Assembly: GCA_963835065.1 (NCBI GenBank)
Contig: CAWIEK010000002.1
Span: 96,001 to 160,000 of the forward strand
Reading direction: 5' to 3'
DNA: 64,000 nt
Source: an uncultured Chthonomonadaceae bacterium
Lineage (GTDB): Bacteria; Armatimonadota; Chthonomonadetes; Chthonomonadales; Chthonomonadaceae
Part shown: positions 1 through 64,000 of the stretch, in pieces
Layout of the letters: each line of letters starts with the position of its first letter
Numbering within the stretch: position 1 is the first letter of the stretch
Position numbers and translations under genes: made by a program
The notes under the pieces: generated by a model
Told to the model about the DNA's origin: nothing
Databases searched by the model: none
Seen by the model: the letters and a program-made list of their open reading frames with translations, nothing else

Positions 1-1371
1 CGTCAACCCGGCCAGCATCAGCACAACGGCGACAACCGCCCCACCCACGCGCAGCAGTCCTGACAGCAGCGCGATACCGGTCTGCCCATACCTCCGCCCA
101 TTCCCCCGCCAAAACAATCGCAGAACCACAACGGTAAGCAGCGTTGCCAGCATCGCCAGAGGCACAGCCCACGTTTCCGGGTACGCGCACAGCCAGGTTC
201 GCGTGATGTTGAAATAAATGGCGTCCGGCTGCCGCGCTTCCGTCAGGGACACGTTACCGAACTGCCGCGCCAGACTCAGCATGTTGTCGCCCTGATGCTG
301 CAAACTGCGCAAATCCAGACGCTCCACACTGTCCAGGCTGGTGTGGTAATGCGCGGCGCGGTCAATAAAGGCGAAGTTCAGCCCAATCATGCCCCCATCC
401 CGAAATTCCGTAAAATCCGTATCATTGGGCAGTTTCTTGTAGACGGCATAAAACAGGGAGGAGCCGAGCGGTTGTATCGCCCCCTGCCCGAACTGCCGCG
501 CCAGCCACCCATTCCCCGCGCTGGTCTCGAACATCAGCGACGGCCCCGACGTGCCCCGCGCCTCGAAGTTCAGGACCAGAGTAGGAAATGATGAATGATG
601 AGTGATGAGTGATGAGTGGGAATTCCATTCATCATTCATCATTCCGCGTTCAGCATTTCCTGCTGTTCCCTGTTCCCTGTTCCCTGTTCCCTGTCCTCCT
701 TCTACAAACGCCCGCGCTCCAAGCAAGCCGGTTTCTTCGCCGTCGGTTAAAAGAATAACCAGGTCGTTGCGCAGGCGGAAAGGGTACCTCACCCCGGACG
801 TCCATTTATGGACACCTTCTCTGGCCGCTTCTTCGCCGCCAGGGGAGGGGCTTTGCGAGTTAGCCGGGTTTGTAATGTCGCTGCGGGATTGGAGGGCGCG
901 AAGGGTTTCCAGCAAAGCCGCTGCGCTTGCGCCATCATCGCTTGCGCCCGGCCCGGTGGAAACCGAATCGTAATGCGCGGCAAGCAGCACGGTTCCGGTG
1001 GGGTTAGTGCCGGGTATGCGCGCCCAGATGTTGTGGACGGTGGCGGCGCGATACGGGCGGGATGTTCGCGCGCCGACAACCGGCGTGGTTTGCAGTTGGG
1101 GCGATACTCCCAATTGCCGAAGCTGCGCCAGGAGATAGTCACGAACGCGGGCATGTTCGGATGCGCCCTGTGGATGGGGAGATTTAGCGATTTCCCGAAG
1201 CGACATGAGGGCGCGAGAAGCGGAAAATGCTTCGGCAGGCGCGTTCGTGGAACGAGGCGAGGGCGGCGTAATGGAGCGGAGCGCGACAAGCGCCAGCAGC
1301 GCCAGCCACAACAGCATCAGGCAGGCTTGCCACTGCGCCAAACGCCGATTGTGAGTAGGATCAACGGGCAT
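1..1371 (-). CDS. M28-family metallopeptidase, membrane-anchored (3' end runs off window); carries in-frame repeat insertions
   Basis: Manual translation from ATG 1371: MPVDPTHNRR...LLAAHYDSVSTGPGASDDG...LLTDGEETGLLGARAF...LNFEARG...YKKLPNDTDF...FAFID...YHT. Absent from ORF track because no stop lies in the window. Confidence 0.9.
   Translation of the reverse strand, partial: MPVDPTHNRRLAQWQACLMLLWLALLALVALRSITPPSPRSTNAPAEAFSASRALMSLREIAKSPHPQGASEHARVRDYLLAQLRQLGVSPQLQTTPVVGARTSRPYRAATVHNIWARIPGTNPTGTVLLAAHYDSVSTGPGASDDGASAAALLETLRALQSRSDITNPANSQSPSPGGEEAAREGVHKWTSGVRYPFRLRNDLVILLTDGEETGLLGARAFVEGGQGTGNREQGTAGNAERGMMNDEWNSHSSLITHHSSFPTLVLNFEARGTSGPSLMFETSAGNGWLARQFGQGAIQPLGSSLFYAVYKKLPNDTDFTEFRDGGMIGLNFAFIDRAAHYHTSLDSVERLDLRSLQHQGDNMLSLARQFGNVSLTEARQPDAIYFNITRTWLCAYPETWAVPLAMLATLLTVVVLRLFWRGNGRRYGQTGIALLSGLLRVGGAVVAVVLMLAGLT
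586..696. repeat. Composite heptamer-repeat element (GATGAGT/GATGAAT, TTCATCA, GTTCCCT), in-frame within the M28 gene
   Basis: 627-693 matches 40088-40154 at 66 of 67 nt. Confidence 0.85.
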
Positions 1372-1380
1372 AAAATCACT

Positions 1381-1590
1381 TCAACATTTAGCAATTTCGG
1401 CATCGCTCATTTGATCACGCGCCGCCAGAACATAGCGGAAAGCGGCATACCGGTAATGCTCCGTATTGTCGTCTTCACCGGACTGATAAATGGCGATTTG
1501 TTTATACAGCAGGTCGGCTTCCAAAAAGCCATATTCCAGCCAATCGGCATGGTAGCGCAGAATATCAAGTTGATGGGACAGTTCTTCCAT
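1381..1590 (-). CDS. small hypothetical protein (69 aa), possibly a fragment
   Basis: ATG ORF with protein-like composition ending 10 bp before the M28 start on the same strand. Confidence 0.45.
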   Translation of the reverse strand: MEELSHQLDILRYHADWLEYGFLEADLLYKQIAIYQSGEDDNTEHYRYAAFRYVLAARDQMSDAEIAKC

Positions 1591-1691
1591 TCACTGCAAG
1601 TGCCCCTTCCCCACAACGCAAGCAGCAACCCTCCCGCAAAAACAATCCAGAAAAAAGACAGTAAAAAGAGCAAAAAAACGCCAAAACAAAC

Positions 1692-1719
1692 GAACCCTTT
1701 GTCCAACGCAGCCGTCTAA
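1692..1719 (+). promoter_or_regulatory. putative ECF sigma promoter GAACC-N16-CGTCTAA
   Basis: Identical boxes and spacing at 45850-45877 while the spacer sequence differs. Confidence 0.6.
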
Positions 1720-1724
1720 AAAGT

Positions 1725-1966
1725 AGAATAACGTCTACTGTTTAGATGTTAGACACAGAAGGCGGAACGTTCGCAGTTCCTATCAACTCTCAACTCTCAA
1801 CTCTCAACTAAGAAGGGAGGTGCCAGTTCTATGTTCCGCTTCTCCCATCCGCCCTGACGCTGCGGAGGCCACGACGCCTCTCTCCTACAATCTGACACAA
1901 CGAGACATCGGGCTGGAAGCGCTGTATTGCCAAGATTTCGACGATGCCTCTACATACTCTTTTTCT
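1725..1966 (+). ncRNA. candidate structured sRNA / micro-ORF transcript, copy 1
   Basis: Homologous to 45885-46144. SD AAGGGAGGTG (1813-1822), ORF MFRFSHPP* (1831-1857), covarying stem 1902-1910/1942-1950, T-rich end. Strand inferred from the promoter. Confidence 0.5.
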
Positions 1967-2004
1967 ACAGATACTTTTCTCTGCCTGCCGTTTGCCCGGC
2001 GTTT

Positions 2005-2118
2005 TCCTGCCGGGTGTTTTCAACCCTCGGAACGCTCTTGTCGGTATCCGGCCTCCCATTTCACAGCAAGCGTTTTCAATACCCGGAACGCCTGCCGGGG
2101 ATTGAAAAGCCCCGGTAC
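2005..2118. repeat. REP-like palindromes (GCCGGGG-ATTGAAAA-GCCCCGG type)
   Basis: Related palindromes at 7795-7925 and 12755-12897. Confidence 0.65.
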
Positions 2119-2136
2119 AGGCTGTTCAGGAAAGCA

Positions 2137-2904
2137 TTATGGCCTGCGTTCGGCGGACGCGCGGCGATACTCGCGCATTACGGTTTCCACGTCACCGTCC
2201 ATGCAAATATGGCTGGTGTCCAGCCACAAGATGCGCTCCGCAACCCGCTCCACAGCGGCAAGATCGTGCGACACGAACACAATGGTTTTGCCCTGCGCCT
2301 GCAATTCCGCAATCAGGCGGTAGCATTTGTGCTGAAACGCCTCGTCGCCCACCGCCAGCACTTCATCCACGAGCAGCAAATCCGGGTCGGTATGCACGGC
2401 AATAGAAAAGCCCAGGCGCAGTTTCGCTCCATCGTTCCAGTTGCGGACAATGGTATCCGCCTTTTTTTCCAGTTCCGCGAACGCGATAATCTGTTCCCGG
2501 CGTTCCTGCACCTGCTGCGCGGTCATGCCGAGCATGGCTCCGTAAAAGGCGATGTTGTCGTAACCGTCCAGTTCGGGATGCAGTCCCGCGCCCAATTCCA
2601 GCAGGGGCGCGATACGCGGACGCTCACCGGACTGACTGAACATTTCCAGGGTTCCCGACGTTTGCCGGTATACCCGCGCCAGCAGGCCGAGCAGCGTAGA
2701 CTTGCCCGACCCGTTGCGCCCGATAACCGCCAGCGTCTGCCCGTGCGGGACGCGAAAACTGATGTTTTCCAGCGCGGTAAACGGCTCAATCCGGGTGCGC
2801 CGCGACCATTCCAGCACAGCGCGTTTGATAGAGTGCGCCTCATGCCGCACGCGAAACACTTTGGTCAGATTTTCCGCGATAATGGCGTCAGGACAGGAAT
2901 TCAA
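2137..2904 (-). CDS. wzt: polysaccharide ABC exporter ATP-binding subunit (Wzt-like, no C-terminal carbohydrate-binding domain)
   Basis: Walker A GRNGSGKST, LLELGAGLHPELDG, LLVDEVLAVGD, VSHD; adjacent to permease. Confidence 0.9.
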   Translation of the reverse strand: MNSCPDAIIAENLTKVFRVRHEAHSIKRAVLEWSRRTRIEPFTALENISFRVPHGQTLAVIGRNGSGKSTLLGLLARVYRQTSGTLEMFSQSGERPRIAPLLELGAGLHPELDGYDNIAFYGAMLGMTAQQVQERREQIIAFAELEKKADTIVRNWNDGAKLRLGFSIAVHTDPDLLLVDEVLAVGDEAFQHKCYRLIAELQAQGKTIVFVSHDLAAVERVAERILWLDTSHICMDGDVETVMREYRRASAERRP

Positions 2905-2907
2905 ACT

Positions 2908-3792
2908 TTAACTCCGTTCCACAAACTGCCACTTGCGCCGGTTGAAATACCAGTAGCAGAACCAGGCGAACGCAATCGTAATCAGGAACGCGCCCCCGAA
3001 CGCCGGCCAGTCCATCGGAATCGGCGGCAGTTCCCGGCCATTGGGCAGGTACATTTTATTGAATTTGGAGGGCGACAGCGGTTCCAGAATACACTTGCGA
3101 TAAGCGTCAATGATCGCCGTGATGGGATTTAACCTGTATACGGTCAGCAGCCAGGGATGGCGGCGCATCACGCCAAAATCGGCGGCAAGATCGGCGGGAT
3201 ACAAAATCGGCAGCAGAAACACGATCAGGTTCAGCACGGTGGTCACGATAAACTTTACATCATCGAAAAACACGTTCAGGGCGGACAGCAAAAGCGCGAA
3301 CCCCGCTGTCAGCAAAAACAGCATCAGGGTAATCAGAGGGAAATACAGCATGGACGGCAGCAGGGGAATGCCGACGCCGGAAAAACGGCGCACAACCACA
3401 AACACGACAAAAAACACCGCCCAGCTAATGAACAAATGCACCGTGTTGCTCAACACCGTCGCCAGGGGAATCACTTCGCGGGGCATGTACACTTTTTTGA
3501 TAATGCCGTAGTTGGCGAGCAGGCATTGACTGGCATCCAGCAGCGCGGTGGAAAAAAAGGTCCAGGGGATCAGGCCGCATAGCAGATAGGGCGCGTAATT
3601 CGGGTAATCAATACGCAGCGCTACTTTGAACAAGAACATGTACACGAACACTTGCAGCAGGGGCGGAATTATAGACCACAAAAGCCCTAATGCAGAGTTT
3701 TTGTAGCGTACCTTTAATTCGCGCCGCACGAACATGTGCAGCAAATAGCGGTAGCGCCACAGTTCCAAAAGGTTCTCGCGTGTTGTTGCCAT
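2908..3792 (-). CDS. wzm: polysaccharide ABC exporter permease (Wzm-like)
   Basis: RRELKVRYKNSALGLLW, LNPIT, multiple TM helices. Confidence 0.9.
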   Translation of the reverse strand: MATTRENLLELWRYRYLLHMFVRRELKVRYKNSALGLLWSIIPPLLQVFVYMFLFKVALRIDYPNYAPYLLCGLIPWTFFSTALLDASQCLLANYGIIKKVYMPREVIPLATVLSNTVHLFISWAVFFVVFVVVRRFSGVGIPLLPSMLYFPLITLMLFLLTAGFALLLSALNVFFDDVKFIVTTVLNLIVFLLPILYPADLAADFGVMRRHPWLLTVYRLNPITAIIDAYRKCILEPLSPSKFNKMYLPNGRELPPIPMDWPAFGGAFLITIAFAWFCYWYFNRRKWQFVERS

Positions 3793-3811
3793 CTTATGTG
3801 TTCCTGATATT

Positions 3812-4048
3812 TCAATCTGCGCCGTCCTCGTCCTCCTCGTCGTTGACAGCCGTTGCCACGTCTTCAGGCCGCGCCGGTTCCAGGAGGGCGAGCAGGGCGG
3901 AACGGGGTATCAGCACTTTGCGCTTGCCTGCGATACGGAAGGCTTGCAGGCGGCCTTGCCGGATGTAGGAGCGAATGCTGGACTGACTTACTTGCAGATA
4001 TTGTGCCGCCTGTTCGACGGTGAGCAAATCCCTGGCTTCCAGGTCCAT
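3812..4048 (-). CDS. excisionase-like HTH_17 DNA-binding protein
   Basis: LLTVEQAAQYLQVSQSSIRSYIRQGRLQAFRIAG pattern. Confidence 0.85.
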   Translation of the reverse strand: MDLEARDLLTVEQAAQYLQVSQSSIRSYIRQGRLQAFRIAGKRKVLIPRSALLALLEPARPEDVATAVNDEEDEDGAD

Positions 4049-4407
4049 TCAGTTGTCCCTTTTGGTAAGTGGTCGGTCAAGCTATTCGGTCGCCGTCCTC
4101 CCCGCAAATGCAGGGCGCGGCAGTCAATTCCCACAACCGCAGCAAACCGTCGCAAAAGAAAATGCTGGGAAAGACTCCCGAAGGAGCGGGTGGAGCAAAA
4201 TTCAGAGGAATCGCGCAATCTATAAGCGAATTGGGTAGAGTATACAAAATGCCGACAGGGAATGTCAATAGCTTGCAGGAGTTTTACACAGGACATTGGC
4301 TAGATTCTGCGCAAATTGTTCGCCGGTATCGCCGGGGGCGCGTTTCCACTTTCCTGTACGTAAGAATAGTAGGGTGTTAGGGTTCTATGGTTTTAGGGTT
4401 TTAGGGT

Positions 4408-6036
4408 GTGGAGATTAATCCATTGCGGCAATTTTACGCTTGCTTTTGCGTTGTATGGGGTATCGTTTTTGGCGTTTGCGCCGCGTCTGCCACTGCGCAG
4501 GCGGAACCGGACGCAGGCATCCGGCGCGTGGTTGTGCTTGCGCCGCGCGCCATCGCGCCGACGCCGCAGGTGCAGCAGCGCATTGAGCAGGAACGCGCCC
4601 GCCGCAGCAAAGCGCGGCGTAAATCCAAACGGCGTATGCCCGTCCCGCAGGTTTCATCTGCTTCTAATGCCGCCGCGCCAACCCTTTCGGCGTCGAACGT
4701 TCCCGCGCCAACTATACCAACCGTTTCTATACCGAATGTTGCTGCGCAAGCCGGCAAGGATAGTCATGCCCCGAAAACGGAAGCCAATTCAGCGCCTCGT
4801 ATGGACGCCGGCAGGCCGAAGCAGAACCTTTCGCAAGCGCCTGCGGCTCCATTCGCCGCTACGCAGCCGTCCGGGGCTTCCACTTCAAGTGGCAAAACCG
4901 ATGTCGTACCCCCGGAGCAGCGCGCGTCATTGGCGCAGGCGCTTTTTGTGGACGCGCTGACGGAACGCTTACAGGATCGTTTGGGGATAGTCGTGGCCGG
5001 GGATAACGAGATTACCGCCGCTTGCCAGACCCTGCATCTGACGCCGGAACAAGCCGCGCAACCGGACAATGCGCGGCGATTGTGCGTACAATTACACTGC
5101 CAGGCCGCGCTGATACCCCATATAACCGCCTGTACCCTGCGCGAAGCCGCCACTCGTGACGCGGCTGTCTTCGCTCAAATCGAAACCATTTTTGCGCCCA
5201 CACAAGCGGAACAGGTTCCTTCCGGCAAGGCGGCTGCGAACGACACACCGCCCTTAGCGCAATGGCCTGCGCGTCTGGAAGTGGCGGGAACGGCTTCCTC
5301 GGATCGCGTACTTCTGCACAGCGCGTACAAGAAACCGCAGGCCGACCTTATCCGCGATGCCACGCAGCAGGCAGTCAACATTCTGCTTCACGCCCTGCGA
5401 ACCGGGGAGCAGGCTCCGTTCATGCGGATGGAAGACCGTATCGCCGTTACGCCGGTTCTCGCGCCGGGGGGAGCCGACAAACTGATTTTTACCGCGTCGG
5501 GGCGGCGCGTCATGCCTGCGTCTGTGGGTGAACTTCATGCGTCGGTAACAGCGCTGTTTTTGCCCGACCTGCTGCCCCTTGCGCCCGGCCACATCCTTAA
5601 TGAGAATGACGTTGCTGTGGCTTTCGCCGCGCAGGGGGGCAAGCCGAAAGAGTTGTGGCGGGGAGAAGACCAGCCCGCAATCAATCGCGTTCAAACCCTG
5701 GGGCGCAGCCTGCGCGTGGATTATGTTCTGCTGTCCCGCGTCACGGATGTGGAACTGTCGGAAAGCGAAGGCGCGTCGGATGCCACCGGCAACGCTTCGG
5801 CAACGGAACGGCAGCGCGCGGTTCGCGTGGAAGCCGTCGCCGCCCTGGTGCGCGTGGGAGACGGTGTGTTGCTCTGGCATGACCGCGCCATTGCCACCAT
5901 GGCCGCGCCCCTGCCTATGTTCACCGTGAATGGCAAATCGCCGTCCACCCAAAGTCTCGTCCACGACGCCACGCGCTTCGCCCTCGTGGAATTGCAGCGC
6001 CGCCTGCGTCGTTATCGGAGTACGTTTGAAAGGTAG
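4408..6036 (+). CDS. hypothetical exported protein
   Basis: 542-aa ORF with signal-like N-terminus and Pro/Ala-rich linker. Confidence 0.7.
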   Translation: MEINPLRQFYACFCVVWGIVFGVCAASATAQAEPDAGIRRVVVLAPRAIAPTPQVQQRIEQERARRSKARRKSKRRMPVPQVSSASNAAAPTLSASNVPAPTIPTVSIPNVAAQAGKDSHAPKTEANSAPRMDAGRPKQNLSQAPAAPFAATQPSGASTSSGKTDVVPPEQRASLAQALFVDALTERLQDRLGIVVAGDNEITAACQTLHLTPEQAAQPDNARRLCVQLHCQAALIPHITACTLREAATRDAAVFAQIETIFAPTQAEQVPSGKAAANDTPPLAQWPARLEVAGTASSDRVLLHSAYKKPQADLIRDATQQAVNILLHALRTGEQAPFMRMEDRIAVTPVLAPGGADKLIFTASGRRVMPASVGELHASVTALFLPDLLPLAPGHILNENDVAVAFAAQGGKPKELWRGEDQPAINRVQTLGRSLRVDYVLLSRVTDVELSESEGASDATGNASATERQRAVRVEAVAALVRVGDGVLLWHDRAIATMAAPLPMFTVNGKSPSTQSLVHDATRFALVELQRRLRRYRSTFER

Positions 6037-6169
6037 ATAAGAGATAAGAGATAAAAGATAAGAGTAAATGCTCTGGTGCTATCCATCTGTGTGGCACATT
6101 GTATATTCTGCTGCTTCTACAAACTTCTATCTCTTATCTCTTATCTCTTATCTCTTATCTCTCTTATCT
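6035..6169. repeat. inverted pair of heptamer tandem repeats (AGATAAG)n / (CTTATCT)n
   Basis: Seen directly between the 4408 gene and recO. Confidence 0.85.
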
Positions 6170-6177
6170 AAATCCCT

Positions 6178-6939
6178 ATGCCCACTTATCCCGCCAACGG
6201 CCTGGTCGTGCATCGCATTGACCTGGGCGAAAATGACCGTATCTTGACTCTGTTCACCCGCGAACACGGCAAAGTGTCTGCTGTCGCCAAGGGCGCGCGG
6301 CGGGCCAAAAGCCGTCTGAGCGGCGCGACGGACTTGTTCACGCACTCGCGCTTTCTGCTCGGAACCGGCAGGAATCTGGATATTGTCTCGCAGTGCGAAA
6401 TCGCCCAATCGTTTCCTGATCTGCGCTACGATCTGGAACGGCTGGCCCGCGCCACGTACTTCTGCGAACTGCTGGACCGATTGACGCTGGAACGGGACGC
6501 GATTGCCAGTGACGAGTTATTTGATTTAACCCTGTCCGCCCTGCACCTGCTGGCCCGCGCCGAAACCTATCTGGACGGCATTGTCCATGCTTACGAGTTA
6601 CACCTGCTGGCGATCATCGGGTACGCGCCCGTGCTGGATCAATGCGTGAAATGCGGCAACCCCTTAGAGCGGCGGCAAATCGGGTTCAGCCCGTCTTTGG
6701 GCGGAACGCTGTGCAACGCGGATCGCTACAAGGCCGATGATGCCGTTTCCTTATCACTGGACAGCGTGGAAATGATGCAGACATTGATGCAGGAACCTCC
6801 TGAAACAGTGCTTGGCCTGGAGCCTGCGCCCAAAACGGCAGCCGAAGTCGCCCGCGCCCTGCGCTGGTTCGTGCGCTTCCGGGCTGACCGCGACCTCAAA
6901 AGCGCCGACTTTCTGGATCAACTGCGCGCGGGAAAGTAA
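6178..6939 (+). CDS. recO: DNA repair protein RecO
   Basis: LGENDRILTLFTREHGKVSAVAKGARRAKSR; GYAPVLDQCVKCG zinc finger. Confidence 0.95.
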   Translation: MPTYPANGLVVHRIDLGENDRILTLFTREHGKVSAVAKGARRAKSRLSGATDLFTHSRFLLGTGRNLDIVSQCEIAQSFPDLRYDLERLARATYFCELLDRLTLERDAIASDELFDLTLSALHLLARAETYLDGIVHAYELHLLAIIGYAPVLDQCVKCGNPLERRQIGFSPSLGGTLCNADRYKADDAVSLSLDSVEMMQTLMQEPPETVLGLEPAPKTAAEVARALRWFVRFRADRDLKSADFLDQLRAGK

Positions 6940-6951
6940 GGACTGAAAACC

Positions 6952-7695
6952 ATGCGGCTTATTCTTGCGGGCTTGTTCGTGGTTGTCGGCATATTCCTGG
7001 TGTTTTTGCTGCTTGGCCCCTGGCTGGAGCATCTGCCCCCGTTGCTTTCCATGCTGCTTATTGCTGTAATCGCGGGCGTGGGTTTCCTGGGGTTGTGCCT
7101 TGCCGCCCTTTTTCTCTTCAATGCGCCCGACCCTACAAGCAAGTCGGCGGCAGAATACGAGAAGCAAATGCGCGAATGGGAAGCGCAGGGATTGCTGACG
7201 GTTACGAATTACAAATTTACGCGGGCGTTTCGAGCGGATGAAGACGAAGCCATAGAAGAGGAAGACGAAGACAACGCCGAGGTGTCAGGCCCGCACTACT
7301 TCTTCGAACTTGACAACGGTACGGTGCTATACCTGTGCGGGCATTACCTGCCCGCGCCGGAAGGAACCCTTGACGGCCCAGACGCCTTTAATGGTGAAGC
7401 CCCGCCTTACCTGGAGGATGCCGACTTAATAACGGACCTGGCGCTTATGGCTGATGAATTAGATGCTCGACATGTGAGGGAAGGCCACTTTTCCTATACT
7501 ATCTCCTCTTTTGAGTTGACCGTCAAGCGTCACAGCATCGAGGACAGGATTGTTCAGGTTAGTTGCGATATAGGGCCGATAATGGATACTGCTCCGGCCA
7601 CGTTTTGGAACAACCCCTACTGGCAGAGCCACTCTGTCAACGATGGCGACATTCTCACCGACTGCGCCTACGATGAACTGCTTGCGGACTTATAA
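6952..7695 (+). CDS. hypothetical membrane protein (2 N-terminal TM helices, acidic domain)
   Basis: ATG ORF 12 bp after recO. Confidence 0.7.
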   Translation: MRLILAGLFVVVGIFLVFLLLGPWLEHLPPLLSMLLIAVIAGVGFLGLCLAALFLFNAPDPTSKSAAEYEKQMREWEAQGLLTVTNYKFTRAFRADEDEAIEEEDEDNAEVSGPHYFFELDNGTVLYLCGHYLPAPEGTLDGPDAFNGEAPPYLEDADLITDLALMADELDARHVREGHFSYTISSFELTVKRHSIEDRIVQVSCDIGPIMDTAPATFWNNPYWQSHSVNDGDILTDCAYDELLADL

Positions 7696-7794
7696 TTCCC
7701 GCAACGCTTGTGCCTCTTATAAATTGTTTCGTCCAATCGCGCCGTTTCTGAACTAACGGCGCTTTCTTGCGTCGGTAACTGTGAAGCGCGCAAG

Positions 7795-7925
7795 TTGCCG
7801 GGCACTGAAAGTACCCGTCTCGGTGGCGTTCCGCCAAGCGTCCTACGGACGCACAATGCTTGTACAATGGGTTGCGTCCGCAGGACGCTTGTACTTTCCT
7901 GCCGGGTATTTTCAATGCCCGGTAC
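7795..7925. repeat. nested REP/REPIN-like inverted repeat
   Basis: CAAGCGTCCTACGGACGC...GCGTCCGCAGGACGCTTG flanked by GCCGGG palindromes; near-copy at 12755-12897. Confidence 0.75.
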
Positions 7926-7983
7926 GCAGGCCCTACAGACGGTAGTTTTTAACCAAAGGTTACAGATAGAAGAAGGATGCGTC

Positions 7984-10096
7984 ATGCTGAACATTCGCTG
8001 CAATAGAATTCAATGGACTGCTCTCGCCTTGTCGCTTGGCGTGGCCGGCATCACGCTGACCGCCAACACGCTGGCCGCATCGCCTGCGGACAAGGCCGCG
8101 CCGCCCACTGCGGGGGATGCCATCAAGCGCAGCCCCGCCGCCCATCCGCTTACCGAGGACGAGAAAATCGTCCATGTGCTGAACCGATTGGGATTTGGGC
8201 CGCGTCCCGGCGATGTCGCCAAAGTGAAGGCGATGGGACTGTCCCGCTACATTGACATGCAATTGCGCCCGGAAAGCATTGACGACTCTGCCGTAGACAG
8301 ACAACTCGCGGGCTATGCGCAACTCCAATTGAGCGGCGAACAGCTTGACGAGGAGTACAACACCTTTTTAAGTACGGCGCGTACGGCGCAAACGGCGGGC
8401 AAAGCCATCAAAAAGCAGGCCGCGCGGGACAATGCCGCAGCAGGCGCAAGTGAGGCCACGCCGGGCGTAACCAATGCCGCGCCGGGCAGCCAGAACAATG
8501 CAAGTGGCGCGGGCAATGCCGGTCAAGCCGGATAAGATGGCAGCCGAAGACACACAGGCCGTGCCGCCCCTTGCCGGTAAAAAAGCCAACAAAGGCAAAC
8601 GGGCGCTTGCGGGCGTGAATAGTGGCGCGGACATGATGCCCACGCAGGACGTTCGCGCTTTGCGGCAGCAGTTGGCGCAAGTGGCTCTGCCCATTACGCA
8701 GGCGCACGAGCAGTTTATGGCCGCGAAAATGGTACGCGCTATCGAGTCGGAGCGGCAGCTTCAGGAAGTGCTGGCCGACTTTTGGAACAACCATTTTAAT
8801 ATAGACCTGCGCCGCGCCCCCTGCGGGATTTTGAAAATCGCCGATGACCGCGATGCGATCCGCCCGCACATTTTGGGCAAATTCCGCGACCTGCTGGGAG
8901 CCAGCGCGCACAGCCCCGCCATGCTGGTGTACCTGGACAACTATCTGTCCACCGCCGACCCCGGCGCGGCGACATCCGCAGCGGCAATGACGCCCGCCCG
9001 ACGCGCTCGCCTCAAGGCCAATCCGCCGAAGAAGCAGCGCATGGGTGGCCTGAATGAAAACTACGCCCGTGAAATCATGGAACTGCATACATTGGGTGTG
9101 GATGGCGGCTACACGCAAAACGACGTGCATGAAGTGGCTCGCTGTTTTTCGGGCTGGAGCCTCGCGTCGGCAGGCGGCAACCGACGCCCCGGAGCGGGCA
9201 AGTACAGTCAAGTCGGCGCGTTCCGCTTTTATCCCGCCGTACATGACAACGGCGCAAAAACGGTATTAGGACAAACCATTCCTGCGGGCGGCGGCATTCA
9301 GGACGGCGAAAAAGTGCTGGACATTCTGGCTTCGCACCCCGCCACCATGCGCCACGTCTCCTACCAACTGTGTCAGCGACTGGTGGCCGACACGCCGCCG
9401 GCTTCCCTTGTAGACAAATGCGTGGCGACCTGGAAGCGCACGGATGGCGACCTGCGCGAAATCGTGCGAACCATTGCCATTTCGCCGGAGTTTTACGCGT
9501 CGGCTTCGTATCGCAGCAAAATCAAATCGCCGTTTGAATATGCGGTTTCGTCCGTTCGGGCGCTTGGCGGCACGTATGCGGGCGTAACCGATATGCGCGG
9601 CAGAGGGCAGGCGCGCGTCGCCCTTTCGCTCATCAAGCCGCCCAAGGGTGGCGGCTATCTGGACGCGGGGGAAACCACGCTGCTTGGACAAATCGGGACG
9701 ATGGGACAGCCGCTCTTCCAGTATCAGGCTCCCACCGGCTACCCTGAAGATTCCAGCAAATGGGTTTCGGCGGGCGCGCTGATTTCTCGCCTGAACTTTG
9801 CCCTGGCGCTGACGGACGGCAAATTAACGGATGTTACCGCATTCCAAGTAGTGCCTACGCCTGCCGATGCAAAACCAATCAACGCCAACAACGCTATCAG
9901 CAACGCGGGCTTGCTGGTAGATCAATTGTCAACGCAGATTCTGCACACGCCGATTGCGCCGTCCACCCGCGCCACGCTGCTCAAGCAGTTAAGCGCCGAT
10001 ACCGCGCCGGTTTCCACTGCCGCCACCGGCATAAACGTCACCGCCAACCGCGTCGCCGCTCTGCTATTAGGTTCGCCGGAGTTCCAGCGCCGATAA
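7984..10096 (+). CDS. DUF1800 family protein (frameshift near 8500-8535)
   Basis: HVLNRLGFGPRPGD in the first frame; DFWNNHFN, SPAMLVYLDN, LNENYAREIMELHTLG, SPEFQRR in the second. Confidence 0.85.
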
Positions 10097-10162
10097 AGGG
10101 AGTGGGGAGTGGGGAGTAGGGAGTAGGGCATCAGATGTTCCTACTCCCTACTCCCTACCCCC
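10097..10162. repeat. inverted heptamer repeats (GGGAGT[GA])n / (CTACTCC)n
   Basis: Seen directly. Confidence 0.8.
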
Positions 10163-10182
10163 TGCCTTGAAGGAGTTTTACA

Positions 10183-11565
10183 ATGCAAGTATCACGTCGT
10201 TTGTTTGTGAAGAATGGGGGCATTGCCCTCGCCTCAGTGGGGTTGGCTCCGGTTTTGGGACCGATGTTTTTGCGGCAGGCCGCGTTTGCGGCAGGGAATG
10301 AAGCCCGCAAAAAGGGTAAAATCCTGATCTGCATCTTTCAGCGCGGCGCGGCGGACGGCCTGAACATTGTCGCGCCGCATGGCGACCCCGGCCTGTACCG
10401 GCTGCGCCCGACTCTGGCCTTAGCGCGTCCCGGTGGCGGAGGGAACAACGCGCTGCTGGATATGGACGGTTTTTACGGCCTGCATCCCGCGCTGGCTCCG
10501 TTCCTGCCGATTTTCAAGTCGGGGCATCTGGCCGCGATTCATGCCTGCGGCTCGCCTGACGCGACCCGCTCACACTTTGATGCGCAGGACTTTATGGAGT
10601 CGGGCGAACCGGGCAACAAGAACGGCGCGGACGGCTGGCTGGCGCGTACGGTTCTCGCCTGTCCCGAAGACCGGGCGAAACTGACCGCCGCTTCAACGGG
10701 CGGCAGTCCGTTCCGGGCGGTCGCGTTGGGCGGCGATCACGGCCTGCCGCGCAGCCTGCAAGGGGATGCGGGCGCGCTTGCCATTCCCGATTTGAAAACG
10801 TTCGGCATCGGGGTTGCGAGTGGTGGGGAAGCGGGGCGAGGGCGTAAAAACGGCGGCGGGCGCGTCATGGCGGGTAACAGCGCTGCCAGCGCTGACATTC
10901 TGGCGTCGAACACGTCCGCGGCGGGCGGCTTTGAAACGCTGTACGATCATGCGGTGGGCGATGTGCTGCACGGGCCGGGCAAGGAGAGTTTTGAGGCCAT
11001 TTCGCTGCTGAAAAAGGCCGTGCCCGGAACGTATATACCTTCCAACGGAGCCGCGTACCCGACCGGGCGCTTTGGCGAGTCGCTGAAGCAGATCGCGCAA
11101 CTGGTAAAGGCCGATGTGGGCGTGGAAGTGGCGTTTGCGGAAATGGGCGGATGGGACACGCATGTCAACCAGACGCCGCGCCTGACGCAGCAATTGCGCG
11201 AATTCGGACAGGGCGTATCCGCGCTGTACGCCGATTTGGGCGAGCGGATGGCGGACGTAGTCATTCTGACGATGAGCGAATTTGGCCGCGCCGCGCGCCA
11301 GAATGGAACGGGGGGCACGGATCACGGCCACGCGACTTGCTTCTTCGCGCTCGGCGGGGATGTGAACGGCGGCAAAGTGCTTGGCAAATGGCCGGGCTTG
11401 GGCGACGGCCAGTTGTACGAAAACCGCGACCTGGCGATGACAACCGACTTCCGCGCCGTGTTCGGTGAAATCGCCATGAAGCATCTGGGCGCGCAGAGTT
11501 TGCCGCGCGTGTTCCCCGGCTACAAGGGTTCGCCTGCCGACTTCCGGGGCGTCATCCGCGCCTGA
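10183..11565 (+). CDS. DUF1501 family protein (Tat-like N-terminus)
   Basis: SRRLF, FQRGAADGLN, RSHFDAQ, GGWDTH, SEFGR, GTDHG; usual partner of DUF1800. Confidence 0.9.
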   Translation: MQVSRRLFVKNGGIALASVGLAPVLGPMFLRQAAFAAGNEARKKGKILICIFQRGAADGLNIVAPHGDPGLYRLRPTLALARPGGGGNNALLDMDGFYGLHPALAPFLPIFKSGHLAAIHACGSPDATRSHFDAQDFMESGEPGNKNGADGWLARTVLACPEDRAKLTAASTGGSPFRAVALGGDHGLPRSLQGDAGALAIPDLKTFGIGVASGGEAGRGRKNGGGRVMAGNSAASADILASNTSAAGGFETLYDHAVGDVLHGPGKESFEAISLLKKAVPGTYIPSNGAAYPTGRFGESLKQIAQLVKADVGVEVAFAEMGGWDTHVNQTPRLTQQLREFGQGVSALYADLGERMADVVILTMSEFGRAARQNGTGGTDHGHATCFFALGGDVNGGKVLGKWPGLGDGQLYENRDLAMTTDFRAVFGEIAMKHLGAQSLPRVFPGYKGSPADFRGVIRA

Positions 11566-11746
11566 TACACTTGGGTATAAGTCTATTCACAGTAACCGGC
11601 GCAACGCCGAAGATAACGCTTTCGTTAGCACCACTAAGCCGTCAGAACCTATGGATAACGAAAAGGTTTTATATGCCGGTTACTGTGGGCAGATTTAAGC
11701 CGCAATATACTGGCGGTTTCAACAAACATCAAGGCTGACTATCTAC

Positions 11747-12694
11747 ATGGATTCTAACGTTGAAAAGGGTGTGGAAGCGCAAGCCGCGCCGCTTGTTGTT
11801 GGGTTAGGGGAAGTATTGTGGGACGTTATCTCTCCCACTGAAAAATACCTGGGCGGCGCTCCGGCCAACTTCGCCTTCCACAGTTTGCAGCTTGGCGCGA
11901 ATGGCGTTGTCGTGAGCGGCATCGGTGAGGATGCGCTTGGACAGGAAATCACGGCGCAGTTAAAGGCCAAAGGGCTGGATACCACCTGTTTGCGGCAGGA
12001 CGCGCGCCATTCCACCGGAACCGTGACCGTGCAGAAAGACGCGCAGGGGCAGCCCACCTACAACATTCATGCCCCCGTCGCGTGGGACTTTCTGCCGTTC
12101 GACGATCTGCTGCGCCAACAGGCCGAAAACGCGGATGCGGTATGCTTCGGGACGCTGGCGCAACGTTCCCTGGCTTCCCGCGCTGCCATTCGCGCTTTTG
12201 TCACTGCCACGCGCCCCGACTGCCTGCGCGTGTTCGACATCAATCTCCGGCAAGCGTTTTATAATCGTGACGTGATTGAATCTTCGCTGGAATTATGCAA
12301 TGTCCTGAAATTAAACCACGAGGAACTGCCCGTTGTCGCCGACCTGCTGGAACTGCCGGGTAGCAATTCGGCGGACGAAACAGCCCTGCTCACATCGCTT
12401 CTGGCGCGTTACCCTTTGCGGCTTATCGCGCTGACGCGGGGCGGAAATGGCAGCGTTCTGACCACAAAATTCCGCCACTCAGAACATCCCGGCTACCCGG
12501 CGACAATCGTGGATACGGTAGGAGCCGGGGACGCTTTCACCGCCGCGCTGACCTGGGGATTGCTGCACACCGCCGATTTAGACACTATTCACGATGCCGC
12601 CAGCCGCCTCGCAAATTTCGTTTGCTCCCAACCCGGCGGTACGCCCCAAGTGCCCGCGTCTCTGAAGGCGCAGCTTGCTTTCGGCATGATTTGA
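11747..12694 (+). CDS. PfkB-family carbohydrate kinase (fructokinase-like)
   Basis: GEVLWD, GGAPANFA, DINLR, DTVGAGDAF. Confidence 0.92.
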   Translation: MDSNVEKGVEAQAAPLVVGLGEVLWDVISPTEKYLGGAPANFAFHSLQLGANGVVVSGIGEDALGQEITAQLKAKGLDTTCLRQDARHSTGTVTVQKDAQGQPTYNIHAPVAWDFLPFDDLLRQQAENADAVCFGTLAQRSLASRAAIRAFVTATRPDCLRVFDINLRQAFYNRDVIESSLELCNVLKLNHEELPVVADLLELPGSNSADETALLTSLLARYPLRLIALTRGGNGSVLTTKFRHSEHPGYPATIVDTVGAGDAFTAALTWGLLHTADLDTIHDAASRLANFVCSQPGGTPQVPASLKAQLAFGMI

Positions 12695-12754
12695 AGAGAA
12701 TCAGCCATGAATGAACGCGAATGAACGCGAATAACGCTTGCTGTGAAATACCCT

Positions 12755-12897
12755 CGATAGGTTGAAAACACCCGCTCCGGGGATTAAAAATCCCTGGCAA
12801 CACAAAACAAGCGTCCTACGGACGCAACTCTATAGGAAGATTCCCGCGTCCGCAGGACGCTTGCACTTTCCTGCCGGGGATTTTCAATCCCCGGCCT
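12755..12897. repeat. nested REP/REPIN-like inverted repeat
   Basis: Same inner and outer palindromes as 7795-7925, between convergent genes. Confidence 0.75.
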
Positions 12898-12925
12898 AAA
12901 TTTCACAGCAAGCATGAATAGTACA

Positions 12926-14137
12926 CTAAGGCAGCTTCTGTGCGCCCTGCGCGGCAGTGGTGACGTAGATAGTGGTTTCAAGGCCGGTGGCGGCTTGGTA
13001 GATGGGAGGAACGTCGCGCAGGAACGCTTCCACAGCTTCATCCCCCACCAGGCTGACCGTGCAGCCGCCGAAGCCCGCGCCCGTCATGCGCGAGCCGTAC
13101 ACGCCCGCAATGCTCCGCGCCGCTTCGACCATCGCATCCAGTTCTGGACAACTGACTTCGTAATCGTCGCGCAGGCTTTCATGGGATTGGTTCATCAACT
13201 GCCCGAAACGCGCAATGTCGCCGGCTTTCAATGCGGTCACGCTTTCCAGAACCCGCGCGTCTTCCGTGACGACGTGCCGCGCCCGCTTACGCGCCAGTTC
13301 GGGCAGTTCCGCTTCGTAACGCTGAAATTCCTCAACGCTTACATCGCGCAGAGCCTTCACGTCCGGCAGATACTTTTGGAACAGGCGCACGGCTTCGGCG
13401 CATTGGTCTACCCGCTCGTTGTACCACGTTGTCAAGTTACCTTCGGGGCGTTTTTTATTGGTATTGGCAATCACAATGCTGACGCCCGAAGTCGGCAGGG
13501 GAACGGCCTCATAACTATAAGGAACGGCCTCGCCGGTTCGTTCGCGGGTATCAATCAGCAGCGCGTGGTTTGCCTGTCCCAACGCTGAAATAAACTGATC
13601 CATGATGCCCACTTTGGCTCCAATAAACTCACGTTCGCCCTGCCGCGCCAGCATTGCCAGCCGCATCGGGTCTACGGGCGTAGCGCTTGCCGTCGCCAGC
13701 GCCAGCCCACACGCGACCAGCATGGCGGCGGATGAGGACAAGCCCGCTCCCAACGGCACATCGCCGCTGATGACCGCGTTCATGCCCGTGACCGCCCTGC
13801 CTTCCCTGCCCATCACCCACGCCATCGCTCGCAGGTAGTTGTTCCAGCCCTGCTCGGATTTATCGGCGGGGTCCAGGTCCGCAAGGCGGAACGTGGAAGA
13901 TTGATCGAAGTTCAGCGCATACGCGCTTACTTCCCCATCCGAACGCCGCGAACCCACAATCATCACGTCGCGCTCAATGGCGGCAGGAAACACAAAGCCG
14001 TCGTTGTAATCAGTGTGTTCCCCGATCAGATTGACGCGCCCCGGCGCGCGGACGACAAACTCCGGCGCGCTTTCATACAATGCCATAAACTTTTGTTCCA
14101 GTTCCTGCCGACGCTGGCCTGCCTGTGTCTGTTCCAT
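12926..14137 (-). CDS. galK: galactokinase
   Basis: APGRVNLIGEHTDYNDG, PLGAGLSSSA, GSRMTGAGFGG; start set at MEQTQ. Confidence 0.95.
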   Translation of the reverse strand: MEQTQAGQRRQELEQKFMALYESAPEFVVRAPGRVNLIGEHTDYNDGFVFPAAIERDVMIVGSRRSDGEVSAYALNFDQSSTFRLADLDPADKSEQGWNNYLRAMAWVMGREGRAVTGMNAVISGDVPLGAGLSSSAAMLVACGLALATASATPVDPMRLAMLARQGEREFIGAKVGIMDQFISALGQANHALLIDTRERTGEAVPYSYEAVPLPTSGVSIVIANTNKKRPEGNLTTWYNERVDQCAEAVRLFQKYLPDVKALRDVSVEEFQRYEAELPELARKRARHVVTEDARVLESVTALKAGDIARFGQLMNQSHESLRDDYEVSCPELDAMVEAARSIAGVYGSRMTGAGFGGCTVSLVGDEAVEAFLRDVPPIYQAATGLETTIYVTTAAQGAQKLP

Positions 14138-14277
14138 GCTGTTGATCCTCGCGCCTAGGGCGCTTTCAATGCTTACTTTCAATGGTTGCTTTCGATGCTT
14201 GCAAAGTATGTCGCAGTATAGCACACGGCGCGAATGGCTGCAAGAAGGGTCAGTGGTTAATAATGCCAACCTTCAGG

Positions 14278-14303
14278 GAACAACTAATTTATCTGGCGCG
14301 TCC
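14278..14303 (+). promoter_or_regulatory. possible ECF promoter GAACA-N16-CGTCC
   Basis: Similar to 1692 and 45850; upstream of a YciF-type stress gene. Confidence 0.35.
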
Positions 14304-14387
14304 TTGTCCATGCCTATCGTTCATACATCAGTATGCGGCAATGTGATCTGTTCGCATGGCCGCTCACCACACAAAGGAGATACTCTC

Positions 14388-14888
14388 ATGGCGGAGACAC
14401 CTCAGGATCGCTTGATTCGCTACATTCAGGACGCGCACGCTTCCGAAGTCGGCATTGTGACCGTTCTCAAAGATTTCATCAACGAAGTTGACAATGTGCA
14501 GGTAAAGGCCGTGTTCCAGGAGCATCTGGCCGTGACGGAAAGCCAGGCGCAGCGTCTGGAACAGCGCCTGATTGCGCTTGGCTCGGGCGCATCCGACGGC
14601 AAGGGATTCCTGAACACCCTTATGGGCAAAGCCGGTGACGTGATGCATGCCATGCACGACTCCAAAGACAAAACCACGCAGGACTTGATTAAAGCCTACG
14701 CGACGGAGCATCTGGAAATCGGCATGTACAAGTCGCTGTACTCCTACGCTTCCGCCGTTGGCGACACCCAGACCGCGCAACTGGCGAAGCAGATTCAGGC
14801 CGAGGAACAGGAAGCGGCGGACAAAGTGTTCCCGCTGATTACCCTGACCGCGCAGGCAGCTCTGGCGGCCACGACCGCAGCCGTTTAA
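14388..14888 (+). CDS. ferritin-like DUF892 (YciE/YciF) stress protein
   Basis: SD AAAGGAG; YIQDAHASE, EHLAVTESQAQRLE, YATEHLEIGMY. Confidence 0.88.
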   Translation: MAETPQDRLIRYIQDAHASEVGIVTVLKDFINEVDNVQVKAVFQEHLAVTESQAQRLEQRLIALGSGASDGKGFLNTLMGKAGDVMHAMHDSKDKTTQDLIKAYATEHLEIGMYKSLYSYASAVGDTQTAQLAKQIQAEEQEAADKVFPLITLTAQAALAATTAAV

Positions 14889-15064
14889 GGGGTTGAGAGT
14901 TGAGGGTTGAGGGCGCTGGCTCCTCTGCTGGAAGGCGGGGGAGCCGTTTTAGTTGTTGCCAGTTTAAATAGGAGCATGCCGACTTCTCCGAACACCCAAC
15001 ACCCAACACCGAATACCGAATACCGAATACCGAACACCGGCATTTACAGAATAAGGAGTTATAC

Positions 15065-15934
15065 ATGACTACGACGAATACGGATACGAGCGCCCGCGCT
15101 TCTGGAACATTTTTGTTGGGCGGCGATATTGCCGTCAACCGCATGGGGTTTGGAGCCATGCGTATCACGGGCAAGGGGATTTGGGGTGAGCCGCAGGACC
15201 CGGAACAGTGCAAGGCCGTGCTGCGCCGCGCTGTGGAATTGGGCGTCAACTTCATTGATACCGCCGATGCGTATGGCCCGGAAGTTTCGGAAAGATTGAT
15301 TGCGGAAACATTGCACCCGTACCCGCAAGACCTCATTATCGCCACCAAGGGTGGATTGACGCGGCAGGGGCCGGACAAGTGGCTTCCTGTCGGGCGTCCC
15401 GAATACCTGCGGCAGTGCGTGGAAATGAGTCTGCGCCGACTCAAAGTGGAGCGCATTGACCTGTACCAACTGCACCGCATTGACCCCAAAGTGCCCGTCG
15501 AGGAGCAGCTTGGCATTTTGACGGAGATGCAGCAGGAGGGGAAAATACGCCACATCGGATTGTCGGAAGTGTCCGTAAACGAACTGAAACACGCGCAAAC
15601 GCTGGCAACTATCGTTTCCGTGCAAAACCTGTACAATCTTTCCAACCGCAAGGCCGAAGACGTTTTAACCTACTGCGAACAAAACAGCCTGGGCTTTATC
15701 CCCTGGTTCCCGGTTGCGGCAGGCAAGCTGACGCAGCCCGGCGGGCCATTAGACAAGGCCGCGCAAAACCATCACGCGACCATGGCGCAGCTTGCCCTGG
15801 CCTGGCTGCTCAAACGCTCACCCGTCATGCTGCCCATTCCCGGCACATCCTCCGTCGCCCATCTGGAAGAAAACGTCGCCGCTTCCGGCGTTCCTCTAAC
15901 CGACGAAGAGTTTGCCGCTCTGACGCAGCAATAA
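15065..15934 (+). CDS. aldo/keto reductase
   Basis: [31 protein letters not shown]. Confidence 0.95.
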
Positions 15935-15942
15935 CCTTAACG

Positions 15943-16656
15943 CTATCTGCGGGAAGCGGCAAGTTCGCGCACGGCAGGAGCCAACTGCATGAGGTCCGTC
16001 ACCACTTTGTCGGCGCGCTCCTGCTCCGTTCGCGGATCATAGTACACATAAAGTTGCCCGCGCCGGAATTGAACGGTTCCCATGCCCAACGCCCGCGCGG
16101 GCGCTACATCCACGTCCGGGCGATCTCCTACCATAATGGCAGCCTTTGCATCACATCCGGTCTGTTCCAGCGCCCATGTGAAAATCTTGGGGTCGGGTTT
16201 GGACACGCCTACGATTTCGTCAATGGCAGTCACGTCGAAATACGGCGTCAGGCCATAATCGCGCAAGGCGTCCATGATCTGCGGATGCTGATTGGCGATA
16301 ATGCCCAACCGAAAATCGCGTTTCAAGTCCTGCACCACCGTCAGCATGTTGTCGAGCAGCATCCCATACGGGCGCGGCTTGCGCATGGCCTCGTACTCCG
16401 CGTGTCCCTGATGAATGATAAGGTCCGCCCGCTCCCTGTCCGGCACGAACGCATAAACCGCGTCATTGTACGCGCCGGTTGGCGCAATACGGGCGCAATC
16501 CCGCACCCGCGCATGGTACGCATCCCATGTTACGTCAATGCCATTGCGCCGCATTGCCAGCAGCATCGAGTGGAACAGGTATTGATGCTGCGCATTCTCA
16601 TCGAACAGCACATCGCCGATGTCGAAAAAAATAATTTTTGTATTCATGTAGTCCAC
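15943..16656 (-). CDS. HAD-family hydrolase
   Basis: FFDIGDVLFD, KPDPKIF, MVGDRPDVD; start may be ATG 16647. Confidence 0.9.
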   Translation of the reverse strand: MDYMNTKIIFFDIGDVLFDENAQHQYLFHSMLLAMRRNGIDVTWDAYHARVRDCARIAPTGAYNDAVYAFVPDRERADLIIHQGHAEYEAMRKPRPYGMLLDNMLTVVQDLKRDFRLGIIANQHPQIMDALRDYGLTPYFDVTAIDEIVGVSKPDPKIFTWALEQTGCDAKAAIMVGDRPDVDVAPARALGMGTVQFRRGQLYVYYDPRTEQERADKVVTDLMQLAPAVRELAASRR

Positions 16657-16809
16657 GTACCTCCTATCTTCGTAACCCTATTGTTGACAGTACAGGCCGT
16701 CGTTGCTGCAATGGCGGACAGCGCTGATTTGTTCTGCAAACACGGCGCGAACCCCTGCAATAATGTGTGAGATATTCCGTTACAACTCGTTCCTATACAA
16801 ATTGGGAGG

Positions 16810-17373
16810 TTGATTGGCATGTGGTTACGTTTGACCGGCTGGTTTTATTGGCTGTTATCGCCTGGGTTGAACCTGTACCTGCGTTTGTTCATGCCCCGCT
16901 ATTCCCGTTTTCTGCGGCTCGACGCCTTAGCCGCTAAAGCTTTTCACAGAGGCAACTATGTCAAAGCGACGGAACTTGCCTCGGAAGCCTTGCGGCTTGC
17001 GGAAAAGTATACCGACGATTGGAACTATGGCAACGTGATCCATGACAGCCACCAGATTTTAGGGATGGTTGCTTTGAAAATGGGCGATGTTGCGCAGGCA
17101 AAGACCTCCCTTCTTGCAGCCGGCAAAACGCCCGGTTCGCCACAGTTGGACTCCTTCGGACCGAGTATCGTGCTGGCGCAGGAGTTGCTGAAACTGGATG
17201 AAAGGCAGGTCGTGAAAGAGTATTTAGACCTGGTTGCTGTATTTTGGGCAGCCGAGAAGGACGAGCGGTTTCGTGAGGTTGAAAAGAAAAATAAACAGTT
17301 GCTTCAAGAGTGGAAGGTGGATATTGATGCCGGGCGTGTGCCTGACTACTATCTGTGGAAGCAAAATCTGTGA
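16810..17373 (+). CDS. hypothetical protein with TPR-like helices
   Basis: SD GGGAGG; DWNYGNVIH...LLAAGKTPGSPQLDSFGP. Confidence 0.75.
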   Translation: MIGMWLRLTGWFYWLLSPGLNLYLRLFMPRYSRFLRLDALAAKAFHRGNYVKATELASEALRLAEKYTDDWNYGNVIHDSHQILGMVALKMGDVAQAKTSLLAAGKTPGSPQLDSFGPSIVLAQELLKLDERQVVKEYLDLVAVFWAAEKDERFREVEKKNKQLLQEWKVDIDAGRVPDYYLWKQNL

Positions 17374-17400
17374 CAATTAATGATTGCCTCGCGGGTTGAT

Positions 17401-18312
17401 TCAGGACGAATGTAGCTGCGCGGTCTGCGATTCGGCGTGTTCTTCCATCGGAATCGTTTGCAGGATGAAGGGCGTTTGCGCAAGGGTTTCGGGTGGCAGC
17501 GCGATTTCGTCGGGCGCGACGCGCAGCAGTTGATTGGCGGGCGTACTGGAAGCCGTACTCATGGCGGGGCGCAGCAGTACGTCGGTTGCGGTGTGGTTGC
17601 CGTCGGAAGCGCGCAGCAGGGTTTGCGTCAGCCGTTGGTTTTCCACGCGCATTTGCAGGAACGGCAGACATTCTTTGGCGGCGGCCATGACATCTACATG
17701 GGTTGTGCGGTGAGCATCCTCTGCCAACTCCATGACTATCGGCAGCGAACTTGCATCGCCTACCTGTTGCAGCGCGCGCAGCGTCGTAATCTGAAGCTGC
17801 TCTGCCGTCGCCTGGAATTGTTTCGTCCAATTTCGCTTCAAGCCAAGTTTGCCGGCAAGCAGGCGGTTCAGAATGGCGTGGTGTTCGGGCGCAAGCAGGG
17901 GGGCATCGGAGGCTTGCAGGCGCGGCAGCAGTTTTTCCAGCAGCATGGCCGCGTCATTTCTTAAATCGTTATCGTTGTATTCCAGCATTTCGATCAGGCG
18001 TGGAACAGCGCGAACATCATCGAACTCCGCCAGCGCTTGAACGCCTTTTTTCTGCTTTTGCGTGGCCGCGTACATGCCTACGATCATTCCAGTAAAACTG
18101 CCAAACGAGTTGAAAATTCCTCCCAAGCCGTGAAGACTTCTTGTGAGGACGCCGATCAACATTATGACAAACAGGCTCAGGTAGAAACCCAAAAATATCT
18201 TGACAAATCGCCGCTTTTTGAGGGTTTTTCGCCGCTCGTCCGCCAGCAATGCCAGTAACTCGTCCAGCGAATTGAAAACAAGCGGCTCATCCTTTTTTGT
18301 GAATCTACCCAA
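17401..18312 (-). CDS. membrane protein with HEAT-like repeats
   Basis: Two TM helices, then DVRAVPRLIEML and RALQQVGDASSLP. Confidence 0.75.
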   Translation of the reverse strand: MGRFTKKDEPLVFNSLDELLALLADERRKTLKKRRFVKIFLGFYLSLFVIMLIGVLTRSLHGLGGIFNSFGSFTGMIVGMYAATQKQKKGVQALAEFDDVRAVPRLIEMLEYNDNDLRNDAAMLLEKLLPRLQASDAPLLAPEHHAILNRLLAGKLGLKRNWTKQFQATAEQLQITTLRALQQVGDASSLPIVMELAEDAHRTTHVDVMAAAKECLPFLQMRVENQRLTQTLLRASDGNHTATDVLLRPAMSTASSTPANQLLRVAPDEIALPPETLAQTPFILQTIPMEEHAESQTAQLHSS

Positions 18313-18319
18313 ATCTTGC

Positions 18320-19234
18320 TTACTCCAGACCGTAAGAATCTTTACTTCCTAAATTAGCGTAGATTTCGCGCGTGGCTGTGGACTTGTTCAGCGTGTAGAA
18401 GTGGATGCCGCGTACCGAGCAGTCCAGCAGGTCACGGCACTGCTCGGTTGCCCAGTGGATGCCCACTTTCCTGACGTAATCCTCATCCCCGGCGCAGCGC
18501 AGCACGGACTTTTGCAGGCGGGCGGGAATCCGCGCGCCCAGCGCCAGTTCCGCCATTTTGTTCATGCCGCCCACCGATGTAATCGGCATAATCCCGGCGA
18601 GAATGGGAACGCTGATGCCTGCCAGTTCGCAGCGCTCGCGGAAATCATAAAAGTCGCGGTTGTCGAAAAACAACTGCGTCACGATGTAATCCGCGCCCGC
18701 GTCCACTTTGGCCTTCAAATAATCCATTTCATGCAGGCGGTTGGGAGTCGCGGGATGGCCTTCCGGGAAGCCCGCCACGCCGATGCCGAAGCCGCGCGGG
18801 TCGGGATGCTTGCCCTCCGCATTGAACTTCTTGATATACGCCGCCAAATCCCCGGCGCGGTGAAAAGCGTCCCCGCTCCGGTCATGCCCGGAACGATTGC
18901 GGGGCACGTCGCCACTCAGCGCGAGGATGTTGGAAATGCCGTGTTCGGCATAGCGTTCCAGAATGTTGCAAATCTCTTCTTCCGTATGGCATACGCAGGT
19001 CAGATGCGGAATTGGATCGCAGGACGTGGTGTTCTTGAGGCGTACCACCAGATCGTGCGTGTATTTGCGCGTAGACCCGCCCGCGCCATACGTGACGGAC
19101 ACGAAGGACGGGTGCAGGGTTTCGAGTTCGGCAATCGTGCCGAAAAGCTGTTCCGCCGCCACGTCGTTTTTGGGCGGCATGAACTCGAAGCTAAAGGTTG
19201 TGCGCCAGTTGGCGAAAATGTCGCGGATGTGCAT
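18320..19234 (-). CDS. metF: 5,10-methylenetetrahydrofolate reductase
   Basis: SFEFMPPK, SVTYGAGGS, HLTC, TQLFFDN, GIHFYTLN. Confidence 0.96.
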   Translation of the reverse strand: MHIRDIFANWRTTFSFEFMPPKNDVAAEQLFGTIAELETLHPSFVSVTYGAGGSTRKYTHDLVVRLKNTTSCDPIPHLTCVCHTEEEICNILERYAEHGISNILALSGDVPRNRSGHDRSGDAFHRAGDLAAYIKKFNAEGKHPDPRGFGIGVAGFPEGHPATPNRLHEMDYLKAKVDAGADYIVTQLFFDNRDFYDFRERCELAGISVPILAGIMPITSVGGMNKMAELALGARIPARLQKSVLRCAGDEDYVRKVGIHWATEQCRDLLDCSVRGIHFYTLNKSTATREIYANLGSKDSYGLE

Positions 19235-19541
19235 GGTGGTTCAGGTATTCAGGTGTTCAGGTATTCGGGTGTTCAGGTATTTGGTTTGTAGCTTGCGCTG
19301 TTGGATTGAATGTAAACATGGTATATTCTACCTGATTTGCAGGCGAGCCGACAGCGTGTTTGTCTATGTTGCCTGTTTCGCAGGCTTATAATTCACGGTT
19401 ACGCCGTATTCTCATGCGGACACTGTATATTTTGACGTATTTGAAGCGTAAATAGAGGTGCGAAAGCCATTATATGGCCCACGCGCCCTACGTTACCAAA
19501 CACCTGAACACCTGAATACCTGAACACCGAATACCCAACCT

Positions 19542-20996
19542 ATGAAACGTCCACTCGCTATTCTCGCCCTGACATTGTTTTTGGATCTGCTCGGCTTCGG
19601 CCTGATTTTACCCCTGCTGCCCGTGTACATCACGCACTATGGCGGGCAGCCCTGGGTTGGCGGCGCGCTGCTTGCCACCTTTTCCACCGCGCAGTTTATC
19701 TTTTCGCCGATTTGGGGGCGCATGTCGGATAAAGTGGGGCGGCGTCCGTTGATTTTGCTGAGTTTGTGCGGCTCGGCGATTTCGTTTATCGCGTTCGGTT
19801 TCGCGCCCAACCTGCTGTTTTTGTTTGTCGCCCGGGTGGCGGCGGGCATCTTGTCGGCTGCAAGCCTGCCCACCGCGCAGGCGTATATCGCGGACGTGAC
19901 GCCGCCCGAAAAGCGGGCCAGCGGCATGGCCGTGTTGGGAGCCGCGTTCGGATTGGGCTTTGCGCTTGGCCCAATGATCGGCGGCTATGCGGGGCATCCC
20001 GTACATATCGGCGCGTTCCACACCAGTTCGCTGCAAACGCCCGCTTTAATTGCCGCAACGCTGTGCTTTCTCAACTTTTTGTGGGCATTATTCATGCTGC
20101 CGGAAAGCCTGCCCAAAGGCCAGCGGCAGGAGGGCAAGGAAGGCGGGGGCGTCCTGGCTGTGTTCCCCGCCATCAGCCGCGCCATGCGCAACCCCAACAT
20201 CAGCGCCCAATTAACCGTCTTCACCTTCACGACGTTTGCGTTTACGGCTGTGGAAGCGTCGTTTTCCTGGCTGACGCTCCTGCGGTTCCGCGACCTGCTG
20301 ACCCAAAACGCGCTTCACGCCTGGCAGACTGCCAACCCCGGCCTTGTGCCACCGGCGCAGCTTCCGCAGGATTTGATCGAACACGCGCAAACAGCGGCGA
20401 CAAGCAGCATTTTCGCGGTTGTCGGCGTAACTGCCGTTTTGACGCAGCTTGTCGTGATACGCGGCCTGGCGCACAAAGTGGGAGAAAACCGGCTGGTGAT
20501 GTTCGGCGCGGGACTGCTGGCGTTTTCATTAATCGGGATCGCGTTCGCGCCCTCACTGCTGCTGCTGCGCGTCCTGGCGGCGGGGATTGCGATAGGCAGC
20601 GGCGTCATGAACCCGTCCCTGAACGCGCTGATTACCCAGGCGGCGGGGCCGAAGGAGCGGGGCAGCCTGAGCGGTACGCAGCAGGGATTGGGCAGCATGG
20701 CGCGTATCATCGCGCCACCCATCAACAACACGGTCGTCGCCTGGCATCCCGGCCCGCTTCCCATCGGCAGTGTGCCCTTTATCAGTTCTGCCCTGCTGAT
20801 GACCGTCGCCTTTGTCCTGAGCCTGCGCCTGAAGCCCCTGTTGGAACAGGCCGTCACCTTCCCAAAGGGCGTTCCCGACACGCTGCTGCAAGACCAGCCC
20901 GCGACCAACGAAACCGGAATTGCGCCCGCGATTGAAGGCGATACCGCGTCTCCCAATGCAAACGGAATTTCATCCGTCAACAAAACAACGGGGTAG
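19542..20996 (+). CDS. MFS transporter (DHA1/TetA-like family)
   Basis: DLLGFGLILPLLP, GRMSDKVGRRP, AYIADVT. Confidence 0.9.
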   Translation: MKRPLAILALTLFLDLLGFGLILPLLPVYITHYGGQPWVGGALLATFSTAQFIFSPIWGRMSDKVGRRPLILLSLCGSAISFIAFGFAPNLLFLFVARVAAGILSAASLPTAQAYIADVTPPEKRASGMAVLGAAFGLGFALGPMIGGYAGHPVHIGAFHTSSLQTPALIAATLCFLNFLWALFMLPESLPKGQRQEGKEGGGVLAVFPAISRAMRNPNISAQLTVFTFTTFAFTAVEASFSWLTLLRFRDLLTQNALHAWQTANPGLVPPAQLPQDLIEHAQTAATSSIFAVVGVTAVLTQLVVIRGLAHKVGENRLVMFGAGLLAFSLIGIAFAPSLLLLRVLAAGIAIGSGVMNPSLNALITQAAGPKERGSLSGTQQGLGSMARIIAPPINNTVVAWHPGPLPIGSVPFISSALLMTVAFVLSLRLKPLLEQAVTFPKGVPDTLLQDQPATNETGIAPAIEGDTASPNANGISSVNKTTG

Positions 20997-21089
20997 TTTC
21001 CGAGAAGATGCTAGATAGGTGTTCACTACCTCGTATGAAAATGCCCGAACACCTGAACACCCGTATCTCCGTTTAGAGGAGCAAAATCC

Positions 21090-21698
21090 ATGAACACAAC
21101 CAACCCTTTGGAAATCCACATTCATCTGGAAGACGGGCGCATTGTGCGGTTTGTGCAGCAGGACGCGGAACTGGCGAAACAGCAGTTGGCGCACCTTCAG
21201 CCGACAAAACTGTTCGCGCAGCCCCTCATCATGCTCGGCGGCGCGGACTCGCTGACCACGTTTCAAATGACGCAGGTGGCGCGCATCGAATTCATTGCCG
21301 AACACACGCCCGATTACCCGTTCTACAACGGCGTCCTCGACATTCAGCAGATCACGCCCGATGAGTTCCGCGCCCGCTACTCCGCCAAAACATTCGCCGC
21401 ATTAAGGCAGGAAGCGCAGACTATCCCCGACAAACCTATTACCGTCTTTTCCGAAATGGAACTTGTCAACGGCGAACGGCTGTTTTTTCAGGTGTGCGTC
21501 AAGGTGGAGGAGCGTTTGCCGCTGGAGCAGGGAATGTTCGTGTCGCAGTTGTTCGGCGCGCACGGCCTTCACGCCCGGCGTTCGGGCGGCAACGGCATCA
21601 GCGTCGTCAACCCCGCCAACATCGCCCGCTTCACGCTTTATCCTTCGCCGCCCATTCTCCCGCCCGGAACCTGGCAAGCGTCCCGCGTGATCCAGTAG
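21090..21698 (+). CDS. hypothetical protein
   Basis: SD GAGGAG, 202-aa ORF. Confidence 0.75.
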   Translation: MNTTNPLEIHIHLEDGRIVRFVQQDAELAKQQLAHLQPTKLFAQPLIMLGGADSLTTFQMTQVARIEFIAEHTPDYPFYNGVLDIQQITPDEFRARYSAKTFAALRQEAQTIPDKPITVFSEMELVNGERLFFQVCVKVEERLPLEQGMFVSQLFGAHGLHARRSGGNGISVVNPANIARFTLYPSPPILPPGTWQASRVIQ

Positions 21699-21754
21699 CC
21701 TCATGGTACATTAGCAAGCAGGACAAAGTAGGACACGACGAAATGGCTGACACT

Positions 21755-21973
21755 ATGAAGGAAACGATTAACCTGCTGGAAACGGTTGCTTTGCTTGCGG
21801 ATTTGCCGGAACGGGGTTTGTATCGCGGGCAGGTTGGCGCGGTTGTGGAAGAACTTGCCGGTGGCGTATACGAAGTTGAGTTTACGGATGCCAATGGACG
21901 CACCTACGCTATGCTGCCCTTGAAAGCGGAGCAGTTAATGGTGTTGCGCTATGCTCCCGCACAAGCCGCCTGA
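21755..21973 (+). CDS. DUF4926 domain small protein
   Basis: VALLADLPERGLYRGQVGAVVE...YEVEFTDANGRTYAM. Confidence 0.85.
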   Translation: MKETINLLETVALLADLPERGLYRGQVGAVVEELAGGVYEVEFTDANGRTYAMLPLKAEQLMVLRYAPAQAA

Positions 21974-22040
21974 GATAACATAGGAAACTTGTGGGGAGCA
22001 GATGTATGCAATGCTCCTTAACTGCGCTTCAGGCTGTTGG

Positions 22041-22778
22041 CTACCAGGGTACAACGCCGTCTTCATCGAAGTAACCCCCGGTGGGGCCGTCCGGGGGCAG
22101 TGTCGCCAGCCGGACCGGAGCCGCCGCGCCCTGCTGAACGGTGCGATGCCCGCGATTCTGGTTCAAGTCCGTCGCCACATAGCCGGGATCCGCCGCGTTC
22201 ACCTTGATAGGCGTGTCGCGCAATTCGTTAGCAAACTGCACCGTGAGCGCATTAACAGCGGTTTTGGAGGAGGTGTAGGCCAGCGCATTGACAGCCGCAT
22301 ACTCCCAATTTGGGTTGCTCGTCTGCGTCAGGGATCCCAAGCCGGAAGACATGTTGACGATGCGCCCGGCTTCCGATTTTCGGAGCAGGGGCAGCATGGC
22401 TTTCGTAACCGCGAACACGCCGAACACATTGGTGTCGTAAGTGCGGCGCAGAATGTCCATGTCCAACTGGCTCGGCGGCGTTTGATCCAGGGCGATACCG
22501 GCATTGTTCACGAGAATGTCCAATTTGCCGAACTCTCCTTCGATCTTCAAGGCTGCCGCGTCAATGCTCGCCTGATCGGTGACATCCAGCGCAATAAAAT
22601 GCGCGTCCAATCCTTCCGACTGCATGGCCTGCGCCGCTTCCTGTCCCTTTTGCTCATCCCGCGCCCCAATCAGAACCGCGCTTCCCTGCTGCGCCAATTG
22701 CCGCGCGATTTCCAGTCCAATGCCTTTGTTGGCTCCTGTCACCAGCGCCACTTTCCCTTTGAGATTACTTGCTGTCAT
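22041..22778 (-). CDS. SDR family oxidoreductase
   Basis: VTGANKGIG, LVNNAG, YTSSK, PGYVATD. Confidence 0.95.
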   Translation of the reverse strand: MTASNLKGKVALVTGANKGIGLEIARQLAQQGSAVLIGARDEQKGQEAAQAMQSEGLDAHFIALDVTDQASIDAAALKIEGEFGKLDILVNNAGIALDQTPPSQLDMDILRRTYDTNVFGVFAVTKAMLPLLRKSEAGRIVNMSSGLGSLTQTSNPNWEYAAVNALAYTSSKTAVNALTVQFANELRDTPIKVNAADPGYVATDLNQNRGHRTVQQGAAAPVRLATLPPDGPTGGYFDEDGVVPW

Positions 22779-22847
22779 TCGTTCCGCCTTTCTGTCTACA
22801 CACTCTTCCAACATGCCCCCTAACACCTAACACCTAACACCTAACAC

Positions 22848-23264
22848 CTACTCCTTACAGCCCTCCGCGCCCGGACACGCTTCCCCGGCTTCCACAACGG
22901 GCAGGTATTTCCCGCTCCATTCCCCGATGGCTTCCAGAATGGGTTTCAACGCGTGCCCGGCTTCGGTTAATTCGTAGCTTGTTCGGGGAGGCATCGTCGA
23001 GTGGATGGTTTTAACCAGCAATCCCACGTGTTCCAGCAGATTGAGCCGCTGCGTCAGCGTCGTCGTGTTGACATTGCCCCGGCGCATCAACTCATTGAAG
23101 CTGATGGGACCGCCCATCAGACTGTAGACGATCATCAGCACCCACTTTTCCTGCAGCAGCAGCGCGCCGCGAATGAAGTCGGCGGCAAGGCTGCATGACT
23201 GTGTAGTATCCGTGTGACAGGGCTCCGCGTTCTCCACATTTGTTGTATATTCATCATCCTGCAT
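22848..23264 (-). CDS. HxlR-family winged-helix regulator
   Basis: EKWVLMIV...TLTQRLNLLE...PPRTSYELTEAG. Confidence 0.9.
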   Translation of the reverse strand: MQDDEYTTNVENAEPCHTDTTQSCSLAADFIRGALLLQEKWVLMIVYSLMGGPISFNELMRRGNVNTTTLTQRLNLLEHVGLLVKTIHSTMPPRTSYELTEAGHALKPILEAIGEWSGKYLPVVEAGEACPGAEGCKE

Positions 23265-23474
23265 GTTGGGCCTTTACCTTTGAAACCGGTTGAGTTTGAA
23301 GCGGGCTGGAAGCAGCTTGACGACGACTACTCCATCAAGGTAGCATTGATGTATTGTTCTCAGCCTGTGCAAAGGTCAAACGCATATAACAAGCCTACCT
23401 TGATGTAGTCCTGGATTTGGCCTGGGGTTCATGACCATGTTATACCCGATTACGTAATCTGAAAGGTTGTTGTT

Positions 23475-24017
23475 TTGGCGCATGCTTTCGACATTATTTT
23501 GTGCGACGCGCTTCCTCCTGTAGTGAGGGCGTGGCAGCGCGCTTTTGCCGCGTATCCCGAAGTGGAAATACGGCGCGGCGATTTGCTGGAAGTCGAAGCC
23601 GACGCCTATGTTTCGCCCGCCAACAGTTACGGCATTATGGACGGCGGCATTGACGCGGCGTTGAGCGCGCGGTTTCCGCAGGTGGAAGCGCGGGTACAGG
23701 CGGCTATCGCGGCAGGCGGCAGGCTTTTGCCCGTGGGTCACGCCCTTGTCGTGGAAACCGGCGATGTGGATGTGCCGTATTTGATTTGCGCGCCGACAAT
23801 GGAACTGCCTTCCCGCGTTAGTCATACCAGCAATGCGTTTCGCGCCATGCTCGCCCTGCTGTCCGCCGTTGAACAGTTCAATGCCGAAAACGAGGACGCT
23901 ATTTCTTCTGTTGCCGTTCCGGGACTGTGTACAGGAGTGGGAGACATGGAACCCGAAATCGCGGCCTTGCAGATGGCGCGGGCGTATGCCGAGTGGCGCA
24001 GCGAGCAAGCGGAGTAA
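23475..24017 (+). CDS. macro domain protein
   Basis: VSPANSYGIMDGGIDAA, APTM, PGLCTGVG. Confidence 0.9.
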   Translation: MAHAFDIILCDALPPVVRAWQRAFAAYPEVEIRRGDLLEVEADAYVSPANSYGIMDGGIDAALSARFPQVEARVQAAIAAGGRLLPVGHALVVETGDVDVPYLICAPTMELPSRVSHTSNAFRAMLALLSAVEQFNAENEDAISSVAVPGLCTGVGDMEPEIAALQMARAYAEWRSEQAE

Positions 24018-24088
24018 AGCCGTATAACGCTTGAAAATTTCTGAAGCAGGGCGGAATTCAGCATCACACAGACGCTTTGGAAGGTATT

Positions 24089-24493
24089 ATGAGCCGAGAT
24101 TTGGATGCGAAAGTACGCGGTCATTTTTGCCCAATTGGGCGAGGAGCGTCTGCAGAAGGCTGGACGCAACAGAACGCCGGAGGCCATTGTCGGGCGCATT
24201 GCCGAAGCCATGTTGCCGCGTTTTCACTCGAGCAGGCTTACGACATTGGCTTTCATCTGACAGACTGGAATAGCGATGCAGCCTTTCTTGTCGCGCTGAT
24301 CTTGTTCCCGGAGCGGTTCGATGCCGAAGAGATTGCCGAAGGGGTAGAAGGATTCCTCATCCACGCGCCGAACCATGTGGCCGCCGCCGCCAAATTGTTC
24401 GGCTATCCCATCGAAGACATTTTTGGCGTGGACGCATTGAGCGGCGACAATGAAGCAGCGCATCCGAAGAAGACGAATAGCAAACAACTGTAG
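24089..24493 (+). CDS. hypothetical protein, N-terminal half probably frameshifted
   Basis: SD GGAAGG; protein-like C-terminal part AYDIGFHLTDWNSDAAFLVAL...FLIHAPNH. Confidence 0.55.
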   Translation: MSRDLDAKVRGHFCPIGRGASAEGWTQQNAGGHCRAHCRSHVAAFSLEQAYDIGFHLTDWNSDAAFLVALILFPERFDAEEIAEGVEGFLIHAPNHVAAAAKLFGYPIEDIFGVDALSGDNEAAHPKKTNSKQL

Positions 24494-25227
24494 AAACTCT
24501 AACCCAGCCCAATTTCTTTTTAATCGCGTTTTTCACCGGCTTCGGAATCGCGTTGCGCATCCTGTCCTTGAAAACTTCGATAGGCGGCGGGGGCGTGTGG
24601 ACGATGGGAAAGCGGGCTTTGTTATAGGCTTGCGAGGGCCAGTCGTCGCCGTAGGGATCAAGCAGGGGCGCGGTGGTGCGCGTGAAGAAGGCGGTGTTGG
24701 CGACAACCGTTTCCAGATGGAACATGGCGTCTTCCTTCAGGAACGCATACAGGTTGTAAATGGTCGGTATCCAGATGTCGTCAATAATCAGGTAGCCGCC
24801 CGGCTTGATGTGCGGATACACGAAATAGTATTCCAGATCGGGAAACGGGTAGCTGTGGGGGCCATCCAGAAGGACGAAATCGAACGGGCGCGCGAACGTG
24901 TACGCGGGCAGCGTTTTTTGCGTGGGGCCGAGAATAAACCGCGTTGTATCGGCGTTGAACAAGGGGGTGGCGATAACGCGCTCATACGAGTCGTTGGCTT
25001 TGAAATCCGTGTCGCTGTTGGTGAACGTGAACACCTGATGGTCTTTGCTCAGATGCGACAGCAGCAGCGTACTGCGCCCGCACCCCGTTTCCATCGTGTA
25101 CTGCAAGTCCGTCGTCTGCCCGATGCGGAATATCTCTTCCAGTACCTGAGTCGGGCATGGTTCCCGCCCCGTGCCACACTTGCCCCAACTGCTGAACTTC
25201 CGTTAAAATTCCTGCGTTTGTTACCAA
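24357..25227 (-). CDS. class I SAM-dependent methyltransferase (Methyltransf_24-like), frameshift near 25150; 3' end uncertain
   Basis: METGCGRST, FDFVLLDGPHSYP, KPGGYLIIDD; N-terminal WHGAGT segment in another frame. Confidence 0.8.
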
Positions 25228-25337
25228 CGTCGCGTTTCCGCCTTCCTATCGAATTTTAAAATAGCCGCGAATGAACGCGAATGAACGCAAATATATAACA
25301 GCGCAGATTTAAGGCCAGTACCGTTCAAGTAAGCGTT

Positions 25338-25423
25338 CGTAGGGACACAACATGTTGTGTCCGCTGCCTTGTTGTGCCGTCGTCGGAAGATGAGCGCGAG
25401 GACACAACATGTTGTGTCCCTAC
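25338..25423. repeat. GTAG-type REP doublet
   Basis: GTAGGGACACAACATGTTGTGTCC ... GGACACAACATGTTGTGTCCCTAC in inverted orientation. Confidence 0.8.
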
Positions 25424-25465
25424 ACCGTTGTCTCAGGTGGAAACGCTCTTTTAAAGGGCTTTGAT

Positions 25466-26413
25466 TTAAGACAGCCGCTTTACCAGCCCGTTTTTGTCGT
25501 AATTGCGCGGGCGCTTGCGTTCCACAAGGTATTGTTCATAATACCCCACTTTGAACACCCATTCCAATTCCCACAGGGATGCGCCTTCCGGGTGCGGCCA
25601 GCGGGCCTTGCCGGTCAGCCGCCCCATCTTCAGTCCCATGCGGGCATGGCGCAGGCTTTGTTCGGGATTGGGCGCGTCGTAATGATCCCAATGGTACGAC
25701 ACATAAGCGTTGGAGCGTCCGTCTTTGTCCGCCCGGCGCAGCAAATCGGCGTGGGACAAACGCGCGGCTTCAAAATGGTGTTCCACATACGCTGCCAAGT
25801 TGGAAGCAACTGCGTAACCCGCAGCCGCCAACTGCTCCGCGAACAGGCTGTCTTCCCAAAACCCTAATGCGCCCGGACCGAGTTCCACATCAAACGCAGG
25901 CACTTTGCCTAACACTTCGCGGGAAAACGCCATATTCGCGCCGATCAAGCGCCGGGGTTCCACCGTATGCCACGTCAGGGTATCCGCGAAGTAACTGCGG
26001 TGTCGGGCTTCCATCCACTCGCGTTCCAGATGGGGCGCAAGCCGGATGCCGCCCTGTACGGCCTGCGCTTCGCCTGCCAGAATCGGCGCGCACAGGCTTG
26101 CGATCCAATCCGGCGGCGGGCGCACATCGTCATCCGTGTACAGCAGAATATCGCCCTGCGCGTGGGCAAGGCTGGCATTGTAAGCGAATCCCTTGCCCCG
26201 GCGTGGTTCCGCAATACACCGCGCCGGAATGTCGGGCAGGGCGCAGGACTGCACTACTTCGGGCGTCGTATCCGAGCCGTTATCCACAACAAGCAGTTCC
26301 ACGCCAAGATGCCCAGGAACGCAAACCTCCGCCAGCGACGCCAGCGTTTCCCGCAAATGCGCGGCCCGATTGGCGGTACAAATTATAATGGAAACATCCG
26401 GCTTACGCCTCAT
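25466..26413 (-). CDS. glycosyltransferase family 2
   Basis: SIIICTANR, VVDNGS, YTDDD, GANMAF. Confidence 0.92.
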   Translation of the reverse strand: MRRKPDVSIIICTANRAAHLRETLASLAEVCVPGHLGVELLVVDNGSDTTPEVVQSCALPDIPARCIAEPRRGKGFAYNASLAHAQGDILLYTDDDVRPPPDWIASLCAPILAGEAQAVQGGIRLAPHLEREWMEARHRSYFADTLTWHTVEPRRLIGANMAFSREVLGKVPAFDVELGPGALGFWEDSLFAEQLAAAGYAVASNLAAYVEHHFEAARLSHADLLRRADKDGRSNAYVSYHWDHYDAPNPEQSLRHARMGLKMGRLTGKARWPHPEGASLWELEWVFKVGYYEQYLVERKRPRNYDKNGLVKRLS

Positions 26414-26479
26414 AATCCTCTTCCAAGCGTTGTAAATACCTGCCACACGAAAACGCCATATTGTCCCAACACCCGAATT

Positions 26480-27583
26480 CTATGCCAATTTCATTACCCG
26501 ATCCGCGAACGCGGCTATCGGGTCGGAAGGAATGAGTTGGCGTACCCGGACGGCTGCCGCCTGCCCCATTTGCCGCCACTGTTGCCGCCCGTTCCACGCC
26601 CGTTCCAGAGCGGCGTCCAGACTGGATACGGCGGGCGCGGCGGCGACAAACCCGTGTACGCCATCCTCCAACAGTTCCGTATTGCCCGCAACATCGGTGA
26701 CAATGCCCGGACGGGCGCACAGCATGGCTTCTACCAACGCTAAGGGAAGCCCCTCGTAACGGGAAGGCAGAATCAGCGCGTGATGGTCGGCCCAGATCGA
26801 AGCCACGTCGGGGCGAAAGCCGCCGAAGTGGACGCGCTCCAGGCCATACAGTGTTTTCAAGGCTTGCAGGGATTGGGCGTTGGGGCCGTTGCCGAACAGC
26901 GTCACATCCAATGCGCGGTTGCGCCACTTGTCTGCCGCCAGGGTTTGAAACAAAATGTCCTGCCCCTTTGCGCCGGGTTCCAGACGGGCGACGCAGGCCA
27001 GGCGCAGCCCTTCGGACTCGGACGGCCAGGGCAGGGAAATATCATACGCGACGTTGAACGGGTTGCGGACGACGGAAGCGTTGGGCAGGCGCGCGCCCAA
27101 TTGCGTTTCCAGCAGCCGACTGTTTCCCTCCGACACGAACAAAGCGGCAGTGGCCTGCGCGTAAGCCGACGTAATCGCCGGTATGTCCTCATCCGTCGGC
27201 CAGTAACGCTCCGAAGCCGCCTGCGCCAGCAGGGCGTAGGGAATCCGCCGTTTCGCGCACTCCAGCCCCCAGCCATGCCCCTCGTAATGCCCGCCCTGCG
27301 AAATGATGACGGCCTGCGGCTTCACCTGATCCAGCCAGTTGGAACCGGAAATGCCCAGCCGTCCCGCCACGCGCTGCACAACCGAAGGCTGCCGCCGAAA
27401 CGCGACTTCGCAGCCCGCGTCGCGCAGGGTAGTGAGCATTTTCGGCGTTTCCGGCCAGGCGTTGACGCTGACCGCAACCGCAATCCCGCGCTTCGCCAGC
27501 AGCAGGGCGGTTCGGCTCCAGAGTTCCTCGCTGCCGCCCCAGGGCAGGCCGTCCATTGTGGAAACAAACGCGATTTTCGTCAT
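26480..27583 (-). CDS. glycosyltransferase family 4
   Basis: WGGSE, VARLEPGAKGQD, PSRYEGLPLALVEAM. Confidence 0.92.
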   Translation of the reverse strand: MTKIAFVSTMDGLPWGGSEELWSRTALLLAKRGIAVAVSVNAWPETPKMLTTLRDAGCEVAFRRQPSVVQRVAGRLGISGSNWLDQVKPQAVIISQGGHYEGHGWGLECAKRRIPYALLAQAASERYWPTDEDIPAITSAYAQATAALFVSEGNSRLLETQLGARLPNASVVRNPFNVAYDISLPWPSESEGLRLACVARLEPGAKGQDILFQTLAADKWRNRALDVTLFGNGPNAQSLQALKTLYGLERVHFGGFRPDVASIWADHHALILPSRYEGLPLALVEAMLCARPGIVTDVAGNTELLEDGVHGFVAAAPAVSSLDAALERAWNGRQQWRQMGQAAAVRVRQLIPSDPIAAFADRVMKLA

Positions 27584-28524
27584 AAGCCTGCGTTTTCTCT
27601 GCGTTTCAGCAAGCCGTCAACGGTTCTTTGCGGCAGATAGCACTTCATCAGATGCCGTAATATCCAGCCATGCATCAGAAGAGAGGGTTTCATGCAGATC
27701 GCCTGCCACAAACATTCGCGCGCCCGCTGCCGATTGCCCGCGTCCATCGCTTGTAGCGAAGCCAGCATTGCCAGGCCATTATAGGCAGTGGCAAACCGAC
27801 GGCCCCGTTTCCACGTCTGCCAGGTGCGCGGCGTGGGCCATTTGCCGACATGCTTGTGCAGGACGCGCGAACAATTGACGTGCATGCGCCAGAAGTCATG
27901 GGAAGCGTTTTTGGCGTGATACCGATATAATAGGCACAAGCGGCTTTCAAACACGAACGCGCCCACCTGCGCCAGCCGAATAAACAAATCCCAATCATCC
28001 GCGCCCCAGATCTGGGTATCAAATCCGCCCACGCGCCGCAAAGCCGATGCCCGTATCAGCGTTTGGCCGGGTGTGGTGATCCAGTTCTTTTCCAGAAACG
28101 CTTTGTGCGCCTGCCCGGAGGGGCCGTCCATCTGGCAAAGCGGTTCGCCCACCGGGGTTCCAAACCCTTCCACGCCGCCATACACGAGGGAAGCGTCGGA
28201 ATGCCGGTTCAAAGCGGACACTTGCCATTGCAGTTTGTCCGGCGGCCACAAATCATCATCGTCAAGCAAAGCGATATACGCGCCTGTTGCTGCCGCAATG
28301 CCGCGATTGCGCGCGGCGGACTGCCCGGCGTTTGCCTGCGCGATATACTGAATACGTCCCGCTTCTATAAGAGGACGCAGCACGTCCGCCGTATCATCGG
28401 GTGAGCCGTCATTGACGACAATCACTTCATAGTCTGTAAACGTCTGCGCAAATACCGATCCAAGCGTTTGTAAAACATAGTCACGGTGCTTATACGTAGG
28501 AATAACAACACTGACAACGGGCAT
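27580..28524 (-). CDS. glycosyltransferase family 2
   Basis: SVVIPTY, VVNDGSPD, SAARNRG, LDDDDLW. Confidence 0.92.
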   Translation of the reverse strand: MPVVSVVIPTYKHRDYVLQTLGSVFAQTFTDYEVIVVNDGSPDDTADVLRPLIEAGRIQYIAQANAGQSAARNRGIAAATGAYIALLDDDDLWPPDKLQWQVSALNRHSDASLVYGGVEGFGTPVGEPLCQMDGPSGQAHKAFLEKNWITTPGQTLIRASALRRVGGFDTQIWGADDWDLFIRLAQVGAFVFESRLCLLYRYHAKNASHDFWRMHVNCSRVLHKHVGKWPTPRTWQTWKRGRRFATAYNGLAMLASLQAMDAGNRQRARECLWQAICMKPSLLMHGWILRHLMKCYLPQRTVDGLLKRRENAGL

Positions 28525-28544
28525 AATATAACCTTATTTTCTTC

Positions 28545-29492
28545 TTAACCCTCAACCCTCAACCTGTAATAATCGGCTGCTTGGCGTAAGCCTTTCGGTA
28601 AATCCATTTTGGGAGCGTAGCCTAAAAGGGAATGGGCGCGGCGGATGTCTGCAATGGAATGGCGAATGTCGCCGGCGCGGGCCGGAGCGTAGCGCGTGAC
28701 AATATCCATGCCGGTTACGCGGCGCATCTGATCGAGCAGGGAATTAATAGAAGTTTGCTGCCCGCTTGCGACGTTAAAAACGCTTCCGAAGGCTTCGGGA
28801 TTGGTAACAGTCGCGGCAAGCAGGTTGGCGGCAACTACATCTTCGACGGCGCAAAAATCCCGCGTTTGTTCGCCATCTCCGAAGACCGTTGGCGGCTGTC
28901 CCGATAATAAGGCGGTCAGAAACAGCGGAATGGCGGCGGCATACGCGCTGTGCGGATTCTGGCGCGCGCCATACACGTTGAAATAGCGCAGGCACACGGT
29001 CTGCAATCCGAACAGGTGGGCAAACAAGCGGCAGTAGTGTTCGCCGGTCAGTTTCTGGATGCCGTAGGGCGATAAGGGACGGGGCAGAACGTCTTCATGC
29101 GTGGGCAGAATGTCGGTATCGCCGTAAACGGCTGCCGAGGAGGAAAAAACCAGCCGACGGATGCCGCTGTCACGCGCGGCCAGCAGCAGGTTGAGCGTAC
29201 CGCCGCTGTTGACGGCTTCCGACTGAATGGGATCGGCAATGGATTGCGAAACGGAAGCCAGCGCGGCAAGATGAAAAACCGCTTCCATATCGCGGCAGGC
29301 GTTGCGGCAGGCGAGGGCGTTGCGAACGTCCCCCTCCACAATCTCCAACTGCCGCCCCAATCCTTCCAGATTGGCGGGGTTGCCGGACGAAAAATTGTCC
29401 AGGACGCGCACCGTTACTTTTTGCGCCAGCAGCGCGCGTACCAGATGCGATCCGATGAACCCTGCGCCGCCCGTCACCAACGCGCTTTTCAT
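28545..29492 (-). CDS. NAD-dependent sugar-nucleotide epimerase/dehydratase
   Basis: VTGGAGFIG, SPYGIQK, LRYFNVYG, DGEQTRDF. Confidence 0.93.
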   Translation of the reverse strand: MKSALVTGGAGFIGSHLVRALLAQKVTVRVLDNFSSGNPANLEGLGRQLEIVEGDVRNALACRNACRDMEAVFHLAALASVSQSIADPIQSEAVNSGGTLNLLLAARDSGIRRLVFSSSAAVYGDTDILPTHEDVLPRPLSPYGIQKLTGEHYCRLFAHLFGLQTVCLRYFNVYGARQNPHSAYAAAIPLFLTALLSGQPPTVFGDGEQTRDFCAVEDVVAANLLAATVTNPEAFGSVFNVASGQQTSINSLLDQMRRVTGMDIVTRYAPARAGDIRHSIADIRRAHSLLGYAPKMDLPKGLRQAADYYRLRVEG

Positions 29493-29505
29493 AAAAAATC
29501 CTTTG

Positions 29506-30495
29506 CTATAAACGGGCGCGGACGAGATCATGCACATGCACCATGCCGACTACGCGCTGCTCGGCGTCCACGACGGGCGCAACCGAAATGGGCTGCGGGC
29601 GGTTTTCCATCTCCTGCATGGCTTCAAAGGCAAGCTGTTCGGGCGTCAGCAATACGCGCGGATGCGGATTCATCAGGGCTTGCGCCGTCAGCAGAAAGGT
29701 TTCGGCTCCGCGCGTTTGCAAGGCTCTGCGCAGTTCCGTTTCGGCAATCAAACCCAGTAAACGCCCCTCGCTGTCCACAACACAGGCCGCGCCGACGTGT
29801 TTGGCGCTCACTTCGCACAGCACTTCCTGAAAGTCGGCAGTGGGCGGCAGCAGGGGCAGGGCGTCCTCGCCGTGCCGCATAATATCGCTCACATGCAGCG
29901 TCAGCCGCCGTCCCAACCGCCCGCCCGGATGGTTGAGGGCGTATTCTTCGGGCAGCAGATTGCGCCGTTTTTGCAGGGTCATTGCCAGCGCGTCGCCCAG
30001 CGCAATCGCCACGAGAACGCTGGTTGTCGGCGCAAGATTGAGCGGGCAGGCTTCGCGCTCGATGGAAGCGTCCAAAACAACTTTCGCCTTTTGCGCCAGC
30101 GTGGACGCCAGATTACCAGTCAGCGCGATAATCGGGACGCGGCGCAGCAGAACGGTGGGCAGAATCGCCAGCAGTTCCTCGCTTTCGCCGCTGTTGCTCA
30201 GGGCGAGAACCACATCCGCGCGCCGCACCAAGCCCAGATCGCCGTGCAGGGCTTCCATCGGGTGCAGGAAAACGGACGGGCAGCCCACGGAAGTCAGCGT
30301 AGCCGCGATTTTACGCGCGGCAATGCCGGATTTGCCGACGCCCGTTGCGATCACCGTTCCCGCGCAGCCGTCCAGCAAATCCAGCGCGCGAACAAACGCC
30401 CCGTCCAGACGCTCACTTGCCAGACGTATGGCGGCCTGCTCCACTTCCATCACCGAATGGGCAAAGGCTATTTCATTGTCGGATGCTTTGTGCAT
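29506..30495 (-). CDS. kdsD: arabinose-5-phosphate isomerase (KdsD/KpsF/GutQ; SIS+CBS)
   Basis: TGVGKSG, EALHGDLG, EACPLNLAPT, HPGGRLG. Confidence 0.9.
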   Translation of the reverse strand: MHKASDNEIAFAHSVMEVEQAAIRLASERLDGAFVRALDLLDGCAGTVIATGVGKSGIAARKIAATLTSVGCPSVFLHPMEALHGDLGLVRRADVVLALSNSGESEELLAILPTVLLRRVPIIALTGNLASTLAQKAKVVLDASIEREACPLNLAPTTSVLVAIALGDALAMTLQKRRNLLPEEYALNHPGGRLGRRLTLHVSDIMRHGEDALPLLPPTADFQEVLCEVSAKHVGAACVVDSEGRLLGLIAETELRRALQTRGAETFLLTAQALMNPHPRVLLTPEQLAFEAMQEMENRPQPISVAPVVDAEQRVVGMVHVHDLVRARL

Positions 30496-30605
30496 AAGTT
30501 TAGGGTTTGTAGGGTTCGTAGGGTTTTAGGGTTTCAGGGTCAATACTGTAAAATAAGAGGGGCGATGAAGCATGCCCGATACATTTTCTTTGAACGGTAT
30601 TGAAC

Positions 30606-32165
30606 CTATACTCCTGCCTTCGGCTGTATGAGTTCCGTGTACAGTTTCTGCTGCGTGAGAAGCATTTCCTGATAACGGGCGTGGAAGTTAGTGTTGGGCG
30701 CGAACGTCTGTCCTAGCCGCGCTTCCGCTTCCGTAAGCGAGGGCAGCAATCCTACCCCTTCTAAGGCGAGCAGGGCCGCGCCCCGGCTGCTCGCTTCGGC
30801 TTCCAGAGCGAGCGTTAAAGGCTGCCCGATGGCGTCCGCCACAATCTGCGCCCATGCGGGCGAACGGCTGAACACGCCGCCGGACGCAATGATCTCTTCG
30901 GTTTGGGGAAACACGTCGCGCAAGCGCTGCGCGGCAAGGGCAAACCGCAGGGCAATGCCTTCCATGCAGGCGCGGACGATTTCGGCGGGATGGGTGTCCC
31001 AATTCATGCCGATTAACGAGGCGCGGGCGTCCGGGTTCCAGCCCAAACCCCGTTCGCCTGCCAGAAACGGCAGATACGTCAGGCCGGACGCGCCCGGTTC
31101 CATGGGCGCGATCTGCGTTTCCAATTCGTCGGCAGACGGCAACTGCAAGGTGCGATTCAGCCATTGGTACACATTGCCGCCGTCGCTGAACGCGGTTCCC
31201 ATGAGGGGGCGGCGCGTGTCCACCCGGTAGCGCCAAAGCCCGGACGGCGTGACCAATTGCGGCGCGTGAACCGTCGTCTGCTGATGGTCGGCGGATACCA
31301 CCGGAGCCGGGTCTTCCTGCCACAAAGCGCGAATCGCCCCGGACGTGCCTAAATTGATGGCGAAGCGGGCGGGCGTCAGGCAGCCGCTCCCCGCATTGCC
31401 GCAGGCTCCATCCCCCACCGCCGGTAAAAACGGCGCGTCCTTCAAGGCAGGCCATTTTTGCGCCCATTCGCCCTGCAAGCCCTGCGCGTGTTCGGTCAGG
31501 TTGACAACAGGCGCGAGGGTTTCCGGCGCAATGCCTAATTCATTCAGGGTTTCCGTATCCCATTGGCACTGCTGTTGATTGTACAGCCCCGTTCCCGACG
31601 CCATTGAAACCGACACCTGCCGCGCCTCCGGGCCGAACCAGCAGCCGTACAAATACTCGCTCGGCGAGGCCCACCGCGCCACCCGGTCATACAACTCGCG
31701 CTGCGTTTCCCGCAGCCACACCAGGCGGGCGGGATAGTAGGAGGAGTGCAGGATGCAGCCCGTGCGCTGATGAATGGCATGGGCGTCCAAATCCCGGCGC
31801 AAGCGCTGCGCGACGGCGGCAGAGCGCTGGTCGGCCCAATTGTAAATGGGCGTAATCGGGGTTCCGTCCGCATCCAGCCCGACAACGCTATGCCAGAAGG
31901 CGGAAATGCCCACGCACTGAATCGCGCCCGCCCTGTCCCCCATTTGCGCAAGCGCCTGATCCAGGCAGTCGCCCACATGATGCAAAAACTCTTCGGCAGG
32001 CATTTCCACGCCGCCATCGGGCGTGGTGTGCATCTGGTACTTCACCTGCTTCCAAATGCCATTTGTTTCGGGTCCGTCTATCTCGCGCCCGCGCTGATCC
32101 CACAGCATCACGCGCGTCGAAGACGTTCCGATATCCAGCGAAAGCGCAAGCGGTTCTCCAGCCAT
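30606..32165 (-). CDS. gntK: FGGY-family gluconokinase
   Basis: DIGTSSTR, SAFWHS, YNWAD, GDGACGNAGSG, PFLAGER. Confidence 0.8.
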   Translation of the reverse strand: MAGEPLALSLDIGTSSTRVMLWDQRGREIDGPETNGIWKQVKYQMHTTPDGGVEMPAEEFLHHVGDCLDQALAQMGDRAGAIQCVGISAFWHSVVGLDADGTPITPIYNWADQRSAAVAQRLRRDLDAHAIHQRTGCILHSSYYPARLVWLRETQRELYDRVARWASPSEYLYGCWFGPEARQVSVSMASGTGLYNQQQCQWDTETLNELGIAPETLAPVVNLTEHAQGLQGEWAQKWPALKDAPFLPAVGDGACGNAGSGCLTPARFAINLGTSGAIRALWQEDPAPVVSADHQQTTVHAPQLVTPSGLWRYRVDTRRPLMGTAFSDGGNVYQWLNRTLQLPSADELETQIAPMEPGASGLTYLPFLAGERGLGWNPDARASLIGMNWDTHPAEIVRACMEGIALRFALAAQRLRDVFPQTEEIIASGGVFSRSPAWAQIVADAIGQPLTLALEAEASSRGAALLALEGVGLLPSLTEAEARLGQTFAPNTNFHARYQEMLLTQQKLYTELIQPKAGV

Positions 32166-32204
32166 AATCATTCCTTTACAATGTCAGCGGCTTTCACGAA
32201 AAGG

Positions 32205-40904: not shown

Positions 40905-41221
40905 AATACCTCTGTTTCTTTTCTCTAGTTTTCTTCTCTTATTCTTCCCTCTGTGAAACCTCTGTGTCTCTGTGCCTCTGTGGTGAAGCCGAATTAACCC
41001 CGCATCGGGCGAGTAATTGCCGCAGGTTAGCGAAACCGCCCGCAATTTGCGTCCGTATTGGCTTCGGACGCTACTTCATGCCATAATACACAAATCAGGG
41101 TATTCAGGTGTTCGGGTATTCGGGTGTTCAGGAAATACAAAAGTATAGAAGCGTATTTTGACGCAACAAGACCCCAAACCGAGCACCTGAATACCTGAAT
41201 ACCCGAACACCGAGAACTCCT

Positions 41222-42952
41222 ATGTTCCGAAAAATCCTACTGGGCTGCGGCCTGCCGATACTGTTGGTTGCCATTATTGCCGCCGTTGCCGCGCGGCGAT
41301 TGCTCAAACCTGCGCCCGTGCCCGAACGCACCGAAACCGTTCAGCGCGGCGACGTGGAAATCAAAGTGGTGGAAACGGGGCAGATCGAACCCCTGCGCAA
41401 AGTGGAAGTGAAATCCAAAGTGGGCGGGCGTATCCTGCGCTTGTTTGTCGAAGAGGGCGTGACGGTGCGATCCGGGCAGATTCTGGCGACGATTGACCCG
41501 CAGGAGATTAACAGCCAGGTGGCCGCGCTCCGCGCGCAATTGGCCGCGTCGCAGGCGCGGCTTGCCGCCGCCCGCACCAATGTCGGCTACCAGCAGTCGC
41601 AAACCAGCACGGGCATTGACCAATACCTGCAAAACCTCGCGGCGGCAAAAGCGCGTCTGGAAAGCGCCCAGGCTGAGGCTACCGCGCAGCCCACGCTCAC
41701 GCAGCAAACCATTGACATCGCGCAATCGAATTTGGACGCGGCGAAGGCGCAATTGAAAGCGCAGCAGGACAGCCTCAATTTAATGGCGCAATCCACGCAC
41801 CCGAATACGGTTGTTTCCGCGCAGGCCACTTACGACCAGGCGCGTTCCCAGCACCTCAACGCGCTGAAAACCGTAAAGCGCCAGCAGCAGTTGCTTTCTA
41901 AAGGCTTTGTGTCGCAGCAGGTTGTGGATAGCGCGCAGGTAGACGCGGACGTGGCCGCGTCGCGCATGACCGACGCGAAAACGCGCCTTGACCGCATGGA
42001 GCAGACCAACACGCTGGAAGAAGCCAACCTGCGCAGCCAGATCGCCGCCGCGCAGTCACAGGTACGCCAGATGGAAGCCGCGCTCGCGCAGGCGAAATCC
42101 ACCACCTTGCCGGCCACCAAGCAGCATGATTTGGACAGCGCGCGGGCGGCGTATGCGCAGGCCAAAGCGCAATTGCAGCAGGCGAAGGCGGGCATCGCGC
42201 AGAATTCCATGAAGGGCCAGGACGCCCGCGCCGCGGAAGCCGAAGTGCAGCAGATACAGCAGCAATTAAACGAGCGGCTTGTCAATCAGGGCGATACCAC
42301 CCTTGTCGCGCCCATGACGGGTTTGGTCACGCGGCGCTACGCGGAAGTGGGCGACCTGATTACGTCCGCGATTTCCTCGTTTTCTTCAGGATCGCCCGTG
42401 TACCAGGTGGCGGATACGGGCACGATGCTGGTCAAACTCAACGTCAACGAAGTGGACATCGCCAAAGTAAAGCGCGGGCTGGCCGCCGAAGTGACGGTTG
42501 ACGCCGCCAAAGGCGCGAAGTATGACGGGCGCATACGCAAAGTATCGCCCTCCTCGCAGGCCGATGCAACGACGAGCGGCAGTAACAATCAAAACGTCGT
42601 GCGCTTTCCCGTCGAAATACAAATCACGCCCGACGCCAAGCGCCCGCCCCTGCGCCCCGGCATGAGCGCGCGCTGCGCCATCATTGTCGCCCGCCGCACC
42701 AAAATCCTGCGCCTGCCCGTCAACTGCGTCAGCGCAGCTGGCGACAAAAGCACTGTTCAAATCGTCACCAGCACTCAAAAGAACGGCGAAACTATCGAAA
42801 CCACGCAGCCCCGCGAAGTCGTTGTCGGACTGCGCGGCGATGACTTTGTTGAAATCGTGTCCGGCGTCCGCGAGGGTGAAAAAGTCCGCCCCAACCCCTA
42901 CGCCGGCCCCAAGCGCAAAGAGATTGACATTGATTTAGGAGATAAGCGGTAA
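41222..42952 (+). CDS. efflux periplasmic adaptor (MacA/HlyD family) with long coiled coil
   Basis: VEVKSKVGGRI, LVAPMTG, VNEVDI, LRPGMSA. Confidence 0.92.
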   Translation: MFRKILLGCGLPILLVAIIAAVAARRLLKPAPVPERTETVQRGDVEIKVVETGQIEPLRKVEVKSKVGGRILRLFVEEGVTVRSGQILATIDPQEINSQVAALRAQLAASQARLAAARTNVGYQQSQTSTGIDQYLQNLAAAKARLESAQAEATAQPTLTQQTIDIAQSNLDAAKAQLKAQQDSLNLMAQSTHPNTVVSAQATYDQARSQHLNALKTVKRQQQLLSKGFVSQQVVDSAQVDADVAASRMTDAKTRLDRMEQTNTLEEANLRSQIAAAQSQVRQMEAALAQAKSTTLPATKQHDLDSARAAYAQAKAQLQQAKAGIAQNSMKGQDARAAEAEVQQIQQQLNERLVNQGDTTLVAPMTGLVTRRYAEVGDLITSAISSFSSGSPVYQVADTGTMLVKLNVNEVDIAKVKRGLAAEVTVDAAKGAKYDGRIRKVSPSSQADATTSGSNNQNVVRFPVEIQITPDAKRPPLRPGMSARCAIIVARRTKILRLPVNCVSAAGDKSTVQIVTSTQKNGETIETTQPREVVVGLRGDDFVEIVSGVREGEKVRPNPYAGPKRKEIDIDLGDKR

Positions 42953-43042
42953 AGGCATTAGGCATTAGGCATCAGGCATTAGTAAGGCTCACTCAACCCT
43001 AATGCCTGATGCCTAATGCCTAATGCCTAATGCCTAATGCCT
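42953..43042. repeat. inverted heptamer repeats (GGCATTA)n / (TAATGCC)n
   Basis: Same unit at 32985-33052. Confidence 0.85.
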
Positions 43043-43046
43043 GCCC

Positions 43047-44299
43047 ATGAACTTCCTCTACTCCATACAAACCGCGTTTGACAACCTGCGCGCCAATAAA
43101 TTGCGGTCGCTGCTGACGATGCTCGGCGTGATTATTGGCGTCGGGGCGGTGATCGTCATGGTGGCGATTGTGCAGGGCGCGTCGGCCCGCGTCACGGGCG
43201 AATTCAAGCGGCTGGGTTCCAGCCTGATCATCATCTATTACGAACCCGACAGCAAGGATCGAAAGAATTCCACGCGCCGCCTGGACGGCATGACGATGGA
43301 CGACGTGCAGGCGATTGAGCAGCAGTGCGATATGATCAAGGGCATATCGGCGGAACTGCCCATCCCCGGCAACGGCGACAACGTGAAGCGGGGCGACAAA
43401 ACCATTGCGGGAACCATCAACGGCGTCCTGCCCGCGTATGAGCAGTTGCGGAACGCGCAGGTGGCGCAGGGGCGCTTTGTCAGCCAGGCGGACGTGGAAA
43501 CGTGGGCCAAAGTGTGCATCATCGGAGATAAAGTACGGGAGGAATTGTTCGGCGCGGCAAGCCCGCTCGGCCAGAACATCGAAGTCAGCGGGCAGAACTT
43601 AACCGTTGTGGGCGTACTGGCGAAAAAAGGCCGTTCGCTGGAAGGGGATGCGGACAAATCCATTTACGTGCCGCTGACGACGGTGCAAAAGCGGTATTTG
43701 GGGCGCGAACTCGTGGGCGTGATGTGGGCGGAACCCAAAGACCCGACAAAAATCAATCTGGCAATGGATCAGGTGTGGCAGAATTTAATGCGCCGCCACA
43801 ACGATACCCCCGGCTTCCACGTGGACAGCCAGGAAAACATTCTCAACAGCATCAACAAAATTCTGGCCGTATTCGGGATTGTTTTGGGTTCCATTGCGGG
43901 GCTTGCGCTGCTCGTGGGCGGCATCGGCATTATGAACATCATGCTCGTCTCGGTCACGGAGCGAACGCGCGAAATCGGCATCCGCAAAGCCATCGGCGCG
44001 AAACGGCGCGACATCGTGCTGCAATTCCTGATCGAATCGGCAACCGTTTCCGGCTTGGGCGGCTTGATCGGCATCGCGTCGGGCGCGGCCTTCGCGTACA
44101 GCATCGGTTACGTGACTTCGCTCATACCCTTCCATGACCGACCCGCAAACAGGCGCAAAGGGACTGGAAATTTACCTCGCGCCAAGCGTCTCGTCTGGGC
44201 GCGTTCGCCTTCAGCGCGTTCGTCGGCGTGTTCTTCGGCATGTACCCCGCCATCCGCGCCTCCCGCCTCGACCCCATCACCGCCCTGCGCCATGAGTAG
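43047..44299 (+). CDS. MacB/FtsX-type ABC permease, frameshift near 44130-44160
   Basis: [34 protein letters not shown]; canonical end [21 protein letters not shown] in another frame. Confidence 0.9.
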
Positions 44300-44430
44300 C
44301 CCGATTGCTGTTGCGCGATTTGGGCGAGAATTGTGCCTGATGCCACTTTGACAATACAGCCGTTTGTGGCATAATAAGCCTGTAGCAATGGGTTGAATCG
44401 CTGACAAATGAACAAGGCGGTAACTTTGCC

Positions 44431-44706
44431 ATGACACAAACCGAACAAGCCAATGATCGTTTTCTTACAGAAGTACGCCAGATTCCCGGTGTGCTGATTG
44501 CAAAGCCCTACGGCGGCAGAACGCCTGCGGAGCAGTCTATCGCCGTCGTCGTTCCTGCATTACGGACACCGACTTCCAGACAAGTATTTGAATTGGAAGG
44601 CGAAACCCTGCTTTCCTTTCCTGATGCGCGTTTGGAAGTTCGTGTCATTGGCCTCAAAGAATGTGGCGTGGACTCGTCTCAAATCGCGTCCATTTTGCCC
44701 AAGTAG
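44431..44706 (+). CDS. small protein, putative partner of the downstream HEPN-like protein
   Basis: 91-aa ATG ORF ending 8 bp before the next gene. Confidence 0.65.
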   Translation: MTQTEQANDRFLTEVRQIPGVLIAKPYGGRTPAEQSIAVVVPALRTPTSRQVFELEGETLLSFPDARLEVRVIGLKECGVDSSQIASILPK

Positions 44707-44714
44707 GATTTGCT

Positions 44715-45164
44715 ATGCCGCCGGACAACTTTTCTAAAGAGGCGAAAAAGCATGTCAGGGAAGCATGGCGCAACTATTGCCTGTACGAACGCTGGCTGGA
44801 ACAAGAGCCGAGTTGGGCATTGGTCTTGCTGTTTTACTCTGCGGTGCATCTCGTTCAGGCTCATGCGATAAATCTTGCTTCTACCAACCCGCGAATTATT
44901 GTTCCCGCAGATCATCTTCAGAGGCGGCGTTACATTATGGAGAGACTACGGCGTATTATCGCGGACTATGGAGAACTACAGGCAGCGAGTGAGCATGTAA
45001 GATATTCGCTAGTCAGGTACTCCCGTGAGGAAGCATTAAGTTATTACGCGGAAGAATTTTCCAGGGTCGTAGAAGATTTGCACAACAAAGGCGTTTCGTG
45101 GGAAATACGGCTGACAGCAGACGAGCGCAAGGCTGTCTTAACTGAGGTAAGCGCCCCGGCCTAA
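44715..45164 (+). CDS. HEPN-like protein
   Basis: WALVLLFYSAVHLV, H..RRRYI, L..ASEHVRY helical pattern. Confidence 0.6.
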   Translation: MPPDNFSKEAKKHVREAWRNYCLYERWLEQEPSWALVLLFYSAVHLVQAHAINLASTNPRIIVPADHLQRRRYIMERLRRIIADYGELQAASEHVRYSLVRYSREEALSYYAEEFSRVVEDLHNKGVSWEIRLTADERKAVLTEVSAPA

Positions 45165-45182
45165 ATCTGTTCCTCTTTGCGT

Positions 45183-45611
45183 TTATCTGCGCATCGATGT
45201 CACATACTCGTAATCGCCAGCCGGAGTAGCGGAAAAGGGCTTGTCCCAATCCTGTATCATCGCCTGCATCAAAATCTCAACCGGGATGCCTAAGCCTTGA
45301 TACAGATTGCGTATCATCTCTATGGTGAGAGGTTCGCGCCGCTCCAAAACTGCGACAACATGGCTGCGTCCACCGAGCAACTCATCTAAAACCTCTTCCG
45401 GCAATCCTCGGCTGTCAAGATGGTACTCTATGGCGGCAATCGGATCAGGCAGTTCAATAGGATAATGTTTTCGCTCGTAAGCCTCAACAAGCGCCATCAA
45501 AACCTCAAGACGGTCGCCTTCGGGCGTATCCGGTGTTGCCCCAAACAGCGCGTTTATCTCAGCCAGAGAGTGGTCATAATCCGCTTCGGTTTTGATAGGG
45601 CTGATGTTCAC
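45183..45611 (-). CDS. higA: HigA-like HTH antitoxin (orphan)
   Basis: PIKTEADY...TPEGDRLEVL..LVEAYE..HYPI..PDPIAAI; SD AAGGAG, GTG start. Confidence 0.85.
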   Translation of the reverse strand: MNISPIKTEADYDHSLAEINALFGATPDTPEGDRLEVLMALVEAYERKHYPIELPDPIAAIEYHLDSRGLPEEVLDELLGGRSHVVAVLERREPLTIEMIRNLYQGLGIPVEILMQAMIQDWDKPFSATPAGDYEYVTSMRR

Positions 45612-45849
45612 AGCAACTCCTTAACAAACATATCAGTTTGGGCGTGAGTGTGCTTTTATTATAGCATGACAACGCCGTTGCCGAAGAAATTCGATTGTTA
45701 TCGTCCGGGTCGGCGCATCTAAAATTCTCGACACGTATCCCGTCGTGGGTCATTCGCCACCAGTCTGCGCCTGCTCCCTCCTCCTGGTTGACTAATCCAA
45801 AAAGAACGCGCAAAAGTAGAAAAATATCTGCATAAACAGCAGAAACAAC

Positions 45850-45877
45850 GAACCTTCTCTGCCTCTATCTCGTCTAA
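45850..45877 (+). promoter_or_regulatory. putative ECF sigma promoter GAACC-N16-CGTCTAA
   Basis: Matches 1692-1719. Confidence 0.6.
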
Positions 45878-45884
45878 ATACATA

Positions 45885-46144
45885 CGCACGTCTACATAAT
45901 AGAGACTGCTAACTAGCCAGGTGGCGGGACGTTGAACGTTCGGAGTTCCTCTCAACAATGAACTATGAACTGCAGCAACTAACCCGGAAGGGAGGTGCTG
46001 GAAGATGCCTGGTCACTCTCCCCGTTCGCCCTGACGCTCACGAGGTCACGACGCCTCTTCCTTACAATTTAGACACAACGAGACAGCGGGCTGGAAGCGC
46101 TGCATTGCCAAGATTTCGACGCTGCCTCTACATACTCTTTTTCT
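45885..46144 (+). ncRNA. candidate structured sRNA / micro-ORF transcript, copy 2
   Basis: SD AAGGGAGGTG (45988-45997), ORF MPGHSPRSP* (46005-46034), stem 46080-46088/46120-46128. Confidence 0.5.
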
Positions 46145-46391
46145 TGTCTCGTTTAGAGGCGCCGGCCCTGTTCTTAATCGTGCTGTTCCGGCAAGGATTA
46201 TGCCCCGATGCCGCCTTGATAAAAGGAAAAGTATGTTGACAGGAATTCGGCGCGTGGACGGCGAATATACTTACCGGTGGCTTGCGATCAACAAAAGTCT
46301 CACAGGAAAGGCTCACAAGAAAGTCTCAACGTTCTTGCTGATGCGCTTCGACATTCGTTTCACTTCGACATTCATTGCAAAGGAGCAGTTC

Positions 46392-47270
46392 ATGCGCCGA
46401 CACTCTTCTACTCGTCCCGGTTTTACTCTGATTGAACTCCTCGTCGTCATCGCCATTATCGCGATTCTTGCCGCTATTTTGTTCCCCGTGTTCGCGCAGG
46501 CGCGCGAAAAAGCGCGGGGCGCGGCCTGCCTGTCCAATACCAAGCAGATCGGCAACGCCATGCTGATGTACGTGCAGGATTATGACGAAACCACGCCGTC
46601 TTCGTTCGCGTTCACCGACAAAACCCGCGTGGATGTGTTCATGGTCTTGCAGCCCTACATCAAAAACGTGCAGGTGTTTTTCTGCCCCGACAGGTCGGAT
46701 ACGAGCAATACCTGCGCCTTTGCCGTGCCTGCCGGGTATCCGGCCAATTCCACCAAATGCGTAGGGTATGGCTACAACTGGGGCTTTATTCCGTATGCCG
46801 GAGCCGGGCTGCTTGGCCCGTCTTATTACGCGGGCGACGGCACGGAAGTGGAACCCGGCGTTTCAATTGCGCAAATGGACACGCCCGCGCAACTGGCCGC
46901 GTTTTCCGATACCTACAATCTGCCCCGCTACGCTATGTCCGCCGTTGGCTCTCTTCTGGATGTTAATGCGCTCGGCGGCATCCACAACAACGGCGGGCTG
47001 CGTCACGGCGGCAACTTCAACGTCAACTTTATGGATGGACACGCCAAACTGGTACGCATCAAGGGCGGCGATATTCCCGGCTTGCCCTTGAAAGTCGGCG
47101 TTTCCAAAGACGACGCGATGCGGATCATGTGGTGCATCAGCCCCAACGCTACGGTAGACACGACCAACGCGATTTATAAAGGCTACGGCTATCCGTCCTT
47201 CGGTATGCTGCCGTGCAGTTCGGCCATCAAATTGCCGGAAGCCGTCGGCGTCAAATGGTGGGCGGATTAG
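46392..47270 (+). CDS. DUF1559 prepilin-type N-terminal cleavage/methylation protein with H-X9-DG motif
   Basis: [56 protein letters not shown]. Confidence 0.93.
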
Positions 47271-47317
47271 ATAATTTTCTGCCCCAACACCCAATACCCA
47301 ATACCGAACACCGCCAA

Positions 47318-48151
47318 TTAACGCGCCACGGCCTGCTTCAAAAGCGCAATGATTTCCGGCAGGTGTTGGTTGTGACGGGCGGCAAGGCGCGGATTGGGAT
47401 GCTGCGCCTGCCAGAGCGCAGTGTGGCCGAACCTGTCTTTGGCATGAACGTTGGCGTGATGCGCCAGCAGAAGCTGAACGCTGTCGGGACTGCGGCCAAG
47501 CATGGCCGCGTACATCAGCGCGGATTGTCCATTGCTGTTGACCGCGTTCACGTCCGCGCCATGCTCCAGCAGCCAGCGCGCCACATTGGTGTTTCCCATG
47601 CCCGCCGCTTGCAGGAGGTAAAACCCACGCGAGTTGGGAACCTCCACTTTTGCGCCATACTGTACCAACAGTTCCACGACTGCAACATCCCCGCCGCTCA
47701 CGGCATACGCAATCGGAGGCTCCTGCCAGTTATCTATCGCCTGTACATCCGCGCCCCGCTCTAAAAGGGCGCGAATGATGGCAAGGTTGGGATGGGGATT
47801 GATCTGAACGTAGGCAGGGTACGTGCCGGGATGCTGTACCGTGTACAGGGCCGCAAGCAGGGGCGTCGTATAGTCGGAAGCTGTATCCTTCTCATAATAG
47901 CGCTGCGCAAAATCGTTAAAAGTGGGGGCGGGCGGCGTTTCGCGGCCATTGGGATCGGCTCCGGCCCGCAGCATACCAATGGCGGCTTCGGTATCATTGC
48001 GTCGAATGGCTTCAAAAAGCGTATTGCGATGCAGCGTCAGGTAGATTTGCCGCCCGATCAAAACCACAAGCAGCAAACTCAGCGGAATAAACGGGCCGGC
48101 AACAGCCCAAACTCCATTGGACGTGGCAGTACGGCGCTTGCGCAAGGGCAT
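47318..48151 (-). CDS. ankyrin repeat protein with N-terminal TM helix
   Basis: LLERGADV, LLEHGADVNA..GQSALMYAA, GHTALW. Confidence 0.9.
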   Translation of the reverse strand: MPLRKRRTATSNGVWAVAGPFIPLSLLLVVLIGRQIYLTLHRNTLFEAIRRNDTEAAIGMLRAGADPNGRETPPAPTFNDFAQRYYEKDTASDYTTPLLAALYTVQHPGTYPAYVQINPHPNLAIIRALLERGADVQAIDNWQEPPIAYAVSGGDVAVVELLVQYGAKVEVPNSRGFYLLQAAGMGNTNVARWLLEHGADVNAVNSNGQSALMYAAMLGRSPDSVQLLLAHHANVHAKDRFGHTALWQAQHPNPRLAARHNQHLPEIIALLKQAVAR

Positions 48152-48368
48152 AGGGAAACTCCTCCGAGGGCGACAAACCTTGACCAGAACATTGGCTGCG
48201 GTCTACAATCAAAAGACAAGTACGTTTGCGCATTGCGCGGGGTTACAGGAAGTTGCGGGTTCAGAGTTGAGGGTTGAGGGGAAATTCGTTCAGGAAAAGC
48301 AACGATTAGAACAATCAACACCCAACATCTGAACACCTGAATACCTGAACACCTTCCCGGAGGGATGA

Positions 48369-49430
48369 ATGACCGAAACGATGGGCGCGGCGGTATATCG
48401 CGGCATCAATGATATGCGCGTGGAAGCGGTTCCGGTTCCTGAGATCGGGCCGGGCGAGGTGTTGCTGCGCGTGGGCGTGTGCGGCGTGTGCGGCACGGAC
48501 TTGAAGAAAATCCATTTCGGGCTTGTGCCGCCGCCGCGCATCTTCGGGCACGAAATGGCGGGAACCATTGCGGCAGTGGGCGCGGGCGTAACCGAGTGGA
48601 AGGTAGGCGACCGGGCAGTGGCGCATCATCATGTGCCGTGCTTGCGCGACGATTGTTTTTACTGTCAGCGCCGCGTGTTCGCGCAATGCCCGACTTACAA
48701 GCGCACGGGCACGACAGCCGGTTTCGAGCCGGCGGGCGGCGGTTTTGCCCAATACGTGAGCGTCATGGACTGGTGCGTGGCGCGGGGCATGGTACGAATT
48801 CCCGATGAGGTTACTCTGGAAGAAGCCAGTTTTGTCGAGCCGCTCAATACGTGCATGAAGGGCGTACAAATGGCGGACATACGCGCAGGCGATACCGTAT
48901 GGATTGTAGGGCAGGGACCTATCGGCCTGCTGTTCACCCAACTTGCCGCCCGCAAAGGCGCAAGCGTTCTCGCCACCGATCATTTTCCATTCCGGCGCGA
49001 CAAGGCGCGGCACTTAGGCGCAACAATTGCTCTGGAACCGGGCAGTTCGGAAATCGCCCCAACCCTGCGCGAACTTTCCGAGGGGCGCGGAGCCGATTTA
49101 GTGATTGTTGCCGTACCCACAACTAAAGTCGTGCCGCAAGCCTTCGAGATGCTGCGTCCCGGCGGCAAAATTCTGCTGTTCGCCCACACGCGCCTGAACG
49201 ACCTGATGGAAGTGGACGCGGGAGCCGTCTGTATGCAGGAAAAAACCCTGCTCGGTTCCTACAGCAGCGACATTCTACTGCAAGACGAAGCCGCAAGATT
49301 GATTTTTAATCGCGAAATCAACGTGCCCGATTTAATCTCACACCGCTTTGGCCTTGAGGCAATAGGCGAAGCCATTAATGTGGCTTCTCATCCGCGCGAA
49401 ACATCTTTAAAAGTAGTTGTAAACTGCTAA
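48369..49430 (+). CDS. zinc-dependent alcohol/polyol dehydrogenase
   Basis: CGVCGTD, GHEMAG, GQGPIG. Confidence 0.93.
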   Translation: MTETMGAAVYRGINDMRVEAVPVPEIGPGEVLLRVGVCGVCGTDLKKIHFGLVPPPRIFGHEMAGTIAAVGAGVTEWKVGDRAVAHHHVPCLRDDCFYCQRRVFAQCPTYKRTGTTAGFEPAGGGFAQYVSVMDWCVARGMVRIPDEVTLEEASFVEPLNTCMKGVQMADIRAGDTVWIVGQGPIGLLFTQLAARKGASVLATDHFPFRRDKARHLGATIALEPGSSEIAPTLRELSEGRGADLVIVAVPTTKVVPQAFEMLRPGGKILLFAHTRLNDLMEVDAGAVCMQEKTLLGSYSSDILLQDEAARLIFNREINVPDLISHRFGLEAIGEAINVASHPRETSLKVVVNC

Positions 49431-49512
49431 TCTCTATAGTTCAAGACAAAGGACGCCCCCCAGAATCATGGTAATCCGTTAATCCTGTAAATCCTGGTTC
49501 AGACAATCTACT

Positions 49513-50625
49513 ATGGAATTAGAACAACCAGCCACCAATCACCAGTCACCAACCACCAGTCACCAGCCGCCAGCCACCAACTCCATGCTTGCGGGCGTAC
49601 TTTATGGCAAAGAAGACGTGCGCGTGGAGCGGGTTCCCGTTCCCGATGTCGGTATGGGAGAAGTGCGGGTTCGTATTGGGGCCGCACTGACGTGCGGCAC
49701 AGATGTTAAGGTGTACCGCCGGGGCTACCATGCCCGCATGATTCAGCCGCCCGCTATATTCGGGCATGAGATGGCGGGCACGATTGAAGCGATTGGCGCG
49801 GAGGTAGACGGCTGGCACATCGGGCAGCGGGTGGTTATCGCCAATTCCGCGCCCTGCGGCATTTGCTTCTACTGTCGGCGCAATCATACGGAACTGTGCG
49901 AAGATTTGCTGTTCCTCAACGGCGCGTATGCCGAAACTATTACGGTTCCCGCCCGCGTGGTACAAAAGAATCTGCTGCCCCTTCCCGGCCATGTAACATT
50001 TGAAGCCGCCGCGCTGACGGAACCCCTGGCCTGTGTGGTGCGCGGCATGGAAGAAATGCCGGTGACGGCGGGGGAAACCGTTGTCGTGCTGGGATTGGGG
50101 CCGATTGGCTTGGGGTTTGTCGCGCTGTGCAAGCTGGCGGGCGCGCGCGTTCTGGCAGTCGGGCGACGGGCGGAACGGCTTGGACTGGCGGCGGAATTGG
50201 GCGCGGACGAGGTATTCGATGAGCGCGAACTGACGGACGCAGTTGCCACATTACGCGCCCGCACGGAAGAAGCGCAGGGCGCGGACAAGGTGATTGAAGC
50301 CGTCGGCAGTCCGCAGGCATGGGAAACTGCGATTGCCATTGCCCGTAAGGCCGCTACGGTAAGCCTATTCGGCGGCTGTCCGGCGAATACCAGTATTACC
50401 GTAGACACGCACCGCATCCACTACGACGAACTGACCCTCAAAGGCACGTTCAGCCACACGCCCGCCACGTTCCGCAAAGCGCTGCAATTGATCGCGGACG
50501 GCAGCGTTCCCGCCCACAAGTTCATCCAGCAACGCGCGCCCCTGTCCGACTTGCCCACCGTGTTCGCGTCCCTCGCCAACGGCTCCAATGGCGCCATCAA
50601 GACCTGCATCCTGCCGCCGGGGTAG
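49513..50625 (+). CDS. zinc-dependent alcohol/polyol dehydrogenase (N-terminus repeat-derived; start may be 49585)
   Basis: TCGTD, GHEMAG, CGICFYC, GLGPIG. Confidence 0.93.
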   Translation: MELEQPATNHQSPTTSHQPPATNSMLAGVLYGKEDVRVERVPVPDVGMGEVRVRIGAALTCGTDVKVYRRGYHARMIQPPAIFGHEMAGTIEAIGAEVDGWHIGQRVVIANSAPCGICFYCRRNHTELCEDLLFLNGAYAETITVPARVVQKNLLPLPGHVTFEAAALTEPLACVVRGMEEMPVTAGETVVVLGLGPIGLGFVALCKLAGARVLAVGRRAERLGLAAELGADEVFDERELTDAVATLRARTEEAQGADKVIEAVGSPQAWETAIAIARKAATVSLFGGCPANTSITVDTHRIHYDELTLKGTFSHTPATFRKALQLIADGSVPAHKFIQQRAPLSDLPTVFASLANGSNGAIKTCILPPG

Positions 50626-50815
50626 GCATCAGGCATTAGGCAACCTTAGATATTAGATATTAGATATTAGGCAGAAGAGAAGAAGAGAAGAAGAGAAGAC
50701 AGAAGCCGCATCCACAATCGGCAATCGAAAATCGAAAATCGGAATCCTAACACCTATCCTTGCATCTTGCGTCTGGTGCCAAAATAGCCGTATAATAGCG
50801 CGGAAGGAGAGCAAC

Positions 50816-51091
50816 ATGAGCTTGACATTGGAACTCAGTCGAGAAACCCAAAACTGGCTGCAAACTGAAGCGGCGAAGCAGGGAGTTGATCCCGGCGAAT
50901 ACGCGCTCCAGCTGATAGAAAACAATCGTCCGCAGGCTCCTGCAACGCTTTCAACTGACGACTCAGAACGCCTCGCCGCTATTGACGCTGCAATGGGCGC
51001 TTTTACGCATGTTCCTGTGAGCAGTAAAGATTTTGCGTGTCGTAAGCAGGAAGAGATTGATTTGGAAGAAGCCAAATTTATGCGGCATTAA
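50816..51091 (+). CDS. small antitoxin-like protein
   Basis: SD AAGGAG; MSLTLELSRETQNWLQTEAAKQG...EEIDLEE; TATAAT upstream. Confidence 0.7.
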   Translation: MSLTLELSRETQNWLQTEAAKQGVDPGEYALQLIENNRPQAPATLSTDDSERLAAIDAAMGAFTHVPVSSKDFACRKQEEIDLEEAKFMRH

Positions 51092-51169
51092 AGGCTGCTA
51101 TAATAATCAGTGCGTTCCGGCAGCAGGTACGCAAACAATGAAGAAGTAAGTAGATGAGATGAGGACGAA

Positions 51170-52504
51170 TTGGAGATTGTTAAAGATCGTTACGAGACGT
51201 GGGACCCGGAAACAACGTATGTGATCGGGCATCAGCGCCCGGATACCGACGCTATCGGCTCGGCATTGGGCTACGCCTGGTTTTTGCAGCAGATGGGGCA
51301 GGAGAAAGTGCGCGCTATTCGCGCCGGGCAGCCTGTGGAGCAGACGCGCTTTGCGCTGGAGCGGTACGGGCAAGCGCCACCGCGCCTGATGACCGGCGTT
51401 GCGCCCACGTTTGGGCACGTTGCCCGCCCGCAGGCGACCGTCACTCCCAAAGCGCCCCTATCAGAAGCGATCACGCATCTGGCGGCAGGCTTACGGGTTG
51501 TGCCGGTTGTGGATGATAACAAAGTTTGCTGCGGCATCGTCACGCCCCTCGCGCTGGCCCGCGCCGCATCCGTTTCGCTGTCCAATTCCACCAATCCGTT
51601 CAAGCAGCCGTGCGAGGATGTGGCCGAAACGGTTTCCACGTTTCATTCGCAGGATCGCATCAGCGACCACCGCGCCGCCCTGCTGCGCAGCGACGAGGAC
51701 GATTTTATTGTTGTGGATGGCGACAACTGCTTTCAGGGCATTGCCACGCGGCGGCGCATTTTGGAGCCGCCCCGCGCCAAACTGGTGCTGGTGGATCACA
51801 ACGAACTGGCGCAAGCCGTTGCGGGCGCGGACGAAGCCGATATTGTGGCCGTTCTGGACCATCACCGCCTGGGCAATGCGTCCACGCCTTCGCCGATTCC
51901 GTTTGTCGTGGAACCGGTTGGAAGCACCTGTACGCTCGTGGCGGAACACTGCCAGCAGCACGGGTTTCAGCCGCCGGAGGGGTTGGCGGGCATGATGCTG
52001 TCGGGCATCCTGTCCGATACGCTGGTCTTTCGCTCGCCCACCACGACCGACCGCGACATCGAAGCCGCCGCCTGGCTCGCTGACCTGAGCCGAACCAATG
52101 TGGAAATTTACGGCAACGAACTCCTGCGCGCCGCTCCCGGCCTGACCGCCCGCGACGTGGAGGAAGTGATTGACGCCGACCGCAAAAAGTACGAAATGGG
52201 CGGCAAGCAGGTCAGCATCGCGCAGGTGGAAGTGACCGGATTTCAGGAATTGCCGCAGCGCCGGGAAGAGATTTTCAGCGCGCTTGAGCGTCAGCGCGAG
52301 CGCGAAGGGTTGGCGCTGGCCTGCCTGATGGTGACGGATGTTGTCGAGGGCCTGAGTCATTTGCTGTGTCAGGGCGAAAACTGGATACTGGCATCCCTGC
52401 CGTTTGCCCGGCAGGGCGAAAACGAATTCGACCTGCACGAAATCGTGTCCCGCAAAAAACAACTCGTGCCCACGCTTGTCGCCGTCATGGAAGAGGGGAG
52501 ATAA
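51170..52504 (+). CDS. ppaC: family II Mn-dependent inorganic pyrophosphatase with CBS insert
   Basis: GHQRPDTD, LVDHNE, DHHR, GSTCT, ILSDT, SRKKQ. Confidence 0.92.
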   Translation: MEIVKDRYETWDPETTYVIGHQRPDTDAIGSALGYAWFLQQMGQEKVRAIRAGQPVEQTRFALERYGQAPPRLMTGVAPTFGHVARPQATVTPKAPLSEAITHLAAGLRVVPVVDDNKVCCGIVTPLALARAASVSLSNSTNPFKQPCEDVAETVSTFHSQDRISDHRAALLRSDEDDFIVVDGDNCFQGIATRRRILEPPRAKLVLVDHNELAQAVAGADEADIVAVLDHHRLGNASTPSPIPFVVEPVGSTCTLVAEHCQQHGFQPPEGLAGMMLSGILSDTLVFRSPTTTDRDIEAAAWLADLSRTNVEIYGNELLRAAPGLTARDVEEVIDADRKKYEMGGKQVSIAQVEVTGFQELPQRREEIFSALERQREREGLALACLMVTDVVEGLSHLLCQGENWILASLPFARQGENEFDLHEIVSRKKQLVPTLVAVMEEGR

Positions 52505-52878
52505 TTCACCACCCGCTGCGCTAGAGACACAGAGACACAGAGGGGAAGAAAAGAAGAAAAGAAGAAAAGGAGAAGAGGGGAGGGGGAGACAGGAACCGCG
52601 AAACACACGAACTAAACGAAAAGAAAATGCAAAAGAACAAGAGGAAATAGACAGGATTAATGGGATTAGAGGGATTAAACAGCATTACGAACAGGGATGA
52701 GACGCCTGATTGTTCTGAACATGCGGCATCTGGAGATTTACTCGTGTTCTTTGTTTTTTCTTTTCTTCTTTTTTCGTTTAGTTCGTGTGTTTCGCGGTTC
52801 CTGATCTCTTCTCTTCTTCTTTTCTCTGTGTTCCCTCTCTGTGCCTCTGTGTCTCTAGCGAAGCGGGTGGTGAAATTT
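52503..52878. repeat. ~375-bp nested imperfect inverted repeat
   Basis: Arms CACCACCCGCT..CTAGAGACACAGAG and AGGAACCGCGAAACACACGAACTAAACGAA have reverse complements at ~52775-52875. Confidence 0.85.
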
Positions 52879-52892
52879 CGGAGGTAGCGGTT

Positions 52893-54272
52893 ATGGGTAC
52901 GCTGGCGGTAGTGAATCCGTATACGGGCGCGGAAGTAGGGCGGGTGGCGCGGGGTGGCGCGCAGGAAGTAGAGCAGGCGGTTCGGGCGGCGCAGGGGGCG
53001 GCACGGGAAATGCGCGGGATGCCCCTGCATCGGCGGGCGGCGATATTAGGCGCAGCAGCGCGCTTGCTGCGGGAGCGCTTGGAAGTTCTGGCGATGCTGA
53101 TAACGTCCGAATCGGGCAAAACCATTCGGGAAACGCGGGCGGAAGTGGAGCGCGCGGCGGGCATTTTCCAATTGGCGGCGGAAGAAACGCGGCGACTGCA
53201 CGGGGAAACCCTGCCCTTTGATGCGTTTCCGAATGGCGAAGGCCGTACCGGGTACTGGACGCGCGAACCGATTGGCGTCGTCGGAGCCATTACGCCCTGG
53301 AACGTGCCGCTTGCGCTTGCCGCGCATAAAATCGCGCCCGCATTGGCCGGGGGCAATGTAGTTGTGCATAAGCCTGCGGAAGAAACGCCTCTCATCGCTC
53401 TGCAACTGGCCGAAATACTGACCGAAGCGGGACTGCCGGACGGCGCGCTGAATGTCGTTACCGGATTGGGCGAGGAAGCCGGGGATGCATTGGTGACGCA
53501 CCCGGAAGTCGGCTTTGTGTCGTTTACGGGTAGCCGGGAAGTGGGGATGCGCCTGCCGGGACGAGCCGGCTACAAAAAAGTCGCGCTGGAATTGGGCGGC
53601 AACAGTCCGGTGATTGTAACGCCGAGCGCCAATCTGGAAGACGCGGCGGACGCGATTGTACGGGGCGGGTTCGCGGCAGCCGGGCAGTTGTGCATTTCCG
53701 TGCAGCGCGTGATTGTGCAGGAGGATATTCGGGCAAAACTGAGCGAATTGATTTTACCGCGCGTCCGCGCCCTGCGCGTGGGCGACCCGATGGGCGAAGC
53801 AACGGATATGGGTACGCTTATCAACAGCGAAGCGTGTGACCGGGTGACGCGGGCGGTGGAAACAGCGCGGCAGGCGGGAGCAACGGTACGAACGGGCGGG
53901 GAGAGATTGGGGCCAAGCCGGTACGCGCCCACCGTGCTTGAAAATGTGCCCCACGATGCCGGATTGGCAATCGAGGAAGCGTTCGCGCCCCTGATTCTGC
54001 TGATGCCGTACACCACGCTCGACGACGCCCTTGCGCTTGCCAACGCCACGCCGTATGGCCTGAACGCGGGCATTTACACCAACGACCTGCGCGAAGCGTT
54101 TACGGCTGCGCGCGAACTGGTGGCGGGCGCGGTCATGGTCAACGACGCGCCCACCTTCCGCTCCGACCTGATGCCGTACGGCGGGCGCAAGCAAAGCGGA
54201 TTGGGGCGCGAAGGCGTCCGCTTCGCCCTGGAAGAGATGACGGAACTAAAGGTAGTCTGCTTCCGCGCCTGA
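52893..54272 (+). CDS. aldehyde dehydrogenase
   Basis: ITPWNVP, FTGS, LELGGN, GQLCIS, EEAFAP. Confidence 0.95.
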   Translation: MGTLAVVNPYTGAEVGRVARGGAQEVEQAVRAAQGAAREMRGMPLHRRAAILGAAARLLRERLEVLAMLITSESGKTIRETRAEVERAAGIFQLAAEETRRLHGETLPFDAFPNGEGRTGYWTREPIGVVGAITPWNVPLALAAHKIAPALAGGNVVVHKPAEETPLIALQLAEILTEAGLPDGALNVVTGLGEEAGDALVTHPEVGFVSFTGSREVGMRLPGRAGYKKVALELGGNSPVIVTPSANLEDAADAIVRGGFAAAGQLCISVQRVIVQEDIRAKLSELILPRVRALRVGDPMGEATDMGTLINSEACDRVTRAVETARQAGATVRTGGERLGPSRYAPTVLENVPHDAGLAIEEAFAPLILLMPYTTLDDALALANATPYGLNAGIYTNDLREAFTAARELVAGAVMVNDAPTFRSDLMPYGGRKQSGLGREGVRFALEEMTELKVVCFRA

Positions 54273-54342
54273 CGCTGACTATCTCTGTTCAATTGCTCTG
54301 CTTCAAACAAGGCAGCATTGCGCGTATAATAATCCTATCGCT

Positions 54343-54738
54343 ATGTACTCACCGGAACAATGGAGAAATCGGGCCACGCAGTCATTGCAATCGGCGCAAC
54401 TGCTTTTTGCCGCAGAACGCTATCGCGATTGCGCCAGCCGCGCCTACTATGCGGCTTATCAAGCCATAACCGCAGCCTGCGTAGCGCATGGTGACAGCGT
54501 AAACTTTCCTCCAGGATGGAACAATCCTTCTCATGAGCAGTTGCCGGGTTTGATTCAGACCAACGGCGACCTGGCGCTACAAACCCGTAGGAAAGTTGTT
54601 AGATTGATAACAATCCTGCGTAGTTCACGCGAAGATTCAGATTATCGGCCCGGCATAACCGTTGACAGAGTAGCCGCATACGAGTGTTTGATCGGCGCTA
54701 TTGCTGTTTTGGATCGATTGGGAGTGAAAACAGAATGA
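54343..54738 (+). CDS. HEPN domain protein
   Basis: SRAYYAAYQA, SHEQL, LRSSREDSDY. Confidence 0.85.
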   Translation: MYSPEQWRNRATQSLQSAQLLFAAERYRDCASRAYYAAYQAITAACVAHGDSVNFPPGWNNPSHEQLPGLIQTNGDLALQTRRKVVRLITILRSSREDSDYRPGITVDRVAAYECLIGAIAVLDRLGVKTE

Positions 54739-55058
54739 ATACCACGCAAAATTTTCGCGCTGAAGATAACGAAACAGGTAAGCAGGACATAGCTCGCCTG
54801 GTGCGAGAGGCAATTACCCAAGTGCCGCCGCTAAATGGCACGACGCTGGAAGTAGATGAAAAAGGCATTTATTCGTACCAGATCAGCAATCAATTCTGGT
54901 GGAAGGTTCCCATTATCGCGCATCCATTTCCCGCTCGCCTGTTTCCGCTCTACGAGGTGATGGCGGAAATTGAGGAGCGTCTGCGTGATGAAAATGTGAA
55001 CAACATCATTTTGTTCGCGAGTGACTTTGCAGAAGAAACATCCGTTGCTTCGGGTTAA
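54735..55058 (+). CDS. hypothetical protein coupled to the HEPN gene
   Basis: ATGA overlap with the HEPN stop. Confidence 0.7.
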   Translation: MNTTQNFRAEDNETGKQDIARLVREAITQVPPLNGTTLEVDEKGIYSYQISNQFWWKVPIIAHPFPARLFPLYEVMAEIEERLRDENVNNIILFASDFAEETSVASG

Positions 55059-55153
55059 TGTCAGTTTCATTAATCACAGGAACAGAACCGTCAGTTTAGA
55101 GCGTTGGATGCAGCGTAACGGCAATATGGCGGATGTTTAAGGAAGGAGGCATA

Positions 55154-55495
55154 ATGGCTTTAATGGAGGTTTTTGTTGCTGAAGTGCCGCCGTTGCGAAC
55201 CGATACTGACGGCGTTATACGAGTCGGAGGAACTCGCGTAACTCTGGACACCGTAATTAGCGTGTATCAAAATGGCGCGAACGCGGAAGAAATCGCTTTA
55301 CGCTATGATGCGCTTTCGCTGCCGGATGTTCACGCGGTTATCAGCTATTACTTGCGGCATCGGCCAGAAATAGAGGGCTACTTGCGCGAACGGCAGGAGC
55401 AGGCCGAGCAGGCGCGTCAGGCCAATGCCGATAAAGTGCCGCCGGGGTTACGTGAACGGTTGCTTGCCCGCCGTGTTCAGAATGGGCAAGCCTGA
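55154..55495 (+). CDS. DUF433 antitoxin-like protein
   Basis: IRVGGTRVTLD...AEEIA..Y..LSLPDVHAVISYY. Confidence 0.9.
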   Translation: MALMEVFVAEVPPLRTDTDGVIRVGGTRVTLDTVISVYQNGANAEEIALRYDALSLPDVHAVISYYLRHRPEIEGYLRERQEQAEQARQANADKVPPGLRERLLARRVQNGQA

Positions 55496-55845
55496 TGCTG
55501 ACGTTTCTTGCCGATGAAAACTTTGACGGGAACATTGTGCGCGGCCTTTTGCGAAGACTGCCGGAGCTTGACATTGCGCGCGTACAGGATGTCGGCTTGT
55601 CCGGCGCGGATGATCCCACAGTTTTAGAATGGGCGGCTCAGGCAGGCCGCATTCTATTGACGCACGATGTTACCACCATTACAAAGTACGCTTACGAGCG
55701 CGTTGCCGCAAGGTTGGCAATGCCGGGCGTTGTGGAAGTCAAGCCGACGCAGGCAATTGGCGCAGTGATTGACGAAGTTTTGTTGCTTGCAGAATATGGC
55801 AGTTCGGCGGACATTCAAGATCAGGTACGTTTTCTGCCCTTGTAA
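55495..55845 (+). CDS. DUF5615 PIN-like toxin
   Basis: FLADEN, GADD..VLEWA..GRILLTHD; overlaps the DUF433 stop. Confidence 0.9.
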   Translation: MLTFLADENFDGNIVRGLLRRLPELDIARVQDVGLSGADDPTVLEWAAQAGRILLTHDVTTITKYAYERVAARLAMPGVVEVKPTQAIGAVIDEVLLLAEYGSSADIQDQVRFLPL

Positions 55846-56006
55846 CAGAATGATATATCTTTGTAGAGTGTTTGGGAGGACAGGAGAGCATTGGCGTCTA
55901 CAACACCGGCGTATCCGATTAAACAGCAGCGGCGGCGGGCGGCGCGGCGTTACGCGATGCGCGTGGCTTTTGTGCTGCTTCTAATGAGTGGCATTGCGTA
56001 TGCCGC

Positions 56007-57796
56007 GTGGTTTGCGCCCGGTTCGCGCCATGCGCCGCCCGTCCGGGTCGAGGCAGCGCCATAAACAGCGACACTCACAATACAAACGGTAACGGTAAGG
56101 AGAAGCGCAAAGCCGATTGGCCGACGATTGCCGGCATTGCGCTGGTGTTGCTGCTTGGCCTGGGATTGCGCTTGTGGGGCATCGGCTGGAGCCTGCCCAA
56201 CGCGCAGCACCCCCTTGCCACTTACCATCCCGATGAACTGGTCAATCTCGCCGCCACGCAGAACATTGACCTGGGACACGGACAGCTTGACACGCAGTTT
56301 TACAATTACGGCGCGTTTTATTTTTATCTGGCGAGTTTCGCGCAAACATTCGGCAGGGGCTATGGCCTGATTCCGGCGACGCCCACTCCGCCTGCCGGAT
56401 GCGCCCCTGCCGCCCCTCGAAGCGATGGTCCGTCACGCCCCGGAACAGTCCGGTTTGTTTCTGGCAGGGCGCGAAATGACTGCCCTGCTTGGCGCGGCGA
56501 CGATCCCGTTTTTGTTCGCGCTTGGCGCGCGGCTATTTCGCCGCAGCGTGGGAATGGGGGCCGCGCTGCTGTATGCGGTTGCGCCGCTTGCCGTCGTTCA
56601 TGCCCACTTTCTCACGGTAGACGTGCCGGCCACGTTCTTTGTCACATTCGCGTTGTGGGCCGCGTCGCGCCTGCTCGATGTAAACGCGATGTCGGGAAAG
56701 CAGGCATGGGGCGCGTATGTGCTGGCGGGCGTGGCGTGTGGCCTGTGCGCCGCCACCAAGTACAACACGGGGCTGGTGCTGATCGCCCCGCTTGTTGCGC
56801 ACCATCTCAGCCGCAACCCCGACGCCTGCCAACTGCACCGCAAAGCGCACTGCGCCGTGATGCTGATTGCCGCCGGGTTCGCATTCCTCATCGGCTGTCC
56901 CGGCCCCGTTATCAACTGGAATGTGTTTTGGAACGGCACATATCCGGGTTCGGGCGTCCGGTACGAGTTGTTTGAACATTCGCGGACGGGGCATGGCGAG
57001 TTGTTTGTCAGCACGGGACCGGGATGGTGGTATCATCTGGTCATATCCCTGCCGTATGGTTTGGGTATTCCCCTGCTGCTGTTGTCGCTGGCCGGATTGG
57101 TATACGCCTGCCGTCAGCGCGGCAAGGGCGATGTTTTGCTGTTGGCGTTCTTCCTGCTGTACTTCGGCGCGACGGGCTTTTCCGCCGTCCGTTTCGCCCG
57201 CTACATGCTGCCCCTGTTCCCCATACTGTGCCTGTTTGCCGCCCGGATTGTTTGCGAACAGTTTGCCAATGTCAATGTTCGGCGCATATTTCAGGCGGCG
57301 GGCGCGCTGACTCTTGCTCTAACGGGTTTGTATACTTTCGCCTTAACGCAGCGCATGGCGGAACCCGATCCCCGCGACCTTGTCGCCGCGTACCTGAACC
57401 GGCAGGCTCTGCCCGGCGCATCCGTTGCGTTTGCCACCGTTCCCTGGTACTACTCGCCTCCGCTTTCGCCCCGCTTTCGGCGAACTGGCCGCGCCCGGAC
57501 GCCGCCGCGCCGCGCAGGAAGTGACCCGCTTCCAACTGCGTATCCCCGACCAGGAATGGGGAACGGACGTTTTCTCGCCCCTCCCGGATTACATTGTCGT
57601 CTCCAACATCGAAACCCTGCACCCGCTGGACCGCCTGCGCCATCCCAACGCCGTCGCGTGGAAACAGGCTATTCGCCCATCCTATCAGGCGAAAACGTTC
57701 GGTTCGTCCTGCGTGTTCGGCCTGCCGCCCAACCGTACCATCATCCCCGACGACCTGCTGTACATCCTGCCGACATTAACGATTTACGTGAAATAA
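56007..57796 (+). CDS. ArnT/PMT-like (GT-C) membrane glycosyltransferase, frameshifts near 56420 and 57480; true start possibly TTG 55891
   Basis: LRLWGIGWSLP..YHPDE, AHFLTVD, ATKYN, RYMLP spread over three frames. Confidence 0.8.
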
Positions 57797-57888
57797 CGCT
57801 ATACAGCAAGTGTGTGCCAAAAAGCAGGGAAGAAGGGGATTGAAAGCGAATAAACGCGCAGATATTTTACGCGATGCAAGGCTAACTC

Positions 57889-60800
57889 ATGCTCCTCCAC
57901 CTTTGGCATATCCAGATGTTGGGCGGCCTCCGGGCAGAACGGGGAACGCGCGCCCTGACGGGGTTCAAGTCGCAAAAAGCGGCGGTACTGCTGGCGTACC
58001 TTGCTTTTTATATCTCCGCGCCTCATTCGCGCGAAGAACTGCAAACGCTCCTGTGGCCCGATGCGGACCTGGAAGCGGCGCGTAACCGCCTGCGCGTGAA
58101 TCTAAGTTCCCTGCGCCGCCAGTTGGAGCCTCCGGGAACAACGGCGGGCGAGGCGCTGATTGCAGACCGAATTTTCATTCGCTTGAATTCGCGCGCCGTC
58201 ACAACAGACGCAGCGCAGTTTGAAGCCGCTCTTGCCGACGCGCAGCGCGATACAGGAGAGGCCGGGAAGATTGCCGCGCTGATAAGAGCCGTGGAAGCGT
58301 ATGGCGGCGACCTGCTGCCCGGCTTTTATGAAGAGTGGGTCATCAGCGAGCGGGAGCGGCTGCGGCAATCGTTGTTACAGGCTTTGCGCCGTTTAACCCG
58401 CCATCTGGTTCACGCGCAGGATTACGAACGCGCTTTGTTCTACGCGCGCCTGGCAACGCGGCACGATGTCCTGCGCGAAGAATCACACCGGGACGTAATG
58501 CGCTTGTATATCGCGCTCGGCCAGCCTTCCGCCGCTTTGCAGCAGTATGAAGACCTGAAACGACACCTGCTGGAGAGCCTCGACGCCGCGCCCGCGCCTT
58601 CCACACAGCAGTATGCCCGCCAGATCAGGGATAGCCTGGGACATTCCGCTTCGTTCCCCGCCCCTGTTTTGCCGCCCCCCTCTTCTGTCCTGTCGCTGCG
58701 CTCCCGGCCCGCCCCCTTGCCCCCGGAAAGCGACGGGAACGCGCCGAAAAGCGACGGGAACGCGGCGGAGCAGGCCGGGAGTAACCCCCGCGCGAACGCT
58801 CTGCCCGCCTATCTGACCCGTTTTTTTGGACGCGAACAGGAATGCGCGGCGCTTTGCGGGATGCTTGCCCCCGTTGCCAACCCCCCCGCTTCTCAGCAGG
58901 GAGACCCTGATTTCCAGCAGGCGGCACGCCTGGTCACGCTTACAGGATTGGGCGGCAGCGGCAAAACCCGCCTTGCCCTCGCCGTCGCGCAGCAACTACG
59001 ACCGGCGTTTGCTGCGCGCGCGTGGTTCGTGTCGCTGGCGGACCTGGCCGACGCGCGCCTGATTGCCGACGCCATTATCAGCGTTCTCGCTCTGCCGCGC
59101 GCGTCGCTTGCCGATCCCTTCGCGCAAATCAGCGCCGCTCTGGACGGCAAACCGGCGCTGTTGATTCTGGACAATTTCGAGCATCTGGCGGAGGAAGGGG
59201 CGGCCTTCGTCGCGGCATTGCTGGCGCGCGCGCCCTCGCTCGCCTGCCTTGTCACGTCGCGCCACGCGCTGGGATTGCCGGGCGAGCGGGAATTTACCCT
59301 GTCACCCCTGCCCGTCCCGGCGGAAGGAGAAGCGGGAAACGGGAACGGTAAAAGTGAGCAGGGCGTGGAACCTGCCCTTTTGCTTGAGTGTGCCAGTGTT
59401 CGTCTCTTTGTTGATCGCGCGCAGGCGAACCTGCCGGATTTTCAAATCACCCGTCGGAACGCAGGAGAAGTCGCGGCGTTATGCCGGGAACTGGAAGGCA
59501 TCCCGCTTGCGATTGAACTGGCAGCCGCGCGAGCGCGCGTCCTGACTCCTGCTCAGATGCGAACTCACCTGCTGCGCCGTTTCGATTTGCTGGTGGATCG
59601 GCGGGCGGACAAAAACGCGCGCCATCGTTCACTGAGGGCTACTCTGGAATGGAGTTACCGCTTGCTGCCGATTCCCTTGCGCCGCTTGTTCGCCCAACTC
59701 AGCCAGTTCGCGGGAGGATGGAGCCTGGCTGCGGCGCAGGCCGTTTGCCGGGAAGAAGAAATGGGCGGGGATTTTGCCGGGGAGGGGGGCGCTCTCGCGC
59801 TGCTGGAGGCTCTGGAGCGGCTGCAAATCGAGTCGCTGATCCAGACGGGCGCAGCAGGCGACGAAATGCGCTTTTCCATGCTGAAAACCCTGCGCGAGTT
59901 TGCCGGGGAGCGATTGAGCCTTGAGGAATGCCAAACGCTTCAAGCCCGCTACATCCGCTATTTTGTGGAATTCGCAGAAGAGGCCCGCCCGCATTTGCAA
60001 GCCACGCAGCAGGGAATGTGGCTGGAGCGTCTTCAGCTGGAACTGGATAATCTGCGCGCCGCTTTTGAACTATGCCTCGCGGATACGAACGGAGCGGAGT
60101 CAGGTCTGCGTATGGCGCGCGCGCTGGAGCGCTTCTGGAGCGCGCGCGGCTTGATCAGCGAAGGGATCAGGTTCACCACGCGCATACTGGCGCATCCCGG
60201 CGCGCAAATGCCGACGATGTTGCGGGCAAAGGCGCTTTTAACCGCCGGTACGCTTCATTTCAATCAGGATGATTACGATACCGCCTTTCTGCTGCACCGG
60301 GAGGCGCTGACAACCGCGCAAGCCGCGCAGTATCCGTCCGGGGAAGCCTGGGCGCTGGACAATCTGGGAACCGCAGAACTCCGGCGCGGCAATTGTCCCT
60401 CTGCGCAAGCCTATTTTGAACGGAGCCTGGCGATACATCGGGATGAGAATGACAAAGCGGGGATCGCCGCCACGCTGAGTCATCTGGGGTCTGCCGCGCA
60501 GGCGCAGGGAGATTACCGGCGCGCGCAGCAGCAGTTCGAAGCAAGTCTGCTGCTGCATACGGAACTTGGGGATCGCCTGCATGTCGCCACCACGCTTTCG
60601 AATCTGGGCCTGCTCTTCGATCTGCGCGGCGAGTACGAAGCGGCGCGCAGCCACTACGGGCAGAGTCAGGCAATTCACCGAGAATTAAACAACAAAACGG
60701 GCCGCGCGGTCACGCTGATGAATCTGGGCATCATCGCCGCCAAAGTGCAGGATTACGAAGAGGCAAGCGCGTATTTCACGGAAGCGCATGATCTGGCGCG

Positions 60801-61326
60801 CGAACTGGGACTGCGGCGGGGCGTCGCCCTGGCGCTCGGAAATAGGGGCAGCCTGGAAGAGATACGCGGCAATCCTGACCGGGCCGGTTCGCTGTACGCG
60901 CAATGCCTGGCGATCCAGCGCGAGATAGGAGACCGCATTGGCGTTACGCTCACGCTTGCCAATATCGGGCGCATACATATCCTGCGGGGCGAATATGAGC
61001 CGGGACGCGCCTGTCTGCTGGAAAGTTTGTCACTGGCCCGCGATCTCAAATTGCTGACAGGAACGGTGGAGGGTCTGGAAGGATTTGCCGCCCTCTCGAA
61101 CGCGCAGCAGCAGTTCCCGCGCGCCATCCGTCTTTATGGCGCAGCCGACGCCCTGCGGGAAACAATTCAGGTTCCTCTTGCAGCGATCCTGTGTGCCGAC
61201 AGGGAAGAAATATATGCCCGGTTGCGACAGGCGGCAGGCGCGGCCGCTTTCGCGGCAGCCTGGGCAGAGGGCCGTTCCATCTCAATGGAGGAGGCCATTG
61301 CTTCTGCCCTGCTCGCGGCAGAATGA
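57889..61326 (+). CDS. AfsR/SARP-like regulator: BTAD + NB-ARC/STAND ATPase + TPR repeats
   Basis: LLPGFYEEW, FFGRE, GLGGSGKTRLA, LILDNFEHL, GIPLAIELAAAR, TPR array. Confidence 0.93.
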   Translation: MLLHLWHIQMLGGLRAERGTRALTGFKSQKAAVLLAYLAFYISAPHSREELQTLLWPDADLEAARNRLRVNLSSLRRQLEPPGTTAGEALIADRIFIRLNSRAVTTDAAQFEAALADAQRDTGEAGKIAALIRAVEAYGGDLLPGFYEEWVISERERLRQSLLQALRRLTRHLVHAQDYERALFYARLATRHDVLREESHRDVMRLYIALGQPSAALQQYEDLKRHLLESLDAAPAPSTQQYARQIRDSLGHSASFPAPVLPPPSSVLSLRSRPAPLPPESDGNAPKSDGNAAEQAGSNPRANALPAYLTRFFGREQECAALCGMLAPVANPPASQQGDPDFQQAARLVTLTGLGGSGKTRLALAVAQQLRPAFAARAWFVSLADLADARLIADAIISVLALPRASLADPFAQISAALDGKPALLILDNFEHLAEEGAAFVAALLARAPSLACLVTSRHALGLPGEREFTLSPLPVPAEGEAGNGNGKSEQGVEPALLLECASVRLFVDRAQANLPDFQITRRNAGEVAALCRELEGIPLAIELAAARARVLTPAQMRTHLLRRFDLLVDRRADKNARHRSLRATLEWSYRLLPIPLRRLFAQLSQFAGGWSLAAAQAVCREEEMGGDFAGEGGALALLEALERLQIESLIQTGAAGDEMRFSMLKTLREFAGERLSLEECQTLQARYIRYFVEFAEEARPHLQATQQGMWLERLQLELDNLRAAFELCLADTNGAESGLRMARALERFWSARGLISEGIRFTTRILAHPGAQMPTMLRAKALLTAGTLHFNQDDYDTAFLLHREALTTAQAAQYPSGEAWALDNLGTAELRRGNCPSAQAYFERSLAIHRDENDKAGIAATLSHLGSAAQAQGDYRRAQQQFEASLLLHTELGDRLHVATTLSNLGLLFDLRGEYEAARSHYGQSQAIHRELNNKTGRAVTLMNLGIIAAKVQDYEEASAYFTEAHDLARELGLRRGVALALGNRGSLEEIRGNPDRAGSLYAQCLAIQREIGDRIGVTLTLANIGRIHILRGEYEPGRACLLESLSLARDLKLLTGTVEGLEGFAALSNAQQQFPRAIRLYGAADALRETIQVPLAAILCADREEIYARLRQAAGAAAFAAAWAEGRSISMEEAIASALLAAE

Positions 61327-61381
61327 TGACGCTCCTCTATATGGCAGCCCCTCCGCGCCTGCCTTGCGGCTCATGCAGAGA

Positions 61382-62479
61382 TTACCGCGCTTCCTGTTTG
61401 CGCCGTCGTCGCAACGCGAAGCCCGCGCCCATCATGCCACTCGTGAGTAAGAAGGCGAGCGCGGAGGGTTCGGGAACGACGGTGAAGGCGTTGGGCGTCA
61501 CGAGCAGAATCGGGTCGGACGAGTCGTTGACGAGCAGATTGCCATCATTGAGAAAGTAAAAACCGCGTGGGTCGAACTTGGTCAATCCTAAATCGCTGCG
61601 CAGCGAAGCCACCTCGTTTCCATTGGAATCAAAAGCCAGAATATCGCCGAGTGTGCCGCCACCATTTATCGAGCCGGCAACCGAAACGAGCATGAGGGGT
61701 ACATCAATTCCAGAGAAGAAACCGGAAGGCGCGAAACCGATCTGACGCAACCCCGGTTGTCCGTTCTGTAGCGCTGCTGTGGCGAATGTGGTGACGTTGC
61801 CGTTCGCGTCAAGGGACAGAATTGCGCCGCTATTCGCATCGTCGGTGAACAGAGTATTTCCAAACTGCCCAAAGCCGTTGGGCGCGAATGTCAGGGCAAA
61901 AGGAGTAATGCCCATGCTTCCAGTGAATATGGTCATATTCGCGCTGCTGTCGAAGGCATCAACGCCGTTGAATTCATCCGATACGAATAATTTGCCCGCA
62001 TTGGCTCCAAAGTTCGCGGGCGCGATGGCGGCCTGGGCAAAAACGCCGAAAGTGCCGTCCGGGGTCGTGTAGAAGGTGGTGCGATTGCCATTTGCATCAT
62101 AGGCAAGTATTTGCGCGGTTGTGCCGTTGATGTCATTCGCGCCGAAGGTAAGATAATGCCCGGAATTGCCGCCCCATCCCGTAGCGGGTAAAAACAGCGC
62201 GCCGATAGCGGTGCCGGGCAGATTGGACGCAAACGACGCAGGGACGCCCCCGGTGGCTGGAAGCGTGTAAAGCTGCGATTTCGTGGGGTCGGAGCGGCCC
62301 GCATCATTGATGAAATACTGGCCGCCATACGTTCCGAACGAACTGGGGGCGACATTGATATTTTCGGGCGTCAGATACCCGGCGGAAAACACGCTGACCT
62401 GCGCCCCCGACGGGCAGGAAGCGGCAAGGGCGGCAAGCAGAGTGGCGGATAACAGAAGGCGTGGGAAAGGAGAAGGCAT
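61382..62479 (-). CDS. PEP-CTERM sorting domain protein (beta-propeller-like)
   Basis: Signal peptide; VPEPSALAFLL...RRRRK C-terminus. Confidence 0.9.
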   Translation of the reverse strand: MPSPFPRLLLSATLLAALAASCPSGAQVSVFSAGYLTPENINVAPSSFGTYGGQYFINDAGRSDPTKSQLYTLPATGGVPASFASNLPGTAIGALFLPATGWGGNSGHYLTFGANDINGTTAQILAYDANGNRTTFYTTPDGTFGVFAQAAIAPANFGANAGKLFVSDEFNGVDAFDSSANMTIFTGSMGITPFALTFAPNGFGQFGNTLFTDDANSGAILSLDANGNVTTFATAALQNGQPGLRQIGFAPSGFFSGIDVPLMLVSVAGSINGGGTLGDILAFDSNGNEVASLRSDLGLTKFDPRGFYFLNDGNLLVNDSSDPILLVTPNAFTVVPEPSALAFLLTSGMMGAGFALRRRRKQEAR

Positions 62480-62593
62480 GGGAAAGTTCCTCCAGAACAA
62501 AATAGTGATTGGCAACGACACTGTACACAGTATACGCGCCTCCCATTACCCCACCATTAAAATCCCCAACACCCAACCCCGAATACCGAATAC

Positions 62594-64000
62594 CTAAACT
62601 TTGATTTTCTTCCACCAGCCGGTTTGAAACAGCGCAGCCGTAATCATGCCGCCCAGAATCGCGGTCACGCACATGGCCCACCATGCGCCCACTGTCTGCA
62701 GGTTGCAATGGAACATCAGCCAGTAACTGAGCGGCAGGCGCACAATCCACATTGTAAACAGGGTGATAAAGGTAGGCCGGATGGTGTCGCCCGCGCCCTG
62801 CAAGCCGCCCGTCAGCACCATTCCCAACGCCATAAACGGTTCGCAAACGGAATTGATTTTCAGGTACAGCGCCCCCAAATGCCGGACGCCCGGATCGCTC
62901 GTGAACAGTCCCGCGAGAGGTTCGGAGAACAAATAAAAGCACAGTCCCACAAACGCCATGACCAGCACGGCCTGAGTGGTCGCCGCCCACGCGCTGCGTT
63001 CCGCGCGGCGCGTGTCCTTTGCGCCCAGACACTGCCCGACTAATGCGGACGCGGCCACGCTGTAGCCGAAGCCCGGCATGTAGGCAAGGGCTTCCGCCCG
63101 CACCCCGATGCTCATAGCCGCCACCGCCGTAGAACCTTCCACCGTGCGCGCCAGCATCCCGGTAAATGACATCATGGCGAGGCTGCAAATCACCGCCTGA
63201 ATGGAAGCGGGCAGGCCGATTTTCAAGATACGCCCGTACCACAATCCGGCGGAATCGAAGCCCATGTAGCGAACCGACAGCGCGGCTCCCAACGGTGACA
63301 GCCGCTTCAGCGTTATCACGTACAGGAACGCGCTGACACAAATGGAGATTGTGAGCGCAGTCGCCGCGCCCCGAACGCCGAGCGCGGGCAGGCCGAAATG
63401 TCCATAAATGAGCAGCCAGTTGCAGGTGATATGCGTGGCGATGGCGATGGACTGCACCAGCATCGGGGTGCGCGTGTCGCCCAACCCCCGAAACGCGCCC
63501 ATCAGCGTGTTCATCAGAAACATCGGCACGGTAGCAAACAAAGCGATGCCCAAAAACTGCGAACACAGCCGCAGGGTTTCCACATCCGTCTGCCCGGTCA
63601 GCATCCAGCCGACAATCGTATTGCGCCCCGCGTAAAAAAGCAGGCCGAAAACAAGGGAAAGCGCGAGGCTCAGGGTCAGGGATTGCCCCGTCGCGCGCAG
63701 GCGTTCCTCGTGGCTGTTCGCGCCCGTGAACCGCGCAACGAGCGCCGTCGTGCCCACCGAAACACCCATTGCCAGCGCAATCAGCAGAAACACAACTTGC
63801 CCGCCAATTCCCGTTGCCGCCAGCGCTTGTTTCGCGTGGGGCAGGTGTCCCACAAACAAGGTATCCATCAGGCCGTTGAACGTTTGCAGCAGCATCGTCA
63901 GCACGGACGGCCACGCCAATCGCCACACGGCTCCGTGAATATCGCGCCTGCTCTCCCATAAGGGCGGCTGAAAAGCCTCCTTTTGCGCAGCGCGAAGGGT
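62594..64000 (-). CDS. MATE family efflux transporter (5' end beyond window)
   Basis: LAWPSVL, RGLGDTRTPM, LGVRGAA, GAGDT; frame open to the window edge. Confidence 0.92.
   Translation of the reverse strand, partial: TLRAAQKEAFQPPLWESRRDIHGAVWRLAWPSVLTMLLQTFNGLMDTLFVGHLPHAKQALAATGIGGQVVFLLIALAMGVSVGTTALVARFTGANSHEERLRATGQSLTLSLALSLVFGLLFYAGRNTIVGWMLTGQTDVETLRLCSQFLGIALFATVPMFLMNTLMGAFRGLGDTRTPMLVQSIAIATHITCNWLLIYGHFGLPALGVRGAATALTISICVSAFLYVITLKRLSPLGAALSVRYMGFDSAGLWYGRILKIGLPASIQAVICSLAMMSFTGMLARTVEGSTAVAAMSIGVRAEALAYMPGFGYSVAASALVGQCLGAKDTRRAERSAWAATTQAVLVMAFVGLCFYLFSEPLAGLFTSDPGVRHLGALYLKINSVCEPFMALGMVLTGGLQGAGDTIRPTFITLFTMWIVRLPLSYWLMFHCNLQTVGAWWAMCVTAILGGMITAALFQTGWWKKIKV

Follow-up and report, generated by a model that had tools for sequence, protein, structure and literature searches.

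Repeated, sigma-driven small RNA loci with short open reading frames (ORFs) are represented by multicopy sibling sRNAs and type I toxin-antitoxin repeats, which occur in a handful of copies, and Correia elements are promoter-carrying MITEs. MITEs of the ISAzo13 family are dispersed, high-copy intergenic repeats. Among leader peptides, TnaC and PheL have a short ORF ending in a proline codon followed by a stop (Pro-stop) and then an RNA structure, and Pro-stop is described as a slow, tmRNA-tagged termination site (PMC3082878). Arrest peptides of the RAPP or R(H)xPP type (ApdA, ApdP, SecM-type) carry Arg/His-x-Pro in the P site (PMC10951233). tmRNA is a structured RNA with a short ORF that engages ribosomes, and stress-induced ribosome holding is the role of the proteins HPF/RaiA and Balon, the last of which is reported to bind mRNA- and tRNA-loaded ribosomes (PMC10901736).

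The element described here occurs twice in the window (the whole stretch of 64,000 nt that was analysed) and shares features with each of these systems. It resembles TnaC and PheL in its Pro-stop frame and ensuing structure, but has its own promoter, 13-162 copies per genome, no amino-acid-sensing codon run and no downstream operon to regulate. Arg and His alternate in its peptides as in the R/HxPP arrest peptides (PMC10951233), whereas its A-site codon is a stop rather than Pro (or Gly), it has no N-terminal sensor domain or linked sec/yidC, and 13 copies end in LPP. ISAzo13 ends flank many copies, as in ISAzo13-family MITEs; a cognate transposase with the same ends exists for these flanking shells, but not for the core, and the unit has no terminal inverted repeats (TIRs) of its own, its interior has not decayed neutrally and its cargo is a conserved ORF with covarying stems. 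The likeness to HPF/RaiA and Balon lies in the proposed role only, since those are proteins and the element would be an mRNA-like RNA. Unlike tmRNA, it has its own Shine-Dalgarno sequence (SD) and start codon and no Rfam match, and the single tmRNA of the genome is, by eye, unrelated to it in sequence. In contrast to type I toxin-antitoxin and sibling sRNA loci, the element showed neither a hydrophobic toxin ORF nor a promoter conserved on the opposite strand, and no seed for target pairing was found in it.

Anatomy of the element

A sequence-only reading of the window had proposed a non-coding element in two copies, defined by a series of ordered motifs, all of which are present in both copies at their given coordinates. 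A BLASTN comparison aligns the two copies with E 2e-44. The features, all on the plus strand, are as follows.

Copy 1
1651..1691, plus: A-tract upstream of the promoter, putatively UP-element-like (A-rich columns)
1692..1719, plus: ECF-type promoter; -35 GAACC at 1692-1696, 16 nt, -10 CGTCTAA at 1713-1719
1723..1738, plus: predicted 5' hairpin with a second GTCTA, seen as a recurring motif; role conjectural
1758..1810, plus: optional 5'-UTR module of heptamer repeats, within the variable -10-to-SD distance
1813..1822, plus: SD AAGGGAGGTG, complementary to the genome's own 16S 3' end GATCACCTCCTTTCT; conserved columns
1831..1857, plus: micro-ORF MFRFSHPP*, supported by SD and ATG, the Pro-stop family, and synonymous-change and frame tests
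1858..1864, plus: 7-nt stop-to-P1 spacer, variable in sequence, fixed in length in 199 of 208 copies
1865..1880, plus: hairpin P1 (GAGGY...GCCTC), 99.2% of cells paired
1881..1901, plus: A/C-rich single-stranded linker, unpaired in the consensus fold
1902..1950, plus: stem P2, GAGACATCG at 1902 with CGATGCCTC at 1942, enclosing AGCGCTG-Y-ATTGCCA at 1918-1932
1951..1966, plus: 3' tail with T-tract, the likely transcript end, where family homology stops

Copy 2
45850..46144, plus: whole element; promoter 45850-45877 (GAACC at 45850, CGTCTAA at 45871), SD 45988-45997
46005-46034, plus: micro-ORF MPGHSPRSP*
46042-46057, plus: P1; 46080-46128, plus: P2, GAGACAGCG at 46080 with CGCTGCCTC at 46120; tail to 46144

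The 3' tail of copy 1 does not have the form of a canonical intrinsic terminator, and a terminator scan makes no call on it. Downstream of copy 1, the nearest called gene encodes an ABC ATPase on the minus strand (2137-2904). The earlier reading had missed the plus-strand micro-ORF behind the SD in both copies. Copy 2 lies upstream of a DUF1559 prepilin-type gene. Upstream of copy 2, a minus-strand ORF of 142 aa (45183-45611), which we presume to resemble a HigA-type antitoxin, has no Pfam or NCBIfam match. The window also holds REP-like palindromic mosaics (2009-2030, 2095-2116, 7901 and 12777-12894), of which the genome has ~142 loci.

Family size and distribution

The element is a real, genus-restricted, high-copy gene family under selection. 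In place of the two copies first described, a whole-genome search of this Chthonomonadaceae genome (G000, 8.0 Mb) found 162, every one scoring above 90 bits and with no decayed tail at E<1e-3, in matches from which the HMM itself was built; recurrence on this scale is far beyond chance. Three pairs of these copies sit within long, 92-99% duplicated contig stretches and are possible strain duplicates, and one further pair arose by tandem duplication, which puts the true count at ~159-162. The multi-kb stretches concerned, 92-99% identical across contigs C20/C8, C37/C25 and C1/C28, are likely strain haplotypes in the assembly.

A covariance model made from 48 copies recovered 47 copies in G002 and 13 in G001, two genomes of the same genus. 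With a limited candidate set scored per genome, the model found the element in 0 of 65 other genomes of the order and gave one weak match only (E 0.03) in a 150-genome sample of the phylum. The Rfam scan that had been suggested returned no match in the 64-kb window, the best hit within 1500-2200 having E=8.1, below the gathering score, and no description of the element was found in the literature searched, in which subscription papers were poorly covered. The element appears new by anatomy and copy number, and its function is conjectural.

Four pattern matches in metagenomes were rejected as family members, lacking P1 and Pro-stop; their E-values are inflated, because the matches had been picked by the loop motif. 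A single promoter-less copy (L083:1482-1625, G205:C7; MLCLLPLPP*) is present in a genome labelled Solirubrobacteraceae, where it starts abruptly inside a truncated gene, presumably penicillin-binding-protein-like, and is likely an assembly chimera, possibly a transfer. Half-elements also occur, either as promoter and 5' part without the core or as the 3' half alone (G000:C54:109078, C24:17599; L045 in G002). Several subtypes have no ECF motif at the usual place (L010, L014, L018, L026 and L032 in G001; L031, L033 and L082 in G002), and those of G001 have longer leaders and 15-16-codon ORFs with GTG, TTG or CTG starts, one with an in-frame stop.

Promoter and 5' region

The proposal of an ECF-driven promoter has held up, at the level of prediction. 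The motif [G/C]AA[C/A]C-N16/17-YGTCTA[A/T] is found in 153 of 162 G000 copies, with a spacer of 16 or 17 in 144. A strict version of the pattern occurs 99 times in the genome, on every occasion (99/99) inside a copy, and a weight matrix gave 182 matches, 159 of them in copies, compared with 12 for a reversed control. The boxes are selectively kept, since the spacer between them is only 47% identical across copies. Among the 96 copies with a 16-nt spacer, A-rich columns are conserved at -40..-36, -29..-24 and -7..-5 from the -35 box. Downstream of the -10 box, a [GA]TCTA[CT] motif recurs in 125/153 copies, and the hairpin carrying this second GTCTA is possibly a sigma-dependent pause site or a 5'-end protection; the -10 box and the SD lie 10 to 182 nt apart, depending on the copy.

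Relatives without the element have the promoter motif 0-3 times per genome. Among 20 such loci, the motif stands before an ECF sigma gene in two and before orthologues of a single gene, which we take to be a likely peptidase gene, in another two, and in none of the 20 does a diverged RNA follow the promoter. The G000 orthologues of the two ECF genes have no strong upstream promoter match; the genome has 57 sigma genes. Three G000 sigma-factor genes, two with RpoD-like sequences, have good matches upstream (C9:66897, C63:47650 and one before C69:22939-23139), which hints at a sigma cascade. The element promoter resembles sigmaE promoters of S. coelicolor (PMC6767563). On the opposite strand, no conserved promoter of the same type was seen among 23 off-copy matches; other promoter types were scanned for copy 1 only.

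A search of sequencing runs for expression listed one soil metatranscriptome, which had a word share of 0.05 with the element. One contig from it, of 197 nt, aligns with the core and runs on at its loose end into a related copy, a result that multicopy DNA could also give. A 20-kb control region with rpsL gave only diverged pieces among the matches listed in the same metatranscriptome.

Micro-ORF and Pro-stop

The label "non-coding" is not supported, as the SD is followed by a translated-looking micro-ORF with a Pro-stop end that is conserved in three species. In G000, 153/158 copies with SD and ATG encode 8-11 residues ending in Pro-stop. Across a set of 208 copies (162 from G000, 13 from G001 and 33 of the 47 from G002), Pro-stop is the end of the ORF in 206, and CCN-stop lies 6-8 nt before P1 in 205 and exactly 7 nt before it in 199; of the three copies outside the 205, one has a 9-nt spacer, one ends in Thr-stop and one in Ser-stop. 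By comparison, of the 4,971 called genes 8.0% have Pro as the last residue. Each of the four Pro codons is used, as are TGA, TAA and TAG, and the last three bases of the 7-nt spacer are only 38% identical across copies. The peptides are mostly polar and Pro-rich, and vary freely at the N-terminus. Among 205 copies, they end in RSP (141), RPP (35), LPP (13), RAP (8), HPP (6) or RQP (2), giving Arg-x-Pro in 186, with His in 6 and Leu in 13 at the residue two before the final Pro.

Changes at the Arg codon were synonymous in 32/41 cases on a tree of 197 copies that was built without the ORF and is coarse, inflating counts of repeated change. For Pro and stop, the count of changes as all synonymous is in part circular, since copies had to carry CCN plus stop to pass the filter. 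The frame was kept in 16/24 ORF length changes, against 10/50 for the SD-ATG spacer (Fisher p=2e-4), and the three species have no shifted or readthrough frame open in common. We read this pattern as suggesting that selection acts on the behaviour of the ribosome at the stop, rather than on a product.

RNA structure and strand

The view that the RNA is structured is supported by covariation, with 28 double-change cells compared with 9.6 +/- 2.4 in shuffles (0/500), although these represent few independent events, because most double changes come from one G001 subtype. The stems are paired in 89%, versus 38-58% in slid controls. In P1, 99.2% of cells are paired, and 5 copies of G001 have U-A in place of A-U; at the base of P2, 83.6% of cells are paired and 4/9 pairs show double changes. 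The compensatory change from a T-A to a G-C pair noted earlier is real in the two window copies, but the position is unpaired in 34/48 aligned copies. The most invariant part of the element is AGCGCTG-Y-ATTGCCA inside P2, which is unchanged across the three species; its palindrome AGCGCT (window 1918-1923) is a candidate kissing loop or protein site. No complement to the P2 loop beyond 8-9 nt was found in the assembled rRNA stretches, with 5 off-copy near-matches genome-wide, and a search for rRNA or tmRNA mimicry or pairing, against ~6 kb around each 16S locus, gave no stretch >9 nt.

Predicted folding adds little to these comparisons. Neither strand beats shuffles in folding energy (z -0.35 and +0.24), and the predicted probability of P2 is only 0.18-0.43 (143 copies). 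Pairing of the SD is 0.50 with the ORF's own pyrimidine tract (146 copies), versus 0.05 with the pyrimidine tract after P1; the latter, earlier proposed as an anti-SD, is moreover not conserved in the other two species. An A-C mismatch in the stem with the T-A to G-C change had been thought to hint at the minus strand. It is a tolerated mismatch (A-A 65, A-C 65 and A-U 29 of 162), with A-U in 42/46 copies of the other two species, and is therefore no argument for that strand. Over 14 pairs, G-U cells exceed A-C cells (189 vs 79), but one position contributes 155 of the G-U cells and one position 66 of the A-C cells. A minus-strand reading was rejected, and the plus strand rests mainly on the order of promoter, SD, ORF and T-tract.

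Genomic context and probable concerted evolution

Using our own calls of 6,831 genes in G000, the gene downstream of a copy is convergent in 96/156 cases and co-directional in 60/156. The element is therefore not a leader, in agreement with the earlier description of a standalone RNA. The sense-sense arrangement is depleted (22 vs 45 expected), and in co-directional gaps there are 56 antisense and 22 sense copies (p=1.5e-4). Among neighbouring copies less than 25 kb apart (n=34 pairs), 17 pairs face each other and only 3 point away, a post hoc observation. Gaps below 10 kb between copies number 4/105 in G000, compared with 23 expected (0/5000); the shortage does not reach significance in G002 (1 vs 3.9, p=0.08) or in G001, and even spacing was rejected as a family trait, being seen only in G000.

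One flanking repeat is the TIR of an ISAzo13 (PF07592) element. ISAzo13 ends occur in 42/149 intergenic regions with a copy, versus 18/1,393 without; 5/162 copies lie inside ISAzo13 TIR pairs, 2 of them with a TAA duplication, and no such TIR lies near the two window copies. In the 26 copies with a downstream ISAzo13 end, pairwise identity is 70% for the TIR, 69% for the linker and 93% for the core: the transposon ends have decayed and the cores have been kept. The element itself is not a MITE end, a match that had been named in advance as evidence against it. Two full ISAzo13 elements of 1,361 bp in G000 (C41:162053-163413 and C53:451924-453284) share the TIR found beside copies and carry no such RNA. 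Their transposase is encoded in two overlapping frames meeting at an A-run, possibly a programmed frameshift. G000 also has ~29 ISAzo13-derived TIR pairs of 78-132 bp with a TAA/TTA target and, elsewhere, a MITE family of ~99 bp whose ends differ. Of the three genomes, G000 and G002 contain ISAzo13, and none was detected in G001; TIR matches near G002 copies are rare (3).

Positional matches, defined as copies whose neighbouring gene has an orthologue next to a G000 copy, were found for 7/24 testable G002 copies (p=0.003), leaving 17/24 without a match, and for 1/7 G001 copies. At the 8 shared positions, cross-species core identity is 66-87%, ranking 73rd-123rd of 162, and the G000 copies there are 92-94% like their own paralogues. 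The cores are species-specific even at shared positions, and therefore change in concert within a genome, pointing to concerted evolution by conversion or replacement; independent re-insertion at favoured sites could also give this pattern. Similarity among copies could be maintained by gene conversion even if selection did not act on every one of them. No empty insertion site with clean boundaries was found, and the one paralogous pair without the element has unrelated filler.

Possible functions

The reading that we prefer, at a probability of roughly 45%, is that the element specifies a stress-induced RNA that would hold ribosomes at Pro-stop and act by dosage. A predicted ECF (stress) promoter would drive an RNA of ~200-270 nt, which would load a ribosome onto the 8-11-codon frame. 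The ribosome would be held at Pro-stop, with the conserved fold docking just outside the mRNA entry channel and the invariant P2 loop binding the ribosome or a factor. Activation of a single sigma factor could in this way yield many RNA-ribosome complexes, which may serve as a ribosome store or as a sink for a termination or rescue factor. The copies would have spread partly as cargo of ISAzo13-derived mini-transposons, and concerted evolution, like that of rRNA genes, would keep those of one genome similar. The sequence itself shows the parts with their order and spacing, the conserved Pro-stop, the covarying stems and the preserved core beside decayed flanks; each functional step (transcription, translation, slow termination, and binding of the ribosome or a factor by the P2 loop) is inferred.

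The ribosome channel is reported to hold ~11 nt after the first P-site base, with hairpins at 11-12 nt blocking the A site and those at 13 nt not doing so (PMC7282821). P1 starts 13 nt from the first base of the Pro codon and is probably not a simple A-site block, because a 13-nt spacer relieved blocking (PMC7282821); its place at the edge suggests that it may stay folded against the terminating ribosome, and not clearly that it blocks. The ribosome-holding reading draws on the near-constant Pro-stop, the frame-keeping length changes, the covarying stems, the preserved cores and the failure to find HPF in the three genomes of the genus. Among the observations that count against it are the single metatranscriptome contig, the unremarkable folding energy, the few independent covariation events, the 13/205 copies that end in LPP, without Arg, and the mere 13 copies with which G001 manages. 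There is no expansion of release factors in G000, which has only 2 RF-1-domain genes, and no ArfB or PrfH is seen there for that reason.

HPF was not found in G000, G001 or G002, and four HPFs from relatives have no tblastn match in G000 (best E 0.18), so that an RNA substitute for HPF is conceivable. HPF is present in 104/121 genomes of the phylum but in only 9/41 other genomes of the family. It is undetectable in the remaining 32/41 and G000, complete genomes included, and absent from 30/39 other family genomes without the RNA. At its usual place after ispDF, G000 has an 83-aa membrane-like ORF (G000:C11:41844-42095). A baeRF3 protein, presumably Balon-like, is encoded in G000 and G002. Since most family members have neither HPF nor the RNA, and G000 and G002 have baeRF3, the link is not specific, and replacement of HPF was dropped as a specific explanation unsupported by the distribution. 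It is in our view unlikely that this is RNA-based hibernation in an HPF-lost lineage, in which a stress sigma factor would fire up to 160 mini-genes whose RNAs trap a ribosome at Pro-stop and lock it by their fold, with possible kissing-loop clustering and concerted evolution like that of rRNA operons.

The active part may instead be the 3' fold, as a protein sponge or scaffold perhaps multimerising through its AGCGCU loop, with translation serving only to shield or fold the RNA. This is doubtful, yet it fits the clustering of invariant bases in the P2 loop, the freely varying peptide N-terminus, and the predicted rise in pairing of P1 from 0.64 to 0.91 and of P2 from 0.18 to 0.38 when the ribosome footprint is forced open. 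A Pro-stop and a fixed 7-nt spacer would, however, be needless for shielding alone, the loop has no rRNA complement beyond 8-9 nt and only the 5 off-copy near-matches, and no partner protein was identified. It is improbable that the element is a selfish repeat that rides on ISAzo13 mini-transposons, is made uniform by gene conversion and brings the host no benefit. The enrichment of ISAzo13 ends beside copies, the 5 copies inside TIR pairs (2 with TAA duplications), the tracking of copy number with the presence of the IS (162 and 47 with, 13 without), the 17/24 G002 copies without a positional match and the species-specific cores all agree with such an origin, but transposon ends have decayed while cores persist, both full-length IS copies are without the RNA, and G001 has kept 13 structured copies with no ISAzo13 match. 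The synonymous and compensatory changes across species, moreover, need selection.

The orientation of copies against their neighbours, the shortage of gaps below 10 kb and the 7/24 G002 copies at G000 positions could point to local action of each copy, which might serve convergent genes as an insulator or roadblock, supply antisense RNA or mark chromosome spacing. We also hold this to be improbable, marginally below a selfish origin, as the spacing is not significant in G002 or G001, polar effects of insertion explain the orientation bias, and most positions turn over. That the product is the point, as a signal or toxic peptide or as a longer protein recoded by a +1 shift at CCC-UGA, is very unlikely. 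CCC-UGA is described as shift-prone (PMC3082878) and in 130/162 G000 copies the +1 frame runs through the core without a stop, but this holds in only 5/13 copies of G001 and 10/33 of G002; CCA- and CCG-TAA variants cannot shift in the same way, and the peptides are short, variable and for the most part not hydrophobic.

Implications

Bacteria rarely keep more than a few copies of one small RNA gene, and here there are up to 162, dispersed copies that keep promoter, start signals, Pro-stop, spacer and fold, and that change in step within a species. The element is a clear case of transposon cargo outliving its vehicle. The host is a soil bacterium, and the cassette, at ~250 nt, makes in vitro work possible without culturing. 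If the RNA does hold ribosomes, it would represent a new form of translation control under stress, with an mRNA-like RNA in place of a protein, in a family mostly without the usual hibernation factor.
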